Positions 1 through 64,000 of a DNA stretch of 64,000 nucleotides are shown one piece after another. Under the pieces are notes generated by a model. That model was not told the origin of the DNA and did not search any database. It saw nothing but the letters and a program-made list of their open reading frames with translations. Source of the DNA: Thermoplasmata archaeon (GTDB lineage Archaea > Thermoplasmatota > Thermoplasmata > Lutacidiplasmatales > UBA184); the NCBI GenBank assembly GCA_028864975.1, contig JAGWLG010000013.1, positions 2,618-66,617 on the forward strand. Reading direction: 5' to 3'. The translations under genes and the position numbers were made by a program. Within the stretch, counting starts at the first letter, position 1, and each line of letters starts with the position of its first letter.

Positions 1-1
1 T

Positions 2-397
2 TCCCGCGCCGTGGCGTTCCCCGCCGGCGGTGTGGCGCTTGAGGTCACGCTCGGAGAGACGCATGAGGGGGTGGAAGTGCATGACCCGGCCCGAGAGGAT
101 GAGGTAGCCCGCAATGGCCATCGCCAGCCCGACCACGAAGTAGACAGGGCCGTTGAGCGCTTCCCGGGTCACGAGGAACGCGGCCACCGCGAAGTAGACC
201 AGCTCGCTCATGGCCGCCCGCTGGAGCGTGAAGGCCGCGGAGAAGAAGGCGCCCGAACGTATCCCGCCGCGCCCGGTGGCGGTCCCGACCGAGTAGGCGA
301 AAGTGATCGGCCAGGTGTGCTCGTCGGGAAGGACCCCGTGGAGCATCCCCAGGGCGAAGCAACCGGCGAGGAGGTAGCCCAAGGTGTTGAGGTCCAT
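2..397 (-). CDS. Integral membrane protein, putative divalent-metal permease (N-terminal part only; gene runs off the window start)
   Basis: My own minus-strand translation from the ATG at 397-395 gives MDLNTLGYLLAGCFALGMLHGVLPDEHTWPITFAYS... It has hydrophobic helices and an HGxxPDEH motif reminiscent of NicO/RcnA-type permeases. It lies directly downstream of a DtxR-family repressor on the same strand. It is absent from the ORF track because it has no stop inside the window. Confidence 0.55.
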   Translation of the reverse strand, partial: MDLNTLGYLLAGCFALGMLHGVLPDEHTWPITFAYSVGTATGRGGIRSGAFFSAAFTLQRAAMSELVYFAVAAFLVTREALNGPVYFVVGLAMAIAGYLILSGRVMHFHPLMRLSERDLKRHTAGGERHGAG

Positions 398-399
398 GA

Positions 400-831
400 C
401 TATCGCCTTCCTCGGGCCCGGTGCTCGTGCGGGATCGTCTCCCCGTGCGGGCAGACCTCGGGATGCCCTTCGGCCTCGCAGAGCTGTTCGACGGTGCGGT
501 GCGTGAGGGCGAGGTCGACCTCCCGGGCCGCCGTGCAGCTCTCCTCGGGGGCGAGGCCCATCCGTCCGAACATCGCTTCCGCCACCCGGTGGTGCCGTTG
601 GTACTCCTCCAGGGTCGCGAGCCCCTTGGAGGTGGTCCGGGTCTTCCCGCGATAGCGGGAGACCAGCCCGTGCAGCTCGAGGGCCCCCAAGTGTTCCAGG
701 GCGGAGGGGGCGCTCACCTCGAGGACCTCCGCGACCTCCCCGAGCGGGACCCCTCGTGAGGCCGTCTCGTGGGCCGCGACCGCCTGGAGGGCGTCCACCT
801 GACGCCTCGTGAGCTTCTGCAGGGTCTCCAC
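400..831 (-). CDS. DtxR/MntR-family metal-dependent transcriptional repressor
   Basis: 143-aa ORF. It has an N-terminal wHTH (LTRRQVDALQAVAAHE...PLGEVAEVLEVSAPSALEHLGALELHGLV) and a C-terminal metal-binding/dimerisation region with His/Cys/Glu ligands (CEAEGHPEVCPHGE). Confidence 0.9.
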   Translation of the reverse strand: METLQKLTRRQVDALQAVAAHETASRGVPLGEVAEVLEVSAPSALEHLGALELHGLVSRYRGKTRTTSKGLATLEEYQRHHRVAEAMFGRMGLAPEESCTAAREVDLALTHRTVEQLCEAEGHPEVCPHGETIPHEHRARGRR

Positions 832-885
832 GGGTGGAGCACAGCGTGCCCCTACTTGAGGTGGACCCTAATTTTTTAGCCCTGG

Positions 886-1542
886 CTACTTCTTCTCCTC
901 TTCGGAGGCTCCGATCGGACGCTGGGGCTTTCGAATCAGGTGGCGCAGGACCCACCGACCGCGGGGCCTCGGCAGCTCCTCCCAGGGCCGCTCACGGACC
1001 AGTCGGTCCCAGAGCTCAGGGGTGACGCGCAGGGGACGCCGAGAGCGGCGAGGCCCCTCCCCCCACCGAGGATAGGAAGCCAGCAAGAGTCCCCCCGGCC
1101 GCAGGAGCCTCCACGCCTCCGCGAGCGCACCGGACTTGTCCACGAGGCAGCAGAGCACGAGCGAAAGCAGCACGCGGTCCGCGGAGCCGTCAGGGAAGGG
1201 CGTCCGCTCCGCGGCGCTCCCCACGTGGAACGTCACGCGGGGGTCCGAAGCGACCCGCTTCCTCGCGACCTCCAGATTCTCCTCGTCGATGTCCACGGCG
1301 AGGACCCTCCCGCCGACCCCAAGATCTCTGAGGATCTCCGGCAGGAGGAAGCCCACCCCGGTCCCCAGGTCGACCACGGTCTGGCCCGGGCGGAGACCGA
1401 GGGCTTTCAGGTCCCTGCGGGCGGGGACGAAGGTCCGCCGCAACGGATTGTCCAACGCCCAGGCCTGGCACATGCGGTCCTCTTCGACCGTGAGGAGCTC
1501 GGGCATGGGAGTCGGCAGAGCGACGCGCGCGGTGGGCTTCAA
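886..1542 (-). CDS. Class I SAM-dependent methyltransferase
   Basis: 218-aa ORF with motif I VVDLGTGVGFL, an acidic loop VLAVDID, and post-I/II motifs (LLRPGGLLL). Confidence 0.85.
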   Translation of the reverse strand: MKPTARVALPTPMPELLTVEEDRMCQAWALDNPLRRTFVPARRDLKALGLRPGQTVVDLGTGVGFLLPEILRDLGVGGRVLAVDIDEENLEVARKRVASDPRVTFHVGSAAERTPFPDGSADRVLLSLVLCCLVDKSGALAEAWRLLRPGGLLLASYPRWGEGPRRSRRPLRVTPELWDRLVRERPWEELPRPRGRWVLRHLIRKPQRPIGASEEEKK

Positions 1543-1598
1543 GGCAAGGTGCGCGCGCCCCCAGCGCAGGTTGAAAAGGGAGTGCCCCTCGCGAGGGC

Positions 1599-2348
1599 GT
1601 GGCCCCTCCTCGAGCGCACGCCCTGGTGACCGGGGCGGCTACGGGCATCGGGCGCGCGACCGCGCTCTTGCTCGCAGGACGAGGAGATGCCATCGGGGTC
1701 CACTATCGAAGCCATGAGGCCGAGGCTCGCGCGCTGGTCGACGAGATCGTGCGGGACGGAGGAGAGGCTTTCTTGGTCCGGGCGGACCTCACTCGGACCT
1801 CGGAACTGACCTCGATGGTCGAGGAGGTCTCGCGCCACTTCCCCTCCCTCGAAAGCCTCGTCTTGAACGCGGGGGAGTACCCTCGTCGCAAGCTCGCGGA
1901 CCTCTCGGAGGAGGAGTTCGAGCGGACGCTCCGCACCAACCTGTGGGCTCCCTATGCGCTGACGCGACGGCTGCTTCCGCTCCTGCGCTCCGCTTCACCT
2001 GCGCCTGCCCGATTGGTCGTGGTCAGCAGCGTCCTCGCCTTCAACGGTAGCGAACACGGGGCGGACTACGCGTCGAGCAAAGCGGGACTGCTCGGCCTGG
2101 CGCGTTCCCTGGCCCGAGAGCTCGCCCCGGACATCCTCGTGAACGTCGTGGCCCCGGGGACGATCGATACGGCCATCATGGCCCACGAGAGCGCCCAGCA
2201 GAAGGCCGAGCGGGGTCGCCGCATCCCTCTGGGGAGGATCGGGGAGGCCCGTGAGGTCGCCGAAGCCGTGGCGTTCCTGACCTCCCCTTCCGCCAGCTAC
2301 ATGACGGGGACCACGGTCCACGTGAACGGCGGGCTCCGAATGGACTGA
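1599..2348 (+). CDS. Short-chain dehydrogenase/reductase (FabG-like 3-oxoacyl reductase family)
   Basis: 249 aa. Rossmann motif TGAATGIGRA, NAG motif (LNAGEY), catalytic S...YxxxK (SSV...YASSKAG) and the PGTIDT motif. Confidence 0.9.
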   Translation: MAPPRAHALVTGAATGIGRATALLLAGRGDAIGVHYRSHEAEARALVDEIVRDGGEAFLVRADLTRTSELTSMVEEVSRHFPSLESLVLNAGEYPRRKLADLSEEEFERTLRTNLWAPYALTRRLLPLLRSASPAPARLVVVSSVLAFNGSEHGADYASSKAGLLGLARSLARELAPDILVNVVAPGTIDTAIMAHESAQQKAERGRRIPLGRIGEAREVAEAVAFLTSPSASYMTGTTVHVNGGLRMD

Positions 2349-2363
2349 CCCAAGGAAGCGAAG

Positions 2364-3476
2364 ATGAGCGTCGAGATCGTGACCCGCTGGTTCGGGGTCT
2401 ACGCGGTGGAGAACGGAAGGATCACCCTGGCGCGTCCCTTCCCGGCAGAGAAAGCGGGTCTGCTCGAGCGCTGGGCATTGCGGCGTGAAGGCCGCATCCT
2501 TCCCGACGAGGAGGCGCTCGTCCGGGAGCTCCGTGCCCAGGGGAAGAATGAACTGCTCTCCCGCGACCGGCGGCTCTCGGTCCTCGCGGTCCACCGCGCG
2601 TTCGGCCACCTCCCCGAGATCGTCCCACCGGGGGAGGGTGGACTCACGCGCGAGATGGGCCGGGGGCTCCTGCTAGAGCAGGGACGGAAGGACCTCGCCC
2701 GCGCTTGGGACCCTTCAGTGCACCTCGAGGAGGCCGTTCGGGCGCTGAGCGACCTCGATGAAACGCTCAACCTCCTCGGGGAGCGGCTCTCGAGCTGGTG
2801 GGGGAGGGAGCGGCCGGAGGAGGCGGCAGGGGAGGAGAGCCCCAGGGCGGTCTCCGAAGCCCTCCGAAAGGAGGCGGAGCACCCCTCGGAGCTCGGACCT
2901 GGATCGCTCGCCCCCGGGCCCGAGCTCTCCTCGGCCCGCCGCTCGCTCGCGGAGCTCTGGCTCCGCTCGGAAGAGGTGCGTCGCGCCTTGGAGAAGTCGG
3001 TCGAGCTGGAGGCGCCGAGAAGGTTCCCGAACCTGACGGCCCTCCTGGGGCCGCTCCTCACAGCGCGCATGCTTTCCCAGGCCGGAGGGCTCTCTCGTCT
3101 CGCGCGGATGCCGGCAAGCACCGTTCAGGTCCTTGGGGCCGAGCGGGCGTTCTTCGAACATCTGCGCGGTCGCGGTCCCCCGCCGCGGCACGGGCTGCTC
3201 TTCCTCCACCCCTCCGTGCATACCGCTCCCCGGGCCCAGCGGGGGAAGATCGCGCGCGCGCTCGCGGGGAAGGTGGCCATCGCCTCTCGACGTGACCTTG
3301 AGGGGGTGGGGGCCCTCCCCGCGCTCTCCGAGGCGTTCGAGCGACGGCTCGCGGAGATCCGAAGGCCCCGTAAGGGCGGACCGTCCTCCACCCGCGGCCC
3401 GGCCGCCGAGGGGCGCTCGGGGGGGTCGAACCCTCAGGCCCGCGCGGAGCGCCGAGGGACCGTCACTTCCACTTGA
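2364..3476 (+). CDS. nop5: Nop5 (Nop56/58) C/D-box sRNP core protein
   Basis: 370 aa. The Nop domain is recognisable (NLTALLGPLLTARMLSQAGGLSRLARMPASTVQVLGAERAFFEHL...HGLLFLHPSV...RGKIARALAGKVAIASRRD), with a central coiled-coil-like region and an Arg/Gly-rich tail. No fibrillarin gene follows. Confidence 0.9.
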   Translation: MSVEIVTRWFGVYAVENGRITLARPFPAEKAGLLERWALRREGRILPDEEALVRELRAQGKNELLSRDRRLSVLAVHRAFGHLPEIVPPGEGGLTREMGRGLLLEQGRKDLARAWDPSVHLEEAVRALSDLDETLNLLGERLSSWWGRERPEEAAGEESPRAVSEALRKEAEHPSELGPGSLAPGPELSSARRSLAELWLRSEEVRRALEKSVELEAPRRFPNLTALLGPLLTARMLSQAGGLSRLARMPASTVQVLGAERAFFEHLRGRGPPPRHGLLFLHPSVHTAPRAQRGKIARALAGKVAIASRRDLEGVGALPALSEAFERRLAEIRRPRKGGPSSTRGPAAEGRSGGSNPQARAERRGTVTST

Positions 3477-4014
3477 CGGTGCAGCCGATCACTGAGCTCG
3501 TCGGTGTGGGGACAGGACGTCCCGCGAGACCGGCGTCCAACGCCTCTCGCAGGAACCTGTGCTTCGCCTTCGAGGGCTCCTGCCAGCTGTCGTCGAGCTT
3601 CCCCTGGAAGATGAGCCGGCGGTCCTTGTCGAAGAGTAACGGATGGGGGGTGACGAGGGCCCCATACGCCCGGGCCACGCTCTGGTCCTCGTCCCGCACG
3701 TAGGGGAACGGATAGCCCTTGGCCCGAGCGCGCTCGATCATCCTGTCCATCCGGTCGTCAGGGTAGTTGACCGTCTCGTTCGGGTTGATCATGATCGTCC
3801 CGAGCCCCTTCACGGCGTAGTCGCGGACGACCTCGACGATGCGTCCCTCCCAAGCCTGGGCGTAGGGGCAGTGGTTGCAGGAGAAGACGACCAGGAGCAG
3901 CCGAGATCGGTCGAAGTCCCGGAGTCCCCATTTCTTGCCGTCGGTCCCCGGCAGGTCGCGGAACGTCGGTGCGTGGTCCCCGACGTTGAGCTTGAAAGCG
4001 TCGAGCTCGGCCAT
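3463..4014 (-). CDS. Thioredoxin-fold thiol-disulfide oxidoreductase (AhpC/TSA-redoxin-like)
   Basis: 183 aa with the CxxC-type active site FSCNHCPYA in a redoxin-like context (LLLVVFSCNHCPY...GYPFPYVRDEDQSVARAYGALVTPH). Its end overlaps the nop5 end by 14 nt (convergent genes). Confidence 0.8.
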   Translation of the reverse strand: MAELDAFKLNVGDHAPTFRDLPGTDGKKWGLRDFDRSRLLLVVFSCNHCPYAQAWEGRIVEVVRDYAVKGLGTIMINPNETVNYPDDRMDRMIERARAKGYPFPYVRDEDQSVARAYGALVTPHPLLFDKDRRLIFQGKLDDSWQEPSKAKHRFLREALDAGLAGRPVPTPTSSVIGCTVKWK

Positions 4015-4098
4015 GCACTAGCCATGAGGCCCTCTTCCTCCTTAAACTTGGGTGGAGCATCGGTCCGCCTCCGGAACTCGGACCAGAGAGGTACCACG

Positions 4099-4806
4099 AT
4101 GGAGACGCTGCTCGAGGAGCGGCCAAGGTCGGGAGAGGAGGTGATCTCCGGGGACGAGGAGCTCCTGCGACGAGGGTCGCCGGTGGTCAGGGTGGGACGT
4201 TTCCGTGAGCCCGTGGTGTCGGTCGGCGTTTCGCAGAAGGGGAGCGAGCCCTTCGTGGACCGGGCGGCCGAGGCAGGGCTCCCGGTCGTCCGAAGGGTCT
4301 CGGGAGGAGGCCCCTTGCTCCATGGCCCGGGGGACCTCTTCTGGTCGTTGGTGCTCCCCCGCGCCCACTCGCTCGCCGGAGCTGGGTTCGTCCGGAACTA
4401 CGCCCGGCTTGGGGCCGGCTGGACCACGTTCCTTGCGACACACGGGATCTCGGCGGGATGGACCTCGCCCCCGGCCTCGAACGAAGGGTACTGTCTCCTC
4501 TCCTCGCGAGGAGAGGTGCTGGCATCGGACGGGAGGGTGCTCGGAGGAGCAAGCCAGCACGTGACCCAACGTGCCCTGCTCCACCACGGGGTGGTGAATT
4601 GCGCTCTCGACCGCGACCTGCTCTCGCGGATCTTCGGCCTCCAGAGGGAGGAACTCGCTCTTCTGACGTCCTTGGAGGAGCTGGGCGTACCGTCGGACTT
4701 GGTCCAGCTCCGCACCGTAGCCCGTCACCTGACCCGAGCTTTGGAAACGCTCAAGGGCGTGGAAGGCGTTCCCGTGTCCCCCAGTGACGACAAGAGGGTC
4801 AGCTGA
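4099..4806 (+). CDS. Biotin/lipoate A/B protein ligase family protein (LplA/LipM-like)
   Basis: This is the in-frame ATG at 4099 inside track ORF 3643..4806; the upstream 152 codons overlap the opposite-strand redoxin gene and look like junk. Motif VVRRVSGGGPLLHGPGD matches the RRxSGGGAVxHD lipoate-ligase signature. Confidence 0.8.
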   Translation: METLLEERPRSGEEVISGDEELLRRGSPVVRVGRFREPVVSVGVSQKGSEPFVDRAAEAGLPVVRRVSGGGPLLHGPGDLFWSLVLPRAHSLAGAGFVRNYARLGAGWTTFLATHGISAGWTSPPASNEGYCLLSSRGEVLASDGRVLGGASQHVTQRALLHHGVVNCALDRDLLSRIFGLQREELALLTSLEELGVPSDLVQLRTVARHLTRALETLKGVEGVPVSPSDDKRVS

Positions 4807-4856
4807 GCGGGGCTCGAAGCTCCCTTGGATGACTGTTACGCTAGCGGAGGGGGAGC

Positions 4857-6176
4857 CTAGCCCAGCGAAGCTGGATGCAGGAGGGCCGAGGCGATCCGTT
4901 CGATGTTGGGCGCTTCCTTCTCCCAGTCGAGCTTGAGCAACCGCCGGGCTTCGACGACCTTCTCCCCTTGGACGTAGACCGTGTGCACGGCATCGTCCTG
5001 AGCGGAGTAGACCAGGTTGGAGACCGCGTTCTCGACCCGTGTGGGAAGGAGCGAAGGGTGCGAGAGGTCGTAGAGCACCAGGTCGGCCTTGAACCCGGGG
5101 GCGAGCTGTCCCAGGTCGCGCTCCCGTCCCAGGGCCTTGGCCGCGTCCCGGGTGGCCATGTCCAGCACCACTGGGGCGGGGAGGCTCTCCGGGTCGTGCC
5201 GCTGCTGCTTGTGGGCCAGAGCCGCGAGGTGCATCTCCCGGAGCATGGAGAGGCCGTTGTTCGAGGACGAGGAATCGGTGGCCATCGCGACGGTCGCTCC
5301 CGCTGCGCGCAGCTCCGTCACCGGGCAGATCCCTCCACCTCCCGAGGCGAGCTTCATGTTGGAGCTTGGACAGTGCGCGACGGCGACACCCTTGCGCGCG
5401 AGCAGCTCGATCTCCCGGGTGGTGAGCCACACACCATGGGCCGCCACCTGATGGCGTCCGAGGAACCCTAGGGAGTCCAACCACTCCGGGGGGCGCTTTC
5501 CGCGCTTCTTCTCGTTCTCCTGGACCTCTCCTCGCGTCTCCGAGAGGTGGTAGTGGAGGAGGACCTTCTCCCTCTCCGCGAGCTCCTTGGCCTTGAGCCA
5601 CGTATCGTCCTTGCAGGCGTAGACCCCCTGCAAGGAGACCAGGGGGGAGACCCTCTCGTGCTTCTTCCATCGCGTGATGAAGTGGGCCGCGTTCTCCACG
5701 GGGACTCCCTTCTGGGTGGTGATCTCCGGGTCGAGCACGACCCATCCGAGGAACCCCCGTATCCCGATGCGCTCGCACGCCCGCGCCACGGCGTCCTCTC
5801 CGTAGTACATGTCGAGGAACCCCGTTGTTCCGCCGAGGAGCATCTCGGCGGCCCCCAGGAGGGCCCCCGCCTCGATGTCCTCCTCGGTCCTCTTGGCGTC
5901 GACCGCGAACATCGTCTCCAGGAACTGGAAGAAGCCACGGTCGTCTGCCGTGCCCTTGAGGAGGGCGTTCGCGATGTGGGTGTGGGTGTTGACGAAGCCA
6001 GGGGCGATGAGGTACCGGTGAGCATCCAGCTCGTGGTCTGCCTTCCCCTTGATCGCCGGGGCGACCTGCTCGATCGTACCGTCGCGGAGCAGGACATCTC
6101 CGCGGAACACCTTCCGCTCGTCATCCTGCGTGACCAGGAGGGCGCCCCGAAGGGCGGTTGAGGAGTGGTCGGCCAT
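4857..6176 (-). CDS. mtaD: Amidohydrolase, 5-methylthioadenosine/S-adenosylhomocysteine deaminase family
   Basis: Metal-binding motif FVNTHTHI, plus HLSET, HGVWL and the later D of the amidohydrolase fold (ATDSSSSNN). I placed the start at ATG 6176 (MADHSS...ALLVTQDD...DVLLRDGTIEQV, a typical N-terminus). The track start at 6245 is a TTG. Confidence 0.85.
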   Translation of the reverse strand: MADHSSTALRGALLVTQDDERKVFRGDVLLRDGTIEQVAPAIKGKADHELDAHRYLIAPGFVNTHTHIANALLKGTADDRGFFQFLETMFAVDAKRTEEDIEAGALLGAAEMLLGGTTGFLDMYYGEDAVARACERIGIRGFLGWVVLDPEITTQKGVPVENAAHFITRWKKHERVSPLVSLQGVYACKDDTWLKAKELAEREKVLLHYHLSETRGEVQENEKKRGKRPPEWLDSLGFLGRHQVAAHGVWLTTREIELLARKGVAVAHCPSSNMKLASGGGGICPVTELRAAGATVAMATDSSSSNNGLSMLREMHLAALAHKQQRHDPESLPAPVVLDMATRDAAKALGRERDLGQLAPGFKADLVLYDLSHPSLLPTRVENAVSNLVYSAQDDAVHTVYVQGEKVVEARRLLKLDWEKEAPNIERIASALLHPASLG

Positions 6177-6272
6177 CGGCGGCGGGAAGGGTTGGGGGGT
6201 TTGACCGTTTCGAGTCGCTGCGAGGAGGGTCTGTCCGCCCACCAAAGCAGCTACCCACGGAGCGGGGGTCCG

Positions 6273-6674
6273 CTACGGCCGCAGGCGTTGACCCTGGCTC
6301 CCATCCGTTCCCGAGTGCGCCCATTGTCGCTCGAGTTCCGGGATGTCTGCGAGGGCACGTTGGATATCCCGGTGGAGATTGCGGTAGGTCAGGGGATCGC
6401 GGCGGCGGAAACGGTAGAAGTAGGCGGTGCCTCGGTGTAGCAAGTAGAGCCCTCGATAGCCAGGGTCGTCCTTTGACAGCCTATGGACGAGTTTGCGCAG
6501 CTCCGCCGGACCCCGGAGGGGTTCGATCTGTACATGATGGACCGGGTCGGGTGCGTCGTAGGTCGGGTCCTCGTGGAGGAGGGCCATAACGGCGAGGAAG
6601 TCATCCTGCACGGCTTCGGGAAAAGCCGCAAAGGCCGCCTGTGCCCATTCGAAGATGTGGACCCCGGGGCCCAT
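6273..6674 (-). CDS. RelE/ParE-like toxin-like protein (putative)
   Basis: 133 aa. The C-terminal half (GYRGLYLLHRGTAYFYRFRRRD) resembles the RelE/ParE core strands. Its start overlaps the stop of the upstream small gene by 1 nt. Confidence 0.5.
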   Translation of the reverse strand: MGPGVHIFEWAQAAFAAFPEAVQDDFLAVMALLHEDPTYDAPDPVHHVQIEPLRGPAELRKLVHRLSKDDPGYRGLYLLHRGTAYFYRFRRRDPLTYRNLHRDIQRALADIPELERQWAHSGTDGSQGQRLRP

Positions 6675-6913
6675 TAGCGGCGCCCCGCCAGGACGCGTGC
6701 TCGGAACTTGTCAAAGGGGACGGTGCGTGCCGCACCGGACAGGAGGGCCTCCCGGGCCCTCAACCCCTCCACGACGTCCTGGAGGTCCTCGATCCGCTCG
6801 GCCATGTCAAGAAGGAACTGGTCCCAATTCTGAGAACCGGTCTTCATCTGTTGGAGGAAGCGAATGGTCGACGCGTGCGCCGGGATGCTGGAAAGGGGGT
6901 CCTTCGTCGCCAT
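6674..6913 (-). CDS. Small antitoxin-like protein (putative partner of 6273..6674)
   Basis: 79 aa, translationally coupled to the downstream toxin-like ORF. Its N-terminus resembles that of the antitoxin at 32860..33156 (MAT...; xxxRFLQQMK vs xxARRLAELK). Confidence 0.45.
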   Translation of the reverse strand: MATKDPLSSIPAHASTIRFLQQMKTGSQNWDQFLLDMAERIEDLQDVVEGLRAREALLSGAARTVPFDKFRARVLAGRR

Positions 6914-6931
6914 GACCCTTTCATGAGGTCC

Positions 6932-6945
6932 ATGATATTAATGGA
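6932..6945 (-). promoter_or_regulatory. AT-rich TATA-like box upstream of 6674..6913
   Basis: The plus-strand sequence atgatattaatgga is an isolated AT-rich patch centred about 26 nt from the ATG at 6913. Confidence 0.4.
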
Positions 6946-7385
6946 TACGGGGATCGCACTTGCGGACCGCGAGCCTTTGGGCCGAGGAGACGGCGGCTAG
7001 GCGGCCTTCGAAAGGAGCCTACCTTCGGTGCGATCACCTCGGGCCCGCGGTTCGGTCGGAAGCACCTCGGTTCGGCGCGGGCCGAGGCGGTGTGCCTGCC
7101 CGGCTCGAGGCCGGGCGGGGGAGAACTGCTCACCGGGATCACCTGTGCTCAGAACCCTGCGTGGAGGGGGCTCAAGAGCGCTGACTACCTGAGCAGGTAG
7201 GACATTCCATCGAGGCCTGCCCTCATGCCCTTGAGCGAAAGCATCACGGAGGGAGGGCTCCTGCTCCCACCGGGAAGGGGCCTTCACGCACCTGCTCCGG
7301 CGCTGGGAGGGAGGGGCGAAAGGCTACCCGAACCCGTGAGGTGCCTCCCGAGAGGCATAAGACCTCCTCAAATCATGGGCTCGCG

Positions 7386-10300
7386 ATGTCACGCCTCGCT
7401 ATCGCCCTTGGCGCCCTCTTGTTGCTGACCCTGTCCTCCTTCGCCTCCACGAGCGTGGGCGGGACCCCTTCGACCCCGGGCCTCCCCCACGAGCCTCACG
7501 CGACCACCTCGTCCGCCGCCACGGCGGGGAGCCCCACGGTGCCGCTCGTTCCTTCGCTCTCCGCGGGCAAGCCGGTCACCGGGTGTGCCGGGTACTTCTG
7601 GGCCCCCTGGGTCAACGCGTGGTACACGAACAACTGCTACGGGCACGACGAGCCTACGTTCACCTACTGGGACACGACGCCGGGGAGCGGGGCGGACGCG
7701 AGCTGGAAGATCACCCTCCCCGCGGACGGCCCCAGCGTCGCGCAAGGGGACGCTTACGCGACGTTCTGGTTCGGCGGTGTCGTCAACGACGCCAACAGCC
7801 TGGGGGGTCAGGCGTTCCTCGAGTGGCAGTTCTATCCGCTCTCGCCGACGAGCCCCCTCGGGTCCAACGACTGCACGTCGACCGGGAGCTACAAGGGGAC
7901 CTTCACGCCGGGGGCGAACCTCTGGTTCAGTTGCATCGTCGTCTGGCAGATCGTCGGGAACAAGGAGAACGCGGCCTTCGGGGGCCCGATGGACGCGAAC
8001 TCGACCACGAACATCTTCACCTTCCACTCGGGAGACGACCTCATTGCCAACATGACCGGCGTCACGAACGGGACCACGGGTTGGACGCTCTCCGTGAAGG
8101 ACATGTCCGCGCCCCGGGACAAGACGACCGGTGCCATCCAGTGGGGTAGCACGACCCTCGTCGGCTCTGGAGGTGCGACCCTCGCCCCGTACTTCTCGGC
8201 CTCGGACAAGTGCATGTACTGGGGGGCCGACTGCGCTCCCGCCGTCGACTTCGCCTACGAGATCGGGCACACCTACGCGTCGGGCTACGGGGGGGCGACC
8301 TGCGGCCCCGCGGCGGGGAGCATCTGCGGCGGTTACGACTACGCGGCCTGGCAGGGACTCCCGGACCTCAAGCTCTCGGTCCCGGTTCTGGGCATCTCCG
8401 GGGCGGGGTCGTACCCGGTGAACTTGGGCTTCACCTCCTCGTACCCCACCGGGGCCACTCCCTACAAGGGGCTCCCGAAACCCGTCAACGCGAGCAGCTG
8501 CGGGTCCCCCACGAACACCACGTCGTGCATCTACCCGTGGTACAGCTACGAGGACTCGAACCTGTCGTACGACTTCGGGGTGGACCACGCGTGGAGGAAC
8601 TACTCGTACGGGTGGTTGAGCCAGTTCCCCTCCGCGACGAACTGGGCCAGCGAGTACCTCTCCAAGAACTGGCGCGCCCCCTGGGCGAACGTCACCGTCG
8701 CGGTCACGCCCGGGACGGCCACCGTGACCGCTTCCCCCGGGCCTATCAATCAGACCTCCTGGCCGTATGCTGGGGGCGCCATCACGACCCAGATGGTCGA
8801 GGGATGGTACTGGATCAACGTCTCGAACGTGGGGTGCACCCCCTCCTCCGCTCACTACTTCTTCGAACAGGCGAAATCGTACCTGCTCAACATCGTGCTC
8901 AACTGCGGTGCGAAGCAGAGCGTGACCTTCGGGGTCAGCCCTCAGGGCGCGGGGACCATCTACTTCAACGGGGGGCCCGAGTACCAGGGGTCCACGGCGT
9001 CCGTTTCGGCCGGGTTCTACTCGCTCTCCCAGATCGCTACCTCGGGATGGCACTTCTCCTCCTGGGCCACCACCGGGGGCGTCACCGTCTCGAACGGCGG
9101 GGTCTGGGTCAACTCCTCGGGGAGCCTCACGGCGGACTACGTCGCCTACCCGATCGTGGCCTTCACGACCAGCCCCTCGTCCTGCGGACCCATCACCTTC
9201 AACGGCACCCCCTTCGCGAGCGGGGTGAGCTGGCCCTTCTACGCCTCGGCCACGGCCTACGCCTTCTCCGTGCCCAGCTGCGCGAGCCTGACCTTCCAGG
9301 GCTGGTGGGTGACCGGCGGCCTCACGGTGGGCTCCCCCACGTCCTTGAGCACCAACGGGGTGCTCTCGGCCAACGCGACCCTCCAGGCGAACTTCACGGG
9401 TTCGCTCACCGTCCACTTCGGCCTTCTGGGCCCTCCCGGCTCCGGAGCCGTCTGGTTCAACTTCCTGCCCTACTACAACGGTCAGTCCACGGCGGTCTCC
9501 CCAGGGACCTACGCGCTGGGAGAGATCCCGAACCTGTGGTCGCACTTCGTCGCGTGGAGCTCGACCTCCGGCATCACCCTAGCTTCGGGCAGCGCCACGG
9601 TGGCCGCCTCCGGCTGGATCAACGCCACCTACGAGCTCTACCCTGCGGTCGGGTTCACGGTCCTTCCGGCCTTCTCCCCGTGCACGACCCTCGCTGTCAA
9701 CGGGACCACCTACTCCACCGGGACCAGCGGCCGTTTCTTCACTTCCCCTCCGAGCTATGCCCTGAGCGCCGCCACCTGCGGCGGGTACTCGTTCATCAAC
9801 TGGACCGGGGACGTGAACCTCACCGTCGCCGCCTCCTTCTCGGCCACGACCACCGCGAACCTCACGGGGAACGCGACGCTGACCGCGAACTATGCTCCCA
9901 CCGCCTCGACGTTCTCGATCACCTTCAACGTGAACGCTCCGAGCGAGGGGGCGATCGACTTCGGGGGTGCGCTCTTCTTCAACGGTGGAACGGCGCGGGT
10001 CGCGGCGGGGACCTACTCCCTGGGGCAGACCACGACCCCCGGATGGCACTTCGTCCAGTGGTACGCCCAGGGGAACGTGGTCGTGGGAGCTGGGAACGTG
10101 TCCGTCTCCGCCCCCACGGGCCCCGCGGGGGATGCCCTCTCCGCGAACTACACGGCCTACCCGCTCGTGAGGCTCTCCTGGACACCTTCCACGTGCGGCC
10201 CCGTCACGTTCAACGGCACCGCCGTTGCGAACGGATCGGCCTTGGGCTACTACGCGGCGCCCCCGCACGCCCCCTACTCCGCCTCGGTACCAAGCTGCGC

Positions 10301-11684
10301 GGGGGCGACGTTCACGTCGTGGGTCTCGACCGGGGGGGTGAGCGTGTCCTCCCCTTCCTCCCTCTCCACCGCGGTGAACGTCAGCGCGAACGGGACGCTG
10401 GAGGCGGAGTTCACGCCGAACCCGTACGCGACCGTCACGTTCGGCATCTCCCCGGTCGGGGCGGGGGTGTTCGTCGTGGGGGGTGTCTCCTACTACGACG
10501 GCTCAACGGCGAGCCTCGCCCGAGGGAACGATGCGTTCACGCTGAACGTCGCACCCTACGCCCACCTGGCCTCCCTCCGCGCGAGCGGTGGCGTCTCCAT
10601 CGTGGGCTCCAACCTGGTCGTCACCGGGCGGGGCTGGGTGAACGCGAGCTTCACGCTCCTCGCAGGCGTCGCGGTCCAGGTCAACGCCGGCGGATGCGCT
10701 CCGCACCTGAACGGCTCCGCCGTGCTGAACTCGACCGTCTGGTTCGTCCCGGGGTCGTACAGTTTCGCGACGACGAACTGCTCCTGGCTCTACTTCCCGC
10801 CCATCCTCGCGACGGCGGGAGGGGTCACCCTCGCCTCGGGTGGGACTCAGGTGAGCCTCACCGGGAACGGGAGCCTCTCGCTCACCTACGACCGTCTGCT
10901 CTATGGGAACTTGACGGGCCCCTCGTCCGCGACCGCCGGGTCCGCCGTCACCCTCGGGTCCTCGGTCTCGGGGGGTACTCCCGGGGGAGAGGGGTACACC
11001 TGGGTCTGGTTCTGGGGCGACGGCACCAAGCCTTCCTGGGCGAACTTGACCTCTCGGGCCCCCTCCGCTTCGCACACCTTCGCTTCGGCCGGCTCCTACA
11101 CGGTCACGCTCCGGATCAACGACACGGACGGGCAGACCATCTGGCGGAGCTTCGTCGTGACGGTAAGCGCGTGCACGGGTAGCTGCGCCGGCCCCCAGAC
11201 GAAGGCCACTTCGCTCGAGACCTACGCGCTCCTCGCCCTGCTGGCGGTGATCGTGGCGGCCCTCCTGCTCTGGCTCTACGTGCGCCGTCGACGGACCTCG
11301 AGGACGGGCGCGGAGGAGGAGACCAAGCCGAGCGGACTCGAGGAGCCCGCGGCGGCGGGAGCCACCGCGGCGTCGGAGGAGAAAGCCCCCGCTCCTGAGG
11401 CCTCCCCCACCGTGGGACCGAAGGAAGCGGGTACTTCGGCGAGCGAGCCGCCCGCTTCGACCGAGCCGCCCCAGGAGGGGGCCCCCCCTGAACCTTCGAC
11501 GAGCGACACCCCGTCTCCCGACGATAGGGGGGCTCCCACGCCTTCGACGGACGAGGGGGAGGAGCGTTCCCCCGTGGAGCAGGGAACGGCGGGCCCCCCC
11601 GCCCCTCAGACGAGCCCGGAGGACGAGGTCACCGTGGAAGGCGGCGAGGAAGGCGGGCCCGAAGGGGACGCCCCGGACATCTGA
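7386..11684 (+). CDS. Very large exported surface protein: signal peptide, repeated beta modules (InlB B-repeat-like), PKD domain, C-terminal TM anchor, acidic Pro-rich cytoplasmic tail
   Basis: The start at ATG 7386 gives a signal-like N-terminus (MSRLAIALGALLLLTLSSFAS), with a CATAAGA box about 30 nt upstream. There are many roughly 85-aa modules with a recurring aromatic-x-W then TGGVxV motif (GWHFSSWATTGGVTV, FQGWWVTGGLTV, FTSWVSTGGVSV). A PKD-like module is WFWGDGTKPS...SHTFASAGSYTVTLRINDTDG. The TM is LLALLAVIVAALLLWLYVRRRR. N-x-S/T sequons are dense. Confidence 0.9.
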   Translation: MSRLAIALGALLLLTLSSFASTSVGGTPSTPGLPHEPHATTSSAATAGSPTVPLVPSLSAGKPVTGCAGYFWAPWVNAWYTNNCYGHDEPTFTYWDTTPGSGADASWKITLPADGPSVAQGDAYATFWFGGVVNDANSLGGQAFLEWQFYPLSPTSPLGSNDCTSTGSYKGTFTPGANLWFSCIVVWQIVGNKENAAFGGPMDANSTTNIFTFHSGDDLIANMTGVTNGTTGWTLSVKDMSAPRDKTTGAIQWGSTTLVGSGGATLAPYFSASDKCMYWGADCAPAVDFAYEIGHTYASGYGGATCGPAAGSICGGYDYAAWQGLPDLKLSVPVLGISGAGSYPVNLGFTSSYPTGATPYKGLPKPVNASSCGSPTNTTSCIYPWYSYEDSNLSYDFGVDHAWRNYSYGWLSQFPSATNWASEYLSKNWRAPWANVTVAVTPGTATVTASPGPINQTSWPYAGGAITTQMVEGWYWINVSNVGCTPSSAHYFFEQAKSYLLNIVLNCGAKQSVTFGVSPQGAGTIYFNGGPEYQGSTASVSAGFYSLSQIATSGWHFSSWATTGGVTVSNGGVWVNSSGSLTADYVAYPIVAFTTSPSSCGPITFNGTPFASGVSWPFYASATAYAFSVPSCASLTFQGWWVTGGLTVGSPTSLSTNGVLSANATLQANFTGSLTVHFGLLGPPGSGAVWFNFLPYYNGQSTAVSPGTYALGEIPNLWSHFVAWSSTSGITLASGSATVAASGWINATYELYPAVGFTVLPAFSPCTTLAVNGTTYSTGTSGRFFTSPPSYALSAATCGGYSFINWTGDVNLTVAASFSATTTANLTGNATLTANYAPTASTFSITFNVNAPSEGAIDFGGALFFNGGTARVAAGTYSLGQTTTPGWHFVQWYAQGNVVVGAGNVSVSAPTGPAGDALSANYTAYPLVRLSWTPSTCGPVTFNGTAVANGSALGYYAAPPHAPYSASVPSCAGATFTSWVSTGGVSVSSPSSLSTAVNVSANGTLEAEFTPNPYATVTFGISPVGAGVFVVGGVSYYDGSTASLARGNDAFTLNVAPYAHLASLRASGGVSIVGSNLVVTGRGWVNASFTLLAGVAVQVNAGGCAPHLNGSAVLNSTVWFVPGSYSFATTNCSWLYFPPILATAGGVTLASGGTQVSLTGNGSLSLTYDRLLYGNLTGPSSATAGSAVTLGSSVSGGTPGGEGYTWVWFWGDGTKPSWANLTSRAPSASHTFASAGSYTVTLRINDTDGQTIWRSFVVTVSACTGSCAGPQTKATSLETYALLALLAVIVAALLLWLYVRRRRTSRTGAEEETKPSGLEEPAAAGATAASEEKAPAPEASPTVGPKEAGTSASEPPASTEPPQEGAPPEPSTSDTPSPDDRGAPTPSTDEGEERSPVEQGTAGPPAPQTSPEDEVTVEGGEEGGPEGDAPDI

Positions 11685-11708
11685 GCCGCGCGAGCGCCGC
11701 CGTTCGGT

Positions 11709-12155
11709 TCACGGCTGGAGCAGGACGCCCGGGACCCCCCAGAGCTTCAGCCAGACACGCTTGCCCTCGAAACCGGGGCCGGGCCGGGTCGCCCAGTAGC
11801 GGGTCTCCCACTTCCGCGCCCAGAGGACGACCTCGTGGACGGGGAGCGGTGGGCTCTTCGCGGGCGCCAGGTAGTCCGAGGAGCACTTGAGCGTCGAGCC
11901 CACGGAGCCCAGGTCGCCGATCGCCGAGATGAGCGTGGGGGCTGGAGCGGGGAGATGGATGGGCGTGTAGTCGGCGAGGACACAGCTGCCGGAGGGCGGG
12001 CTCTTCCAGTCCTTTCCTGCGATCTCCTGGGCCATCTCTTCCGCGGTGACGGGAGGGTTGCCGATCGCCGGGTGGCGTCGCGAGATCTCCCGCTCGGCCT
12101 TCTCGAGGAGCTCGAAGAAGGGATGTTTCGCCCAGTCACGGGGGGATTCGGCCAT
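11709..12155 (-). CDS. Hypothetical protein
   Basis: 148-aa ORF with protein-like composition (MAESPRDWAKHPFFELLEKAEREISRRHP...). Its 5-prime end overlaps the stop of the upstream CorA-like gene by 20 nt. I did not recognise a family. Confidence 0.5.
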   Translation of the reverse strand: MAESPRDWAKHPFFELLEKAEREISRRHPAIGNPPVTAEEMAQEIAGKDWKSPPSGSCVLADYTPIHLPAPAPTLISAIGDLGSVGSTLKCSSDYLAPAKSPPLPVHEVVLWARKWETRYWATRPGPGFEGKRVWLKLWGVPGVLLQP

Positions 12156-13236
12156 CGTCCTTGGTGGGAGGGGCTTCGGTATTTCTCTCCTTCGAGGAGC
12201 GGGCGGCCCCTGCCTTGCGTGCCGTGGGATTCGACGGCTTGGGGGGCGCTCGCGCCTCCAAGGCGTTGTAGTCGATGTCGACCCCCTCGATGTTCTCGGT
12301 GAGACGGCCGAACCCCTCCTCGACGCGGGCCTCGTAGCCCTTCATGCCGCGGAAGAGGTCCCGGATCCAACGCTGCCGGAAGAAGTAGTACATCGGGATG
12401 ATGGTCGAGAAGATCAGGACGTAGGCGACGAGCCAACCCGGGACGTTCGCCGCCGAAGGCATGCCCAGGATCGTTGCCGCGGTGTTCGGGAAGACGATCA
12501 CCGAGGTCATCACGGCCAAGATCAGCATCACGTAGGAGAGGCCGAGCATCCGGATGTTCGAGATGTTCGCCAGCTCCGCGATGCGGTTCGACACCGCGCT
12601 CATCCGGTTCGCGACGACCTGCAGCTGGTTCGCCTGCTCCGTCTGCCGGATCATGAAGATGTCCGTAAGGGCGCTCTGCGTCGCCTGGGTGAGGTCGCGA
12701 AGCCGCAGGAGCTCCTGCTCGACCGAGTGGAGCGCTTTCTCGGAACCCCCCAGCACCGGAAGGAGACCCCCTTCTGCAAGGTCGGCGACCGCGGTAATCG
12801 CCCGTCCGAGCTCCTCCCGCACGTCCGCGAGCTTCTGTTTGAGCTCCAGGACCTTGAGCGGGGGCGCGTGCAAGGCGTCCTGTTCCAGCTCGGCGAGGCC
12901 GCGCTCCACATCCTCGATCCTCTCGAGCGATGTCCGGTTCACCTGGACGAAGGCGTCGAACACTCGGGAGGCGCTTTCGTTGAGATGGTACTCCGCGGAG
13001 GGGGTGATCTCCGGTCGGAACTCCCCTTCCGGGACGAGGACCTTGAGCCGGGTCCCGTCGGACCAGATGGCGAGAGGGCGGAGCTTGAAGCCCGCCTCCA
13101 GCAGCCCCAGATGAAGCATGACCTGGCCGTGGCGCCGGTTAACCACGTGGCCGGGTCGCCTCTCGGGATGGAGCCCCAGCGAGGCATACCCTTCGGCGAG
13201 GTTCTTCGGACCTCCAGAGGGGGGCGGGGTGGACAC
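12136..13236 (-). CDS. CorA-like divalent cation transporter family protein (divergent; GMP in place of GMN)
   Basis: 366 aa. A long helical cytoplasmic domain is followed by two C-terminal TM helices. The loop motif is ILGMPSAAN where CorA has YGMNF. Confidence 0.6.
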   Translation of the reverse strand: MSTPPPSGGPKNLAEGYASLGLHPERRPGHVVNRRHGQVMLHLGLLEAGFKLRPLAIWSDGTRLKVLVPEGEFRPEITPSAEYHLNESASRVFDAFVQVNRTSLERIEDVERGLAELEQDALHAPPLKVLELKQKLADVREELGRAITAVADLAEGGLLPVLGGSEKALHSVEQELLRLRDLTQATQSALTDIFMIRQTEQANQLQVVANRMSAVSNRIAELANISNIRMLGLSYVMLILAVMTSVIVFPNTAATILGMPSAANVPGWLVAYVLIFSTIIPMYYFFRQRWIRDLFRGMKGYEARVEEGFGRLTENIEGVDIDYNALEARAPPKPSNPTARKAGAARSSKERNTEAPPTKDDGRIPP

Positions 13237-13416
13237 AAGGGTCGCACGGCATCGAGTCCTTGAACCCTTGCTCGGCCCCTCAGGGCCTCAGGAGGCCTGC
13301 CCCCCCCATATGCCCTCGTCCCAGGAGGACCGTAGCCCCTTCCCCGTACGTGCGACGTTTGAGCTTCTACACAGACCCACGACTCGACGAAGGCGGGGCC
13401 CCCGAGCGATGCGCGG

Positions 13417-15870
<2,454 letters not shown>

Positions 15871-16099
15871 TCAATTCTCCTCAGAGATGGCCTGCCTTAA
15901 GGCCTTCGCCTACACGCGAAAGTGAGCTCTGGAAACGAGACCCCCGGCGCCGTGCGGAGACCTCCGGAAAGGGGGACCTGCTGCCGAGAATCGGTGGCCG
16001 CCCCAAGCCTCGTCCGATGCGCTACCGCTTGGACCGAACGGGCCCTCGGGAGCTCGACGCGAGGGCCACCTCGGGAGACCTCGCGTGCGCGAGCCGGTC

Positions 16100-17119
16100 T
16101 CAGGGTCCGCCGCGGGGCCCGTCGGCCGTCGAGAAGACCTGGAGCGCGCTCTGCTGCGGAAGGAAGGCGTAGAAGTACCCCCTCTTCGGGTCGATGGCGG
16201 AGGTGTGGCAGCCCCGTTGCGTGTCGACCGTGTCCACGCGCTTGAAGGTGAGCGTGTCGAACACGTCGACCTTGCCGGGTTCCCCGACCGCCACGTAGAG
16301 ACGATGGGTCCTGAGGTCGTGCCAGACCACGTCCGGGGGACCCGTCAGGGGTAGGGTCCGCTCGACCTGGGAGGTGGCGAGCGAAAGGACCACCAGCTGG
16401 GCATCATCGGCGGCCACGAAGGCCCTGCGGGCTTGGGCATCGATCGCGAGCCCGTGCGGCCCCTCGGCTGGGATGGGGGTCGAGGACGCTGTCGCAAGGT
16501 CCATGCTGCGGAGAGACAGGAGGGCAGACGGTTCCCGAATGTTGAGAAGGAACGAAGAGGAAAGGGAATCGTAGAGACACCAGCGTGGGCGCCCGGGGAG
16601 GGGGACCTCGTGCTCGACCTTCCCCGCCGAGAGGTCGACGAGCCTAGCCGAAGGGTTGGGGCCCACGTCGGCGACAAGGAGGCGCTGATGTCCCGGGTCC
16701 CAAGCGAGCCCGTTCGGCTTCGCTCCGACCTGGACCGTCCGAAGGACCTTGAACGTCGTCGCCGAGATGACCACGACCCGCCCCGTGGCGCGGGAAGCGG
16801 CCACGACCTCGTCCCGGTCCGGGAGGCAGAGGAGGCCGCTCCCCTCGGGACACCCGGGGATGGAGACCCGATGCTTCCCTGGCCAGGGGTCGAGCACCTC
16901 CACGGTGCCGTCCGAGGTGTGCGTCACGAAGACCCGGCCGCTCGGCAGGTGGACGTCGCCGTGATCGAACGCGCCTGCCCTCCTTGGGGGTATAGGGCGG
17001 TCGCCGAGGAGCCGAAGCACGAAGGTCCAACCCACGTCGGTTTTTTCGCCTTTCGGTCGGACGCACGCGTGTCTTACGTGTGAAGCTCCCCGACCGCGGT
17101 GGGTCCAACGGCGGTCCAC
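16100..17119 (-). CDS. Beta-propeller repeat protein (YncE/YVTN-like), apparently cytoplasmic
   Basis: It has repeated motifs of the type VxxxxxPxGLAxDxxxxRLxVA (PNGLAWDPGHQRLLVAD, PHGLAIDAQARRAFVAAD, THRLYVAVGEPGKVDVFD). The start is uncertain: the track start at 17119 is a GTG, and an alternative GTG at 17035 would give 311 aa. Confidence 0.75.
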   Translation of the reverse strand: MDRRWTHRGRGASHVRHACVRPKGEKTDVGWTFVLRLLGDRPIPPRRAGAFDHGDVHLPSGRVFVTHTSDGTVEVLDPWPGKHRVSIPGCPEGSGLLCLPDRDEVVAASRATGRVVVISATTFKVLRTVQVGAKPNGLAWDPGHQRLLVADVGPNPSARLVDLSAGKVEHEVPLPGRPRWCLYDSLSSSFLLNIREPSALLSLRSMDLATASSTPIPAEGPHGLAIDAQARRAFVAADDAQLVVLSLATSQVERTLPLTGPPDVVWHDLRTHRLYVAVGEPGKVDVFDTLTFKRVDTVDTQRGCHTSAIDPKRGYFYAFLPQQSALQVFSTADGPRGGP

Positions 17120-17125
17120 GGCGGG

Positions 17126-17133
17126 CTTTTAGT
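17126..17133 (+). promoter_or_regulatory. TATA-like box for the VIT1-family gene
   Basis: The sequence cttttagt is centred about 28 nt upstream of the ATG at 17157. Confidence 0.4.
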
Positions 17134-17156
17134 CGACGGACCGTCGTGCCTCCCAG

Positions 17157-17930
17157 ATGACGGACGGGGGCTCGGCACGACTTCATCACGTGGCCCGACC
17201 GACCCAGCCCGTGGTCGAGCCCCATCGCGTGGGGGATACCGGGGCGGACCTGGAGGCCTACATCTTCGGGACCTTGGACGGGCTCGTCACGAACCTTGCG
17301 GTGGTCGCGGGGGTCGTCGCGGCCGGATTCGGCATGGGCGCGGTCGCCATCGCCGGCATCGCTGCGATGTTCGCAGGGGCCGTGAGCATGTTCGTCGGGG
17401 CCTACGTCTCTTCCCACGCACGGTGGGAGCTGGCCCAGCGAGAGAAGCGCCGCGAGGAAGAGGAGGTCGAACACGTCCCGGACATCGAGAAGGCCGAGGT
17501 CCGAGAGATCTTCGAAAAGTGGGGGTTCCCGGAGGCCGAGGCTCGCGCGGTCACCGAACGGATCGCCATGAACAAGGAGCTCTGGGTCGACTTCATGATG
17601 CAAGAGGAGCTCGGGTTCACCCGCGACGATCTCAAGCGCCCTCCGAAACGCCACGGCGCGATCATCGGGTTCGCCTACCTCATCGGGTCGCTGATCCCGC
17701 TCCTCCCCTTCCTCTTCGTCGAAGGGTGGATGCGGCGCGCTTCCAGCACCTGGGACAGCCTGGTTGCCGCCATCGCGCTCGGGTGCGTGGCCCTCGCGGT
17801 CCTTGGGGCGTACAAGGAACGGTTCGGAGGGGAGAGGCCGGTCTGGGGCGGGCTTCAGATGGTAGGGATCGGCCTGGGTGCCGCCGCCGCCGTCTACCTC
17901 GTGACCTACCTCATCACCAGCTTCCTCTGA
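17157..17930 (+). CDS. VIT1/CCC1-family iron/manganese transporter
   Basis: 257 aa. The family signature is present (YIFGTLDGLVTNLAVVAGV...AMFAGAVSMFVGAYVS), followed by a central cytoplasmic Glu-rich metal-binding helix region and C-terminal TM helices. Confidence 0.9.
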   Translation: MTDGGSARLHHVARPTQPVVEPHRVGDTGADLEAYIFGTLDGLVTNLAVVAGVVAAGFGMGAVAIAGIAAMFAGAVSMFVGAYVSSHARWELAQREKRREEEEVEHVPDIEKAEVREIFEKWGFPEAEARAVTERIAMNKELWVDFMMQEELGFTRDDLKRPPKRHGAIIGFAYLIGSLIPLLPFLFVEGWMRRASSTWDSLVAAIALGCVALAVLGAYKERFGGERPVWGGLQMVGIGLGAAAAVYLVTYLITSFL

Positions 17931-17994
17931 GCTTGGGGAGCGCCTCTCCTCCCCCCAAAGGACCCCTAAATACCCCTTCACGTTGAGGCCGGCG

Positions 17995-18627
17995 ATGGCC
18001 TTCTCCGAGGACGAGGAGGAGGAACCGCGCCGGCGCCGTCGTTCGCGAGGACGAGGCGAAGGCGCCGAGGCTCCGTTGCCCGACCGGGCCCAACCGCTCT
18101 CTTGGGCCATCCTCCCCCCGGAGGAGGAAGAAGAGGAGGGAACGGGTTCCGCAGCCGGGACGGTGAGTGCCGCCGAGACGCCGGCGGCTCCCGCCGCGGA
18201 GGACTGGAGGTCCCGCTACCAGTACCTGCTGGCCGAGTTCGACAACTACCGCCGCCGGGTCCAGAAGGAGACCGAGGCCGCGGTGGCCGCGGCCCGCGGC
18301 AAGGTCCTTCTGAAGGTCGTCGCCCTCCACGAGGGCATCGAGGGGGCGCTCGCCTCCCTCCCCCCGGAAGCGAAGGCCCTGCGCGAAGGACTCATGCTCA
18401 TCCTGCGGAACATGGACGCGATGATGAAGGAGGAAGGGGTCGAGCCTGTCGCCTCGGAAGGGGCCAGGTTCGAGCCCGAAGTGCACGAGGCGGTAGGGCA
18501 GTCCCCCGCGACGCCCAAGGCGCCCGAGGGGACCGTGGCGGTCGTGGTCCAGCAAGGCTACCGGGGGCCTACCGGCCTCCTGCGCCCCGCGAAGGTCCTC
18601 GTGGCCGCGAAGGCCTCCCCCCGCTAG
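17995..18627 (+). CDS. grpE: GrpE nucleotide-exchange factor
   Basis: The ATG at 17995 is used (the track start at 17983 is a TTG). There is an acidic N-terminus, then YLLAEFDNYRRRVQKE and the C-terminal beta domain (FEPEVHEAVG...VVVQQGYR...LLRPAKVLVA). No dnaK or dnaJ follows. Confidence 0.9.
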   Translation: MAFSEDEEEEPRRRRRSRGRGEGAEAPLPDRAQPLSWAILPPEEEEEEGTGSAAGTVSAAETPAAPAAEDWRSRYQYLLAEFDNYRRRVQKETEAAVAAARGKVLLKVVALHEGIEGALASLPPEAKALREGLMLILRNMDAMMKEEGVEPVASEGARFEPEVHEAVGQSPATPKAPEGTVAVVVQQGYRGPTGLLRPAKVLVAAKASPR

Positions 18628-18694
18628 GGGACCGGACCTGCCGAGCTCGACCGAATAGCTTCATCTTCCCGCGGAGCAGCCTCGAACGAAGGCC

Positions 18695-20011
18695 ATGGCG
18701 GAGCGTTCCAGCGACCTGAGCGGCTTCTACAAGAAGAGCGCCGAAGAGCGGAGGAAGACCGTTCTCGAGTTCGCCGGCATCGAGCCCGGCGCGGAGCCTG
18801 CCTGGCTCCCTCCTCCGGGGGTGGACCGCGGGATCCTCGAGAGGATGATCGAGAACGTGATCGGGACGTTCCCGCTACCCTTGGGCATCGCGACGAACTT
18901 CCGCGTGAACGGGAAGGACTACTTGGTCCCCATGGCGCTCGAGGAACCGAGCGTCGTCGCCGCCGCCAGTCATGCGGCCAAGATCGCGCGGGGGAAGGGA
19001 GGCTTCCATGCGGCGACGAGCCGACCGGTGATGATCGGGCAGATCTCGCTCGTTGACGTACCGGACCCGAACGCCGCCCGGCTTCGTATCCTCGAATCCC
19101 AGAACGAGCTGCTCTCGCTCGCGAACGGGAAGGACCCCCTCCTCAACAAGGTGGGAGGGGGCGCTCGCGACCTGGAGGTGCGCTTGGTCCCGACCCCGAG
19201 GGGCACCATCGTGATCGTCCACCTTCATGTGGACGTCCGCGATGCGATGGGCGCGAACGCCGTCAACACCATGGCGGAGGCCCTGGCGCCCGAGCTCGCG
19301 AGGCTCTCGGGAGGGCGCAGGAACCTGCGGATCATCTCCAACCTCGCGATCCACCGCGTCGCGCGCGCCTGGGCCATCTTCCCGAGGGAAGGGCTTGAAG
19401 GTGAGGGGGCGAAGGGACCCGACGTCGTGGAAGGGGTCCTCGACGCCTGGAACTTCGCGGCCCACGACCCCTTCCGATGCTCGACGCACAACAAGGGGAT
19501 CATGAACGGGGTCTCCGCCGTGGCGATCGCCACGGGGAACGACTTCCGGGCGCTCGAGGCGGGGGCCCACTCCTACGCGGCCTGGAAGGCCAAGGACGGC
19601 GGGGTGATCGCTCCCCTCACAACCTACGAGAAGAACCCGGACGGGGACCTGGTAGGAACGATCGAGATGCCCATGGCCGTGGGGCTCGTCGGCGGGGCCA
19701 CTGCCGTTCACCCCACCGCCAAGCTCAACGTCCGCGTCCTGGGCGTCAAGACCGCGAGCGAGCTCGCGGAAGTGATGGCCTCGGTAGGCCTCGCCCAGAA
19801 CTTCGCCGCGCTCCGCGCGCTCGCGAACGAGGGGATCCAGAAGGGCCACATGGCGCTCCACGCCCGGAACGTCGCGGTGATGGTGGGAGCCCAGGGGGCT
19901 GAGGTCGATGCGCTCGCCGCTCGTCTCGCCGCCGAACACACGGGCCGTCAGGACCGTGCCAAGGAGATCCTCGTCGAGATGCGAGGGAAGGTCGCGACCT
20001 CAGGGACATGA
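18695..20011 (+). CDS. hmgA: Hydroxymethylglutaryl-CoA reductase, class II type
   Basis: 438 aa. IENVIGTFPLPLGIATNFRVNGKDYLVPMALEEPSVVAAAS, DAMGANAVNT and the C-terminal GIQKGHMALHARN resemble the class II (Pseudomonas mevalonii-type) enzyme rather than the class I archaeal type. Confidence 0.95.
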   Translation: MAERSSDLSGFYKKSAEERRKTVLEFAGIEPGAEPAWLPPPGVDRGILERMIENVIGTFPLPLGIATNFRVNGKDYLVPMALEEPSVVAAASHAAKIARGKGGFHAATSRPVMIGQISLVDVPDPNAARLRILESQNELLSLANGKDPLLNKVGGGARDLEVRLVPTPRGTIVIVHLHVDVRDAMGANAVNTMAEALAPELARLSGGRRNLRIISNLAIHRVARAWAIFPREGLEGEGAKGPDVVEGVLDAWNFAAHDPFRCSTHNKGIMNGVSAVAIATGNDFRALEAGAHSYAAWKAKDGGVIAPLTTYEKNPDGDLVGTIEMPMAVGLVGGATAVHPTAKLNVRVLGVKTASELAEVMASVGLAQNFAALRALANEGIQKGHMALHARNVAVMVGAQGAEVDALAARLAAEHTGRQDRAKEILVEMRGKVATSGT

Positions 20012-20604
20012 GCAAGAGAGCGGGGGTCCTCGCGCTCCAGGGGGACGTTCCGCAGCACCTCGAGGCCGCCGCTGCGGTGCTGGGAGGCGATAGGGTCCTC
20101 GAGGTCCGGACCCCGAAGGACCTGGAGCAGGTCGAAGCCCTCTTTCTCCCCGGAGGGGAGAGCACGACCCTCTCCCAACTTCTGGACAAGTCCTTCCTCC
20201 GCGTACCCCTCACCTCAAGGATCCGACAGGGGCTCCCCGTGCTGGCCACGTGCGCGGGCTTGATCCTTCTCGCCCGGGAGCTCGAGCCGACCCCGCACGG
20301 CCGGGACCCCGAGCCCCTGCGCGTCCTGGACGTCAAGGTCCGGCGGAACGACTACGGGCGTCAGGCCGACTCCTTCGAGACGGTCCTGGAGGTCGAGGGC
20401 GTGGGGAAGGACATCCCCGCCGCGTTCATCCGCGCTCCAAGGATCCTCTCCGTGGGCTCTGGCGTACAGGTGCTCTCACGGGTCCGCGAGGACCCGGTCA
20501 TCGTGCGCCAGGGTTCGATCTGGGGGCTCACGTTCCACCCTGAGGTGACCGGAGACCATCGACTGCACGCCGCATTCCTCCGGGCGAGCGGGCTTCTCTC
20601 CTGA
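20008..20604 (+). CDS. pdxT: Pyridoxal 5-phosphate synthase glutaminase subunit PdxT
   Basis: 198 aa. GVLALQGD, LPGGESTT, the catalytic Cys in LATCAGLILL, VRRNDYGRQ and FHPE are all present. It has an ATGA start/stop overlap with hmgA. Confidence 0.93.
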   Translation: MSKRAGVLALQGDVPQHLEAAAAVLGGDRVLEVRTPKDLEQVEALFLPGGESTTLSQLLDKSFLRVPLTSRIRQGLPVLATCAGLILLARELEPTPHGRDPEPLRVLDVKVRRNDYGRQADSFETVLEVEGVGKDIPAAFIRAPRILSVGSGVQVLSRVREDPVIVRQGSIWGLTFHPEVTGDHRLHAAFLRASGLLS

Positions 20605-20662
20605 GCGCTCCATCGCTCGCTCGACCTTCGACAGGACGTCGTCGAGCGTGGCTCGGCTCCGA

Positions 20663-21232
20663 TCAATTCGCCACGACGGTGCCCCCGGGGAACGCGTAGC
20701 TCCCCGGTTCGAGCGGCACGTCGATGGTCATGTTGAGCTGGGTGGACCCCCGCGGGGGGATCGAGAGCGGGAGCGAAGGCGTCGTGGAAACGAGACGGTA
20801 GGACTGATTGAGCTCTATGGAGTTGACGACGCCCGTACCAGCGCTCATCGTGTTGGTCAACACGAGGAAGTGATGGCCGGGATACTCCGAGCCCGGCGGG
20901 AGGGATTCCGGACCTTCGGGACAGAGAAGGGTGGGGCCGTAGGAGACTTGGAGCCAGCCCGAGGGCTCTCCCATGTAGGCCACCGCGAAGTGCCCGACCT
21001 CGTTGCCGCAGTACCACACGACGACCACCTGGCCGCCGGTGGACGGGGGGGGCGGGTGGGTCCAGGCCACGATGCCCGCGCCGAGGCCTGCCATCGCAGC
21101 CGACAGTACCACGACGAGGACGAGGGACGGCAGTGAGAACGGATGGGCCGGTGAACGCAGGACCTTCCAGAGGGAAGCTCCAGGAGCCGCTCCCGTCGAG
21201 GCAGGGCTCCGTTCAGGACCCGGGTCCGGCAT
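20663..21232 (-). CDS. Membrane-anchored hypothetical protein (N-terminal TM, small beta-rich ectodomain)
   Basis: 189 aa with the TM LVLVVVLSAAMAGLGAGIVAW followed by a Cys-containing beta-rich domain. It is on the same strand as, and downstream of, the BNR-repeat membrane protein. Confidence 0.6.
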   Translation of the reverse strand: MPDPGPERSPASTGAAPGASLWKVLRSPAHPFSLPSLVLVVVLSAAMAGLGAGIVAWTHPPPPSTGGQVVVVWYCGNEVGHFAVAYMGEPSGWLQVSYGPTLLCPEGPESLPPGSEYPGHHFLVLTNTMSAGTGVVNSIELNQSYRLVSTTPSLPLSIPPRGSTQLNMTIDVPLEPGSYAFPGGTVVAN

Positions 21233-21284
21233 GGCCGATGGGCTCCAGCGAGGAGACGGAGGAAGACCGCAAAGCCCTCTCCTG

Positions 21285-23840
21285 TCAATCCGGTACCGTC
21301 ACCGGCTCGACGGTCCAGCTGGACCTACCGAGCAGCCCCAGGAGGATCGCGATCCCCAGGAGCGTGGTGGGTAGGAAGGCCCAGGGCAGCCAGGTCGCGG
21401 CCCCCGGGAGGGCGGGCTGGAGGGACCAGCCGACGAGCAGCCCGACGAAGGGATTGCAGACCAAGAGCGCGGAGCCGACCCGGTTCCGCAGTAGGACCCC
21501 GGCCTCGAGGGGGGCGTCCTCGGAACCGGTCGTCATCTCGGCGCGCACGAGCGCGACCGCATCCGAGAGCTCGATATGGTAGAGGAGCCGCAGGCCGACC
21601 GCGCCAAAGACCGCGACGAGCAGCGCCCAGGCACCCCCTCCCAACAGGGAGCCCGGACCCATCCCCCCTAGCACGGTGGCATCGGTCCGTGAGAACCCGC
21701 CGGTCGCCGCGACGAGGAAGAGCACGACGACCGCGAGCCCCGCGAACCAGCTCGCGTAGGCGAACAGGGCCGCGAGGCGGACCTTGTCCTGCGCCTCGCC
21801 CGCGGTCTCTGGGTCCTCGGTGAAGAAGCGCTCCGGCTCCACGCCGTAGACCCCCTGGAGGTTGCGACGGACCATCGCGTGGTAGGGCATCGACAGGAGG
21901 GCGCCCGCGGTCCCGCCGAGGATGGCGATCCAAGGGCCCCAACCGAAGGCCCCGCCCGAGCTCGGGACGAAGCTCAGCAAGGCGAGCGGGAGCCAGACCA
22001 GGGCCCAGACCTGGAGACCACGACGGTACGCGCTCAGGATGCGCTTGGGCTCGAGCCCCCCGCCATTGGCGGAGGTCGAGGCGTGCCCTGGAGATTGGGG
22101 CTTCGCGGCGTCGATGCGCCGTCGCGCTCGACGTGCGGTACCGATCCAAGCCAGCCCGACGATCACGATGAGGGCCGACAGCGCGCTCACCAGGGCGGGA
22201 GAGATCTCGGCGTTCTCCGTGAACGCGTAGGCCGCGAGCCCTTGGGTCGAGGTGCAGCCCTCGATGCAGATCGAGGTCCCGACCGCTGCCGCACCGCTCA
22301 TCGGGGCGGAAGGCGTGGTACCGCCGCCGGTGGGCGTCCCGCCCTGGTTCTGGGTGCTCTGCGGGCAGACATCGAGGCAGTTCGGGTTCCCCGAGGCCCC
22401 GATGGCGATCCAGTACCCCCCTCCGTCGAGGAGGGAGACGATCGGGAACTGCTCGCTCGCGGGGACGAGGAGCGAGCCCAAGGGAACATGGCACGCCTGC
22501 GAGATAGCGAAGGTCAACGTGTTCAGGTCCCAGCAGTCAACCCCTGTGCCCTTCGGCATCGTGGCCGCGATCTCGACCGTCGTCCCGTCGAGGGGGACCA
22601 GCGAGACGATCTCGGGCAGCTGGCTCAACCCTCCCCCATCCTGCTGGAGCTGGTAGAAAGGTAGCGAGGTGAAGTTGTTCGGGTCGCCCGTCAGTAGCGT
22701 CAGCGAGATCGGGGTGATGAGAACCGCGGGAGTGTCCGGATCCCCCTGTAGGGTCCAGCTCGCGGGGGGTGTGATGAGCGAGAGCGGGCCGCTCCCGAAC
22801 CCCGAGGAGCCAGGGAAGTGCATCCACAGCGCGAGCTCCGGGCTGGAGAGGCCGTTGGGGGTCTCGAGGAACGCCATCACGATGCCCTGAGACTCGGGAG
22901 CCATCTCGAGGCTCTCCTCCGAGGAGGGGAGCGTCGCGGTCCCGTTGGTCAGGTTCTGTTCCTTCGTCCAGCTGGCCCCGTAGTTCCCGCTGGTGATCGC
23001 GCTCACCTCTCCCGGAGCTCCACCGCAGGGCCCGACGGGTTGCTGGATCCAGGCCACGGCCTCCTCGCGGGCCTCGACCGAGGCTTGAAGCGACGTAACG
23101 ACCTCGCCGGGGGTCGAGACGACGCGAGCATTCCAGCTCGAACCCTCGTCCTGGCTCGTGGCCACGAGGATCGTGGAGTCCTGGTTGCATCCCCCGGGGG
23201 AACCTCCGCCCGTCCCTGGGGGGGTGGTGAGACCCGAAGCTGCCGTCAGGAGCATGTGGTTACCGTCCGCCGCCACGACGGCCAAGTCCCAGGATGCCCC
23301 GCCGGCCACCGCGTGGTAAGGGACGGCGCTCGGGCTCCACGTGAGGCCGCGGTCCGCGCTCTTCTCGAGGATCACGGAGCCTCCGTTGGACGAGGCCGCG
23401 AAGAGCTGGTTGTTCGCTTCCGCGAGAGCGAAGAAGCTCCCCGAGGGCGCGAGCATCGTGAACTGGTACTCCGGGTTCGCATTGGCCACGATGGCCACCG
23501 ACAGGCCGAGGAGGACGAGCGCGAAGCCGATCCCGCGGTTCCAGAGCTGCCCCTTGGGGTCGTCGAGATGCCAGCGACGCATCCTCGCCAGGACCTTGGG
23601 GGGGATCGGACGGGGCCGACGCTTGCGCGCCCTGCGAGGTGGAGGGGGAGGGAGGGGTGAGGACGGGGTTGGAGCAGCGGGGGAGGCAAGGGGTGTCCCG
23701 TCCGCAAAGCTGGGTCCTTCGGACCAGGTGGGAGCAGCTGACAACGGCCCCATCGGGATCGCTTCGGGAGCAGGGCGGGGAGGGATCGGAACGCGCGTTC
23801 GCTCGTTCTTGGCGTTCGAGTCGTAGGGTTCGGGGGTCAC
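21285..23840 (-). CDS. Large membrane protein with BNR/Asp-box beta-propeller ectodomain and polytopic C-terminal domain
   Basis: 851 aa. It has a Pro-rich cytoplasmic N-terminus and a TM (IGFALVLLGLSVAIVANA). Asp-box motifs are SADRGLTWS, SQDEGSSWN and SGNYGASWT. About seven hydrophobic helices occupy the last roughly 300 residues. Confidence 0.85.
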   Translation of the reverse strand: MTPEPYDSNAKNERTRVPIPPRPAPEAIPMGPLSAAPTWSEGPSFADGTPLASPAAPTPSSPLPPPPPRRARKRRPRPIPPKVLARMRRWHLDDPKGQLWNRGIGFALVLLGLSVAIVANANPEYQFTMLAPSGSFFALAEANNQLFAASSNGGSVILEKSADRGLTWSPSAVPYHAVAGGASWDLAVVAADGNHMLLTAASGLTTPPGTGGGSPGGCNQDSTILVATSQDEGSSWNARVVSTPGEVVTSLQASVEAREEAVAWIQQPVGPCGGAPGEVSAITSGNYGASWTKEQNLTNGTATLPSSEESLEMAPESQGIVMAFLETPNGLSSPELALWMHFPGSSGFGSGPLSLITPPASWTLQGDPDTPAVLITPISLTLLTGDPNNFTSLPFYQLQQDGGGLSQLPEIVSLVPLDGTTVEIAATMPKGTGVDCWDLNTLTFAISQACHVPLGSLLVPASEQFPIVSLLDGGGYWIAIGASGNPNCLDVCPQSTQNQGGTPTGGGTTPSAPMSGAAAVGTSICIEGCTSTQGLAAYAFTENAEISPALVSALSALIVIVGLAWIGTARRARRRIDAAKPQSPGHASTSANGGGLEPKRILSAYRRGLQVWALVWLPLALLSFVPSSGGAFGWGPWIAILGGTAGALLSMPYHAMVRRNLQGVYGVEPERFFTEDPETAGEAQDKVRLAALFAYASWFAGLAVVVLFLVAATGGFSRTDATVLGGMGPGSLLGGGAWALLVAVFGAVGLRLLYHIELSDAVALVRAEMTTGSEDAPLEAGVLLRNRVGSALLVCNPFVGLLVGWSLQPALPGAATWLPWAFLPTTLLGIAILLGLLGRSSWTVEPVTVPD

Positions 23841-23854
23841 TTCCGCACCTCGAG

Positions 23855-24253
23855 CTATACCATGTGGGAGAGGGGATCGTCCTCTTCCTCGGGTGGAGGG
23901 AGCTCCTCCACCGGGCGGGGCGGCGACGGAGGGGGTCGGAGCGGACCGCGTCGCGAGAGGAGCGTCGCGGCCCCTACCACCCAGAGCAGGAAGAAAACCC
24001 CGGAGCCGAGGAAGGGAAGAAGCAGTGGAGACGCGGAGAAGCTTGACGGGCCATTCGCGGCGCTAGGGGGGGTGCCGTTCCCCGTGCAGTTCACGTGGCA
24101 GGTAGGAGCGCCGGCCGTGGGCCCGGAGTGGCCCTCGATTGTCAGGGTCATTCCAATGGCGAAGAAGAGAAGTGCGAGAAGTCCCACGACCCAAACGAAG
24201 CTCCGAAGCGGGCCCCAGGAACTCTCGCGTTCCGGAGGGGAGGGCGAGGACAT
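23855..24253 (-). CDS. Small two-TM membrane protein
   Basis: 132 aa with two hydrophobic helices (FVWVVGLLALLFFAIGMTL; LLLPFLGSGVFFLLWVVGAATLL). It lies immediately upstream of 21285..23840 on the same strand. Confidence 0.55.
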   Translation of the reverse strand: MSSPSPPERESSWGPLRSFVWVVGLLALLFFAIGMTLTIEGHSGPTAGAPTCHVNCTGNGTPPSAANGPSSFSASPLLLPFLGSGVFFLLWVVGAATLLSRRGPLRPPPSPPRPVEELPPPEEEDDPLSHMV

Positions 24254-24351
24254 CGAGAGAAGGATGAGGCGCGGCGGACTTCAACGAGCCTACAAGTACA
24301 GGGTCGAGGGTTGTACACCGTGCCACGGTGTGAACACCAGGGGCATCGTCG

Positions 24352-25416
24352 TTGCGCGAGCTCACTCCGTCGGAGCACCGGACCCTTCTTGCGATCCTGG
24401 CCCTTCCAGGGAGCACGGAACGGGAGAGGATCCGCTGGTCCCACCTCCCGAGCTCCACCTACAACGTCGTCAAGCGTCGTCTCTACGCGCAGGGTTGGGT
24501 GGAGGACCGGTGGGTCCCCCAGCCAGGCCCGCTCGGGTTCTCCGAGGTCGAGCTGCGGCTCGAGCGCCCCTTCGCCGCCGAACGGGGCAGTCTCGAACGG
24601 GTGCAGTCCTCCGACCTCTCGCGGGTCCTTCTATGGTCCGGGGTCCATGGGGTTCTTTCGGTCGCGTTCCGCGAGGACGCCGGAGATGCGCCCGGGGGAC
24701 ATCTTGGTCAAGGACGCGACTTTGTCGTTCGAGCTCGCCCCCGCGAGGGGAGCGTTCCGGTCTATTTCGACTACTCTGGGCTGTGGGCCCGGTTCGCCGG
24801 TGAGACGATCCCCCCGGAGTACCCCCGAGGACTGGACCTTCGACCCGCTCCCGCCCCGGACCGGGAGCGGGCGGCCGCGCGGAGGGCCGTGGGGGGCTTG
24901 GGCCCGCCCGATGCCGAGGAGACCTCGCACCGATGGACGAACCTGCTTCGGCTCCCGCGCAGCCAACGGAGAGCGGTGGTGGGAGGGCTCGTCTCGGCGC
25001 GGAGCCTGCCGAACCTGGCGCGGCTGCCGCCGTGGGAGGGACGACGGTTGGGGGAGGTCCTGCTCGTGGTGGGCAGGGCGCGGGACCGCTCAGCCCCTTC
25101 GCGACTGCTGAACGCTCTGACGAAGGACCGGGGGGTGTTCCCCTTTCTCTTCGCGGAGGGACACGGCTCGGTCTTGCTCGCGGGGATCGGCCAGACCAGT
25201 GCGCGGGACCCGGGGCGGGTCCCTGTTCGGTCGGCTCGGGGCTCCGTCCTCTCCACTATCAACGCGCACCTGGACCAGGTGGAGGTCCTCATTGAACCCG
25301 TCGAGGGCCTGCGGGCGGTGGTGGACCACCGCTATGCGTCGCTCTTCGCAGGGGACCTTCCTTTCCCTCCCGTCGGCCGAGGTGAGACCACGACGAAGGC
25401 CGCCCCGCACAGGTAG
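24352..25416 (+). CDS. Hypothetical protein with N-terminal wHTH-like segment
   Basis: 354 aa with a TTG start, so the start is uncertain. The N-terminus (LTPSEHRTLLAILALPG...YNVVKRRLYAQGWVE) looks like a winged helix. The two halves look loosely similar to each other. Confidence 0.5.
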   Translation: MRELTPSEHRTLLAILALPGSTERERIRWSHLPSSTYNVVKRRLYAQGWVEDRWVPQPGPLGFSEVELRLERPFAAERGSLERVQSSDLSRVLLWSGVHGVLSVAFREDAGDAPGGHLGQGRDFVVRARPREGSVPVYFDYSGLWARFAGETIPPEYPRGLDLRPAPAPDRERAAARRAVGGLGPPDAEETSHRWTNLLRLPRSQRRAVVGGLVSARSLPNLARLPPWEGRRLGEVLLVVGRARDRSAPSRLLNALTKDRGVFPFLFAEGHGSVLLAGIGQTSARDPGRVPVRSARGSVLSTINAHLDQVEVLIEPVEGLRAVVDHRYASLFAGDLPFPPVGRGETTTKAAPHR

Positions 25417-25521
25417 GGGGAGGAGGACCCTTCCCCGCCGCATCACCCCCCGACACACCCCGAGGGGTCCGGCACGGTGTCGGTTCATCCGACATCGTGT
25501 CCAAATACCGGCGGGAGATGC

Positions 25522-28500
25522 ATGCGTGAGCATCGCATGCCGTCCTCACCCCCGGGCCTGCGCGCGCACGACGGAATCGCCGAAAGCCCCCCGACCTCTG
25601 GACGACTTGCTGGAGCGCTCGCTCCGTCCAAGCGCCATGCGCTGCGGGGCGCTGTGCTCCTGGTGGCCCTGCTGGCCCTGATCGGCGTCCCCGGAGCCCA
25701 AGCCGCGGCAGGGCCTTCGGCGGCCGCGCACGCCGCGTCCGGCCAGGCGCTCCCGGGAGGTCTCTCGATGATGCCCGCGAGCTACGGAGTGATGCCGACC
25801 CACGTGCAGCTCCTCTCCGCGGTGCCGGCGTCGCGGGCCATCTCCGTCAACATCGAGATGGGGTTCGCGGACGAGGCGCAGGCCCAGGCGTTCGCCAGCG
25901 CGGTCGCGACCCCGGGGTCACCCTCGTACGGCCACTACATCCCCGGGGCGGAGTACGTGGGGCTCTTTGGGGCCGAGCCAGGCACCGTGAACGCGCTCGG
26001 GAGCTACTTCGAGAGCTACGGCCTCACGTTCCATTCGCTGGACAAGCTCGGGCTGCTCTACTCGGTCAGCGGGAACGTGGGCGAGCTCGATTCCGCGCTT
26101 CACACCACGCTCTGGACCCAGCAGGCCGGGGGGAAGGTCGCGGTCGCGCCGCTCACCGCCCCCTCCCTGCCCTCCTCCCTTGCCCCCTGGGTCGAGGGAT
26201 TCCACAACCTGAACGGCTTCGACCTCCCCCACCCGCTCTACCAGACGGCGCCGAAGATCACCGCTGCCGCGATCTCCGTTGCGGCCATGCAGGGCGCGTA
26301 TGACGCGACCCCGCTCCTCTCGGGCGGGGACACCGGGAGCGCCCACACCATCGGGCTGTCGGAGATGTGCGACCCCGGAGAGACCACGAGCCAGTACTCG
26401 AGCGACGCGAGCTCCTTCGACTCCTCCTACGGTACCCCCGCCAACAGCATCACCTACTCCGACGGCGGCGCGACGAGCTGCACCAGCGGCTCCTCCGGCT
26501 GGGGGACGGAGACCGACCTCGACATCCAGTGGTCCCACGTCATCGCGACGGGGGCGGCCCAGAACGTCTGCCTGGACAACACCGACCCGTCGATCTGCGA
26601 CAGCAACTTCGTTTCGGGCGGGATCATCTTCGGTTCGAACAGCTGGGGCGGGGGAGGGCCCTACCACTCGATCTGGCAATCGGCCATGTCGGCGGGCGAC
26701 ACACTCCTCGCCTCGTCCGGTGACAGCTGCTCCGGCGTGAGCTACCCCGCGGGAGAGCCCGACGGGGTCGGGGTGGGCGGCACATCGCTCACCGTGAGCG
26801 GCAACTCCTACGGAAGCGAGACCGCCTGGAGCTGCTCGGGAGGCTCGGGCACCGGTGGTGGCTGCGACACCGCGGATGCCGCTCCCAGTTACCAGGTCGG
26901 CATGACCGGCTATCCGGGGGCCTGCGCGAGCGGTAACCGCGGAGACCCGGACGTGGGGATGGACGCGGACCCGAACACCGGGGTCGCGGTCGTCACGCCC
27001 ACCGGGACGATCCAGGTAGGAGGGACCTCGCTCGCTTGCCCGATGTGGGCCGCCGCTCTGGACCTTGTCTCCCAGAAGGCGAGCTTCACCGGGTTCATGG
27101 CCCCCAACATCTACGGCCTCGCCAAGTCCTCGGCCTACGCGACCGACTTCCACGACGTCACGAGCGGGAACAACGGCTACGCCGCGACTGTTGGATGGGA
27201 CCCGGACACGGGGGTCGGCTCCCCCGACATCAACCAGATCGCCCTCGGGTGGATCGCCCCGCTCACCACGAGCTTCTCGGCGACTCCCGCGACCGTCGAA
27301 GCCGGCGCGACCGTCACGCTGACCGCGGGGGCGAACGGCGGTTCAACCCCCTATAGCTACACTTGGACCCTCAACGGGTCGACGACCCTCGCCACGACCA
27401 CGACCTCCCCCTACAGCTGGGTCCCCCTGCACGCGGCTACCTACACGGTCGGGGTGACCGTGAAGGACAACAGCGGCAAGACCGCGACCGGAGGGCCCGC
27501 GACGATCACCGTGACCCCGGGACCCTCGGTCGTCTTCACCGCCACCCCTGGTTCGGTGGATGGCGGTCAGGCGGTCTCCATGACCGCGACACCGAGCGGA
27601 GGGAGCGGTGTCTACCCGACCTACGACTGGACCCTCAACGGGACCATCCTCCTAGCCACCTCCTCGGGGAGCCACACCTGGACCGCCCCCGACCACGACT
27701 TCGCGGCGGCCCTGGGGGTCCGGGTCTTTGACAGCGCCGGGGGCAGCGCGATCGCGAGCACGACCATCAATGTGTTCGCGACCCCCACGGTGACCCTCAG
27801 CGTTTCCACGGCCGGTCCGATCGATGTGCTCACCCCCGTGACGCTGTCGGCGGGAGGATGGGGAGGCGCGACCCCGATCACCTACACGTTCCTCGCGAAC
27901 GGCACGACCGTTCTCTACACCGGTCCGAGCGCGACCCCAACCGCCTGGAGCCCCCAGGGCCCTGGGACGTACACGCTGGCCGTTGAAGTGAAGGACGCGA
28001 ACGGCCTCACCGCGCGTTCGGCCAATGCGAGCCTTCAGGTGAACGCGAACCCGTCGGTCACGATCACCGGGCTGAGCAGCCCGGTCGTCGACACCGGGAC
28101 CTACGTCCAGCTCCAAGCCCACGTGAACGGTGGGACGAACTGCTGTACGTTCACCTGGAAGATCAACGGTGTCGTCCAGACCGGGGCCGGCTCGAGCACG
28201 TACTCGTTCCGCGCTCCTCCTCCTGGAACCGACTCCATCACCGTGACCGTTCTGGACGGGGTCGGGCGGTCCGCGGCGTCTCAGCCTCTTTCCCTCCAAG
28301 TGAACTCGGACCCGACCATCAGCCTGCAAGGGTCGAACACCGTGGAGGCGGGAGCCACCGACCCGCTGAACGCGGCCGTGGCCCAGGGGACCACCCCGTA
28401 CTCCTACTCGTGGACCTCGCTGCAGGTCGGGGGCGGAGGTGGACCTGCGCCGGTCGGCTCGAACTCGGCGAGCTACGGTTTCTCCTCGACCACCATCGGC

Positions 28501-28932
28501 CCGTACATCGTCACGGTCACGGTCACGGACTCGGGCGGTTCGAAGGTCTCCGCCAGTCTGACGATCAACGTGACCGCCGTGCCGGCTTGGTACGAGACCC
28601 CGTTCATCCCGGGGACGAGCGCCGCGGAGAGCTGGGGGATCATGGCCATCGTCATCGTGGCCGTCGTCGTGACCCTCGCCGTGGTCGCGGCGCGTCACCG
28701 CAAGAAGGTCCGCGGTGGCGACACTGCGGTCATGGGGAGCGCCGCGGCCGGCACCTACTCGCCGGTGCAAGCCTCGGGATACTGCCGCGCATGCGCGGCG
28801 CCACTGGCGTGGGGCGCTCCGAGCTGCGGACGCTGCGGCGCGCCGGTCGCGGGCCCCGGGGGCCTACCTCCTGGTTACCCGGCACAATACCCTCCTCAGT
28901 ACCCGCCCCAGTACCCGCCTCCGGGTCGCTGA
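25522..28932 (+). CDS. Sedolisin (S53) family serine protease with pro-kumamolisin-type propeptide, multiple PKD-like domains, C-terminal TM and cytoplasmic zinc-ribbon/PPxY tail
   Basis: The ATG at 25522 is used and the signal is RGAVLLVALLALIGVPGAQA. The propeptide region is SPSYGHYIPGAEYVGLFGAEPGTVNALGSYFESYGLTF. Catalytic-region motifs are TETDLDIQWSH and VGGTSLACPMWAAALDL. Five or six Ig/PKD-like repeats follow (GGSTPYSYTWTLNG, YPTYDWTLNGT, TPYSYSWTS...). The TM is IMAIVIVAVVVTLAVVAARHRKK, followed by CRACAAPLAWGAPSCGRCGAPV and PPGYPAQYPPQYPPQYPPPG. Confidence 0.9.
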   Translation: MREHRMPSSPPGLRAHDGIAESPPTSGRLAGALAPSKRHALRGAVLLVALLALIGVPGAQAAAGPSAAAHAASGQALPGGLSMMPASYGVMPTHVQLLSAVPASRAISVNIEMGFADEAQAQAFASAVATPGSPSYGHYIPGAEYVGLFGAEPGTVNALGSYFESYGLTFHSLDKLGLLYSVSGNVGELDSALHTTLWTQQAGGKVAVAPLTAPSLPSSLAPWVEGFHNLNGFDLPHPLYQTAPKITAAAISVAAMQGAYDATPLLSGGDTGSAHTIGLSEMCDPGETTSQYSSDASSFDSSYGTPANSITYSDGGATSCTSGSSGWGTETDLDIQWSHVIATGAAQNVCLDNTDPSICDSNFVSGGIIFGSNSWGGGGPYHSIWQSAMSAGDTLLASSGDSCSGVSYPAGEPDGVGVGGTSLTVSGNSYGSETAWSCSGGSGTGGGCDTADAAPSYQVGMTGYPGACASGNRGDPDVGMDADPNTGVAVVTPTGTIQVGGTSLACPMWAAALDLVSQKASFTGFMAPNIYGLAKSSAYATDFHDVTSGNNGYAATVGWDPDTGVGSPDINQIALGWIAPLTTSFSATPATVEAGATVTLTAGANGGSTPYSYTWTLNGSTTLATTTTSPYSWVPLHAATYTVGVTVKDNSGKTATGGPATITVTPGPSVVFTATPGSVDGGQAVSMTATPSGGSGVYPTYDWTLNGTILLATSSGSHTWTAPDHDFAAALGVRVFDSAGGSAIASTTINVFATPTVTLSVSTAGPIDVLTPVTLSAGGWGGATPITYTFLANGTTVLYTGPSATPTAWSPQGPGTYTLAVEVKDANGLTARSANASLQVNANPSVTITGLSSPVVDTGTYVQLQAHVNGGTNCCTFTWKINGVVQTGAGSSTYSFRAPPPGTDSITVTVLDGVGRSAASQPLSLQVNSDPTISLQGSNTVEAGATDPLNAAVAQGTTPYSYSWTSLQVGGGGGPAPVGSNSASYGFSSTTIGPYIVTVTVTDSGGSKVSASLTINVTAVPAWYETPFIPGTSAAESWGIMAIVIVAVVVTLAVVAARHRKKVRGGDTAVMGSAAAGTYSPVQASGYCRACAAPLAWGAPSCGRCGAPVAGPGGLPPGYPAQYPPQYPPQYPPPGR

Positions 28933-29319
28933 ACGCTCGCCTACGCCACGGGCCTCCCGCGCTCTGGGTGCGGGCGTGACCCGGCGGCCCGGAGCGGTCG
29001 CGAACGCCGGCGGTCCAGCAGACTACTCTGACCACCGGAAGCCCGCGGAGACGTTGTCCTCCTCGCTATGTCGTCGCCTTTCGGAGCGACCACCTCCGAT
29101 GCCCGACGGCGGTCGCGGTGGCACGCTCCGGCGGCAGAGGGAAGAAAGAAGCTCGGGATCGAGGGGGGTAGAGGAAGAACCACCACCCCAACATGTTGGA
29201 TTCCAAGGCCAAGAACGTCGAGGGCCTCCCCCGTCCGTGCGTCGGTGCCCTCGGCCAAGCCTGAAAACTTTCCCCCCTTCCGATCTGTGAAAGGGTGCCG
29301 ACCCGACGCCACCACGAGC

Positions 29320-31224
29320 ATGACCTCGGAAGCACGACGGCTCTGGCTTTGGAGCAAGCGGAAGCTCTCCATACCTTGGACCAAGGAGCTCGGCCTCCGG
29401 GGGGGCGGGTGGAGCAAGGTCTCCCGCGACCTCGCCCGCTGGGCCGTCATCGCGGTCCCCATCGGGCTGGTGGCCGGGCTGGGAGCCGCGCTCTTCTACG
29501 CCATCTGGCTCGTGGCGCAGGACTTCTTCTTCGGCGTGCTCCTGGGGATCTCGGTCCCCCTCCCTGGCCCGAACCTCATCCGCTGGACCAGTTCGTTCCC
29601 GCGTGTCCTCCTCCTTCCTGCCGTGATGGGTCTGGGGGGGGCCGGGGCCGGGTACATCGCCCAGCTCCTGGCCCCTGAGGTCGCGGGACACGGGACGGAC
29701 CAAACCATACGCGCCTTCCATCAAGGGGAGGGGAAGATCCGCGCCCGGGTCCCGATCCTCAAGATCCTGGCCAGCAGCTTGACCCTGGGCACCGGAGGTA
29801 GCGGCGGGCGAGAGGGGCCGGTGAGCCAGATCGGAGGGGGTTTCGGTTCCTGGTGGGCGGACATCCTGGGGCTGTCGGCCCGGGAGCGACGTATCGCCCT
29901 CGCGTCCGGGCTCGGAGCCGGGGTGGGCGCGATCTTCCGTGCGCCGCTCGGAGGCGCCATCTATTCCGCCGAGATCTTCTACACGGGCGACTTCGAGCCG
30001 GACGTCTTCGTGCCCTCCATCATCTCCTCGGTGGTCAGCTACTCCATCTTCGGGGAGATCTTCGGATGGACGAGCCTCTTCGCGACCCCGTCCAACTTGG
30101 GCTGGACCGTCCCGCAGATCCCCCTCTACGCCCTGCTCGGGGTCATCTGCGCCGCCGCGGGGGTGGGGTTCGTGCGGCTCTTCCACAGCATGCATGGCTG
30201 GTTCTCCCAAAGCACGTTGCCCCTCTCGCTGCGAGCCGGGGGCGGGGCGGTCCTCGCGAGCGCGTGCGTTCTGGCGGTCTACTTCGCCTTCCCCGCTTAC
30301 AATCACTTCGCCGCGCTCTCCGCACTGGGGGTCGGTTACGGCTTCGTCCAGGCGGCGATGATGGGCCAGGGGGGCTTCCTGGTCTTCGCGCCCATCGCTC
30401 TCGTCTCGATCGTCGTCGCGGTCGTGCTGCGGATGTTCACGACCTCTCTCACGGTGGGCAGCGGAGGGAGCGCAGGCCTCTTCGGGACCAGCGTGGTCGT
30501 GGGAGCTTTGCTCGGGGCGAGCGTGGGGGGCTTCTTTCACTGGCTCTCTCCCGCCCTCGTCAGCGTGGCGGACGTGGCCGCCTTCGTCATCGTCGGGATG
30601 ATGGCCTTCTTCGGAGGGATCTCGAAGGCCCCGCTGGCCGTCCTCGTGATGGTCGTGGAAATGGCCGGGAGCTACACGCTGCTCCTGCCGGCCATGCTCG
30701 CGATCTTCCTGGCCTACGTCATGACGGGAAGCGACCACCTGTACATCGAACAGATCTCGACGCGGCTACGGAGCCCCGCACATCGGGACGAGTACCGACA
30801 GGCGGTCCTGGGCGAGGTGCCGGTGCTCGCGCTCACCCGGACGGACCTGCGTCGTGTCCCCCCCGGGAGCACGGTGGAGCAGGTCCTGGCGCAGAACATC
30901 GGGTCCCGCCAGTCCTTCTTCCCCGTGGTGCAAGGGGAGACCTGGCTGGGTGTGGTCACGCTCTCGGACCTCCGCTCCGTCCCCGCCGCCGAGCGGGCCG
31001 ACCGTACGGTCGAGGACCTGGTCCGACCCTTCGAGGTCACCGTGGACGAGGGGTCCTCCGCGGCCGACGCCCTGAGGTCGCTCGACCGGGCAGGCGCGGA
31101 AGAGGCGGCAGTCCTGACCGGCGGCCCGGAGATCCGGGTGGCCGGGGTGATCACGCGACGCAGCCTCCAGCAGCTCCGGGCGTCGGCCGGAGGCCTCATG
31201 ACGGAGGAGACCGGTGCTACCTGA
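29320..31224 (+). CDS. ClC-family chloride channel/antiporter with C-terminal CBS-domain pair
   Basis: The ATG at 29320 lies inside track ORF 29068..31224. ClC signatures are present (GSGGREGP, GAIFRAPLGGAIYSAE, GSAGLFGTS). Two CBS-like segments occupy the C-terminus (FFPVVQGETWLGVVTLSDL; AAVLTGGPEIRVAGVITRRSL). Confidence 0.93.
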   Translation: MTSEARRLWLWSKRKLSIPWTKELGLRGGGWSKVSRDLARWAVIAVPIGLVAGLGAALFYAIWLVAQDFFFGVLLGISVPLPGPNLIRWTSSFPRVLLLPAVMGLGGAGAGYIAQLLAPEVAGHGTDQTIRAFHQGEGKIRARVPILKILASSLTLGTGGSGGREGPVSQIGGGFGSWWADILGLSARERRIALASGLGAGVGAIFRAPLGGAIYSAEIFYTGDFEPDVFVPSIISSVVSYSIFGEIFGWTSLFATPSNLGWTVPQIPLYALLGVICAAAGVGFVRLFHSMHGWFSQSTLPLSLRAGGGAVLASACVLAVYFAFPAYNHFAALSALGVGYGFVQAAMMGQGGFLVFAPIALVSIVVAVVLRMFTTSLTVGSGGSAGLFGTSVVVGALLGASVGGFFHWLSPALVSVADVAAFVIVGMMAFFGGISKAPLAVLVMVVEMAGSYTLLLPAMLAIFLAYVMTGSDHLYIEQISTRLRSPAHRDEYRQAVLGEVPVLALTRTDLRRVPPGSTVEQVLAQNIGSRQSFFPVVQGETWLGVVTLSDLRSVPAAERADRTVEDLVRPFEVTVDEGSSAADALRSLDRAGAEEAAVLTGGPEIRVAGVITRRSLQQLRASAGGLMTEETGAT

Positions 31225-31245
31225 GCGAGGAAGGTCGGTCGGAGG

Positions 31246-31947
31246 ATGCCACAACTTCGTGTCGAGCTCCAGCTCCCCCCTTCGTTCTGGCTGACCCGGC
31301 TCAGCCAGGGCTTCTCTGAAACCTCGTTCTGGGTCGTCGCGCTCCAGCGCCATCGCTCTGGCATCGCGGTCGCCCTCCTTTCGGGCTCGGGATGGCCTCC
31401 CGGGGCGGTCACCTCTTTCCTGGAGAAGCACCCGGACGTCGTCCGGGTGCGGGCCCTCGAGCGGAGCCGCTCCACGACCATGCTCCGCGTCCGTTACCGG
31501 CGGCCGGTCCTCGTCCCGATCCTGGAAGAGATCGGGCTCCTCCCGCGCTTCCCGTTCGCCGTACGCTCGGGGGTGGCGTACTGGGAGATCCTGGGCGTCG
31601 AGCGCGCTTCGCACGGCATGATCCGGGTCCTCGAGCACCGACTACCGGGGAGCCGGGTGCGTTCCATCTCCTCCACCCCCACCTTCCCTTCCAGGACCCA
31701 GTTCACGCCCCGGCAGGAGCGGGCCTTCGAGCGCGCGCTCGCGCTCGGGTACTATGACTTTCCTCGCAGGATCACCCTCACTGACCTCGCAGAGACGCTG
31801 GGGGTCGACAAGGGGAGCCTCTCCGTTATGCTGGTCCGCATCGAAGCGCTCCTGGCCGACCACTGGAGGTCGACCGCATCGCTCCCCCGGCCCTGGGTCC
31901 CCATGGCCCCGAGACGCAGACGCAGCCGAGGGCGCGCTCCACGCTGA
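31246..31947 (+). CDS. HTH_10 (bacterio-opsin activator-type) DNA-binding protein
   Basis: 233 aa. The C-terminal motif FTPRQERAFERALALGYYDFPRRITLTDLAETLGVDKGSLSVMLVRIEALL matches the archaeal Bat-type HTH. Confidence 0.8.
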   Translation: MPQLRVELQLPPSFWLTRLSQGFSETSFWVVALQRHRSGIAVALLSGSGWPPGAVTSFLEKHPDVVRVRALERSRSTTMLRVRYRRPVLVPILEEIGLLPRFPFAVRSGVAYWEILGVERASHGMIRVLEHRLPGSRVRSISSTPTFPSRTQFTPRQERAFERALALGYYDFPRRITLTDLAETLGVDKGSLSVMLVRIEALLADHWRSTASLPRPWVPMAPRRRRSRGRAPR

Positions 31948-32065
31948 CCGATCGCCTTGGCTCCAAAGCGCTCCGAGGAGAATCTCACAGGACCCGGAGA
32001 TCCGAGGGGGCCCGGAGATCCCCCCGATAGGCTTGCGAGGCGGAACGGCGAGGGCCACGACCCGG

Positions 32066-32341
32066 TCAATACCGGAAGGTGACGACACGGCACTCGTCGC
32101 ACCGAAACCCTTCCATCCGGGGCGCCATTCGGCCGACCCCCAACGCCACGACAGGACGATCGCTGAACAGGTCCCAGCGCCCGGACCCATCCTCCCAGGC
32201 GGGGGCGAAGACTCCAATGAAATTGGAGGTCCGACAGACCGTCAGCGAGCCCGAGCTCATGACTACGCCGCAGGCAGGACACTTCGGAGCTCCGGACAAG
32301 AACGGGAGCGGCTTGCCGGCGAATGGCCACTCGTGCAACAA
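32066..32341 (-). CDS. Small zinc-ribbon protein
   Basis: 91 aa with CPACG...FRCDECRVVTFRY. The split CxxC pairs flank a beta-rich insert, as I recall for a small zinc-ribbon DUF family (assignment from memory). Confidence 0.55.
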   Translation of the reverse strand: MLHEWPFAGKPLPFLSGAPKCPACGVVMSSGSLTVCRTSNFIGVFAPAWEDGSGRWDLFSDRPVVALGVGRMAPRMEGFRCDECRVVTFRY

Positions 32342-32539
32342 GACCGTTTCGGCCCCAGCTATCTGGCGGCCTTCTGCTTGGGTGATCGAAGGACAAAGCT
32401 CGCCGAGGCGATCAAGGTGAAGAAAGGGGCGTCCCTCGGTGCCGGGACCTTCGCCGCCCGTCTCCTACGAAGTGGGCCAGCGGTGCGTCAGGCTCGTCCC
32501 CTAACCTCCCCTACGAGGCGAGCCTTGCGTCGAGGGTGT

Positions 32540-32863
32540 TCAGAGCGCCCGAGTGTGCATTCCTTCGAACCGCCGATACACCGTCCCTCTGGGACCGATG
32601 ACCCAGAACTCGACCTTGGCGTTGTCGAAACGGTAGATTGCTCGCCAACCCAGAGGGTAGCCCGGACGAACGCCGAACTTCACCCGCCAGAACCCGGGGT
32701 GGTGGACCAGCCGTTTCACCACGGGCGGGGGAGGTGGATGAAGCGGGTCGCGGCAGACGCGGCGGCGCAGCTCGTTCAGTTCACGCTGGAGCGAGGGGTC
32801 CACCTTCGCGAGCCCGTCGAACTCCTCGGCCGCGGCGTAGACGAACTCGAAAGGGATGCTCAC
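32540..32863 (-). CDS. relE: RelE/ParE-family toxin
   Basis: 107 aa. FWRVKFGVRPGYPLGWRAIYRFDNAKVEFWVIGPRGTVYR is a typical RelE core. It has a 4-nt overlap with the upstream antitoxin gene. Confidence 0.8.
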   Translation of the reverse strand: MSIPFEFVYAAAEEFDGLAKVDPSLQRELNELRRRVCRDPLHPPPPPVVKRLVHHPGFWRVKFGVRPGYPLGWRAIYRFDNAKVEFWVIGPRGTVYRRFEGMHTRAL

Positions 32864-33156
32864 ACCACGAGGCCGTTGCGGCGCGTCACTTCCTCACCAG
32901 GAATGCGCGGCTGGTGCGCGCGGCGTTTCAGTTCGGAGCGCAGGCGTGGGGAGAGGCGACCCTTCTCAAGGGCGGCGTCGTCCGAGCCAGAGAAGGTGAA
33001 GAAGCTCGTGCGCTCCTTGAGCACCCGCGCGACCTCCTCGCGGCTCTTGCCTGAGATCGCGACCGAGACCACCTCGTCGTAGGTGGCCCCCGCGGGCTTG
33101 AGCTCCGCTAGCCGCCGGGCCGTCTCCGTCGAGACCTGGATCGTCGTGGTCGCCAT
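32860..33156 (-). CDS. Antitoxin (partner of RelE-like toxin)
   Basis: 98 aa. MATTTIQVSTETARRLAELKPAGATYDEVVSVAI is an antitoxin-type N-terminal DNA-binding segment. It is translationally coupled to 32540..32863. Confidence 0.7.
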   Translation of the reverse strand: MATTTIQVSTETARRLAELKPAGATYDEVVSVAISGKSREEVARVLKERTSFFTFSGSDDAALEKGRLSPRLRSELKRRAHQPRIPGEEVTRRNGLVV

Positions 33157-33173
33157 CCAAGAACCCAGGCAGG

Positions 33174-33188
33174 CTATAGTCCTTATAG
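33174..33188 (-). promoter_or_regulatory. Tandem TATA-like boxes upstream of the relBE-like operon
   Basis: The plus-strand sequence ctatagtccttatag reads CTATAAGGACTATAG on the minus strand, centred about 20-29 nt from the ATG at 33156. Confidence 0.45.
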
Positions 33189-33593
33189 TTTATCGACGCT
33201 GGCCCCACGCTCACCACGGGGCCCTCCCGAGGGGCGCCAGGCAGCGGAGCTCTGACGGCAGAGCTCCCCCTACGGGCTCTTCGGCGGTGGATGTCTGGCA
33301 GATCCCCGACGGAGAGGTCCCGGGGAGCGACACCGGGGTGAGCCTTGGGATGGCCCAGGTGATGGTCTCCTTTCATCTCGAAGGAGTTGGGACCCCCGGC
33401 CAGCGTCGTCTGGCCGAGGCGAGGGTCGAGTTCTCCGGAGGGACATGAGCCGACCCGACGACCGATGGCTCGGCCCCCCGGATGCCGTTCTTCTCCTCGA
33501 GGAACGGCACCGAACCGACCCCCTTCACCTCCCTTGGGCTGGGGCGGACCCACAAGCCGAGCGGTTTGAGTCCCCCGCCAAGCGTACTGCAGG

Positions 33594-34001
33594 TCACCGC
33601 CCCACATGTTGCTCGACCCATCGCAGGACACGCTCGGCCTGGGCCAGGGCACGTTCGGCTTCATCGGCGGAGAGTCCGTCTCCCCCATACTCCACCCGAT
33701 TCTTGAGGTCCAGAACGGAGAGCACCCGCCGCGTGACCACTTCCAGCCCCTCGGTCGGAGCGTCTTTCATCAACCGAACGACGTCTCGGTGGTCCTCCCC
33801 CTTGTTCCTGAGGCCGAGCTTGCGTACGGTGAACGCGTCGCAGGCGGAGATGACGGCGTGTATCGCGGCCAGTCCTGCGCCTGAATACCGTAGGTCTTCG
33901 AGCGCCCATCGAGCCATCCCCTCAAACTCACGAGCTTTGGACAGGTAGTTCGTCGACTCTCTGGAGGCGACCTGCTCGGTCCTGGGGGGAGGTCGTGTCA
34001 T
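33594..34001 (-). CDS. hepT: HEPN-domain toxin (HepT-like)
   Basis: 135 aa with the Rx4-6H motif in LRNKGEDHRDV and a helical composition. It has a 4-nt overlap with the upstream MNT gene. Confidence 0.85.
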   Translation of the reverse strand: MTRPPPRTEQVASRESTNYLSKAREFEGMARWALEDLRYSGAGLAAIHAVISACDAFTVRKLGLRNKGEDHRDVVRLMKDAPTEGLEVVTRRVLSVLDLKNRVEYGGDGLSADEAERALAQAERVLRWVEQHVGR

Positions 34002-34591
34002 GACGATCTCAGCAGGTCCACGCCCTCGCGCTCCACGCTCTCCAAGAAGCTCGGGCTGATGCGCCCATGAAGGTCATCTCGGGTCACGATCAGCGGAGCC
34101 AGGACGAGGCCGTATCGATCCCGGATCTTCTGGCGGACCGGAAAGAGCAGGTCCTCCACGCCTTGGCGATCGGACGCCCGTCGAAGTTCGATGAGGATGT
34201 CCACGTCGCTCCAGCCTTTCTCAGTCCCGCGAGCCACGGAACCGAACAGCAGGGCCCGCCGCACCCGTGGGGAGCGCAGGCCCTCCGTCAGCTCCCTCTT
34301 GAGCTCGCTCTCCAGGGCCTCCTCGGCTCGGAAGAGGGCGCGAAGAGGCCCGAGGAGGGCATTCTTCGGCTCAAGCGTCCATTGATGAATGCGACCCACG
34401 ACCCGACGGTCGATCACCCCCTCGCCTTCGAGAAGCGCCAACGCACCCTGAACATGGGAGAGAGCCAAACGACCGCTGCGAGCCAATTCGGGAGCGGTGA
34501 ACGGCTCCCCCGGGGATCGCGTCAGCACTCGGAGAACATGGAGGGTACCTTTCCCCCTCAGGAGATCATCCAGTGGGCGGTGAACTCTCAT
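33998..34591 (-). CDS. mntA: wHTH plus minimal nucleotidyltransferase (MntA-like antitoxin)
   Basis: NTase motifs are LLFGSVARGTEKGWSDVDILIEL, and the N-terminal winged helix is LHVLRVLTRSPGEPFTAPELAR. The ATG at 34591 is used (the track start at 34594 is a TTG). Confidence 0.88.
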   Translation of the reverse strand: MRVHRPLDDLLRGKGTLHVLRVLTRSPGEPFTAPELARSGRLALSHVQGALALLEGEGVIDRRVVGRIHQWTLEPKNALLGPLRALFRAEEALESELKRELTEGLRSPRVRRALLFGSVARGTEKGWSDVDILIELRRASDRQGVEDLLFPVRQKIRDRYGLVLAPLIVTRDDLHGRISPSFLESVEREGVDLLRSS

Positions 34592-34600
34592 CAACCTGGA

Positions 34601-34622
34601 TATAGGTCGTACAACCTATAAA
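34601..34622 (-). promoter_or_regulatory. Palindromic TATA-containing promoter/operator candidate of the mntA-hepT operon
   Basis: The sequence tataggtcgtacaacctata is a perfect 7-bp-arm palindrome (TATAGGT / ACCTATA). The minus-strand TTTATAGG box is centred about 28 nt upstream of the ATG at 34591. Confidence 0.5.
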
Positions 34623-34624
34623 GA

Positions 34625-35025
34625 GGTCGTAGGCGCCAAGGCGGATTCGAACGCCCGTAATGGCAGAGTTGTGGGCCCGCCGTACGACTTTCTATGATCG
34701 GGGACGAGGCACCAACTCAAGATGGCGCGCGCTACCCGCGCTCGCCTTCGCGTGGTCGTGCCGCCCCCCAGGATCCTACGGACCTGTGGGCGCGGGCAAG
34801 GTTGCGCACGCGGTCCCGCGCCTCGGGCGGGGCCCGCACGCTACAGCGGGAAGCGCGCGGGCTTGTGTTCATCGGGACGGACAGACCGAGAAGAACGCCT
34901 CTCGATCGCGATGGGGCTCGCCCTGGGGTGTTCAACCATCGAGCGTGGGGCCCTTTCCCTCTCCTCGGGCCGGTCCCTGGGGGTGGTCGGCGAGGGGCCG
35001 GGGCCAGCGCGTGGGGTCCTGAGGC
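34625..35025 (-). ncRNA. Candidate structured non-coding RNA of unknown class (tRNA-like T-loop at its 3-prime end)
   Basis: This is a 437-nt gap between genes in which only Arg/Pro-rich junk ORFs occur. On the minus strand, 34656-34632 reads GGGCGTTCGAATCCGCCTTGGCGCC (a T-loop TTCGAAT plus an acceptor-like strand). A long-range inverted repeat links ccgccccccagg (34761-34772) and cctgggggtgg (34976-34986). I could not complete a cloverleaf, and the strand and ends are uncertain. Confidence 0.25.
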
Positions 35026-35031
35026 GCGCCG

Positions 35032-35493
35032 TCACGCGTTCGCCCGCATCGCGTCCTCGACCATCTCGAGGGCGAGCGCCACGTCCTCGGGGCCGTTCAA
35101 GGGAACCGTCGCCCAATCCGCCGAGGGACCCCTCGTCTTCACACGGTGGTCGAGGTTCCCTTCTGCCTTCAGTTCTTTGATCCGCTGCCGGATCAGCCGG
35201 ACATCCATGCGGCTGTCGCCATGGAAGTGGGCGATCTCTCGTCCCCCAACGAAGTAAGAGTGGCTGTCCCCGTACCTCGAGGGGCGCCGGGAGAGGTCCG
35301 CAAGGGCACACAGCCTCCGCTCCAAGTCTTCTCGAACCGTCATGTCCGCCGGGGAGAATACCGAACGCTCAGCATAGTCCTTCCCCGCCGCGAGCGGAAT
35401 CCCCCCATCCAGAGGTGTGTAGGAATCTGCCGATGGCGAGGGAAACCTCCAGGGAATTTCTGTGGCTGTGAGCCGATGGAGGGCACGCGTCAC
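35032..35493 (-). CDS. Hypothetical protein (luciferase-domain/DUF5519-like, from memory)
   Basis: 153 aa. The C-terminal half (SHSYFVGGREIAHFHGDSRMDVRLIRQRI) resembles that small family. Confidence 0.6.
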   Translation of the reverse strand: MTRALHRLTATEIPWRFPSPSADSYTPLDGGIPLAAGKDYAERSVFSPADMTVREDLERRLCALADLSRRPSRYGDSHSYFVGGREIAHFHGDSRMDVRLIRQRIKELKAEGNLDHRVKTRGPSADWATVPLNGPEDVALALEMVEDAMRANA

Positions 35494-35630
35494 CTGCTCC
35501 CCCGATACGAACCGCGGGGTGCCGAGGGCGGATCGGGGATCGAGCGAAGGCGCGGCCGCCCTGGAGTTCTTCCCCCGGTAGGGTCACCTGCGCAACAGCT
35601 AGATGAGGAGATGCGCGCTGCCCTCGACGA

Positions 35631-36803
35631 ATGTTCAAGGAGCTGAGCGAGCTTCGTCACATCGCTTCCTTCCGCCGGGTGTTCCTTCCGCTCTCAGCGA
35701 CCTTCTTCGTCTACACCTTCGGCTGGGGGATCGTCTCCCCCATCTTCTCGATCTACGTCAACCAGGTGACGGGCAGCCCCACGCTGACCGGCCTCGTCCT
35801 TTCCCTGACCACGATGGCCGGGATCTTCCTCAACATCCCGTTCGGCATCCTAGAGGACCGCCTCAACATGAAGAGGGTCCTCCAGGTGACCCTCCTGGCG
35901 TACGCGGGCCTCGCGGTCCTCTACCCCCTTGCCCACACCGTACCCTCGCTCATCGCACTCAGCATCGCCCGTGGAGTGGCCTCCTCCTTCCTGTGGCTGA
36001 CCTCCTGGGCCTACGTCCTCAGCTACGCGGAGAAGCAGGTCAAGGGGAAGGAGACCGGGTTCTTCTCCGACATGAACGACCTGGCCTCGGCGGTCTCCCC
36101 GGTGCTCGGAGGCTTCGTGGCGCTCCTTTCCTTCTTCCTTCCGTTCTACCTCCTGGCCGTCACCAGCCTCGCGGCATGCGGGATAGCGACCGCCTTCCTG
36201 CACGAGTCTCCCCCGCCTCAGCGCACACCTTGGCGGACCCAGGTGGATACGGTCGCCCGGTACTTCCGGGACCGGCGCTTCGTCAAGACGATCCTCCTGG
36301 TGGTGGTCTTCTACGCGATCATCAACGTCTACTACGGGTTCCTCGCGATCCTGCTCAATGGCGAGGGTCTCGGGTACGACGCCATCGGTGTCGTGCTGAC
36401 CGTGGCGCTGGCCCCCGCGGTCGCTCTCGAGGTTCCGATGGGCAATCTCGTCGACCGCATCGGCATCCGCCGCACGCTCGCCATCGCAATCGCCGCTACG
36501 GCGGGCACGGCGCTTCTCATCCCTTTCTCTGGCGACCTGTACTACGCTTTGGTGGTCGTCACGGCCTTCACGGTGAGCTACACCGCGATCTTCATCGCGC
36601 TCTACTCGCGAATGTCCGACGTGATGCAGAAGGACAAGGTCGCGATGACGGGGGCGATCGCGACCTTCAAGGACCTCGGGTACACTCTGGGGCCGCTGTC
36701 CGCGGGATTCCTTATCCCGGTGGTGGGCCTTCATGGGACGTTCCTGGGTGCGGGGGCAGCCTTCCTCGTGCTGCTGCCGCTCGCGCTCACGCTTCACGAC
36801 TAG
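35631..36803 (+). CDS. MFS transporter
   Basis: 390 aa with about 12 hydrophobic helices. The MFS loop motif region is GILEDRLNMKRV between TM2 and TM3. Confidence 0.9.
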   Translation: MFKELSELRHIASFRRVFLPLSATFFVYTFGWGIVSPIFSIYVNQVTGSPTLTGLVLSLTTMAGIFLNIPFGILEDRLNMKRVLQVTLLAYAGLAVLYPLAHTVPSLIALSIARGVASSFLWLTSWAYVLSYAEKQVKGKETGFFSDMNDLASAVSPVLGGFVALLSFFLPFYLLAVTSLAACGIATAFLHESPPPQRTPWRTQVDTVARYFRDRRFVKTILLVVVFYAIINVYYGFLAILLNGEGLGYDAIGVVLTVALAPAVALEVPMGNLVDRIGIRRTLAIAIAATAGTALLIPFSGDLYYALVVVTAFTVSYTAIFIALYSRMSDVMQKDKVAMTGAIATFKDLGYTLGPLSAGFLIPVVGLHGTFLGAGAAFLVLLPLALTLHD

Positions 36804-37046
36804 GGTCGCGGGCCGGTTCCGAGGCGGGTTCGGCCCGAAGCGGAGCGGCCAGGAAGGCCCGGACGACTCGAACTCCAGCCGCCAGAACCCGGGTGGTGGG
36901 CCAGGCGTTTCGCCGCGGTGGGGGGGGGCGGCTGAAGGGGGACGGCCTCGCGTTCGCCGTAGCTGCGACGGCGACGTTGCTCCTGGTGGTGGTCGCGAGA
37001 GGGCTCGGGCCCCGACGGGACCGAAGTGCGCTCGAGCGGTTCTGAA

Positions 37047-40000
37047 CTAGGCTCGGGAGGGCCTCGGAGCGAGGGCATCGGACGAAGGGCCGCGAGTGTA
37101 CCTCGCGTAGAGCCCCAGGGCGAGCGCCTCCACCATGAGGGCGAGCGCGATCGGCAGGAGCGGGGCGCCCATGAACGAGGGGCCGCTCCCTCCGAGGACG
37201 ACCTGGGTGATCCCCGTCGCGACCGAGGCCGGGGAGGCGGAGGACGCGCTCACCGCGAGGCTCGCGGTGCAGCTCGGGCCGCTGCCGGGGTTCCCGTTGG
37301 AGAGCTGGGGCTCGAAGCAGAAGCCGCCGGAGCCTCCTGACCCGCTCACGACGACCCAGTAGGTTCCCCAACCGCCGTACTGTCCCTGCGCCTGGGTGAA
37401 GAGCCCGATCTGGATCTGCGCGTTGGGGCCGTTCGCGGTCTGCTGGGCGCTCGAAATGCTGGGCGTGCCGCCCATCCCCGACCCCATCTGGAAGACGGGC
37501 TGGGTCCCGGAGACGGTTCCGTCGTTCTCGTAGACGTTGACGTAGTACCAGTTGTTCCACTGCGTCTGCGAGAGCGTGAACTGGAGGACCGTAGTCTGCC
37601 CCTGGTTGAGGGAGCAGCTCTTCACGCTCCCGAACGCGACGGAGTAGGTCGACCCCGCACAGGAGGCGGTGCCCCCCGAAGCGCTCGCGGTGATGGCGAC
37701 GGAGGAGGTCGCCGAGTGGCCGGCACTGTCCTTCGCCGTGAGGGTCGCGGTGAAGGTGCCCGCGCTGGCGTAGGTGTGCGAGGGGTTCTGGGCGCTGCTC
37801 GAGGCACCGTCGCCGAAGGCCCAACTGTAGGTGTAGGGCGAGGTCCCCCCGGAGGCTGAGCCCGAGAAGACCACCGCGAGAGGTGCGGTCCCGGAGGTCG
37901 GGGTCGCTGAGGCCGACGCGGTGAGCGGGTTGCCTCCGCCTCCTCCGCCCCCACCTCCACCCCCGCCGCCTGCGCACGCCGGGGAGCTTCCGGGGGCGCT
38001 GTTCTCGAGCTGCAGAACGAAACAGAAGCTTCCCGAGTCGCCCGCAGAGGCCTGGAGCAGGAACTCGTAGGTCCCCCAGCCCCCGTACTGACCGCTCGCC
38101 TGGACGTTCAAGTTCACGGATAGCGCGGCGTTCGGCCCGGCTTGGGACTGGGAGTTGGAAGTGGGCGTGGGAGCGCTGCCCATCGCGGCGTAGACCGTGA
38201 AGACCGGCTGGCTCCCGCTCACGGTCCCATCGGTCTCGTAAGCGTTGAGGTAGTACCAGTTGTTCCATTGGGACTGGGAGAGCGCGGCAGAGTAGAGCGC
38301 GCACCCGCCGGTGGGGGCCGAGCCGCTCACCTGGGTGCCGATGGAGATCGTGGTCGGTGTCGTGCAGCTGCTGCCTCCCCCTCCGCCACCCCCGCCGGAA
38401 GTGACCGTGATGGTCTGGACCTGCCCCTGGGCGGTGGCGCCCTTGCTGTCGGTCACGGTGAGGGTCGCGCTGTAGGTCCCGGCGCTCGTGTAGGTGTGCG
38501 AGGGGTTCTGCGCGGTGCTCGTCGCTCCGTCGCCGAAGGCCCAACTGTAGCTGTAGGGCGCGGTCCCGCCCGAGGCGGACCCCGCAAAGCTGACCGCGAG
38601 CGGTGCCGTACCTGAGAGCGGGTTCGCGGCCGTCGATGCGGTGAGCGGGTTGCCTCCTCCGCCGCCGCCTCCGCTCGACCAGGCCGAGGCGAGCGCTCCG
38701 ATGTCCGGGGTCCCGACCCCGGTCGCGGCGTCCCAGCCTACCCCGGCGGAGTACTGCCCGTTGCTGCCGGAGGTGATGTCGTGGAAGAGCGAGGAGTACG
38801 AGGAGCCCTTCGCGAGCGAATAGAGCGTGGGCGCGGCGAACCCGCTCGCCCCCGAGCTCTGGTAGATGAGGTCGAGCGCGGCCGCCCACATCGGGCAGGA
38901 GAGCGAGGTCCCCCCGATCTGCTGGCTCTGGCCGTTCGTGATGACGGGGACCCCGGTGTTCGGGTCCGCGTCCATCGCCACGTCAGGGTCTCCACGCTGG
39001 CCGCTCGAGCACTGGGAGGAAAGGCCCGGCATCCCGCTCTGCCAGGATGGAGGTGCGTCATTGGTGTCGCACCCGCCCCCCGTCCCCTGGTTGCTGGCGC
39101 AGTTCCAGACGGTCTCGCTCCCGTAGGCGTTCCCGCTGGGGGTGATGGAGGTCCCTCCGACCCCGAGCCCGTCGGGCTCGGCCGCGGGGTAGTCCACGGC
39201 CGCGCACGCGTCTCCGGAGGACGCGAGGAGCGTGACGCCCGCCGACATGGCCGACTGCCATATCGAGTGGTAGGGCCCTCCGCCGCCCCAGCTGTTCGAC
39301 CCGAAGCCCAGGTGCCAGGCCTGCGCGTTGTTGACGAAGGTCTGGTCGCAGACGGAAGGGTCGTTGTTGTCGAGACAGACGTAGAGGGTGGCGCCCGGGG
39401 CGATCACGTGGGCCCACTGGATGTCGAGGTCCGTCTCTCCGCCCCATCCCTGGTTCCCCGGGGAGCAGGTGGTTGCCCCTGAGCCCACATAGTTCACCGT
39501 TGCCGAAGGGAGCCCGTACTGGGAATCGAACTGGTTGAGGTCGCTCGTGTAGGTGCTCGTGCCCTCCGAGGGGTCGCACATCTCGGCGAGCCCGATGGCC
39601 CACGCCGAGCCCGTGTCGCCTCCGCTGATCAGGCTCGCCGCGTCGTAGAACCCGCGCATCGTGGCGGGCGAGGTCGAGGCCGCGACGATCCCCGGGACCA
39701 CATGGAAGTCCGGGTGGGCGAGGTCGAACTGGTTCAGTCCATGGAAAGCGAGCACCGCTCCCGCGAGCGACGCCGGAAGCGAGGGTGCCCCCGAAGGCGC
39801 CATGCCGCTCTTCGTCCCGAGCTGGTAGTTGGTGAGGGTGAGATGGAGCGCCGCGTCGACCTGTCCCGCGCTGCCGCTCACACGGTAGAGCAGAGGCCCG
39901 TCCGTCGGGGTCACCGTGAGGCCCTTTTGGGCAAGGTAGGTCGTGAGCCCGTTCACCTGAGAGGCCGACGGGCCGAAGTCGGAGACGAACCGGTCGAGGG

Positions 40001-40331
40001 GGAGATAGTGGTGATAGTTGGAGGAGGACGGGTCGAAGAGCCCGTTCTCGTAGCTTTGCAAGGCGGGCGAGTTCGGCAGGTTGAGCTCGATGGTGAAGCT
40101 CACGGGGACGGAGGAGGAGACGAGGCCCAGCGAGGACGCGCCGGAGGGGGCCAGCGCATCCGCCTGCTTGACCGAGACGAGGCCGCTCGGGGGGGCGAGC
40201 GGCGCGGAGGTCGCCCCGAAGAGGACGAACCCCGAAGGGGAGGAGGAGAGGGTGGGGACGACCCAGGACTCGAGGAACACGAGCACCAGGAAGCTCGCGA
40301 GAAGGGCCGCCGCGAACCGAGTCCCGGTCAT
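37047..40331 (-). CDS. Sedolisin (S53) family protease with propeptide, two tandem PKD-plus-PPC-like modules joined by poly-Gly linkers, and C-terminal TM
   Basis: The ATG at 40331 gives the signal/anchor MTGTRFAAALLASFLVLVFLESWV; the track ORF extends to 40607. The propeptide is NYHHYLPLDRFVSDFGPSASQVNGLTTYLAQKGLTV. Catalytic motifs are GGETDLDIQWAH and IGGTSLSCPMWAAALDL. There are two repeats of a PKD module (YSYSWAFGDGATS...SHTYTSAGTYSATLTVTD) followed by a PPC-like module (SQWNNWYYLNAYETDG...GQYGGWGTYEFLLQAS). The TM is LLPIALALMVEALALGLY. Confidence 0.9.
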   Translation of the reverse strand: MTGTRFAAALLASFLVLVFLESWVVPTLSSSPSGFVLFGATSAPLAPPSGLVSVKQADALAPSGASSLGLVSSSVPVSFTIELNLPNSPALQSYENGLFDPSSSNYHHYLPLDRFVSDFGPSASQVNGLTTYLAQKGLTVTPTDGPLLYRVSGSAGQVDAALHLTLTNYQLGTKSGMAPSGAPSLPASLAGAVLAFHGLNQFDLAHPDFHVVPGIVAASTSPATMRGFYDAASLISGGDTGSAWAIGLAEMCDPSEGTSTYTSDLNQFDSQYGLPSATVNYVGSGATTCSPGNQGWGGETDLDIQWAHVIAPGATLYVCLDNNDPSVCDQTFVNNAQAWHLGFGSNSWGGGGPYHSIWQSAMSAGVTLLASSGDACAAVDYPAAEPDGLGVGGTSITPSGNAYGSETVWNCASNQGTGGGCDTNDAPPSWQSGMPGLSSQCSSGQRGDPDVAMDADPNTGVPVITNGQSQQIGGTSLSCPMWAAALDLIYQSSGASGFAAPTLYSLAKGSSYSSLFHDITSGSNGQYSAGVGWDAATGVGTPDIGALASAWSSGGGGGGGNPLTASTAANPLSGTAPLAVSFAGSASGGTAPYSYSWAFGDGATSTAQNPSHTYTSAGTYSATLTVTDSKGATAQGQVQTITVTSGGGGGGGGSSCTTPTTISIGTQVSGSAPTGGCALYSAALSQSQWNNWYYLNAYETDGTVSGSQPVFTVYAAMGSAPTPTSNSQSQAGPNAALSVNLNVQASGQYGGWGTYEFLLQASAGDSGSFCFVLQLENSAPGSSPACAGGGGGGGGGGGGGNPLTASASATPTSGTAPLAVVFSGSASGGTSPYTYSWAFGDGASSSAQNPSHTYASAGTFTATLTAKDSAGHSATSSVAITASASGGTASCAGSTYSVAFGSVKSCSLNQGQTTVLQFTLSQTQWNNWYYVNVYENDGTVSGTQPVFQMGSGMGGTPSISSAQQTANGPNAQIQIGLFTQAQGQYGGWGTYWVVVSGSGGSGGFCFEPQLSNGNPGSGPSCTASLAVSASSASPASVATGITQVVLGGSGPSFMGAPLLPIALALMVEALALGLYARYTRGPSSDALAPRPSRA

Positions 40332-40646
40332 CCGCGGCAACGAGGGGACGAGCGCCGACCCCGTCCGGGGGCGATGTCCTCCGGCGTCGGGGCGGGGCCA
40401 GGCCCGGTAGACCATGGTGCTACGGCCTCGATGTTCGAGGTCCGGGGCGCGGGCGGGGCCCGGGGTCCCTGAGTTTCCGTAGTAGGCGAATCGCGTGTCA
40501 CGCCGCGGAGAGCCGTGTGTCGTCATGACAACACAACCTAAGGTGACGCGTGCTGAGCCGCTACATAACACGCTCGCCGCGTGGAACAGAATTTGCACGT
40601 GACGCATACAGCCCGGGAGCTGCGAAACCCGGAGCGAGCCCGCTGC

Positions 40647-41105
40647 TCAGGCCCGGAGCGCGAGCACGAACACGAAGATGGCCAGGAGGGTCACGACAGC
40701 CATCGCGATGAGGTACGGGAGCCACCCCGGGCGGTTCCCGAAGACGACGGGGACGGGCCCGATGAGGAGGAACCCTCCGTAGGAGACCCGCGGGGTGCGC
40801 GTGTTGCCGCCGCTCGCCGGGGCGGAGCGGACCGGACCTGTCGAGGCGGTGGTGGAGCGCGAGGAGCCCGCGTCTTCGTCGTCCTCTTCAGTAGCCCGTG
40901 CCGCCGCGGAGAAGAAGAGCGCGAAGAACCCCGCAATGAGCAGCACGATCCCGAGAGCGAGGAGCGGAGAGGAGCCTGCGACGAAGGGAAAGATGAGGAA
41001 GACCCCCGCCGTCGCCCCCCCGTGTACGATGGCCTCGGCGATGAGGCCGACCGCCGCGCCGAAGCAGAGGAGCGCAAGGAGGAAGGGCAGCCAACCTGCT
41101 CGCAT
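40647..41105 (-). CDS. Small membrane protein (DUF131/TIGR00304-like, from memory)
   Basis: 152 aa with four hydrophobic segments and the motif GGFLLIGPVPVVFGN. Confidence 0.7.
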   Translation of the reverse strand: MRAGWLPFLLALLCFGAAVGLIAEAIVHGGATAGVFLIFPFVAGSSPLLALGIVLLIAGFFALFFSAAARATEEDDEDAGSSRSTTASTGPVRSAPASGGNTRTPRVSYGGFLLIGPVPVVFGNRPGWLPYLIAMAVVTLLAIFVFVLALRA

Positions 41106-41132
41106 GCCTCGCTCCCCTTGCCGATGGTCCCT

Positions 41133-42188
41133 TCAGTGGAACGTGTCGAAGCGGTAGGGGGTGAGGGGCCTCTCTCCGATCGCGGAGAGGAACTCGGGGG
41201 CCGTGAGCATCGGTCGGTCGTACGACTCTGCGTCGTCGAGCGCGATCCGCGGGCAGGCGGTGCACACATAGGCGTCGAGGTCCCGACCCATGAGGTCGCG
41301 GGGGTCCAGACGGTCGAACAGAAGGATCTCTGCGCTCCGTCCCTTGGCGCGGGCCTTCTCGACAAGGCTTAAGGCCATCCCTCGCCGGTCCTGGCCCCCG
41401 AAGCTGCTCGCCAGCACGCCCCACCGCTTCGCGTCCATCGCCCGTGCGATGGTCATGAGGCGTTTGGCGACCATCCTATCACGATCGAGGGGAGGGGAGA
41501 TCTCGACCTGGAGCGGGTCCAGCGCCCACACGGGGCGGTCCACCGCAAAGGCCAACCCCAGGGGATGGAAGAGCCCGGTCCCGAGGAAGAGCACCCCTTC
41601 GGACTTCTCCGCGATCGATTCGGCCGTCGTGTAGTTGCACCCGAGGGCCTGCCCGGGATAGGCCAGGCGTCGGTCCCCTTCTCCCACGTAGGTCTCGAAG
41701 GAACGTCGAGAGAGGGCGTCGCGGAACCTCGGCAGAATGTCCAGGTGCTGGACCGAGGAGACGATCCCGAGGTGTTTCGGAAGTCCGGCCTTCTCGACCG
41801 CCTCGGCCATCCGCTCCACGTCGCCCTCGCTCGTCCTCATCTCGACGAAGTACGTGGGGAGCGCGAGCGGCATGTTCGGGATCGGGGCGTGGCCGAGGGT
41901 GACGATCGCCTCCGCCCCGGGGGCTTCCCGAGGTGAGGGCGGGTCGCAGGCGCCGAAGCAAGCGCGGGCCACGTGGACCACACGCGCCCCTGTCGCCTCT
42001 CGGATCTCCTCCCCCAGCTTCGCGAAGTCGCGGGTGAGTCCCGCCGGGACCTGGAGCACGATCTTGCGGTAGGCGGAGGCCCGGAGGTCGCGGAAGAGCT
42101 CGGGGCCTACTCGAGCGTAGACCCGGGCCCCCGGGGCCGCTCCACGCGCCGGTCCGGGGCCCAGGGGGACGACAGGAGAGGCGCGCAC
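41133..42188 (-). CDS. dph2: Diphthamide synthesis protein Dph2 (2-(3-amino-3-carboxypropyl)histidine synthase)
   Basis: Motifs: KIVLQVPAGL, ACFGACD, VTLGHAP, YPGQALGCNYT and TACPRIALDD (the Cys ligands of the radical-SAM-type cluster). The start is uncertain. I chose the GTG at 42188 because the track start at 42410 would overlap vapC by about 140 nt. Confidence 0.85.
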   Translation of the reverse strand: MRASPVVPLGPGPARGAAPGARVYARVGPELFRDLRASAYRKIVLQVPAGLTRDFAKLGEEIREATGARVVHVARACFGACDPPSPREAPGAEAIVTLGHAPIPNMPLALPTYFVEMRTSEGDVERMAEAVEKAGLPKHLGIVSSVQHLDILPRFRDALSRRSFETYVGEGDRRLAYPGQALGCNYTTAESIAEKSEGVLFLGTGLFHPLGLAFAVDRPVWALDPLQVEISPPLDRDRMVAKRLMTIARAMDAKRWGVLASSFGGQDRRGMALSLVEKARAKGRSAEILLFDRLDPRDLMGRDLDAYVCTACPRIALDDAESYDRPMLTAPEFLSAIGERPLTPYRFDTFH

Positions 42189-42268
42189 CCCTTCCGACAA
42201 CGGACCCTCCTCTGAGAGACGCAGTGAGAGGCCCTTGAGCCTTCGCAGGGGATCGCCCTGGGTTCGCC

Positions 42269-42688
42269 TCAGGGGACGGAGGGCGCCAAAGAGGCGAGCC
42301 GTCGGTCGAAGGTGGCGAGGCGATCTATCCGCAGCTCCCGCATCGAAGCCAGGAGCGCGGCGTCGGTGAAGCTGAGCCGCTGATCGCGGTACTTGCGGAA
42401 GACCCCCCACGCAGGCCGCATCAACGAGGTCCCGAGGGAGGCGATCGAGAGCCCCCGGAGCTCCGGAGTGGGCAACGGGAGGAGCCGGGCCGCAGCCTCT
42501 TCGAGGGCGGGGGGGTCCCTTCGGCTGCGGATCAAGGTGAAGAGCTCGTGGACCACGTGGTCCAGCACGAGGGGAGCCCCGAACTCTCGTCGACCGACAC
42601 GGTCCAGGAGCGCGGTGGCCCGTTCGTGGGCCTCATCATCATGGTTGAGCGCCCCGTAGAGCACCCCGGTGTCGAGGAGGACGCTCAT
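42269..42688 (-). CDS. vapC: PIN-domain ribonuclease toxin VapC
   Basis: The ATG at 42688 lies inside track ORF 42269..42850. PIN acidic residues are in MSVLLDTGVL, ...HELF..., SFTDAALLA and LATFDRR. It has a 4-nt overlap with the upstream antitoxin gene. Confidence 0.88.
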   Translation of the reverse strand: MSVLLDTGVLYGALNHDDEAHERATALLDRVGRREFGAPLVLDHVVHELFTLIRSRRDPPALEEAAARLLPLPTPELRGLSIASLGTSLMRPAWGVFRKYRDQRLSFTDAALLASMRELRIDRLATFDRRLASLAPSVP

Positions 42689-42960
42689 CGGAAGGTCTTG
42701 GCGATGTCGCGGTCGATATCCTCCTCGCGCGAGCGTTTCCCGGTACGCACGCATAGGCGGTGGAGCCTCTCGAGCTCCCTCTGGGTCATAGGGCGGAACG
42801 CGTCGGGTCCCAGGCGGTCCCGTTCGGCCTCGGCCAGGTCCATGACCCACGAGAGCAGGAGCTGCTGCGGGATCCTCTCGCCATACTTGGCCATGAGCTC
42901 CCCCTGGAGCCGGTCCAAGCGGTGCTTGTCGGCTTCCAGCATTTTCACGGACGTGGTCAT
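42685..42960 (-). CDS. vapB: VapB-type antitoxin
   Basis: 91 aa, small and helical, translationally coupled to vapC. Confidence 0.7.
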   Translation of the reverse strand: MTTSVKMLEADKHRLDRLQGELMAKYGERIPQQLLLSWVMDLAEAERDRLGPDAFRPMTQRELERLHRLCVRTGKRSREEDIDRDIAKTFR

Positions 42961-42980
42961 CGTCGGAGTAGAAGTTTCTA

Positions 42981-42993
42981 CAAAATATAAAGC
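42981..42993 (-). promoter_or_regulatory. TATA-like box for vapBC
   Basis: The sequence caaaatataaagc (CTTTATATTTTG on the minus strand) is centred about 26 nt upstream of the ATG at 42960. An adjacent palindrome gtagaagtttctac (42968-42981) lies between the box and the start. Confidence 0.45.
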
Positions 42994-43003
42994 TCTACAA
43001 GCG

Positions 43004-43030
43004 GGGTTCTGTCCCAGATTCGGGCCGTGG
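43004..43030. repeat. Left terminal inverted repeat
   Basis: The sequence is gggttctgtcccagattcgggccgtgg. Confidence 0.8.
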
Positions 43031-43134
43031 GCCGGTCAGGCACTCGCCCGTCCCGCGTCGGGGCGCCACCTCACCTAGCATGCGATCTCGTGGTCCCCTC
43101 CACCTTTATCCGTCGCCCACCACGTAGTTTTCCC

Positions 43135-44373
43135 GTGCCCCCCGTCGTCCTTTCCCTGACCTTCCCTGTGGCCGACCTGCCGCCCCCGGTCCGCTCGGTC
43201 ATGGCCGAGTTCCGATTGATGGTCAATCGCGGCATCCGCTTCGCCCTCGAGGAGAACAAGACCGCCCGGGGGTCCATCCCTCCCTCCTTCCGACAGACGC
43301 TCATGCGGGAGCATCGGGTGAACTCGACCCATGTCGCCGCCGCGCTCGAGGTCGCCCTCACCTGCGCCAAGGGGCACCGACGCCTCCTGCGGAAGGGGAG
43401 GGCGGGGCACGTCCCCTACTGCCGACGCCCCTTTCTGAAGACCTCCAAGTCGAGCTTTCACATCGACCCGGACACCGGGAAGGTTCGCTTATCGCTCCGG
43501 AACGGGGAGTGGGTCTCCTTCTTCGTACCCGTCTCCCAGCATGCACGGCGGACCCTCCTTGACCCGAAGGTCCGCTTGAAGGCGCTCACCCTCACCGAAC
43601 GGAAGCTCTCCCTCGCCTACGAGGTCGACGCTCCGGAGCCCTATGTCCCCGAGGCCGCCATCGCTCTCGACACCAATGAGCGCTCGCTCGACGGGGTGCT
43701 CGCGACCCCCTCGAGCTGTGAGCCTGTCGTCGTCCCCTTCCCCGAGGTCAAGAGGGTCCAGCAGACCCACTTCGAGCGCCGACGGAGACTGGGGAGGAAG
43801 AAGGCTCACGACCGCAGGGTGAAGCGGCGACTGCTCGGCCGCGAGGGAAAGCGAGAGCATGACCGGGTGAACTCCCGCCTGCACATGCTGACGAACACCC
43901 TGGTCGCCACGGCCCGCGAGAATCGGGCCGTCCTGGTCCTGGAGGACCTGAAGCCCCCCCAGGGGGGAGGTCGCGGACGCCGGCAGCGTCGTGGGCTCTC
44001 CTCCTGGCCGCAGGGGGAGCTGCACCGACAGATCCGCTACAAGAGCGCCCTGCACGGGGTGCCCCTCATCACCGTGAACCCTCGATACACGAGCAAGACC
44101 TGCCCGAGATGTGGCGTGAGAGCCGAAAGGGTGGGCAAGGTGTTCGACTGCGCGGGCTGCGGGTGGTCCTTGGACCGCCAGCGGAACGCGGGGATCAACA
44201 TCTACGCAACGGCTCGGCGGGAGACCGCCGAACTTGGAGGTCTACGGTTCGACCTCGACGCCCTGGCCAAGGATGTGGTGATCCCCCTCTACCCCGCGGG
44301 CAGCGCCGCGAGGGCACGGGAGGAGCGGACGGTCAGGGAGCCCAAGGGGACGGTCGGGCGAGGGACATCCTGA
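43135..44373 (+). CDS. tnpB: TnpB-like RNA-guided endonuclease homologue (IS200/IS605 OrfB family), third RuvC Asp replaced
   Basis: RuvC-I is IALDTNERSL, RuvC-II is VLVLEDLK, and the zinc finger is CPRCG...CAGCG. The RuvC-III region reads LDRQRNAGINIY. I chose the GTG at 43135 as start because a TTTAT box lies about 28 nt upstream; the track start is 43027. Confidence 0.9.
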   Translation: MPPVVLSLTFPVADLPPPVRSVMAEFRLMVNRGIRFALEENKTARGSIPPSFRQTLMREHRVNSTHVAAALEVALTCAKGHRRLLRKGRAGHVPYCRRPFLKTSKSSFHIDPDTGKVRLSLRNGEWVSFFVPVSQHARRTLLDPKVRLKALTLTERKLSLAYEVDAPEPYVPEAAIALDTNERSLDGVLATPSSCEPVVVPFPEVKRVQQTHFERRRRLGRKKAHDRRVKRRLLGREGKREHDRVNSRLHMLTNTLVATARENRAVLVLEDLKPPQGGGRGRRQRRGLSSWPQGELHRQIRYKSALHGVPLITVNPRYTSKTCPRCGVRAERVGKVFDCAGCGWSLDRQRNAGINIYATARRETAELGGLRFDLDALAKDVVIPLYPAGSAARAREERTVREPKGTVGRGTS

Positions 44374-44769
44374 GCCGCGGCCCGAATCGGGGACAGAACC
44401 CTCGGAAAAAGTGGCAATCAGCTCCCTACCGGCGAGGCTCCGCTCCGGTACGATGAAGACGTCGAGCTGAGGTTTGGCCCGGCTACGAAGTGCCTCCAAC
44501 TCCTTCCTCCTCGCCCTATAGAGGGCGGGAGGGACCACGACGAGAATGTCGATGTCGTGAGGAGCGGGCTCCGATGTCACGAAGCTCCCGTTGATAAGGA
44601 CAGATCCGGAGATGGCCCTGCGCTCGAGGTCCGCCAAAAGACGACGGAGCTCCCGAAGCAACTCACGACGACGTCGAGTCTGTCCGAACCGCGCCTCCAG
44701 CTCGTGGTAGGTGCAGGGCCAGACCCCGAAGGGCAGCTTCCCATCGTTGTCAAGAAGTGGAATGGTCAT
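44242..44769 (-). CDS. Nucleotidyltransferase-fold protein (DUF6932-like, from memory); 3-prime end runs into the tnpB element
   Basis: The N-terminal region is LPFGVWPCTYHELEARFG and the NTase motif is INGSFVTSEPAPHDIDILVV. From about codon 123 onward, the ORF is encoded by sequence inside the right TIR and the tnpB 3-prime end (44242-44401), so the true C-terminus is doubtful. Confidence 0.65.
   Translation of the reverse strand: MTIPLLDNDGKLPFGVWPCTYHELEARFGQTRRRRELLRELRRLLADLERRAISGSVLINGSFVTSEPAPHDIDILVVVPPALYRARRKELEALRSRAKPQLDVFIVPERSLAGRELIATFSEGSVPDSGRGSGCPSPDRPLGLPDRPLLPCPRGAARGVEGDHHILGQGVEVEP
44375..44401. repeat. Right terminal inverted repeat
   Basis: The plus-strand sequence is ccgcggcccgaatcggggacagaaccc. 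Its reverse complement, gggttctgtccccgattcgggccgcgg, matches the left repeat at 25 of 27 positions. Confidence 0.8.
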
Positions 44770-44778
44770 CGCCCGCCC

Positions 44779-45438
44779 TCACAGGGTCGAGGACGGGCGG
44801 GAGACGCGCGTCGCCGTGAGGCCCCACGACTCCAGCTCCTCGAACGTCCGCCGCACGGCGGCCTCCAGCAGCCCCCACTGACGCGCGGTGGCAGGAAGCT
44901 GCTGCGCGTGGTACGCCCTCCAGGCGACCCGAGCCACGTACTTGGAGTTCGCCTTTCCCGCGTCCGTGTAGAGGCGCCGACCGAGGTGATCGGGGTCACC
45001 TCGCGCGAGGTCGCGGAAGTGGTCGCGCGCTTCCCGCCAGGCGTACCCGCCTGGCGGCGCGGCCCGCAGGGCCTTCATCCGGTTCTCGGTGCGATCTTCC
45101 GAGGGGAGCGCGCGGATCCCCGGGGTCGCGCGCAGCTCCCGCGTGACGAACTTCGGGTCCGTCATTGCGGCGTCTCCATGACGGGGTGCTCGTAGCTCAC
45201 GGCGGCATGAAGGGTGCGGACACATAGCTCGCACACGCGCGCGAGTCGCTTCGGGGGGGGAGCGAGGGCCCGCCTTGCGCGTCTTGCCTTCATGCGGGAG
45301 GGAGGACGCGCCCCGACCTCGCCGGGGTGCGTAAGCTACGTAGACCCCCCCGAACCTGGTCCCTTTCGGGAAGCGCTCGCCGCAGTTGCGGCATGTTCGG
45401 CAACCGTCGGTGATGTGGACGTAGAATCGGCGGGCCAT
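44779..45438 (-). CDS. Hypothetical protein upstream of the NTase gene (possible zinc-ribbon N-terminus; Rx6H motif near the C-terminus)
   Basis: The ATG at 45438 gives MARRFYVHITDGCRTCRNCGERF... An alternative ATG at 45165 gives a 128-aa product (MTDPKFVTRELRA...). The C-terminal region contains KYVARVAWRAYHAQQL. I did not recognise a family. Confidence 0.4.
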   Translation of the reverse strand: MARRFYVHITDGCRTCRNCGERFPKGTRFGGVYVAYAPRRGRGASSLPHEGKTRKAGPRSPPEATRARVRAMCPHPSCRRELRAPRHGDAAMTDPKFVTRELRATPGIRALPSEDRTENRMKALRAAPPGGYAWREARDHFRDLARGDPDHLGRRLYTDAGKANSKYVARVAWRAYHAQQLPATARQWGLLEAAVRRTFEELESWGLTATRVSRPSSTL

Positions 45439-45481
45439 GGACCTCGTTCCTCGGAAAGGAGGAACGAGTTGGGTGGGGGGC

Positions 45482-45865
45482 TCAGTCGCGCGCTTCTTGG
45501 AGGACGAACTGGTGTCGCCTCTCACGCAGGATCAGGTCGTAGTGCTCGAAGAAAGGCCTCCGCCCGAGGAGCGCGACCGGGGTGTCCCGTCCTTTCTCGG
45601 TAACCAGGATCGGGTCCAGGGGGAAGGAAAGCAGGACCTTCCCCTCGAGGTCCGGGCTGAGGACGTGAAGGTGGACCCTGGAGGCGCGCGCGGGGACAGG
45701 GCCCCCGACCGCGGCACGCTCTTGCGTCCTGTCCCCCTTCTCGAGCCCAAGGACCTCCGCGACCTCCGACGGGACGGCAGAGAAGGTCGAACCCGTGTCG
45801 ATGACCATCCGGGTCTCCAGATGGGAGCGGCCCCAGGAGAGACGGACCTTCAGGGAGGGGGCCAT
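45482..45865 (-). CDS. Retropepsin-like (clan AA) aspartic protease domain protein
   Basis: The ATG at 45865 lies inside track ORF 45482..46189, and a GTG alternative is at 45886. The active-site context is ETRMVIDTGSTFSAVP, with a later LLGRRPFFEHYDL typical of single-domain retropepsin-like proteins. Confidence 0.7.
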   Translation of the reverse strand: MAPSLKVRLSWGRSHLETRMVIDTGSTFSAVPSEVAEVLGLEKGDRTQERAAVGGPVPARASRVHLHVLSPDLEGKVLLSFPLDPILVTEKGRDTPVALLGRRPFFEHYDLILRERRHQFVLQEARD

Positions 45866-45957
45866 CTCCTTCCGGGCCCCGTACACTACCGGCTGGTAGG
45901 GGAAGGCCCGGGAGCGGCTCCGCCCCGCGCGAGAGGAAGAGGGCGTTCGCGGCCCCC

Positions 45958-46194
45958 CTACAGCAGGAGGGAGTCCTGCTCCAAGACGTGGAACATCATG
46001 GGTTCGTGGCCAGGGGAAGCCCTGCGACCCTCCTCCAGCACCCGGCGCAGCTCCTTGCCTGCTGCGACCACCTTCCGGTTGACGATGGCCACCCACTCGC
46101 CACGGTGGCGGCGCATCACCGCGTCCGGTGGCATGTCTGCCCCAGGTGGGGCCGAAGGTCCTCGTCCGGGCATGGGCTTGCTCGTCCATCTCAT
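45958..46194 (-). CDS. Small DUF5678-like protein (from memory)
   Basis: The C-terminal part is HRGEWVAIVNRKVVAAGKELRRVLEEGRRASPGHEPMMFHV. The start is uncertain, with ATG codons at 46194 and 46134. Confidence 0.55.
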   Translation of the reverse strand: MRWTSKPMPGRGPSAPPGADMPPDAVMRRHRGEWVAIVNRKVVAAGKELRRVLEEGRRASPGHEPMMFHVLEQDSLLL

Positions 46195-46303
46195 CGTCCC
46201 TCCGCCATTACCCCTTTCGTCATCCGAGCATCCCCGTCCCCGAGGTCTCCTCACGAGACGGGAAATCTCGGGCCCGACCCCACAGCTCACGCGGGGGCCC
46301 GGG

Positions 46304-46666
46304 CTACGGAAGGCCCAACAGGGCCCGAAGCAGGTCGTCGACCATGCCCATCACAGGGCATGTCCCGAGCTGGCGGAGGATACGGTCCTCCGGGACCGTC
46401 GCGAGGTTGTCTAGCGCGAGGACGGAGTCCGTACGAAGTCCCATGGAACGTCCCTCGGGGCTCTCGACGTGGAACAGGGGCCTCGTCGGCCCTGTGGTCT
46501 CGATCGCGGAGGTGATCGCCGCGACCAGGACGTCGGGGTAAGGTCCCCTCACCGAGGGGTCCTGGACGAGGAGCGCGGGTCTTGGCTTCCAGGAGCGAAA
46601 GTCGATGTTCGGGAACTCGACGAGGGAGACCCCGCCCCTCTCAAGGCGCGGCGTCATTGTAGACAT
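46304..46666 (-). CDS. mazF: MazF/PemK-family toxin
   Basis: 120 aa. KPRPALLVQD...VLVAAITS...GLRTDSVLALDNLATV matches the PemK/MazF core. Confidence 0.8.
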   Translation of the reverse strand: MSTMTPRLERGGVSLVEFPNIDFRSWKPRPALLVQDPSVRGPYPDVLVAAITSAIETTGPTRPLFHVESPEGRSMGLRTDSVLALDNLATVPEDRILRQLGTCPVMGMVDDLLRALLGLP

Positions 46667-46856
46667 CCATCCGGGGGTCGTCCCATTCCCGAGCGAAGGA
46701 AGCGAGACGGGCGCGCAGCGCCTTCGCCTCGGAGGGGGTCATCCCGACCTCGGAGAGCGGTCGCCCCTTGGCGGGGTGCCGATCTTCTGGGGGCTCGTGG
46801 GTTTGGGAGGCGGATGCCTTGGATGCCACGAGGGCAAAAGGGCCCGGGCGGCCCAT
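46641..46856 (-). CDS. Putative antitoxin of the MazF-like toxin
   Basis: This is a short ORF from an internal ATG of track ORF 46641..47057. Its end overlaps the mazF start by 26 nt, and the C-terminus is MTPSEAKALRARLASFAREWDDP. Both the start and the reality of this gene are uncertain. Confidence 0.4.
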   Translation of the reverse strand: MGRPGPFALVASKASASQTHEPPEDRHPAKGRPLSEVGMTPSEAKALRARLASFAREWDDPRMDVYNDAAP

Positions 46857-46905
46857 AACGGTTTCCCCGGCCACTCGGTCTGACGAACGCGAAGGGCGGG
46901 GCTCG

Positions 46906-47301
46906 TCAGAGAAGGCGGACGTTACGTCCCTCTTCGCGCAGGACCTCCCTCTCGGCGATCCGTGCGAGCTTGAACGATACGCTTCGACCGGCGCCCCGAC
47001 GGCGGCGGGCCCCCCTCGCGAAGAACCCCGCCAAGACGCAGATGTCCGCGGGAACACATAGGTGGGTTCCGGCCCTGGCGACTCCTTCGTTCGTCACCTG
47101 ATGGCGTGGGAACGCCTCGCTAAGACTTCGCCTGAGCCACCGTGCCTCCGGCCCCGTCAGGTTCAGCTTGACAAGATGGTCGCTTTCGGCCAGCATCTCC
47201 TTGTAGGTCATCTCGAGATAGGACTTCTGAGGCATCGAGAGCACCATGGCTTCCGAGGGGACATCTGTTTCGGTCCTCCTCGGAGGTGAAAGGTGACCCA
47301 A
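46906..47301 (-). CDS. Hypothetical protein
   Basis: 131 aa in locally less GC-rich DNA, with protein-like composition in the first half (MPQKSYLEMTYKEMLAESDHLVKLNL). I did not recognise a family. Confidence 0.35.
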   Translation of the reverse strand: MGHLSPPRRTETDVPSEAMVLSMPQKSYLEMTYKEMLAESDHLVKLNLTGPEARWLRRSLSEAFPRHQVTNEGVARAGTHLCVPADICVLAGFFARGARRRRGAGRSVSFKLARIAEREVLREEGRNVRLL

Positions 47302-47616
47302 GCGGCGCCGCTACAGGTCGCCCTCCTGGCGTTCCTCCGCGAGGCGCCACGTCCGGACCCCCCGCCCGCCGAGCACGGCCACCAGGAGGACGGCCGCGGT
47401 CAGTCCGAGGTCGATCATCGTCCCCTCAACGGGCGACCAAGTTCGTCGTGGGGAGGAAGCTGGGGCAGCAGGGGCGAGTGGGAGTGAGGAGCGCCGACCC
47501 TCGCGCCAGGAGTGTGGCCACGGCCCGCGCGACAGCCGGCCGCGCGTGGCGGGAAGGGGGAGAGAGCGACCCTACAGGGAGGTCGGGGGCCCCGGCGGCC
47601 CTGGCCGAGGGGTCGG

Positions 47617-48189
47617 CTACGGATTCTGCCAAGGCTCGAGGAGCGGTTCGTCTACGCTGCCGTGCACGTCGACGGAGTTGCTCGATGCCCCGCTGGCACA
47701 AAAGTTCGTGATCGTTCCGTCCGCGGTGAACGACCAGGAGCCGCTCGATCCCGCCCTATCGTAGTTCAACTGGCCACCGTACGATGAGACAGTAAAGTTG
47801 ACGGTCGAACCATCGGAGGTCGACCAATCGAACGAGACGGGTGCGCCATGGGGGTAGTTCGTGACGTAACAAGTGCTGAACGCCGTGCTTCCCGAGATCG
47901 GTACACTGAACGAGAAGGGAGTGTTGACCGGGACGATTGCGGCGAAGACGAAGGCCCCGACCGCGACTGCCACTACCACAACGGCGCCCAAGTGAATCTT
48001 GCGTCCCGAAGGCCTACCTGTCCCGACTCCGGTGAAGGGCTTCTCACTCTGAGGTTCCACGATTCCATCGCCCCCGCCCTGCTCGCGGGCCTCGTTCGCT
48101 CTCGGACCGAGGCTCGCGCCGCACGCACTGCACGATGGCGCATCGCCAAAGTTCGCGTTGCCGCAGGCAGGGCAGATGTGTACGCTCAC
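47617..48189 (-). CDS. Zinc-ribbon / single-TM / beta-rich ectodomain protein
   Basis: The GTG at 48189 overlaps the upstream stop (GTGA). The N-terminus is VSVHICPACGNANFGDAPSCSACGASLG, the TM is LGAVVVVAVAVGAFVFAAIV, and a Ser/Thr-rich beta domain follows. Confidence 0.7.
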   Translation of the reverse strand: MSVHICPACGNANFGDAPSCSACGASLGPRANEAREQGGGDGIVEPQSEKPFTGVGTGRPSGRKIHLGAVVVVAVAVGAFVFAAIVPVNTPFSFSVPISGSTAFSTCYVTNYPHGAPVSFDWSTSDGSTVNFTVSSYGGQLNYDRAGSSGSWSFTADGTITNFCASGASSNSVDVHGSVDEPLLEPWQNP

Positions 48190-48773
48190 GGCTCTTCCTC
48201 GGCGTGCAAGTGGATGAAGCTCGGCGCGTCGGAGTCCGAGGAGGGGAGGGGCGGATCTTGCCCGGCCGTCCCACTCCCAGGAGGCGCCGTCGCCTCGCTC
48301 GCCTGAGCTGCGGCAAACACCTGGTCGTAGAGTTCTTGGAGTATCTCTTTCCGGGGCGGATAGAAGACCTGCTGCTCCCCGTTCGCCAGCGTGAGGAGGA
48401 GGACGGGCCGGAGCTCGAGGAGTGATTTTTGGATCGAAACCTGAGTAATGTTTTCGAGCGGAATCTCCAGAAGGAAGTCGCTCCGCTGTTGACTGGGTGT
48501 GAAACCGAGGGGGGTGTCGTGGCCCAAGTAGTGTCGAATGCGCCGGTCGGAGAGGACGAAGAGACCCGAGATGTTCTCCATCTGGGAGCCTGCGGCCCCT
48601 GGGTTCATCCATCCAAAGTCGACGAGCCCGGGACGGCCCGTGAACCAGGCCCCCAAGAACTTCTCATCGGAACCAAGGTCCACGATGGCGCGAAACTCAG
48701 AGGGGATGCTGTCCATGGTAGGGATACTGCGGTCTTCGAGACAGGTGGGAGGCCCTCGAACTTCTTCAACCAT
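48186..48773 (-). CDS. Hypothetical protein with PH/GRAM-like fold features
   Basis: 195 aa in less GC-rich DNA. GLFVLSDRRIRHYL...EIPLENITQVSIQKS...LLLTLANGEQQVFY resembles bacterial PH-type domains. An alternative ATG is at 48716. Confidence 0.6.
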   Translation of the reverse strand: MVEEVRGPPTCLEDRSIPTMDSIPSEFRAIVDLGSDEKFLGAWFTGRPGLVDFGWMNPGAAGSQMENISGLFVLSDRRIRHYLGHDTPLGFTPSQQRSDFLLEIPLENITQVSIQKSLLELRPVLLLTLANGEQQVFYPPRKEILQELYDQVFAAAQASEATAPPGSGTAGQDPPLPSSDSDAPSFIHLHAEEEP

Positions 48774-49415
48774 TTGATGGGTAAGAGCTCGTCCAGGATG
48801 TGAGCCGGGCGCCTGTAGCGTGGGTGAGCGGGCGAGCCTCGCGCAGCGGACCTGGCTTCTGGGGCTCCCCGCGTGCGGTCATGGACTGCGCGAGGAGTCC
48901 TCGTCTCCGATGACTACCCCGCGATGTTCAGCGGCGGTTCGCCACCCAAGGACTTCCTGGTCCCACTCAGCTTCCAGGACATCGGCCTCGCGCTTCCGGT
49001 CGACCAGCTCCATGCCGATCCAGTCCCAGTCGGGCTGGTTGGGGGGCAGCCCGGGCCGCGGTCGCCTGCAGCCTCGGAAGTGCGGGGCGAGCTCGTAGCT
49101 CGCGTCCCCGCAGGAGACGTGGGTCCAGGTCGTACGTCACCCGGTACAGCACTGGACCGCAGGTGAAGGACTCGGCGACCCAGCCCGTCACCGGGTCGTC
49201 GCGGGCAGCGAGCAAGCCCCCCGACGGCGGCACGTTCGGCGGGGCGATGTCGACCTCGGCCCCTCAGCCGTTGCAGAGCGCTCGGATGGGGTTGGACATG
49301 GCGGCACCTCCTCACTGGGGGAGGAGGGGTCGCAAGTTTCGCCGGCGTCTCCCCTGCGCGGATATGGCGAGCCGACCACAACCGCCTTGGTCCGCGGCGT
49401 CTCGGGTGGCCCGTG

Positions 49416-49658
49416 ATGGAAGGAACCGCGCCTCCTTCGAAGCCCAAGAAAGAGCCCAAGGTCGAGCCTCCGCGGGTCATGGAGTGCGCGGACTGCCACA
49501 AGAGCTTCGCGAGCAGGTCCGTCTTCCACTGGGACGTGCACCTCCCGGAGGGGGGCTACGTCACCGTCTGCACCCCGTGCTTCGAGAAGAGGGACCAGTC
49601 GAGGATCAGCGCCGAGCGGCGCGAGGCGGACAAGCCTCCGGCCAAGAGGCGGAAGTGA
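49416..49658 (+). CDS. Small Cys4 zinc-binding protein with Lys-rich termini
   Basis: 80 aa with CADCHKSF...VCTPCFEKRD and basic N- and C-terminal tails. Confidence 0.5.
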   Translation: MEGTAPPSKPKKEPKVEPPRVMECADCHKSFASRSVFHWDVHLPEGGYVTVCTPCFEKRDQSRISAERREADKPPAKRRK

Positions 49659-49785
49659 GCACCCGACGGCGGGCATCGGGGACCTTGTCGCCGAGCCCTT
49701 GAAAGGGGACGGGGCTGACCCGGGGCACCTCCTAGGGGGTGGCGAAGCTCTCGTAGGCTCGACGTTCGGTGTTCGACTGGGTGGA

Positions 49786-49818
49786 CATCTTCGTCCTCGT
49801 GGAGGGAGGACGAAGATG
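49786..49818. other. Perfect 13-bp-stem hairpin in an intergenic region
   Basis: The left arm catcttcgtcctc (49786-49798), a 7-nt loop gtggagg, and the right arm gaggacgaagatg (49806-49818). Confidence 0.8.
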
Positions 49819-49976
49819 GCGCGGCTTGGACCCTTACTCGGGTGACGCCTCGCGCTTCGCGCCCCCGGCCAAAGTTACAGGCTCAGCCCCGGGGCGTGGG
49901 AGTGGAGCCGACTGAAAAGTCACGCGCTCGCCTTCGCACGCACAACTATAGGTAGCGCCAAGTTGGTTCTTGAGGC

Positions 49977-50531
49977 GTGGCAACCGCGACGGGCTTCGGG
50001 ACCGTGGTAGTGGTGGCTGCGTTGGTATCGGGGGCCTTACCCGCCCCTGCGGTGACCTCATCGTCGAGCGGTCCGGACAAGGCCGGACAGGGCGCCCCCC
50101 ACCTAGCAGTAGCGGCTTGGGCAAACGAAACCAGTGCCCTCAGCCCAACCTGCAAGGGGACCGGGGGTTGGCTGAACGTAACTCTTCAAGCGCGTGCGTG
50201 GAACGGAACACCGCCCTACACCTTTGCATGGGCTTGGGGAGCCCCCCTGACGACCGTGAAGGGCGAATCAACGTGGTACAACTTCACTGGTGGCAGCTAC
50301 CGGTCAGGGGGGGTGGTGGACTTGAACGTCACTGACTCCGTCGGGTCCTCCCTGCAACACCCGGTTTCCCTCCCATGGGTACCCCCGCCCGGCTGTCCGC
50401 CGGGAGGCAACAGACCTCCATACCTCGCCTTGGAGCTTGTCGGTGCGGCGGCCACAATCTCGATCCTGGCCCTAACACTTGTTCTATGGATCCACAGGGC
50501 AAAGAGACAACCGCCAACCGTTGTTCGATGA
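49977..50531 (+). CDS. Exported, C-terminally anchored protein with a PKD-like module
   Basis: The GTG start has an AACTATAG box about 30 nt upstream. The signal is VVVVAALVSGALPAPA, the PKD-like module is GTPPYTFAWAWG...VVDLNVTDSVG, and the TM is LELVGAAATISILALTLVLWIHRAKR. Confidence 0.65.
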   Translation: MATATGFGTVVVVAALVSGALPAPAVTSSSSGPDKAGQGAPHLAVAAWANETSALSPTCKGTGGWLNVTLQARAWNGTPPYTFAWAWGAPLTTVKGESTWYNFTGGSYRSGGVVDLNVTDSVGSSLQHPVSLPWVPPPGCPPGGNRPPYLALELVGAAATISILALTLVLWIHRAKRQPPTVVR

Positions 50532-51065
50532 ATGGAACTGTTGTCGGTGCGCGTTCGCCGAGCCCTGGGAGAGGCCGAGAACTTCTACCGCGCGCCACCG
50601 ACTTCAAACTCCAAAGGCATGTTACTTCGCGATTCCCGCCTCCAAGGCGGGGTTCGAAGCGACGCCCCAGGAGTTCACGCCGACACGGAGGCTCGGACCG
50701 AGCGCGAGCGCGCTCCACCCTCTCCAAGTCGGGAGCGTGGAGGAGAGGGCGGTGCAATTCGGGGAGACGCGGTCCCTCGTCAGGCGGACGACGGACACCG
50801 TGGGCGTCAGTTCAGCGCACGACCACGGAGGGTCGATGGCGTGTTCGAAGCACGCCAGGTCGCGCGCTCCGCGGCGGCGCAGCGGGGCAGATCGCCCGCG
50901 GTGAGGTTGCCGCTCGCTGTCCGCAGGACCTCGAGGATGGTCTGACCGAGCCCCTCCGCGTTCGCGCCGTGCGACGGGAGGGTCGCCGGTCATCGAGAAG
51001 CGGGCGATGGCCCCAAGGCCGGTGGGAGGGCGGTCAGTTCCGCGCTCGGAACGATGGTCCGTCGG

Positions 51066-52115
51066 CTACGGGAGGACGTACGCTGTGGGCGGGGGAGGTG
51101 GAGCGGGGAGAAGCGTCGCGGGCCTCCCCGGGTCGAGCCCCGCCTCCGCGGCGCGCTGGAGGTCTCGGATCCGCCGGAGCGCCCGCTCGAGGAGCACCAA
51201 GCCGGCACCGATGACCGCGGGGCCAACGGCGCCGACCGCGAACGTCGCTGCGAAGGACACGGGATCCCAGCCCGAAGGGAACCTGACGAAGGTCCAGACC
51301 GCGCCGAGCAAGCCCCCGACGATCTCGCCTGCGACGACGACGACCGTACCTTGGAAGAGCCGACGCCGCTCTTGGAGGTCGGCGCGGCCATGCATCTGGC
51401 GCCGAAGGACGCTCCCCGCGACCGCGGCCCCAACAGCGGCAAGGATCGCCGCAGGGAGGCCGAGAATCAGGGCTTCGTAGTGAAAGACGACGAAGAAAGT
51501 CCACGGTGAGACCACGACGGGCAGCACGAGGAACAGGAGGAGGTCAGAGGACCCCACCAGGAAGCTCGCCAGGCCGAAAACAACCGCGATGCGAAACCCG
51601 CGCAGCGGATCTCGCTCTGGGGGAGCGCCGCCCGCTATTCGTCGCGGGTTCGACCGCTCGACGAGCAGACTGGACCTCCAGAGGATCGCCGCGCCGACCA
51701 AGGGAGCGAGGGTGACACCCACGAAAACAGTTTCGAAGAACCCCCCCTCGATGAGCCACGCCGAGTCGAAGGGGGGTGTCGGAGCGACCAACCATTCCAG
51801 GTACCCCAGCCTGATGACCAGGCCCAGGAGGGTCGAGATGAGCGCCCAACGGACTGCCCTGAGGGTCCGCGACACCGTTGCGAATGATGGCTCCCCCAGG
51901 CGGCCGAAGGGGTCGTCTCGCGGTCGGCGAACGAGCAGAAGGGGGAGTCCAACAGCGAGCAGGGAGATCCCCCAGGTGAGAAGGGCTGGGCCAAGCTCGA
52001 GGCAACTGATCCCCCCCGGGATCTCCGTGCAAACCGGGGCCACCGTCAAGGCGACGCCCGAGAGCAGAAGACCGGCTCCCACCAGGGTCAGTGCACCACC
52101 GATGAGCCGACGCAC
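51066..52115 (-). CDS. Polytopic integral membrane protein, unknown function
   Basis: 349 aa with 8 or more hydrophobic helices. Confidence 0.75.
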   Translation of the reverse strand: MRRLIGGALTLVGAGLLLSGVALTVAPVCTEIPGGISCLELGPALLTWGISLLAVGLPLLLVRRPRDDPFGRLGEPSFATVSRTLRAVRWALISTLLGLVIRLGYLEWLVAPTPPFDSAWLIEGGFFETVFVGVTLAPLVGAAILWRSSLLVERSNPRRIAGGAPPERDPLRGFRIAVVFGLASFLVGSSDLLLFLVLPVVVSPWTFFVVFHYEALILGLPAAILAAVGAAVAGSVLRRQMHGRADLQERRRLFQGTVVVVAGEIVGGLLGAVWTFVRFPSGWDPVSFAATFAVGAVGPAVIGAGLVLLERALRRIRDLQRAAEAGLDPGRPATLLPAPPPPPTAYVLP

Positions 52116-52243
52116 GGAAGGGGGAGCGCTGTTCAGGGGGATGAATCTCGCGGCGTCCCACGCTCTGCGACCAAGAGGGCTTCTCCGCGAACTCAGGACG
52201 CACCGACCGAGGGGTTCATCGGGGAGGAGGCGGTCCGGAGTTC

Positions 52244-52954
52244 GTGGCGGGAGCGTTTGCCTCGCGACGGACGTGGGTCGTCCCGTTGCTCCTCCTGGTC
52301 GCGGGCGGGCTCGCGGTCGCTTCGGTCGCCTTCCCGTTCTGGGAGAACTGGGGAAGGGGGACCGACGGCACCACCAGCGGGTCCACCTGGTCCGTCGACG
52401 GGGCCTGCTACGGGATGGACCCCCCGGGGTGGGCCTGCCAGACCTACCCCCAGTACCTGGCGTACCTCGGGAGTGATGCCCAGTTCATCGAGGTGATGGT
52501 GGCAACCATCTACCTCGCTGGAGGGCTGGCCCTCTCGGGTGCCTTGGTCTCGGCCTTGGCCGCGTCGTTCGTCATCCGGGAAGGACGGCGAGGGCTCACT
52601 AGCGGTCTGAACACGGGGCGGCGGCGGGTCGCGATCCGTGTCGGAGCCATCCTCCTCGTGATGGCCGCGGCCGCCGTCCCGATCGGGGTCGAGGTGTGGC
52701 TCGCCCAGAGCGACGCCCGAGGGCCGGGCAATTGCACGGTGGCGTTCTTCTCGCTTTGCGGGACGGTAGTCGCTACAGCGGGCCCCGGCTGGTTCATGCT
52801 CGTCGCCGCGGCGGCCCTCGGGGCCGCCGCGCTTCTTCAGGTGAGGAGGGAGGCTCGCCGTGCAGGGCCTCCCGAGGTGCCCTCCCCTCCGAAGTCGGAC
52901 CCGCCCGGAGAGGGCCGATCCACGGCGAACGCGGCCGAGTTCTTGCTCCCGTAG
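52244..52954 (+). CDS. Four-TM membrane protein, unknown function
   Basis: 236 aa with a GTG start, four hydrophobic helices and Cys pairs in the first loop. Confidence 0.65.
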   Translation: MAGAFASRRTWVVPLLLLVAGGLAVASVAFPFWENWGRGTDGTTSGSTWSVDGACYGMDPPGWACQTYPQYLAYLGSDAQFIEVMVATIYLAGGLALSGALVSALAASFVIREGRRGLTSGLNTGRRRVAIRVGAILLVMAAAAVPIGVEVWLAQSDARGPGNCTVAFFSLCGTVVATAGPGWFMLVAAAALGAAALLQVRREARRAGPPEVPSPPKSDPPGEGRSTANAAEFLLP

Positions 52955-53001
52955 ATTCGGGAGCCTCGCGCGACGCGAGTTCGACCCAAGCAGGGCACGT
53001 G

Positions 53002-56000
53002 CTACCCGTTCGGCCGCTCCTGTTGCGGAGCGATCGTCGCCGGGTCGGGAGGGGGCGCGTCGGACGGCTCGGGGGTCGGGGGAGGAGAGAGGTCCCTCCT
53101 CCGACGACGCGAGACGAGGAGGAGCGTGAGGATGACCGCAGCGGCGGCGATTGGGAGGACGACCAGAAGGATGCTGGCGGAGGTGGAGAGGCCGAAGAGG
53201 GAGAAATGCGGTGGGGCGGGGGGGGGACAGGTGGCCGCTACTACTTGGACGGTCAGGTTTGCCCAAGCATGCAGGCCGCGCGCGTCGGTAACGAAGAGGC
53301 TCGCGGTCAAGGGCCATCTTTGAAACGTGTGGGTGACGTTCCTTCCGATGACGGCGTTGCCCCCGTCGCCGAAGCTCCACGCGAAGGTGTACGGGGGCAC
53401 GCCACCACGCGCGTTGCCCGAGACGGTCGCGGTCTCAGGGCTCTCAGAGCACACGGCCCCTCCTATCCAGGTGTAGTTCGCGAACGCGACGAGGGGGGGC
53501 GGGGCTGAGAGTGGGGGAAGTACCTCGATGACCTGACCCGCGGTCTGGTTGGAGAAGACGTCGAGCGAGTCTTCCACGAGGAGGAAGTAGGTGTAGTTCC
53601 CAGTGTGGACGAAATGGACGCTGCTGGGCCCGCAGGGGAGACCGGGTAGGAAGCCAGTCCCATTCGGGAACCAAAGGCAGTAGTAGGGTGGGGTTCCACC
53701 CGATATGGTCGGGTCGAACTCGACCGACCCACCCACGCGGACCGATGTCCTGTTCAAGGTGAATCCCGCCGTGATGGGGAGCGCTCCATTGCGCGTGAAG
53801 TGGAGAGCAATGCTAGCGTAGTCCGCGATGCTCACGTTGAGCCACGGGGTCGTGAATGACTCGAGGGAACCGTTCCCGGTGTTCACGAACCAGTTCCAGA
53901 AGGTGTATCCTGCACATGGAAGTGCGTGGGCGGGGTAGGTCCCTGCCCAGAACTTCGAGGAGGACCCGTTGGGCATCAGGGACCCATTGAACTCCAGCGA
54001 GTTGCAGGCAGCCGGGGTGACAAAGAAGCTGGCCGTCAGACGAGTCGCGGTCCCTTGCCAATAGACGGCCTCGACCGTACCGTTGCCGTAGACCTGGATG
54101 GCGACGGGATCGACCGAGCTCGTCCCGGACCAGCTCATCGACCCCTGGTGGAACTGCCAGATCCACCCGTGGAAGACGTAACCGGGGCAATTGGGGGCGA
54201 AGGCGGTGTAGTTGCTACGGGTGAAGAGGCCCCACGAGTCGTTGGCCACGAGAGAACCGTTGAACGTCCATGTACACGTCGAGGGCTGCGCCAGGAACGT
54301 CACGTTATGGGGAGCGAGAGCCGTGGGGACGTAGACGACTGTCACGGATCCATTCCCCCGCACCCAAAGGGTAGAGGGGTTCTGGGTCGAGACGCGGGCC
54401 ACGCCCGAGACATTGGTCTCGAACTCCTTGAATACCTGCCCGGAGCACGTCGGCGCGAAGGCCGTGTAGTTCCCGAAACTGAAGGAGCCAGTAGACGCGT
54501 TGGTCCTCGAGGACCCGTTGAAGTCCATGGCACACCAGACCGGGACGTCGTAGAACGCCACGGTCGCTTTGGGCGGGGGAGAAGCAATGATCGAGACCGG
54601 CACCGCCGTGCTCTGAACGGTGAGTCCGTTGAGCGTCGCGTTGACAAAGAGGTAGGTGGTACCCGCGGTGGTCCCCGCCGTGAACTTCACGACGCTCCCT
54701 GTGGTCGCGTTGAAGTACCCGAGCGGGCCGTTCGTGGACCACGAATAGGTCGTGCCCGAGGGGCAGGCTCCGCCGGAGCAGGAGGTGGTGGCGGTGAAGG
54801 ATTGCGAGCCTCCCAGGGCGAGCGCCGCCGAGGAAGGGGAAACCGACACCGATGCGAGGCCAGCAAAGATGGTGACCTGGACAGGGGTACTTTGGACGAT
54901 CACCCCTTTGAGCGTGGCGTTCAGGAAGAGGTAGATGACGCCCGCAGTCCCTCCTGCCGTGAACCTCACGACGCTCCCAGTGGTCGAGTTGAAGCTCCCG
55001 AGCGGGCGGTTCGTGGACCACGAATAGGTCGTGCCGGGAGGGCACGGACTGCCGGCACAGGAGGGAGAACCGGTGAAGGTCTGAGAGGCACCGGTAGCCA
55101 GGGAAGCGGTCGGTGGCGAGACCGAGACCGACTTCAGCATGGGAGGAGGCACCCAGCCGAGGACGTAGACGCAGTTGCACGATCCTCCGGGCACATACAG
55201 GTAGCGGTTGGCGGAGTCGTACGTTCCACCGAACGGGGTGAACGCTCCTCCGAACGATAGGTTCTCGACCAATGTCGTACCGTTGAGGATCTGGACGAGA
55301 CCGGTCGCCTCGAGGTCGAGAATCGTCTGGTTGGCCGGGTAGTACAGCAAGTCGGTGGCGAAGTCCCACATCGTGACCCCTGTGTCTATCTTGGAGCCGT
55401 TGAGCAGAATGACGGTCTTCCCGTTCGGGCCGAGGGCGCCACTGCTTGCGAGGTACATGAGTCGGGTTGCAGCGTCGTAGACGATGGAGTCCGGGGTGTA
55501 CCCCGAGCCGAACCTTAGGTACGTCCCAGACGTATGGTTCAGGAACATCACGGCTGGACAGCCCGCGTCCGCGTCGACGGTCGAGTGGCCCACATCGAAT
55601 GCGAACGGTCCTGACCCGTCGCACGTGAGAAGACCACCGGTGGGGTCGCCTATCGTAGCCACGTAGGTCGTTCGGTTGACGACATACCAGCAGTCGGAGA
55701 TGTAGGCGCTTGCGTACACCCAACCATCCCTTGCGTCGTACGAGAGGTAGTCCGTCAGGCAGCCCCCGGGGGGGAGCGAGACCGTGGCCACCAGACTCGT
55801 GCCTTGCAAGACGCTGAGGTTCGTGTAGGTCTCGTGCGAGACATACGTGAGGCCGTTCACGGGGTCGAAGAGGACCTGGAAGGGGTTGGGCGCGGTCCGA
55901 AGCCATATCGTCGCGAGGATGGTGGTACGATTGATGACCACCACGTCGTTGCTACTGAAGTTCGGTAGGTAGACGTACCCTGTACGAGCATCGCACGCGA

Positions 56001-56373
56001 TGACCGAGGAGTTGAAACCCAGGGAGATAGTGGCCGCGACCGAGGTCCCGTTCAGGACAGAAACGCTGTTCCCCTGTCCATCCGCGACGTAGACCTCGTT
56101 GTCCAAGGGATCCAAGCAACTGCCGGCGGGACTGGGACGGGTTGTTATGGTGGCCACGACGCCCAAGCCACCGCCAGCGGCAGAATGGGGTCGAGCCGAG
56201 TGTTGGATGGTGCCCGGATTTCGGGAGGCACGACCCGTTTCGGGGTGGAGGTGGTGAGGGTGACTGGGAACTGAGGGCACCGCACCACCTGCCGCCGAGC
56301 CGGGAAGAACGAGGACCGTGAACGCGAGGATTGCAAGTAGCCCTGCGGGCCCGGCTTGAGGGCGCAAGAACAT
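53002..56373 (-). CDS. Very large exported surface protein: YVTN beta-propeller, Ig-like Cys-pair domains, repeated beta modules, PKD-like domains, C-terminal TM
   Basis: The signal is LLAILAFTVLVLPGSAAG. Propeller repeats include YVADGQGNSVSVLNGTS and YVSHETYTNLSVLQGTS. Two Ig-like modules carry SCAGSPCPPGTTYSWSTN and SCSGGACPSGTTYSWSTN. Beta modules have F-x-W motifs, a PKD-like module is PPYTFAWSFGDGG, and the TM is ILLVVLPIAAAAVILTLLLVSRRRRRD. Confidence 0.9.
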   Translation of the reverse strand: MFLRPQAGPAGLLAILAFTVLVLPGSAAGGAVPSVPSHPHHLHPETGRASRNPGTIQHSARPHSAAGGGLGVVATITTRPSPAGSCLDPLDNEVYVADGQGNSVSVLNGTSVAATISLGFNSSVIACDARTGYVYLPNFSSNDVVVINRTTILATIWLRTAPNPFQVLFDPVNGLTYVSHETYTNLSVLQGTSLVATVSLPPGGCLTDYLSYDARDGWVYASAYISDCWYVVNRTTYVATIGDPTGGLLTCDGSGPFAFDVGHSTVDADAGCPAVMFLNHTSGTYLRFGSGYTPDSIVYDAATRLMYLASSGALGPNGKTVILLNGSKIDTGVTMWDFATDLLYYPANQTILDLEATGLVQILNGTTLVENLSFGGAFTPFGGTYDSANRYLYVPGGSCNCVYVLGWVPPPMLKSVSVSPPTASLATGASQTFTGSPSCAGSPCPPGTTYSWSTNRPLGSFNSTTGSVVRFTAGGTAGVIYLFLNATLKGVIVQSTPVQVTIFAGLASVSVSPSSAALALGGSQSFTATTSCSGGACPSGTTYSWSTNGPLGYFNATTGSVVKFTAGTTAGTTYLFVNATLNGLTVQSTAVPVSIIASPPPKATVAFYDVPVWCAMDFNGSSRTNASTGSFSFGNYTAFAPTCSGQVFKEFETNVSGVARVSTQNPSTLWVRGNGSVTVVYVPTALAPHNVTFLAQPSTCTWTFNGSLVANDSWGLFTRSNYTAFAPNCPGYVFHGWIWQFHQGSMSWSGTSSVDPVAIQVYGNGTVEAVYWQGTATRLTASFFVTPAACNSLEFNGSLMPNGSSSKFWAGTYPAHALPCAGYTFWNWFVNTGNGSLESFTTPWLNVSIADYASIALHFTRNGALPITAGFTLNRTSVRVGGSVEFDPTISGGTPPYYCLWFPNGTGFLPGLPCGPSSVHFVHTGNYTYFLLVEDSLDVFSNQTAGQVIEVLPPLSAPPPLVAFANYTWIGGAVCSESPETATVSGNARGGVPPYTFAWSFGDGGNAVIGRNVTHTFQRWPLTASLFVTDARGLHAWANLTVQVVAATCPPPAPPHFSLFGLSTSASILLVVLPIAAAAVILTLLLVSRRRRRDLSPPPTPEPSDAPPPDPATIAPQQERPNG

Positions 56374-56436
56374 CGTCTGGCCTGATACCGATCCGCCGCT
56401 ATTTGGTCCCTCTCCCGAGCGACCTTTGCTCAGCGC

Positions 56437-59400
56437 CTACGAGGGTGGAAAGCCAGGAGACCCAGGCGGAGGGGTCGCATGCTCGGGAGGCGTCGCTCTC
56501 CCCCGTCGCCTCCGAAGGACGACGAGGACCACGACCGCGGCGAGGATGGCCGCAAGGACGCCGGCGATGAGGAGGAGGCTCGCGGTGGGGCTGAGGCCGA
56601 GGAAGGAGAAACCACCCGTCGGCGGAGTCTCGGCAGGGCACTGAGAGGGCGAGCCGAAACTGACGGTCAGGTTCTTCCAAGCCCGATGCCCGGATGAATC
56701 GGCCACCTGGAGGTCCGCCTGAGTGCCGGCGACGTTGAGGCCGCCGTAGGTGTACGTGAGGGTAGCGTTCCGACCTGAGGCGCCGCTGTTGTTCATGGTG
56801 AAGATCCAGAAGAATGAGTACGCGGGTACTCCGCCGCGGGCATTCCCCGCGAACGCGAAGGCTTCGGAAAGGGTGGTGCAGCTCCACGGAGAGACGACTG
56901 TCTCATTCGCGAAGGCAACGAGTGGCGGAGGGGACGACCGCGAAGGTGCCCTGACCGCAATCGCGACCGCGTTGCTCCCTGCGACCTCGGTGGCGGAGTC
57001 CGTCGCCCACACGCGGTAGGTGTAGGTGCCGGGATGGGACCAGGAGAGAGTGGCTGCGGTGCAGCCGGTCTGGGATGTGTTGGTGCTGTTGAGGGACCAG
57101 GCGCAGGCATAGGGCGGGGCTCCTCCCGAGACTGTCGGGGTCAGTCTGACGAGAGAACCTACCGTGGCGGAGGTCGCGTTGGCCGAAAGGGAAACCGAGA
57201 GCGGGGGCGGCGGTCCGCTGGCCGTGTAATTGGCGAAGAGCGTCCCCGCTGCCCCGACCGAGACGTTGACCCACGTCCCGATGTAGGCGACACGCTGAGA
57301 GGGGAAGGCGTAAAGCCACGCGCGGAACGGATGACTCGCGCACGCAGGGGCACGCGCCGCGTAGGTCGACCCGAGGAAGCTCGCCGAGGTGCCGTTCGTC
57401 TGAGAGGTACCGTTGAAGGAGACCGGACCGCAGGGGGAGGGGGAGATGGAGAAGGTGAGGGTGTAGTGGCCGGGCGGGGGGGCGCCGTTGTAGATCTCCG
57501 TCAGCGTCCCGTTGGAGGAGACCGAGATGTTGACCCACGCGGTCGCGAAGCTCTGACCTGGACCCCTGGCGGGCTGCCAGACCCACCCCGTGGGGGTGCA
57601 TCCCGCTCGCGCGAGGTCCTTCGCCAGGTACGTTCCCGACGGATAGTAGCCGGTCGTAGCATTCGACCAGTAGGTCCCGTTGAAGTCTACCGGCTGGCAG
57701 GGGAACGGGTGCACGAAGAAGTGGAGGGTGTACCACGGCGCGGGACCCCAGACGTAGGTCGCCGTAACGGTCCCATTACCCAGGACGTCGAGGCTCGTGG
57801 AGTTGGAGGCGGACGAACCATGGACCCAGCCTCCGGGGGTCGAGAACGACCAAGACCAGTTGTAGAAGGTGAAACCGGGGCACCGGCTCGCGACGATTGG
57901 ATAGTTCCCGGCTTTGGCGACCCACTGGCTGTTGTTGGACGCGTAGGTCCCGTTGAAGGTCCCCGTGCAGACCGAGGGGTCGAAGAGGAGCGTCAGGGAG
58001 TAGAGCTGAGGTGTCGAGGTGATCCGAACGAGGACTGCGCTGCTCGAGACGGTCACGCCGTTCAGCGTCGCGTTGACGAAGAGGTAGGTGATGCCCGCGG
58101 AGCCTCCCGCCGTGAATTTCACGACGCTCCCGGTCGTCGCGTTGAAGCTTCCTAGCGGGTGGTTCATGGACCACGCATAGGCCGTGCCCGCCGGGCACGG
58201 CCCGCCGGTGCAGGTCGGGGTGGCGGTGAAGGACTGCGATCCTCCGGGTGCCAAAATCGCTGAGACCGGAGAGACCGTGACGCCGGTCAGGGTCGCCAGG
58301 GGGAGGGGGGGTTCGACTGTGACGAGAACGGGGTTGCTCTCGGCGGTTTTGGCAGAACTGTCCGTGATGTTGACCCAGACGGTGTAGTTCCCCTTCGCGA
58401 GGTAGGTGTGGGAGGGGTTCGGCGCTGCGCTGGTCGTGCCATCGCCGAAGTGCCACACCCATGACGTATAGCTACCGGTTCCCCCCGCGGCGACCTCCGT
58501 GAAGTTGGTGTGGAACCATGCGGGGCCGTACGTGGTGTTCGCGCTCGCGGTCACTGAGAGGGGAACGGAGGACCCCTCGTTGATGACCGACTCTGTTCCG
58601 ACGGCCGTGTTCGTGCCGACGTACACCTGGTTGGTCGAAGCATCGTAAGCCAGACCATTGGGGAAGGAGGGGAGGGGTGTGCCGCCGACGACTTTGTTGG
58701 TAGCGTCGGAGATCTCGCTCAAGTTCTGGGAACCGGCGTTGGCCACGAAGACCCGACCCAGGCCCGGAGCATAGTCAAGCCCGAAGGGCTGGGTACCCAC
58801 CGGGATGTTCGCGACCACCGTGTCGGTCGCATCCGAGATGACACTGACGTTGTTCGAACCGTGGTTCGTGACGAAGATCTCTCCCTTGGCGCTATCGTAA
58901 ACAGCGCCCTCTGGGTCGACTCCGACCGGGATGGTCGCCACCACCGTGTCGGTCCTGTCGGAGACCACGTAGACGTCGGAGTAGACGCAGGGAACGAAGA
59001 GCTCCCCCCGACCGCTGTCGTAGGCAACGGAGTAGGGGTCGGTGTTGAGGAGCACGTTGCGGAGGATCGTGTTGTTGGCGTCGGCGATCACGTCTAGGGA
59101 GTTCCCTGCGGTCGCGAAGATCTGGTTCGCTCCCGGGTCGTATCCCATCGCGTTCAGGTAGTTGCTCACGCCGGTCAGCGATGCGACGACCGTGTTCGAG
59201 CTGTCGTTGATGACGCTGATGCTGTTGGAGTTCGCGTTGGCCACGAAGAGCTCGCCGCGACCGGGGTCGTACGCGATTCCCGAAGGCGCCGCCCCCGTGG
59301 GGATGCCCGCCACGGTCTTCTCGGTCGATGCCGAAATGACCGTCACATTCCCTCCCACCATGCTCGTCACGAACACTTCCCCCTTGGCTCGATCGTAGAC

Positions 59401-59643
59401 GGTGTCGAACGGCTGGCCCCCGACGGTGATGTTGGCCACAACGCACCCAGTGCAGGAGGGGGTATCCGACGCCGACGCACCCTCGGCCACAGCGCTCGGG
59501 CGCTCCACACTGGAAGGACCCCGTTCGGGCGGTCCGGCCAGCACGTGGCCGGTGAGCGGAACACCCCAGGGGGCCATCAACAGAAGGACACTCCCGAACG
59601 AGAAGCCCGCCACGAGGAGGGCCCGAACGCGATCGTGCCTCAA
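56437..59643 (-). CDS. Very large exported surface protein, paralogue of 53002..56373 (YVTN propeller, PKD, Ig-like, beta modules, TM)
   Basis: It has a TTG start and the signal RALLVAGFSFGSVLLLMAPWG. Classic YVTN repeats are present (PSGIAYDPGRGELFVANANSNSISVI; PEGAVYDSAKGEIFVTNHGSNNVSVI; PFGLDYAPGLGRVFVANAGSQNLSEI). The PKD module is WVWHFGDGTTS...SHTYLAKGNYTVWVNITD and the Ig-like module is TCTGGPCPAGTAYAWSMN. The TM is LLLIAGVLAAILAAVVVLVVLRRRRGR. Confidence 0.9.
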   Translation of the reverse strand: MRHDRVRALLVAGFSFGSVLLLMAPWGVPLTGHVLAGPPERGPSSVERPSAVAEGASASDTPSCTGCVVANITVGGQPFDTVYDRAKGEVFVTSMVGGNVTVISASTEKTVAGIPTGAAPSGIAYDPGRGELFVANANSNSISVINDSSNTVVASLTGVSNYLNAMGYDPGANQIFATAGNSLDVIADANNTILRNVLLNTDPYSVAYDSGRGELFVPCVYSDVYVVSDRTDTVVATIPVGVDPEGAVYDSAKGEIFVTNHGSNNVSVISDATDTVVANIPVGTQPFGLDYAPGLGRVFVANAGSQNLSEISDATNKVVGGTPLPSFPNGLAYDASTNQVYVGTNTAVGTESVINEGSSVPLSVTASANTTYGPAWFHTNFTEVAAGGTGSYTSWVWHFGDGTTSAAPNPSHTYLAKGNYTVWVNITDSSAKTAESNPVLVTVEPPLPLATLTGVTVSPVSAILAPGGSQSFTATPTCTGGPCPAGTAYAWSMNHPLGSFNATTGSVVKFTAGGSAGITYLFVNATLNGVTVSSSAVLVRITSTPQLYSLTLLFDPSVCTGTFNGTYASNNSQWVAKAGNYPIVASRCPGFTFYNWSWSFSTPGGWVHGSSASNSTSLDVLGNGTVTATYVWGPAPWYTLHFFVHPFPCQPVDFNGTYWSNATTGYYPSGTYLAKDLARAGCTPTGWVWQPARGPGQSFATAWVNISVSSNGTLTEIYNGAPPPGHYTLTFSISPSPCGPVSFNGTSQTNGTSASFLGSTYAARAPACASHPFRAWLYAFPSQRVAYIGTWVNVSVGAAGTLFANYTASGPPPPLSVSLSANATSATVGSLVRLTPTVSGGAPPYACAWSLNSTNTSQTGCTAATLSWSHPGTYTYRVWATDSATEVAGSNAVAIAVRAPSRSSPPPLVAFANETVVSPWSCTTLSEAFAFAGNARGGVPAYSFFWIFTMNNSGASGRNATLTYTYGGLNVAGTQADLQVADSSGHRAWKNLTVSFGSPSQCPAETPPTGGFSFLGLSPTASLLLIAGVLAAILAAVVVLVVLRRRRGRATPPEHATPPPGSPGFPPS

Positions 59644-59706
59644 ACCTGGCTCCCGTTCGCGGGCGTGCGCGCCCGCTCCTCCTCGATGGGCAGGGGGGCT
59701 ATTTCT

Positions 59707-59729
59707 CCCCTCGCCCGCCGGGCGAGGGG
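59707..59729. other. GC-rich hairpin between two minus-strand genes
   Basis: The sequence is cccctcgcccgccgggcgagggg, with a stem of about 10 bp and a 3-nt loop. It lies 116 nt downstream of 59845..60564 and 64 nt upstream of the start at 59643. Confidence 0.6.
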
Positions 59730-59844
59730 CCTCTCGAGGGGTCGAGAAAGAGGAGGGGCCCGGGAAGTGGGCCCGGCGGTGAGAGGCGGGCCCGTGCCGT
59801 CGGCCTACCGCGGGGGCCGTCGCAACCGGGCGATCCCGGGGCCG

Positions 59845-60564
59845 TCAGGCGGGCCCCAGGTCGACCACGTTCACCGTCACCTCGTAGCCCGCGACGGAGA
59901 TGTTCTGCGAGCTCAAGATGAAAGAGATCACGTAGAACCCGGCGAACATGGTCCCGGTCGCCGTGCAGCTGCTGGAGTCGTTCAGCAGGTCGCACCAGAG
60001 CCCCGTCGGACCGAGCTGGGTGGAGTTCGTGAGGTCGGTGCTGCAACTCATCTCGGAGGAGGGACAGGCGGGGGAGGTCTCGAGCGTCACGCTGACCCGG
60101 GAGGACGTGCCGGCCTTCCCCGGCACGGTGAGCCCATCCTGCCAGATGACGCAGTGTCCCGTCCCGCAGAGCGTGTCACCGGTCCAGATCCGGTGACAGG
60201 AGATCGCTCCGGCGAGGCAATAGTTCGGAGGGGGCGGGGGGGAGTAGGTGAAGCGCGCGACGGTGCCCGCCACCACCAGGAGGGCCAGCACCAAGAGCAC
60301 CCAGAAGAGGGGGCTCCTACGCCAGGCACCCCGATGGAAGAGGGCGTCGAAGGGGCTCGGGGCGTACCTCGGGAGCACCGACGGGCCGTTGCTGACCACC
60401 CAGTGCGTTGTCCGAGGGGGGCGTGGTGGGTCCTCGGTGGGGGGCTCCTCCAGCGTGGAAACGAGGCGCGTGGGCGGAGGGCCCAGGGACGCTCCACAAG
60501 CGCGGCAGACCCCCTCCTCCCCGAAGTGGACCTGGCCGCACCGGGGGCAGACGCGCGTGGTCAA
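59845..60564 (-). CDS. Zinc-ribbon / single-TM / Cys-rich ectodomain protein
   Basis: It has a TTG start. The N-terminus is VCPRCGQVHFGEEGVCRACGASLG, the TM is LFWVLLVLALLVVAGTVA, and a Cys-rich extracellular domain follows. The architecture is the same as 47617..48189. Confidence 0.7.
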   Translation of the reverse strand: MTTRVCPRCGQVHFGEEGVCRACGASLGPPPTRLVSTLEEPPTEDPPRPPRTTHWVVSNGPSVLPRYAPSPFDALFHRGAWRRSPLFWVLLVLALLVVAGTVARFTYSPPPPPNYCLAGAISCHRIWTGDTLCGTGHCVIWQDGLTVPGKAGTSSRVSVTLETSPACPSSEMSCSTDLTNSTQLGPTGLWCDLLNDSSSCTATGTMFAGFYVISFILSSQNISVAGYEVTVNVVDLGPA

Positions 60565-60683
60565 CGCCCGCTTTGAGCGGGCCTCGACCTGATAGAGCTG
60601 CCGCCCGGCGAGAGCGGTGGCCGGCGACCGCCGGACCGCGAAGGGCGAGTACTGCTCCTGGCCCGGAGACTACAGTAGCCGGA

Positions 60684-60920
60684 CTACTCCCAGCGAACGT
60701 CCCTCGGCTGCGCCGCGTTCGCTGCCACCGCTCCAATGGTGGAGGCGGCGATCCCGACGAGCGCCAGATCGAGGAGAAGCCCTCCGACGTCGTCGCCGGA
60801 CCTCCGTCTGGGCCGTCGGGGAGGGGGTGGTGGGGTGTCCGGGATGACCACCTGAGCTTCGCGAAGCACGCCTGGGCCCGCGGCGGTCACGGCGTGGATT
60901 CGCCCGGTGATCCTCTCCAC
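60684..60920 (-). CDS. Small hypothetical protein with C-terminal hydrophobic segment (doubtful)
   Basis: The GTG at 60920 lies inside track ORF 60684..61037. The first about 39 codons of the track ORF read through the left-end hairpin of the adjacent IS, so they are unlikely to be native. Confidence 0.3.
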   Translation of the reverse strand: MERITGRIHAVTAAGPGVLREAQVVIPDTPPPPPRRPRRRSGDDVGGLLLDLALVGIAASTIGAVAANAAQPRDVRWE

Positions 60921-60963
60921 CGTACCTCTACGACAGATGGGGGGATCGGGGGGAGGAGCAGAG

Positions 60964-60983
60964 CCCCCGTTTTCAAACGGGGG
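60964..60983 (+). repeat. Left-end subterminal palindrome
   Basis: The sequence is cccccgttttcaaacggggg, with stem CCCCCG/CGGGGG plus inner TTT/AAA pairs. Confidence 0.8.
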
Positions 60984-61136
60984 GTACGACCTCCCCCCGA
61001 CCCGTCCAGGGACCACCTTCGGTCCAGAGCTCGACACGGGAGCACCTTACAGGTCACGCCGTACCACGGCGACGTTATGCCCGCTGGCCGCCCATGAGCG
61101 CCCGGGAGACGCTGCCCGTCCGCTCTCCTCCGCCCC

Positions 61137-62366
61137 ATGCTGACCGCCGTGAAGTTCCGCCTCTATCCTTTCCCGGACCAGGCGCGGGAGCTCGACCGTC
61201 AGCTCTCCGAACTGAACTCCCTCTGGAACCACGCCCTCGAAGAGCGGTGCGCTGCGTGGAAGAAGGAGAGGCGGTCCCTCACCTTCGTCCAGCAGTGTCA
61301 GGAGCTGACCCGGTGGCGGAACTTCGACCGGGAGGGTCTCGGGAGGGTGAACGCCCAGGTCGCGCAGGAGTGCCTGGCCCGCCTGAACGACGCGTTCCAG
61401 CACTTCTTCCGCAGGGTCAAGAGCGGGGAGGCTCCCGGGTTCCCTCGCTTCAATCGGGAGACCACGTCGCTGACCTATCCCCAGGCCTACGACTCCGTGA
61501 GGCTCGTCCCTGGGAGGAACGGGACGCGAAGGCTCTCCCTGTCCAGGGTGGGGGACCTTCCGATCGAGGTCCACCGGGAGCTTCCCGCGGGCCGTACGAA
61601 GACCTGCACGGTCGAGCGGGAGGGAGACCGATGGTATGCGGTCCTGATCGTAGAGATGGCGGACCCGGTCCCTCCCCCCGACCTTCCTCCCCGCCATCCC
61701 TTGGGCGTGGACCTGGGACTCTCTCGCCTCGCCACGCTGTCGACCGGGGAGGCGGTCGAGGCCCCGAGGTTCCTCCGACGCTCGGAGGTCCAGCTGAAGC
61801 GCCAGCAGCGGAGGCTCTCGAGGAAGCGGAGGGGCTCCCACAACTGGCGGAAGCAGAAGGCGAGGGTCCAGCGGTGCCACGCGAGGGTCCGGGACCAGCG
61901 GCGCGATCTGGCGCACCAGCTCACGTCGACCTGGGCGCGAGAGCACGACCTCATCGCCTTCGAGGACCTGGACGTGAGGTCGCACCTCATGGGCCCCTTC
62001 TCCAAGTCCACCGCCGACGCGGGTTGGGGGATGCTGCGTCGGTTCGCCGAGTACAAGGAAGCGCGCCGGTCGGGCCGGTACGTCGAGGTGCCGTCGAAGG
62101 GGACGACCCAGAGCTGCTCGGCGTGCGCACGGCCGCATGACCCGCCCCTGACGCTCCGGGACCGCACGTACGAGTGCCCGTGCGGTCTGCGGCTCGACCG
62201 AGATGTGAACGCGGCGAGGAACGTGCTCGCCCGCGCCCTCGCCATCGTAGGGGGGGATACCCCCGAAGTGACGCCGGTGGAGATCGGACCTCCGGTGGCC
62301 CGCAAGGGCCGCCGCGTCCGGTCCATGAAGCAGGAACCGCCCTCGGCCGTGGGTGCGAGCACCTGA
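61137..62366 (+). CDS. tnpB: TnpB RNA-guided endonuclease (IS200/IS605 OrfB), catalytic triad intact
   Basis: 409 aa. The N-terminus is MLTAVKFRLYP. RuvC-I is PLGVDLGLSRLA, RuvC-II is LIAFEDLDV, the zinc finger is CSACA...CPCG, and RuvC-III is LDRDVNAARNVL. Confidence 0.95.
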   Translation: MLTAVKFRLYPFPDQARELDRQLSELNSLWNHALEERCAAWKKERRSLTFVQQCQELTRWRNFDREGLGRVNAQVAQECLARLNDAFQHFFRRVKSGEAPGFPRFNRETTSLTYPQAYDSVRLVPGRNGTRRLSLSRVGDLPIEVHRELPAGRTKTCTVEREGDRWYAVLIVEMADPVPPPDLPPRHPLGVDLGLSRLATLSTGEAVEAPRFLRRSEVQLKRQQRRLSRKRRGSHNWRKQKARVQRCHARVRDQRRDLAHQLTSTWAREHDLIAFEDLDVRSHLMGPFSKSTADAGWGMLRRFAEYKEARRSGRYVEVPSKGTTQSCSACARPHDPPLTLRDRTYECPCGLRLDRDVNAARNVLARALAIVGGDTPEVTPVEIGPPVARKGRRVRSMKQEPPSAVGAST

Positions 62367-62380
62367 CGGCCGGGAGGAAG

Positions 62381-62400
62381 CCCCCCGTTTCAACGGGGGG
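62381..62400 (+). repeat. Right-end subterminal palindrome
   Basis: The sequence is ccccccgtttcaacgggggg, with a 7-bp stem and a TTTCAA loop. It is closely related to the left-end palindrome. Confidence 0.8.
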
Positions 62401-62406
62401 AGGATA

Positions 62407-62610
62407 TCACTCGCTCGAGATCTCCAGCCGTTCGCGTTCGATCTCTCGGCGAACGAGCTTGTCGTTCTTGAAGTGTTCCGTTACTCGCTCGCGAACGATG
62501 GCCTTCACGCCGGCCTCGCGCAGGGTCTTAGGGTCGAGCATCAGCCCCCGGCGCCCGCTCGGTAGAGTGACGAGCTCGACCGACGACTCTTGAGCGGATC
62601 CCTCAGCCAC
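62407..62610 (-). CDS. Small AbrB/SpoVT-like protein (putative)
   Basis: 67 aa. VELVTLPSGRRGLMLDPKTLREAGV resembles the looped-hinge-helix swapped-hairpin motif. It overlaps the upstream 400-aa gene by 8 nt, and its stop codon abuts the IS right end. Confidence 0.5.
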   Translation of the reverse strand: MAEGSAQESSVELVTLPSGRRGLMLDPKTLREAGVKAIVRERVTEHFKNDKLVRREIERERLEISSE

Positions 62611-63805
62611 GCGTCTTCACCTCGATGGCAATGTTCCGGTTGTAGGAGGTCGTGATCACACCAGGGTCGTGAGGGTCCATGTCCTGGACAAGCCGTTCAT
62701 CGAAGCTGCGGTGGAGGGTGAAGCCTTTCGCACCCGGGGGCGGAAGGATCGGGCTCCGGAGCGGAGCTCGGTCCAGCGCTCCAAGGATCGATCGGAGGGC
62801 ACGGAGGCCCTCGACCGCCAGCTCGGCCTCGACAGGGAAGGCCAGGTCGGGCTTCTCGACCAAGAACGCCTCGGTCGTCTTCCTGCCGGAGTGGGGAAGC
62901 TGCTCTGGCTCCACCGTGACAGGAGCAGGGGAGGTTGCGAGCGGAAGAGGCGCGATCGTCCTCTCGCCGGTAACGGTCTGCCAGAGCTCCTTGAAGGCCG
63001 CCGTGGCTCTTGGATCCGCATCTCGCAGCCAGCTCTCGGTGGCATGCTCTTGGAAGCGGGTGAGCCAAGACAGCACGGTCACTCGAGAACCCTCGTCAAG
63101 GCCGAAATGACCGAGCAGAAGCTGAAGCTGTCCTGACACAACCGATGCCCCGGCCAAGAAGAGCAAGAGGGAGGTCCAATCCTCAGGACCGGGAATCTCG
63201 AGTTCGCCCGGCGGAACGCGGAGAGAGGTCAGAACACTGTTCGTTGTGGGCGTACCGCTACGCCCCAGCGTGGACTCGATGGACGCTCGGATCCGCCGGT
63301 CCCGGCTGGCAAGTCCCCAAGTCTCGTCGAGGAGCAGCTGGAGCTCGTTGCGCAGGTCTGACCTGTCGGGCTCGAAGATGTGAGGCAGAACCTCCAGATC
63401 CACGGGGACGTCGGGCTTGGAAAGGCGGAGAAAGAGGCGCTCCTCCCTCGGAGCCACGCCGGCCTCTCGGAGCAGGTCGTGAACCCTCGCTCTGGCCCTG
63501 TCCTGATCACCTTCGTCGAGAGAGAATCCCAACTTCTCCATCTGCTCCAGTACCTCGCCCCGGGTGAGTCCGCACGCCTGCGCGACGGCCCCGATGGTGT
63601 AGTGTCCAAGCTCGAACCGCTTCTCCAGAGCGCGAAGCAGCGCCACGTGCTGGGAGGTCTCCACCTTGTCCTTCAAGGCGTCGAAGACGACCTCGGAGAC
63701 CGATGCGACCTTCTCGCGGGCCGCAAGCTCCTTCGCCTTCTCCCACACCTTCGTGTCGACCACGAAGAGCGTGGTGCGCGCCTCCTTGGGCGCTCGCTTC
63801 CTCAT
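62603..63805 (-). CDS. Uncharacterised protein: N-terminal RHH-like and UPF0175-like antitoxin-type modules fused to an approximately 270-aa unknown domain
   Basis: The ATG at 63805 is used (a GTG is at 63808). The RHH-like module is TTLFVVDTKVWEKAKELAAREKVASVSEVVFDAL and the UPF0175-like module is GHYTIGAVAQACGLTRGEVLEQMEKLGFSL. I did not recognise the remainder. A strongly AT-rich promoter region lies upstream (63810-63890). Confidence 0.7.
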   Translation of the reverse strand: MRKRAPKEARTTLFVVDTKVWEKAKELAAREKVASVSEVVFDALKDKVETSQHVALLRALEKRFELGHYTIGAVAQACGLTRGEVLEQMEKLGFSLDEGDQDRARARVHDLLREAGVAPREERLFLRLSKPDVPVDLEVLPHIFEPDRSDLRNELQLLLDETWGLASRDRRIRASIESTLGRSGTPTTNSVLTSLRVPPGELEIPGPEDWTSLLLFLAGASVVSGQLQLLLGHFGLDEGSRVTVLSWLTRFQEHATESWLRDADPRATAAFKELWQTVTGERTIAPLPLATSPAPVTVEPEQLPHSGRKTTEAFLVEKPDLAFPVEAELAVEGLRALRSILGALDRAPLRSPILPPPGAKGFTLHRSFDERLVQDMDPHDPGVITTSYNRNIAIEVKTRG

Positions 63806-64000
63806 CACTATGTAAGAACAGGAACAAGCATAAGTAGCCTATGATTCATTTTACTGCAACGTTGCCATGTTTAAATAATGGCTCACCCTGGCAGTTCCGT
63901 GCGAATGACGACAGTTGGAGGTCCAGGGGAAGGTGGCTTCCAGTGACCCTCCGCGGACTCCTGCAAGACCCGAGCCCGTAGTCCGGCTTCCCCGGCCCCC

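Follow-up and report, generated by a model that had tools for sequence, protein, structure and literature searches.

What is the stretch of DNA around a tnpB gene that lies between two matching hairpins in a Thermoplasmata genome, how far does it extend, and what would it target? We addressed these questions for the 64,000-nt stretch that was analyzed (the window) by comparing it with related sequences. At a probability of about 90%, we conclude that positions 60932-62410 (1,479 bp, + strand) are a non-autonomous element of the IS200/IS605 family: a tnpB-only ("IS1341-type") element with CTAC as its probable target and with a predicted omega-RNA scaffold. (The left boundary of this interval is inferred.) It is an ordinary archaeal single-gene mobile element of a known type, with a tnpB gene, hairpin ends, and a guide-RNA scaffold. 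What sets it apart is only its position: it lies precisely at a neighboring gene's stop codon and swaps in a stop codon of its own. The core of the initial annotation, which saw a tnpB-only element with hairpins as its subterminal ends, a scaffold at the 3' end, and a guide that extends into the neighboring gene, was borne out by the relatives.

A tnpB gene between matched hairpins

The tnpB gene (61137..62366, + strand) is intact and encodes 409 amino acids; family models identify it as a putative RNA-guided RuvC nuclease. The protein matches three Pfam domains above their cut-offs (HTH_OrfB_IS605, OrfB_IS605, and Cas12f1-like_TNB) and scores 255 bits against the NCBIfam model guided_TnpB (NF040570), whose cut-off is 100. 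Residues 6-383 also align with the structures of ISDra2 TnpB (8BF8/8EXA; E = 4.7e-47). The motifs GVDLG, FEDL, and RDVNAA, by which the initial annotation had judged TnpB to be intact, do hold the RuvC catalytic triad (D192, E276, and D356, respectively), and the zinc finger is complete, with CxxC at 327 and CxC at 347. Judging by its residues, this RuvC nuclease is catalytically intact, and homology suggests that it is active as a nuclease and uses a guide.

One of the closest known systems is ISDra2 from Deinococcus radiodurans, which encodes its own Y1 transposase and has TTGAT as its target and TAM. The window's element resembles ISDra2 in the size of the protein, the order of its domains, the D-E-D triad, and the zinc finger; in both, the scaffold comes from the 3' end of tnpB and the right end, and the guide is the adjacent flank. 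In contrast to ISDra2, the window's element has no transposase, its inferred motif is CTAC, its host is an archaeon, and the sequence of its scaffold is different.

The left subterminal hairpin (IP_L, CCCCCGTTTTCAAACGGGGG) is at 60964-60983 and the right one (IP_R, CCCCCCGTTTCAACGGGGGG) is at 62381-62400. As first reported, they are nearly identical and in the same orientation: in each, a G/C-rich stem of 8 bp closes a TTCA loop on the + strand. (In RNA, IP_R has a UUCA loop and doubles as the final stem-loop of the scaffold.) We expected 0 matches to the hairpin pattern, CCCCCGTTTN{0,4}AACGGGGG, based on shuffles of the window, and the entire 3.61-Mb genome has only the two sites in the element. 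IP_L lies within a longer imperfect palindrome (60938-61008), and the left-end DNA has a predicted fold of -33.5 kcal/mol (z = -4.5). All of the relatives have homologous subterminal hairpins, which lie within the boundaries of those copies; such same-strand palindromes are a hallmark of the IS200/IS605 family. Within IP_R, 4 of the 8 pairs covary across the relatives.

Boundaries and probable target motif

To locate the boundaries, we compared about 30 related copies, and we aligned the right ends of 17 copies from several genomes. (Our first pattern for searching the whole collection, GGAAGC…GAGGATRTCA, was too loose; a hairpin filter kept 22 among at least 120 loci.) This comparison places the right end firmly at 62410|62411 (…GGAGGATATCAC|), which is 10 nt downstream of the hairpin. 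In the 17 aligned relatives, conservation ends exactly after …GAGGAT(G/A)TCAC and the flanks diverge at once, and the distance from the foot of the hairpin to the end is 10 nt in these copies and in 14 measured right ends. The element had been implied to end at the hairpin, but it continues for a 10-nt tail, AGGATATCAC (62401..62410, + strand), that ends in the cleavage tetranucleotide TCAC. The corresponding guide tetranucleotide, GAAG (62377-62380), is directly 5' of IP_R.

This architecture is known from IS608 of Helicobacter pylori, whose subterminal hairpins also lie on the same strand: cleavage at the right end is 10 nt 3' of the foot, and the 4 nt 5' of each foot specify the cleavage tetranucleotides (PMC3201880). 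The window's element shares the pairing rule, with AGAG for CTAC and GAAG for TCAC where IS608 has AAAG for TTAC. Among relatives with cleanly called hairpins (with L192 left out of the left-end typing), CAAG goes with TGAC at 6 left ends, AGGG with CTAC at 3, and AAGA with TTAT at 1, and GAAG goes with TCAC at a distance of 10 nt in 13 of the 14 measured right ends, including the window's. These sequence comparisons show that AGAG and GAAG, the tetranucleotides directly 5' of the two hairpin feet of the element, specify the predicted cleavage tetranucleotides, CTAC and TCAC. IS608 itself has a tnpA gene, and its tetranucleotides are TTAC and TCAA instead of CTAC and TCAC.

The non-coding left end (LE, 60932..61136, + strand), which aligns with the LEs of the relatives, begins with a 28-nt linker and AGAG (60960-60963); the hairpin follows, and then come about 150 nt leading up to the start of tnpB. 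The rule predicts CTAC from AGAG, and CTAC is present in the flanking DNA at 60928..60931 (+ strand); it would be the target and the left cleavage tetranucleotide and, by IS200/IS605 precedent, the TAM as well. The left boundary is thus most likely at 60931|60932, after CTAC. We found neither a second full copy nor an empty site in the window's own genome, so the placement rests on the guide/cleavage rule together with analogy. We also looked for an empty site via the flanking genes (401 and 239 amino acids), but both are missing from 25 related genomes. The other contigs with the neighboring ORF or the window's TnpB come from identical assemblies only, with the element in place, and the only relatives found in viral contigs are at 34% identity. 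CTAC lies 32 nt from the foot of the hairpin. The corresponding distance is 19 nt in IS608 and 17-20 nt in the relatives, which makes the spacing of this left end atypical; the end may be impaired. Also, finding CTAC by chance within about 40 nt is not rare (we estimate a probability of roughly 0.1). The reconstructed empty site is CTAC+TCGCTCGAGATCTCCA, with the junction …CCTCTAC|TCGCTCGAG…. Neither terminal inverted repeats nor a target-site duplication is present: GACAGATG… at one end does not recur in inverted form as …GGATATCAC at the other, and the two flanks differ (CTAC versus TCGC), with no duplication.

We also considered whether the left boundary might be at 60934|60935, with CGAC (60931-60934) as the target and TAM. 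CGAC would then be a variant of TGAC, which is used by most of the relatives and is the conserved flank in at least 11 related copies. MAFFT aligns CGAC|AGATGGGG… with TGAC|GATGCCGG… and TGAC|AAAGTGG…, both from type-A relatives. This boundary implies that the neighbor's original protein ended in …ISSES-TAG and that one residue was lost upon insertion. However, given the window's guide AGAG, the rule predicts CT-A-C and not CG-A-C. At a solo remnant of the scaffold elsewhere in the genome, the tetranucleotide before insertion must have been the complement of a stop codon (CTAN/TCAN) rather than similar to TGAC, and the 4 evaluable CTAC-type copies with a convergent neighbor have the same stop-on-stop geometry as the window. 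In a tree of TnpB proteins, the window's protein is outside the TGAC-type clade. Because this clade also includes one CTAC-type copy (L016), the TAM cannot be read from the tree. Overall, a boundary after CGAC seems unlikely, though it deserves to be kept in mind, and we retain the boundary after CTAC.

The predicted omega-RNA scaffold and its guide

A covariance-model search and folding of the 3' end of tnpB identified a conserved structure with covariation. The scaffold of the predicted omega-RNA (reRNA/sotRNA) has five helices and spans 62274..62410 (137 nt, + strand), so that it overlaps the last 31 codons (about 90 nt) of tnpB and includes the right end. The initial annotation was correct to place the scaffold over these two regions, but not in its extent (roughly 62200-62400). 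The RNAalifold consensus has 44 pairs, of which 21 show compensatory change; 94.9% of cells pair, and both sides have changed in 15 pairs, as compared to at most 6 in slid controls. A covariance model of the family (R1) scores 125 bits at the window's scaffold, and the model finds this RNA in 20 out of 81 same-family genomes, with multiple copies in some of them. Relative to the window's sequence, synonymous sites in the scaffold region show no evident excess of conservation (0.60 versus 0.55 at third positions), and this measure is not counted among the evidence. Taken together, the structural comparisons show that a conserved and structured scaffold, belonging to a putative omega-RNA, spans the 3' end of tnpB and the right end.

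At gathering thresholds, Rfam has no match anywhere in the window. The HgcC model (RF00062) does align over its full length to 62304-62423, including the hairpin and the GAGGAxxUCA tail (E = 7e-4), but the score of 24.5 bits is below the gathering score of 50, so the scaffold resembles HgcC and is not a formal member of that family. Archaeal IS1341-type tnpB genes have sense-overlapping 3' transcripts (sotRNAs), and HgcC RNAs are reported to carry a UUCA tetraloop like that of the right end (PMC4615843). The window's element has in common with these systems that it is archaeal and tnpB-only, that a structured RNA covers the 3' end of tnpB, and that the hairpin at its right end has a UUCA loop.

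Because the right end is at 62410, the predicted guide starts at 62411. Given the mechanism of TnpB, the guide would be the 3' extension of the scaffold into the flanking DNA (62411..62430, + strand, TCGCTCGAGATCTCCAGCCG), antisense to the last 6-7 codons of a convergent 67-amino-acid ORF at 62407..62610. The guide had been proposed to be complementary to the last codons of this ORF, which still holds, but it begins past the stop codon. The 16-mer of the guide occurs only once in the genome. If the complex of TnpB and its RNA acts as in ISDra2 and related systems, it would cut the emptied donor site, where CTAC is followed by TCGCTCGAGATCTCC…, and would spare the occupied site, where TCAC stands in place of CTAC.

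Mobility and insertion at stop codons

The initial annotation noted that the window contains no Y1 transposase gene (tnpA), and this extends to the entire genome: a search for the Y1 domain (PF01797) found none in the genome, which is 89.6% complete, and the controls were positive. The window's element therefore lacks the Y1 (HUH) TnpA that an autonomous IS200/IS605 element has, and this copy is non-autonomous and currently immobile. Of this family, the genome (3.6 Mb) contains a single full copy and a decayed remnant that consists of the scaffold alone. As for the mobilizing enzyme, the Y1 transposase of a multi-copy relative (YP1.bin63) does not have the family's ends within 1.5 kb. A Y1 transposase encoded elsewhere would have acted in trans and inserted the element as single-stranded DNA. 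The insertion point would have been 3' of CTAC, which was probably the complement of the G-TAG end of the 67-amino-acid ORF.

That ORF (62407..62610, - strand) is an orphan. It has no match in Pfam or NCBIfam even at E = 10 and no homolog among 5.8 billion proteins, so the proposal that it is AbrB-like is unsupported. Its GC pattern is coding-like (0.71/0.43/0.76), and it overlaps the upstream 401-amino-acid gene by 8 nt. Its TGA stop codon (62407-62409), which had been placed outside the element, lies inside, and the third base of its last codon is also the element's DNA. If the flanks are joined without the element, the ORF ends in …ISSE-TAG and encodes the same protein. Since the element's last four bases, TCAC, are G-TGA in the reading direction of the ORF, the insertion would have replaced TAG with TGA and left the neighbor's protein unchanged. 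At the other end of the element, the ORF at 60684..61037 was thought to have a 5' part derived from the insertion sequence. This is moot: the ORF lacks a coding GC pattern, and its start as predicted by a gene caller is at 60920, which is not within the element.

Three other explanations of the locus would change what the element is taken to be. The element might be a fossil, with tnpB and the scaffold no longer expressed or active and the hairpins as functionless relics. A genome with no transposase, a single full copy beside one decayed remnant, and the atypically long linker at the left end would all fit, but the tnpB ORF is uninterrupted, every catalytic and zinc-binding residue is present, the scaffold retains its pairs and its 125-bit score, and the pairs of guide and cleavage tetranucleotides are intact at both ends; we consider a fossil to be quite improbable. 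The element could also have been domesticated, so that the TnpB-RNA complex or an antisense guide transcript regulates the convergent operon of the 401- and 67-amino-acid genes. In favor of this, the guide reads antisense through the final codons of the 67-amino-acid ORF, and nuclease-dead repressors derived from TnpB are known. This is very unlikely because the catalytic triad and both transposon ends are intact, the inferred TAM is missing from the occupied site, and in every copy in the family the guide is whatever adjoins the right end, with different flanks in each relative. We give almost no credence to the idea that the hairpins are unrelated to transposition, whether as terminators or as a genome-wide repeat that flanks tnpB by chance. 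They are G/C-rich stem-loops at the ends of genes, but the genome has just two sites that match the pattern, no T-run follows either hairpin, and the hairpins of the relatives are at a fixed distance from the element boundaries and show compensatory changes.

Of the CTAC-targeting copies, 4 of 5 are on the TAG stop codons of convergent genes, where they exchange TAG for TGA, versus 0 of 17 TGAC-type copies. Besides the 67-amino-acid ORF in the window, the stop-on-stop geometry is seen in relatives at genes for ribosomal protein eS17, a ferredoxin, and a cupin. Separately, in the window's genome, the gene for elongation factor aEF-2 now ends on a stop codon that comes from the solo remnant of the scaffold. 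In relatives with TAG at this position, the tetranucleotide of the empty site is CTA[C/A], while one relative from the same genus has TGA, which would give TCAN. The remnant is compatible with a CTAC target but is not proof of it. Together with the conserved flanks of related copies, it lends indirect support to insertion 3' of a conserved tetranucleotide.

On the other strand, CTAC reads G-TAG and TCAC reads G-TGA, so an insertion on a TAG stop codon restores an in-frame stop and leaves the host protein untouched. For the CTAC-targeting branch, stop codons at the ends of convergent genes may thus be safe places to insert, a tentative proposal to which we assign slightly less than even odds. 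In the same register, the published tetranucleotides of IS608 read G-TAA (TTAC) and T-TGA (TCAA), so the stop-restoring property may be general to IS608-like end architecture. We did not find a description of this stop-for-stop pattern in the literature, in a search that was not exhaustive.

This analysis adds one archaeal TnpB element to those already annotated, with its exact ends, a scaffold that is supported by covariation, and CTAC as the predicted motif. It can help in the annotation of Thermoplasmata genomes and is a candidate for a compact nuclease, but it is not surprising. For annotation, a 4-nt overlap between the ends of genes and such elements should be expected. If the stop-for-stop pattern is general, it would explain how these elements persist in gene-dense genomes without harming their hosts, and some essential genes, here aEF-2, would end on stop codons that are derived from transposons.

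The nuclease gene and its hairpins

The overall interpretation in the initial annotation is supported, with corrected coordinates: this is a tnpB-only insertion that has recognizable ends, carries an intact nuclease gene and a structured RNA that is conserved, lacks a transposase, and lies on the stop codon of its neighbor. The two hairpins that had been noticed are confirmed, both on the + strand, at 60964-60983 (CCCCCGTTTTCAAACGGGGG) and 62381-62400 (CCCCCCGTTTCAACGGGGGG), each with an 8-bp stem and a TTCA loop. The hairpin motif is not one that recurs across the genome: no matches are expected in shuffles of the window, and a scan of the 3.61-Mb assembly found these two sites only. The left hairpin is enclosed by a longer imperfect palindrome (60938-61008).

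Between the hairpins lies an uninterrupted ORF of 409 amino acids (61137..62366, + strand). It contains all three TnpB Pfam domains, scores 255 bits against the NCBIfam model guided_TnpB (cutoff of 100), and matches ISDra2 TnpB, which has a solved structure, at E = 4.7e-47. The D, E, and D that the initial annotation had pointed to (D192, E276, and D356) are all kept, as is the CxxC/CxC zinc finger; judged from its sequence, the nuclease gene is intact. The absence of a Y1 tnpA from the window extends to the entire source genome, where we found no Y1 transposase domain (control genomes were positive).

An ORF at 60684..61037 had been reported to read through the left hairpin. We consider it noncoding: its GC pattern (0.73/0.63/0.74 overall and 0.76/0.76/0.60 outside the element) is unlike that of real genes nearby, a gene caller places its start at 60920, which is outside the element, and it has no family match.

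The closest TnpBs (61-71% identity) are from Thermoplasmata MAGs and metagenomes. One genome, YP1.bin63, has at least 6 copies. The window itself is identical to a contig from a public Thermoplasmata assembly. The source genome contains just one other relative of this TnpB (on contig C104; 51% identity), plus more distant TnpB genes. The neighbors of the nearest relatives (68-71% identity; loci L045, L046, and L191) are short unannotated genes and a protein-primed-type DNA polymerase B, DUF932, or RecT, and these contigs look like Thermoplasmata viruses or plasmids.

The right end and the RNA scaffold

Across 17 copies from several genomes, the alignment is near-invariant up to GGAAGCC-hairpin-AGGAT(G/A)TCAC, and the flanks diverge directly afterwards. 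The element's last base in the window is therefore 62410, so the end is not at the right hairpin itself but 10 nt 3' of its foot. IS608 is reported to have the same geometry, with TCAA 10 nt 3' of the foot of its right subterminal hairpin, IP_R (PMC3201880). At locus L045 (2290-2326), the terminus AGGATGTCAC is present twice, 15 nt apart (GAGGATGTCAC-AACCTTCGCGGGAGC-AGGATGTCAC), a repetition that an earlier insertion at this site may have left behind.

RNA folding and covariance modeling, which had been proposed as checks, reveal a conserved structure at the 3' end of tnpB. Upstream of the right end, RNAalifold predicted 44 pairs, with compensatory changes in 21. After trimming of the alignment, 94.9% of cells pair, both sides change in 15 pairs, and the covariation score is 0.263; none of 500 shuffles reached these values, and slid controls had at most 6 both-side-changed pairs. 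The helices join 62274-78 with 62330-34, 62282-62301 with 62306-23, 62340-41 with 62376-77, 62343-54 with 62361-72 (this fourth helix includes the tnpB stop codon, 62364-66), and 62381-88 with 62393-62400, followed by a 10-nt tail. Thus, the scaffold does lie at the 3' end of tnpB, but instead of roughly 62200-62400, its helices start at 62274 and its tail extends to 62410.

The scaffold has no match in Rfam at gathering thresholds. When the thresholds are relaxed, the HgcC model (RF00062) gives a full-length alignment to 62304-62423 (24.5 bits, E = 7e-4) in which both the hairpin and the tail, GAGGAxxUCA, are matched. For IS1341-type tnpB genes of archaea, Gomes-Filho et al. described sense-overlapping transcripts at the 3' end and pointed out that HgcC has the same right-end-like UUCA tetraloop (PMC4615843). 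Our covariance model (R1), derived from the scaffold alignment, scores 125 bits at the window's scaffold; of 81 genomes belonging to the same taxonomic family, 20 have the scaffold, a few of them in multiple copies. In a collection-wide pattern scan, the module GGAAGC-hairpin-GAGGATGTCA was also present, among the matches listed, in haloarchaea, Micrarchaeota, Thaumarchaeota, and some Bacillota. Given this distribution, the predicted scaffold RNA is an ordinary member of a widespread class of TnpB guide RNAs. Among the matches listed, loci such as L060, L084, L086, L091, L102, and L147 have the module word for word; they come from Bacillota (Lachnospiraceae, Ruminococcus, Oceanobacillus, and others) and from the three archaeal groups just named.

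The left end and its probable target

Comparison with other copies, which had been suggested for defining both ends, fixed the right end directly. Because this insertion has no second full copy and no empty site, we inferred the left boundary and its target from a rule that the relatives obey. Their left ends are of three classes: TGAC followed by GATGCCGGCGAGCGCAAG and the hairpin (the commonest), (T)CTAC followed by AAATGA.GGCCGAGAGGG and the hairpin, and TTAT (one copy). In all three, the flanking tetranucleotide is predictable from the guide tetranucleotide, that is, the 4 nt 5' of the hairpin foot: flank bases 1 and 2 are the reverse complement of guide bases 1 and 2, base 3 is A, and base 4 is the complement of guide base 4. 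CAAG gives TGAC, AGGG gives CTAC, AAGA gives TTAT, and, at the right end, GAAG gives TCAC. The published IS608 pair, AAAG and TTAC (PMC3201880), obeys the same rule.

In the window, the guide AGAG (60960-63) predicts CTAC, and CTAC is found at 60928-31, so we place the boundary between 60931 and 60932, with a probability of roughly 70%. The spacing from CTAC to the hairpin foot is 32 nt, versus 17-20 nt in the relatives; a tandem G-rich duplication in the linker (60936-60954; GATGGGGGG/ATCGGGGGG) accounts for most of the 12-15 extra nt. Alignment to TGAC-type ends suggests CGAC at 60931-34 as the target instead, but we prefer CTAC, as the rule predicts.

In the TnpB tree, the TnpB of the CTAC-type copy L016 is nested within the TGAC-type clade, which suggests that left ends were exchanged between lineages inside one genome, YP1.bin63.

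Stop codons, the predicted guide, and proposed maintenance of the element

The 67-amino-acid ORF at 62407..62610 ends on the element: element DNA supplies its TGA (62407-09), so that the stop is inside the element rather than outside it, together with base 3 of its final Glu codon (62410). The predicted guide region begins at 62411 (TCGCTCGAGATCTCCAGCCG). As the initial annotation proposed, it runs against the ORF's last codons, the final six or seven, to which it is antisense; no other site in the source genome has its first 16 nt. In any copy, the guide is whatever DNA adjoins the right end, and it is different in every relative. The GC pattern of the ORF is coding-like (0.71/0.43/0.76), and the ORF shares 8 nt with the upstream 401-amino-acid gene. 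Its "AbrB-like" label is unsupported by sequence searches, as it has no match in Pfam or NCBIfam even at E = 10 and no homologue but itself among 5.8 billion proteins.

The element is flanked (59845-63808) by a gene for a 239-amino-acid zinc-ribbon protein, the 67-amino-acid ORF, and the 401-amino-acid gene, none of which has a counterpart in 25 related genomes. Third-position GC is lower in the 67- and 401-amino-acid genes (0.76-0.78) than in tnpB and the 239-amino-acid gene (0.89-0.90). The DNA around the element may be specific to the strain, and possibly acquired.

When the element's flanks in the window are joined, the ORF ends in ISSE-TAG. The other CTAC-type copies with usable flanks show the same pattern, the TAG of a convergent gene being swapped for the element's TGA: L016 (4271-4274) ends a gene for ribosomal protein eS17, L227 a ferredoxin gene, and L243 (2343-2346) a cupin gene, each of which is Pfam-supported, has a coding GC pattern, and reconstructs to an in-frame TAG. 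In the fifth CTAC-type copy, L046, the right end adjoins the first bases of a tRNA-Gln gene (3773-3846). Among 17 TGAC-type copies, the element's TGA does not serve as the stop of any credible convergent gene (L223 is ambiguous). The comparison is thus 4 of 5 versus 0 of 17 (P = 7e-4, Fisher's exact test). At L046, the tRNA starts on the element's last two bases (AC), and the insertion displaces the former upstream DNA. L192 (2878-2881), whose left end is untyped, likewise lies on the stop codon of a convergent ABC-2 permease gene.

A solo scaffold on contig C104 of the source genome (G000 C104:41184-41322, minus strand, or L171 1185-1323; 56 bits with model R1) has no tnpB or left end attached. 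By eye, it is closely like the 3' part of the window's scaffold, from about 62330 onward. Its terminal TCAC adjoins the 3' end of the essential gene for elongation factor aEF-2, and the TGA of this gene is element DNA. aEF-2 ends within one codon of that position in all 13 related genomes shown, with YYAG or YYSG ahead of the stop in 12; in the thirteenth, one more Met precedes it. TAG is used in 2 of 3 genomes from the same genus and 4 of 6 from the same family; the same-genus genomes lack the remnant, and there the gene stops at the same codon, with either TAG or TGA. From these stops, the preinsertion tetranucleotide on the element's strand was CTA(C/A), or TCAN if the ancestor already had TGA; it is not compatible with TGAC. 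On the other side of the solo scaffold, translations suggest an ORF with a nucleotidyltransferase-like motif beside an apparent HEPN-type partner.

The simplest reading of the stop-for-stop pattern is purifying selection: because TCAC restores G-TGA, CTAC at G-TAG stops would be a harmless landing place. On paper, the IS608 tetranucleotides have the same property (GTAA and TTGA). A nonexhaustive literature search found no prior description of stop-for-stop insertion. By analogy with IS608 and ISDra2, a transposase acting in trans would insert the single-stranded element 3' of CTAC, and the scaffold and guide would be transcribed. Emptied sites would undergo cleavage that depends on the target-adjacent motif, which would maintain the element, and the occupied site would be protected because TCAC replaces CTAC.
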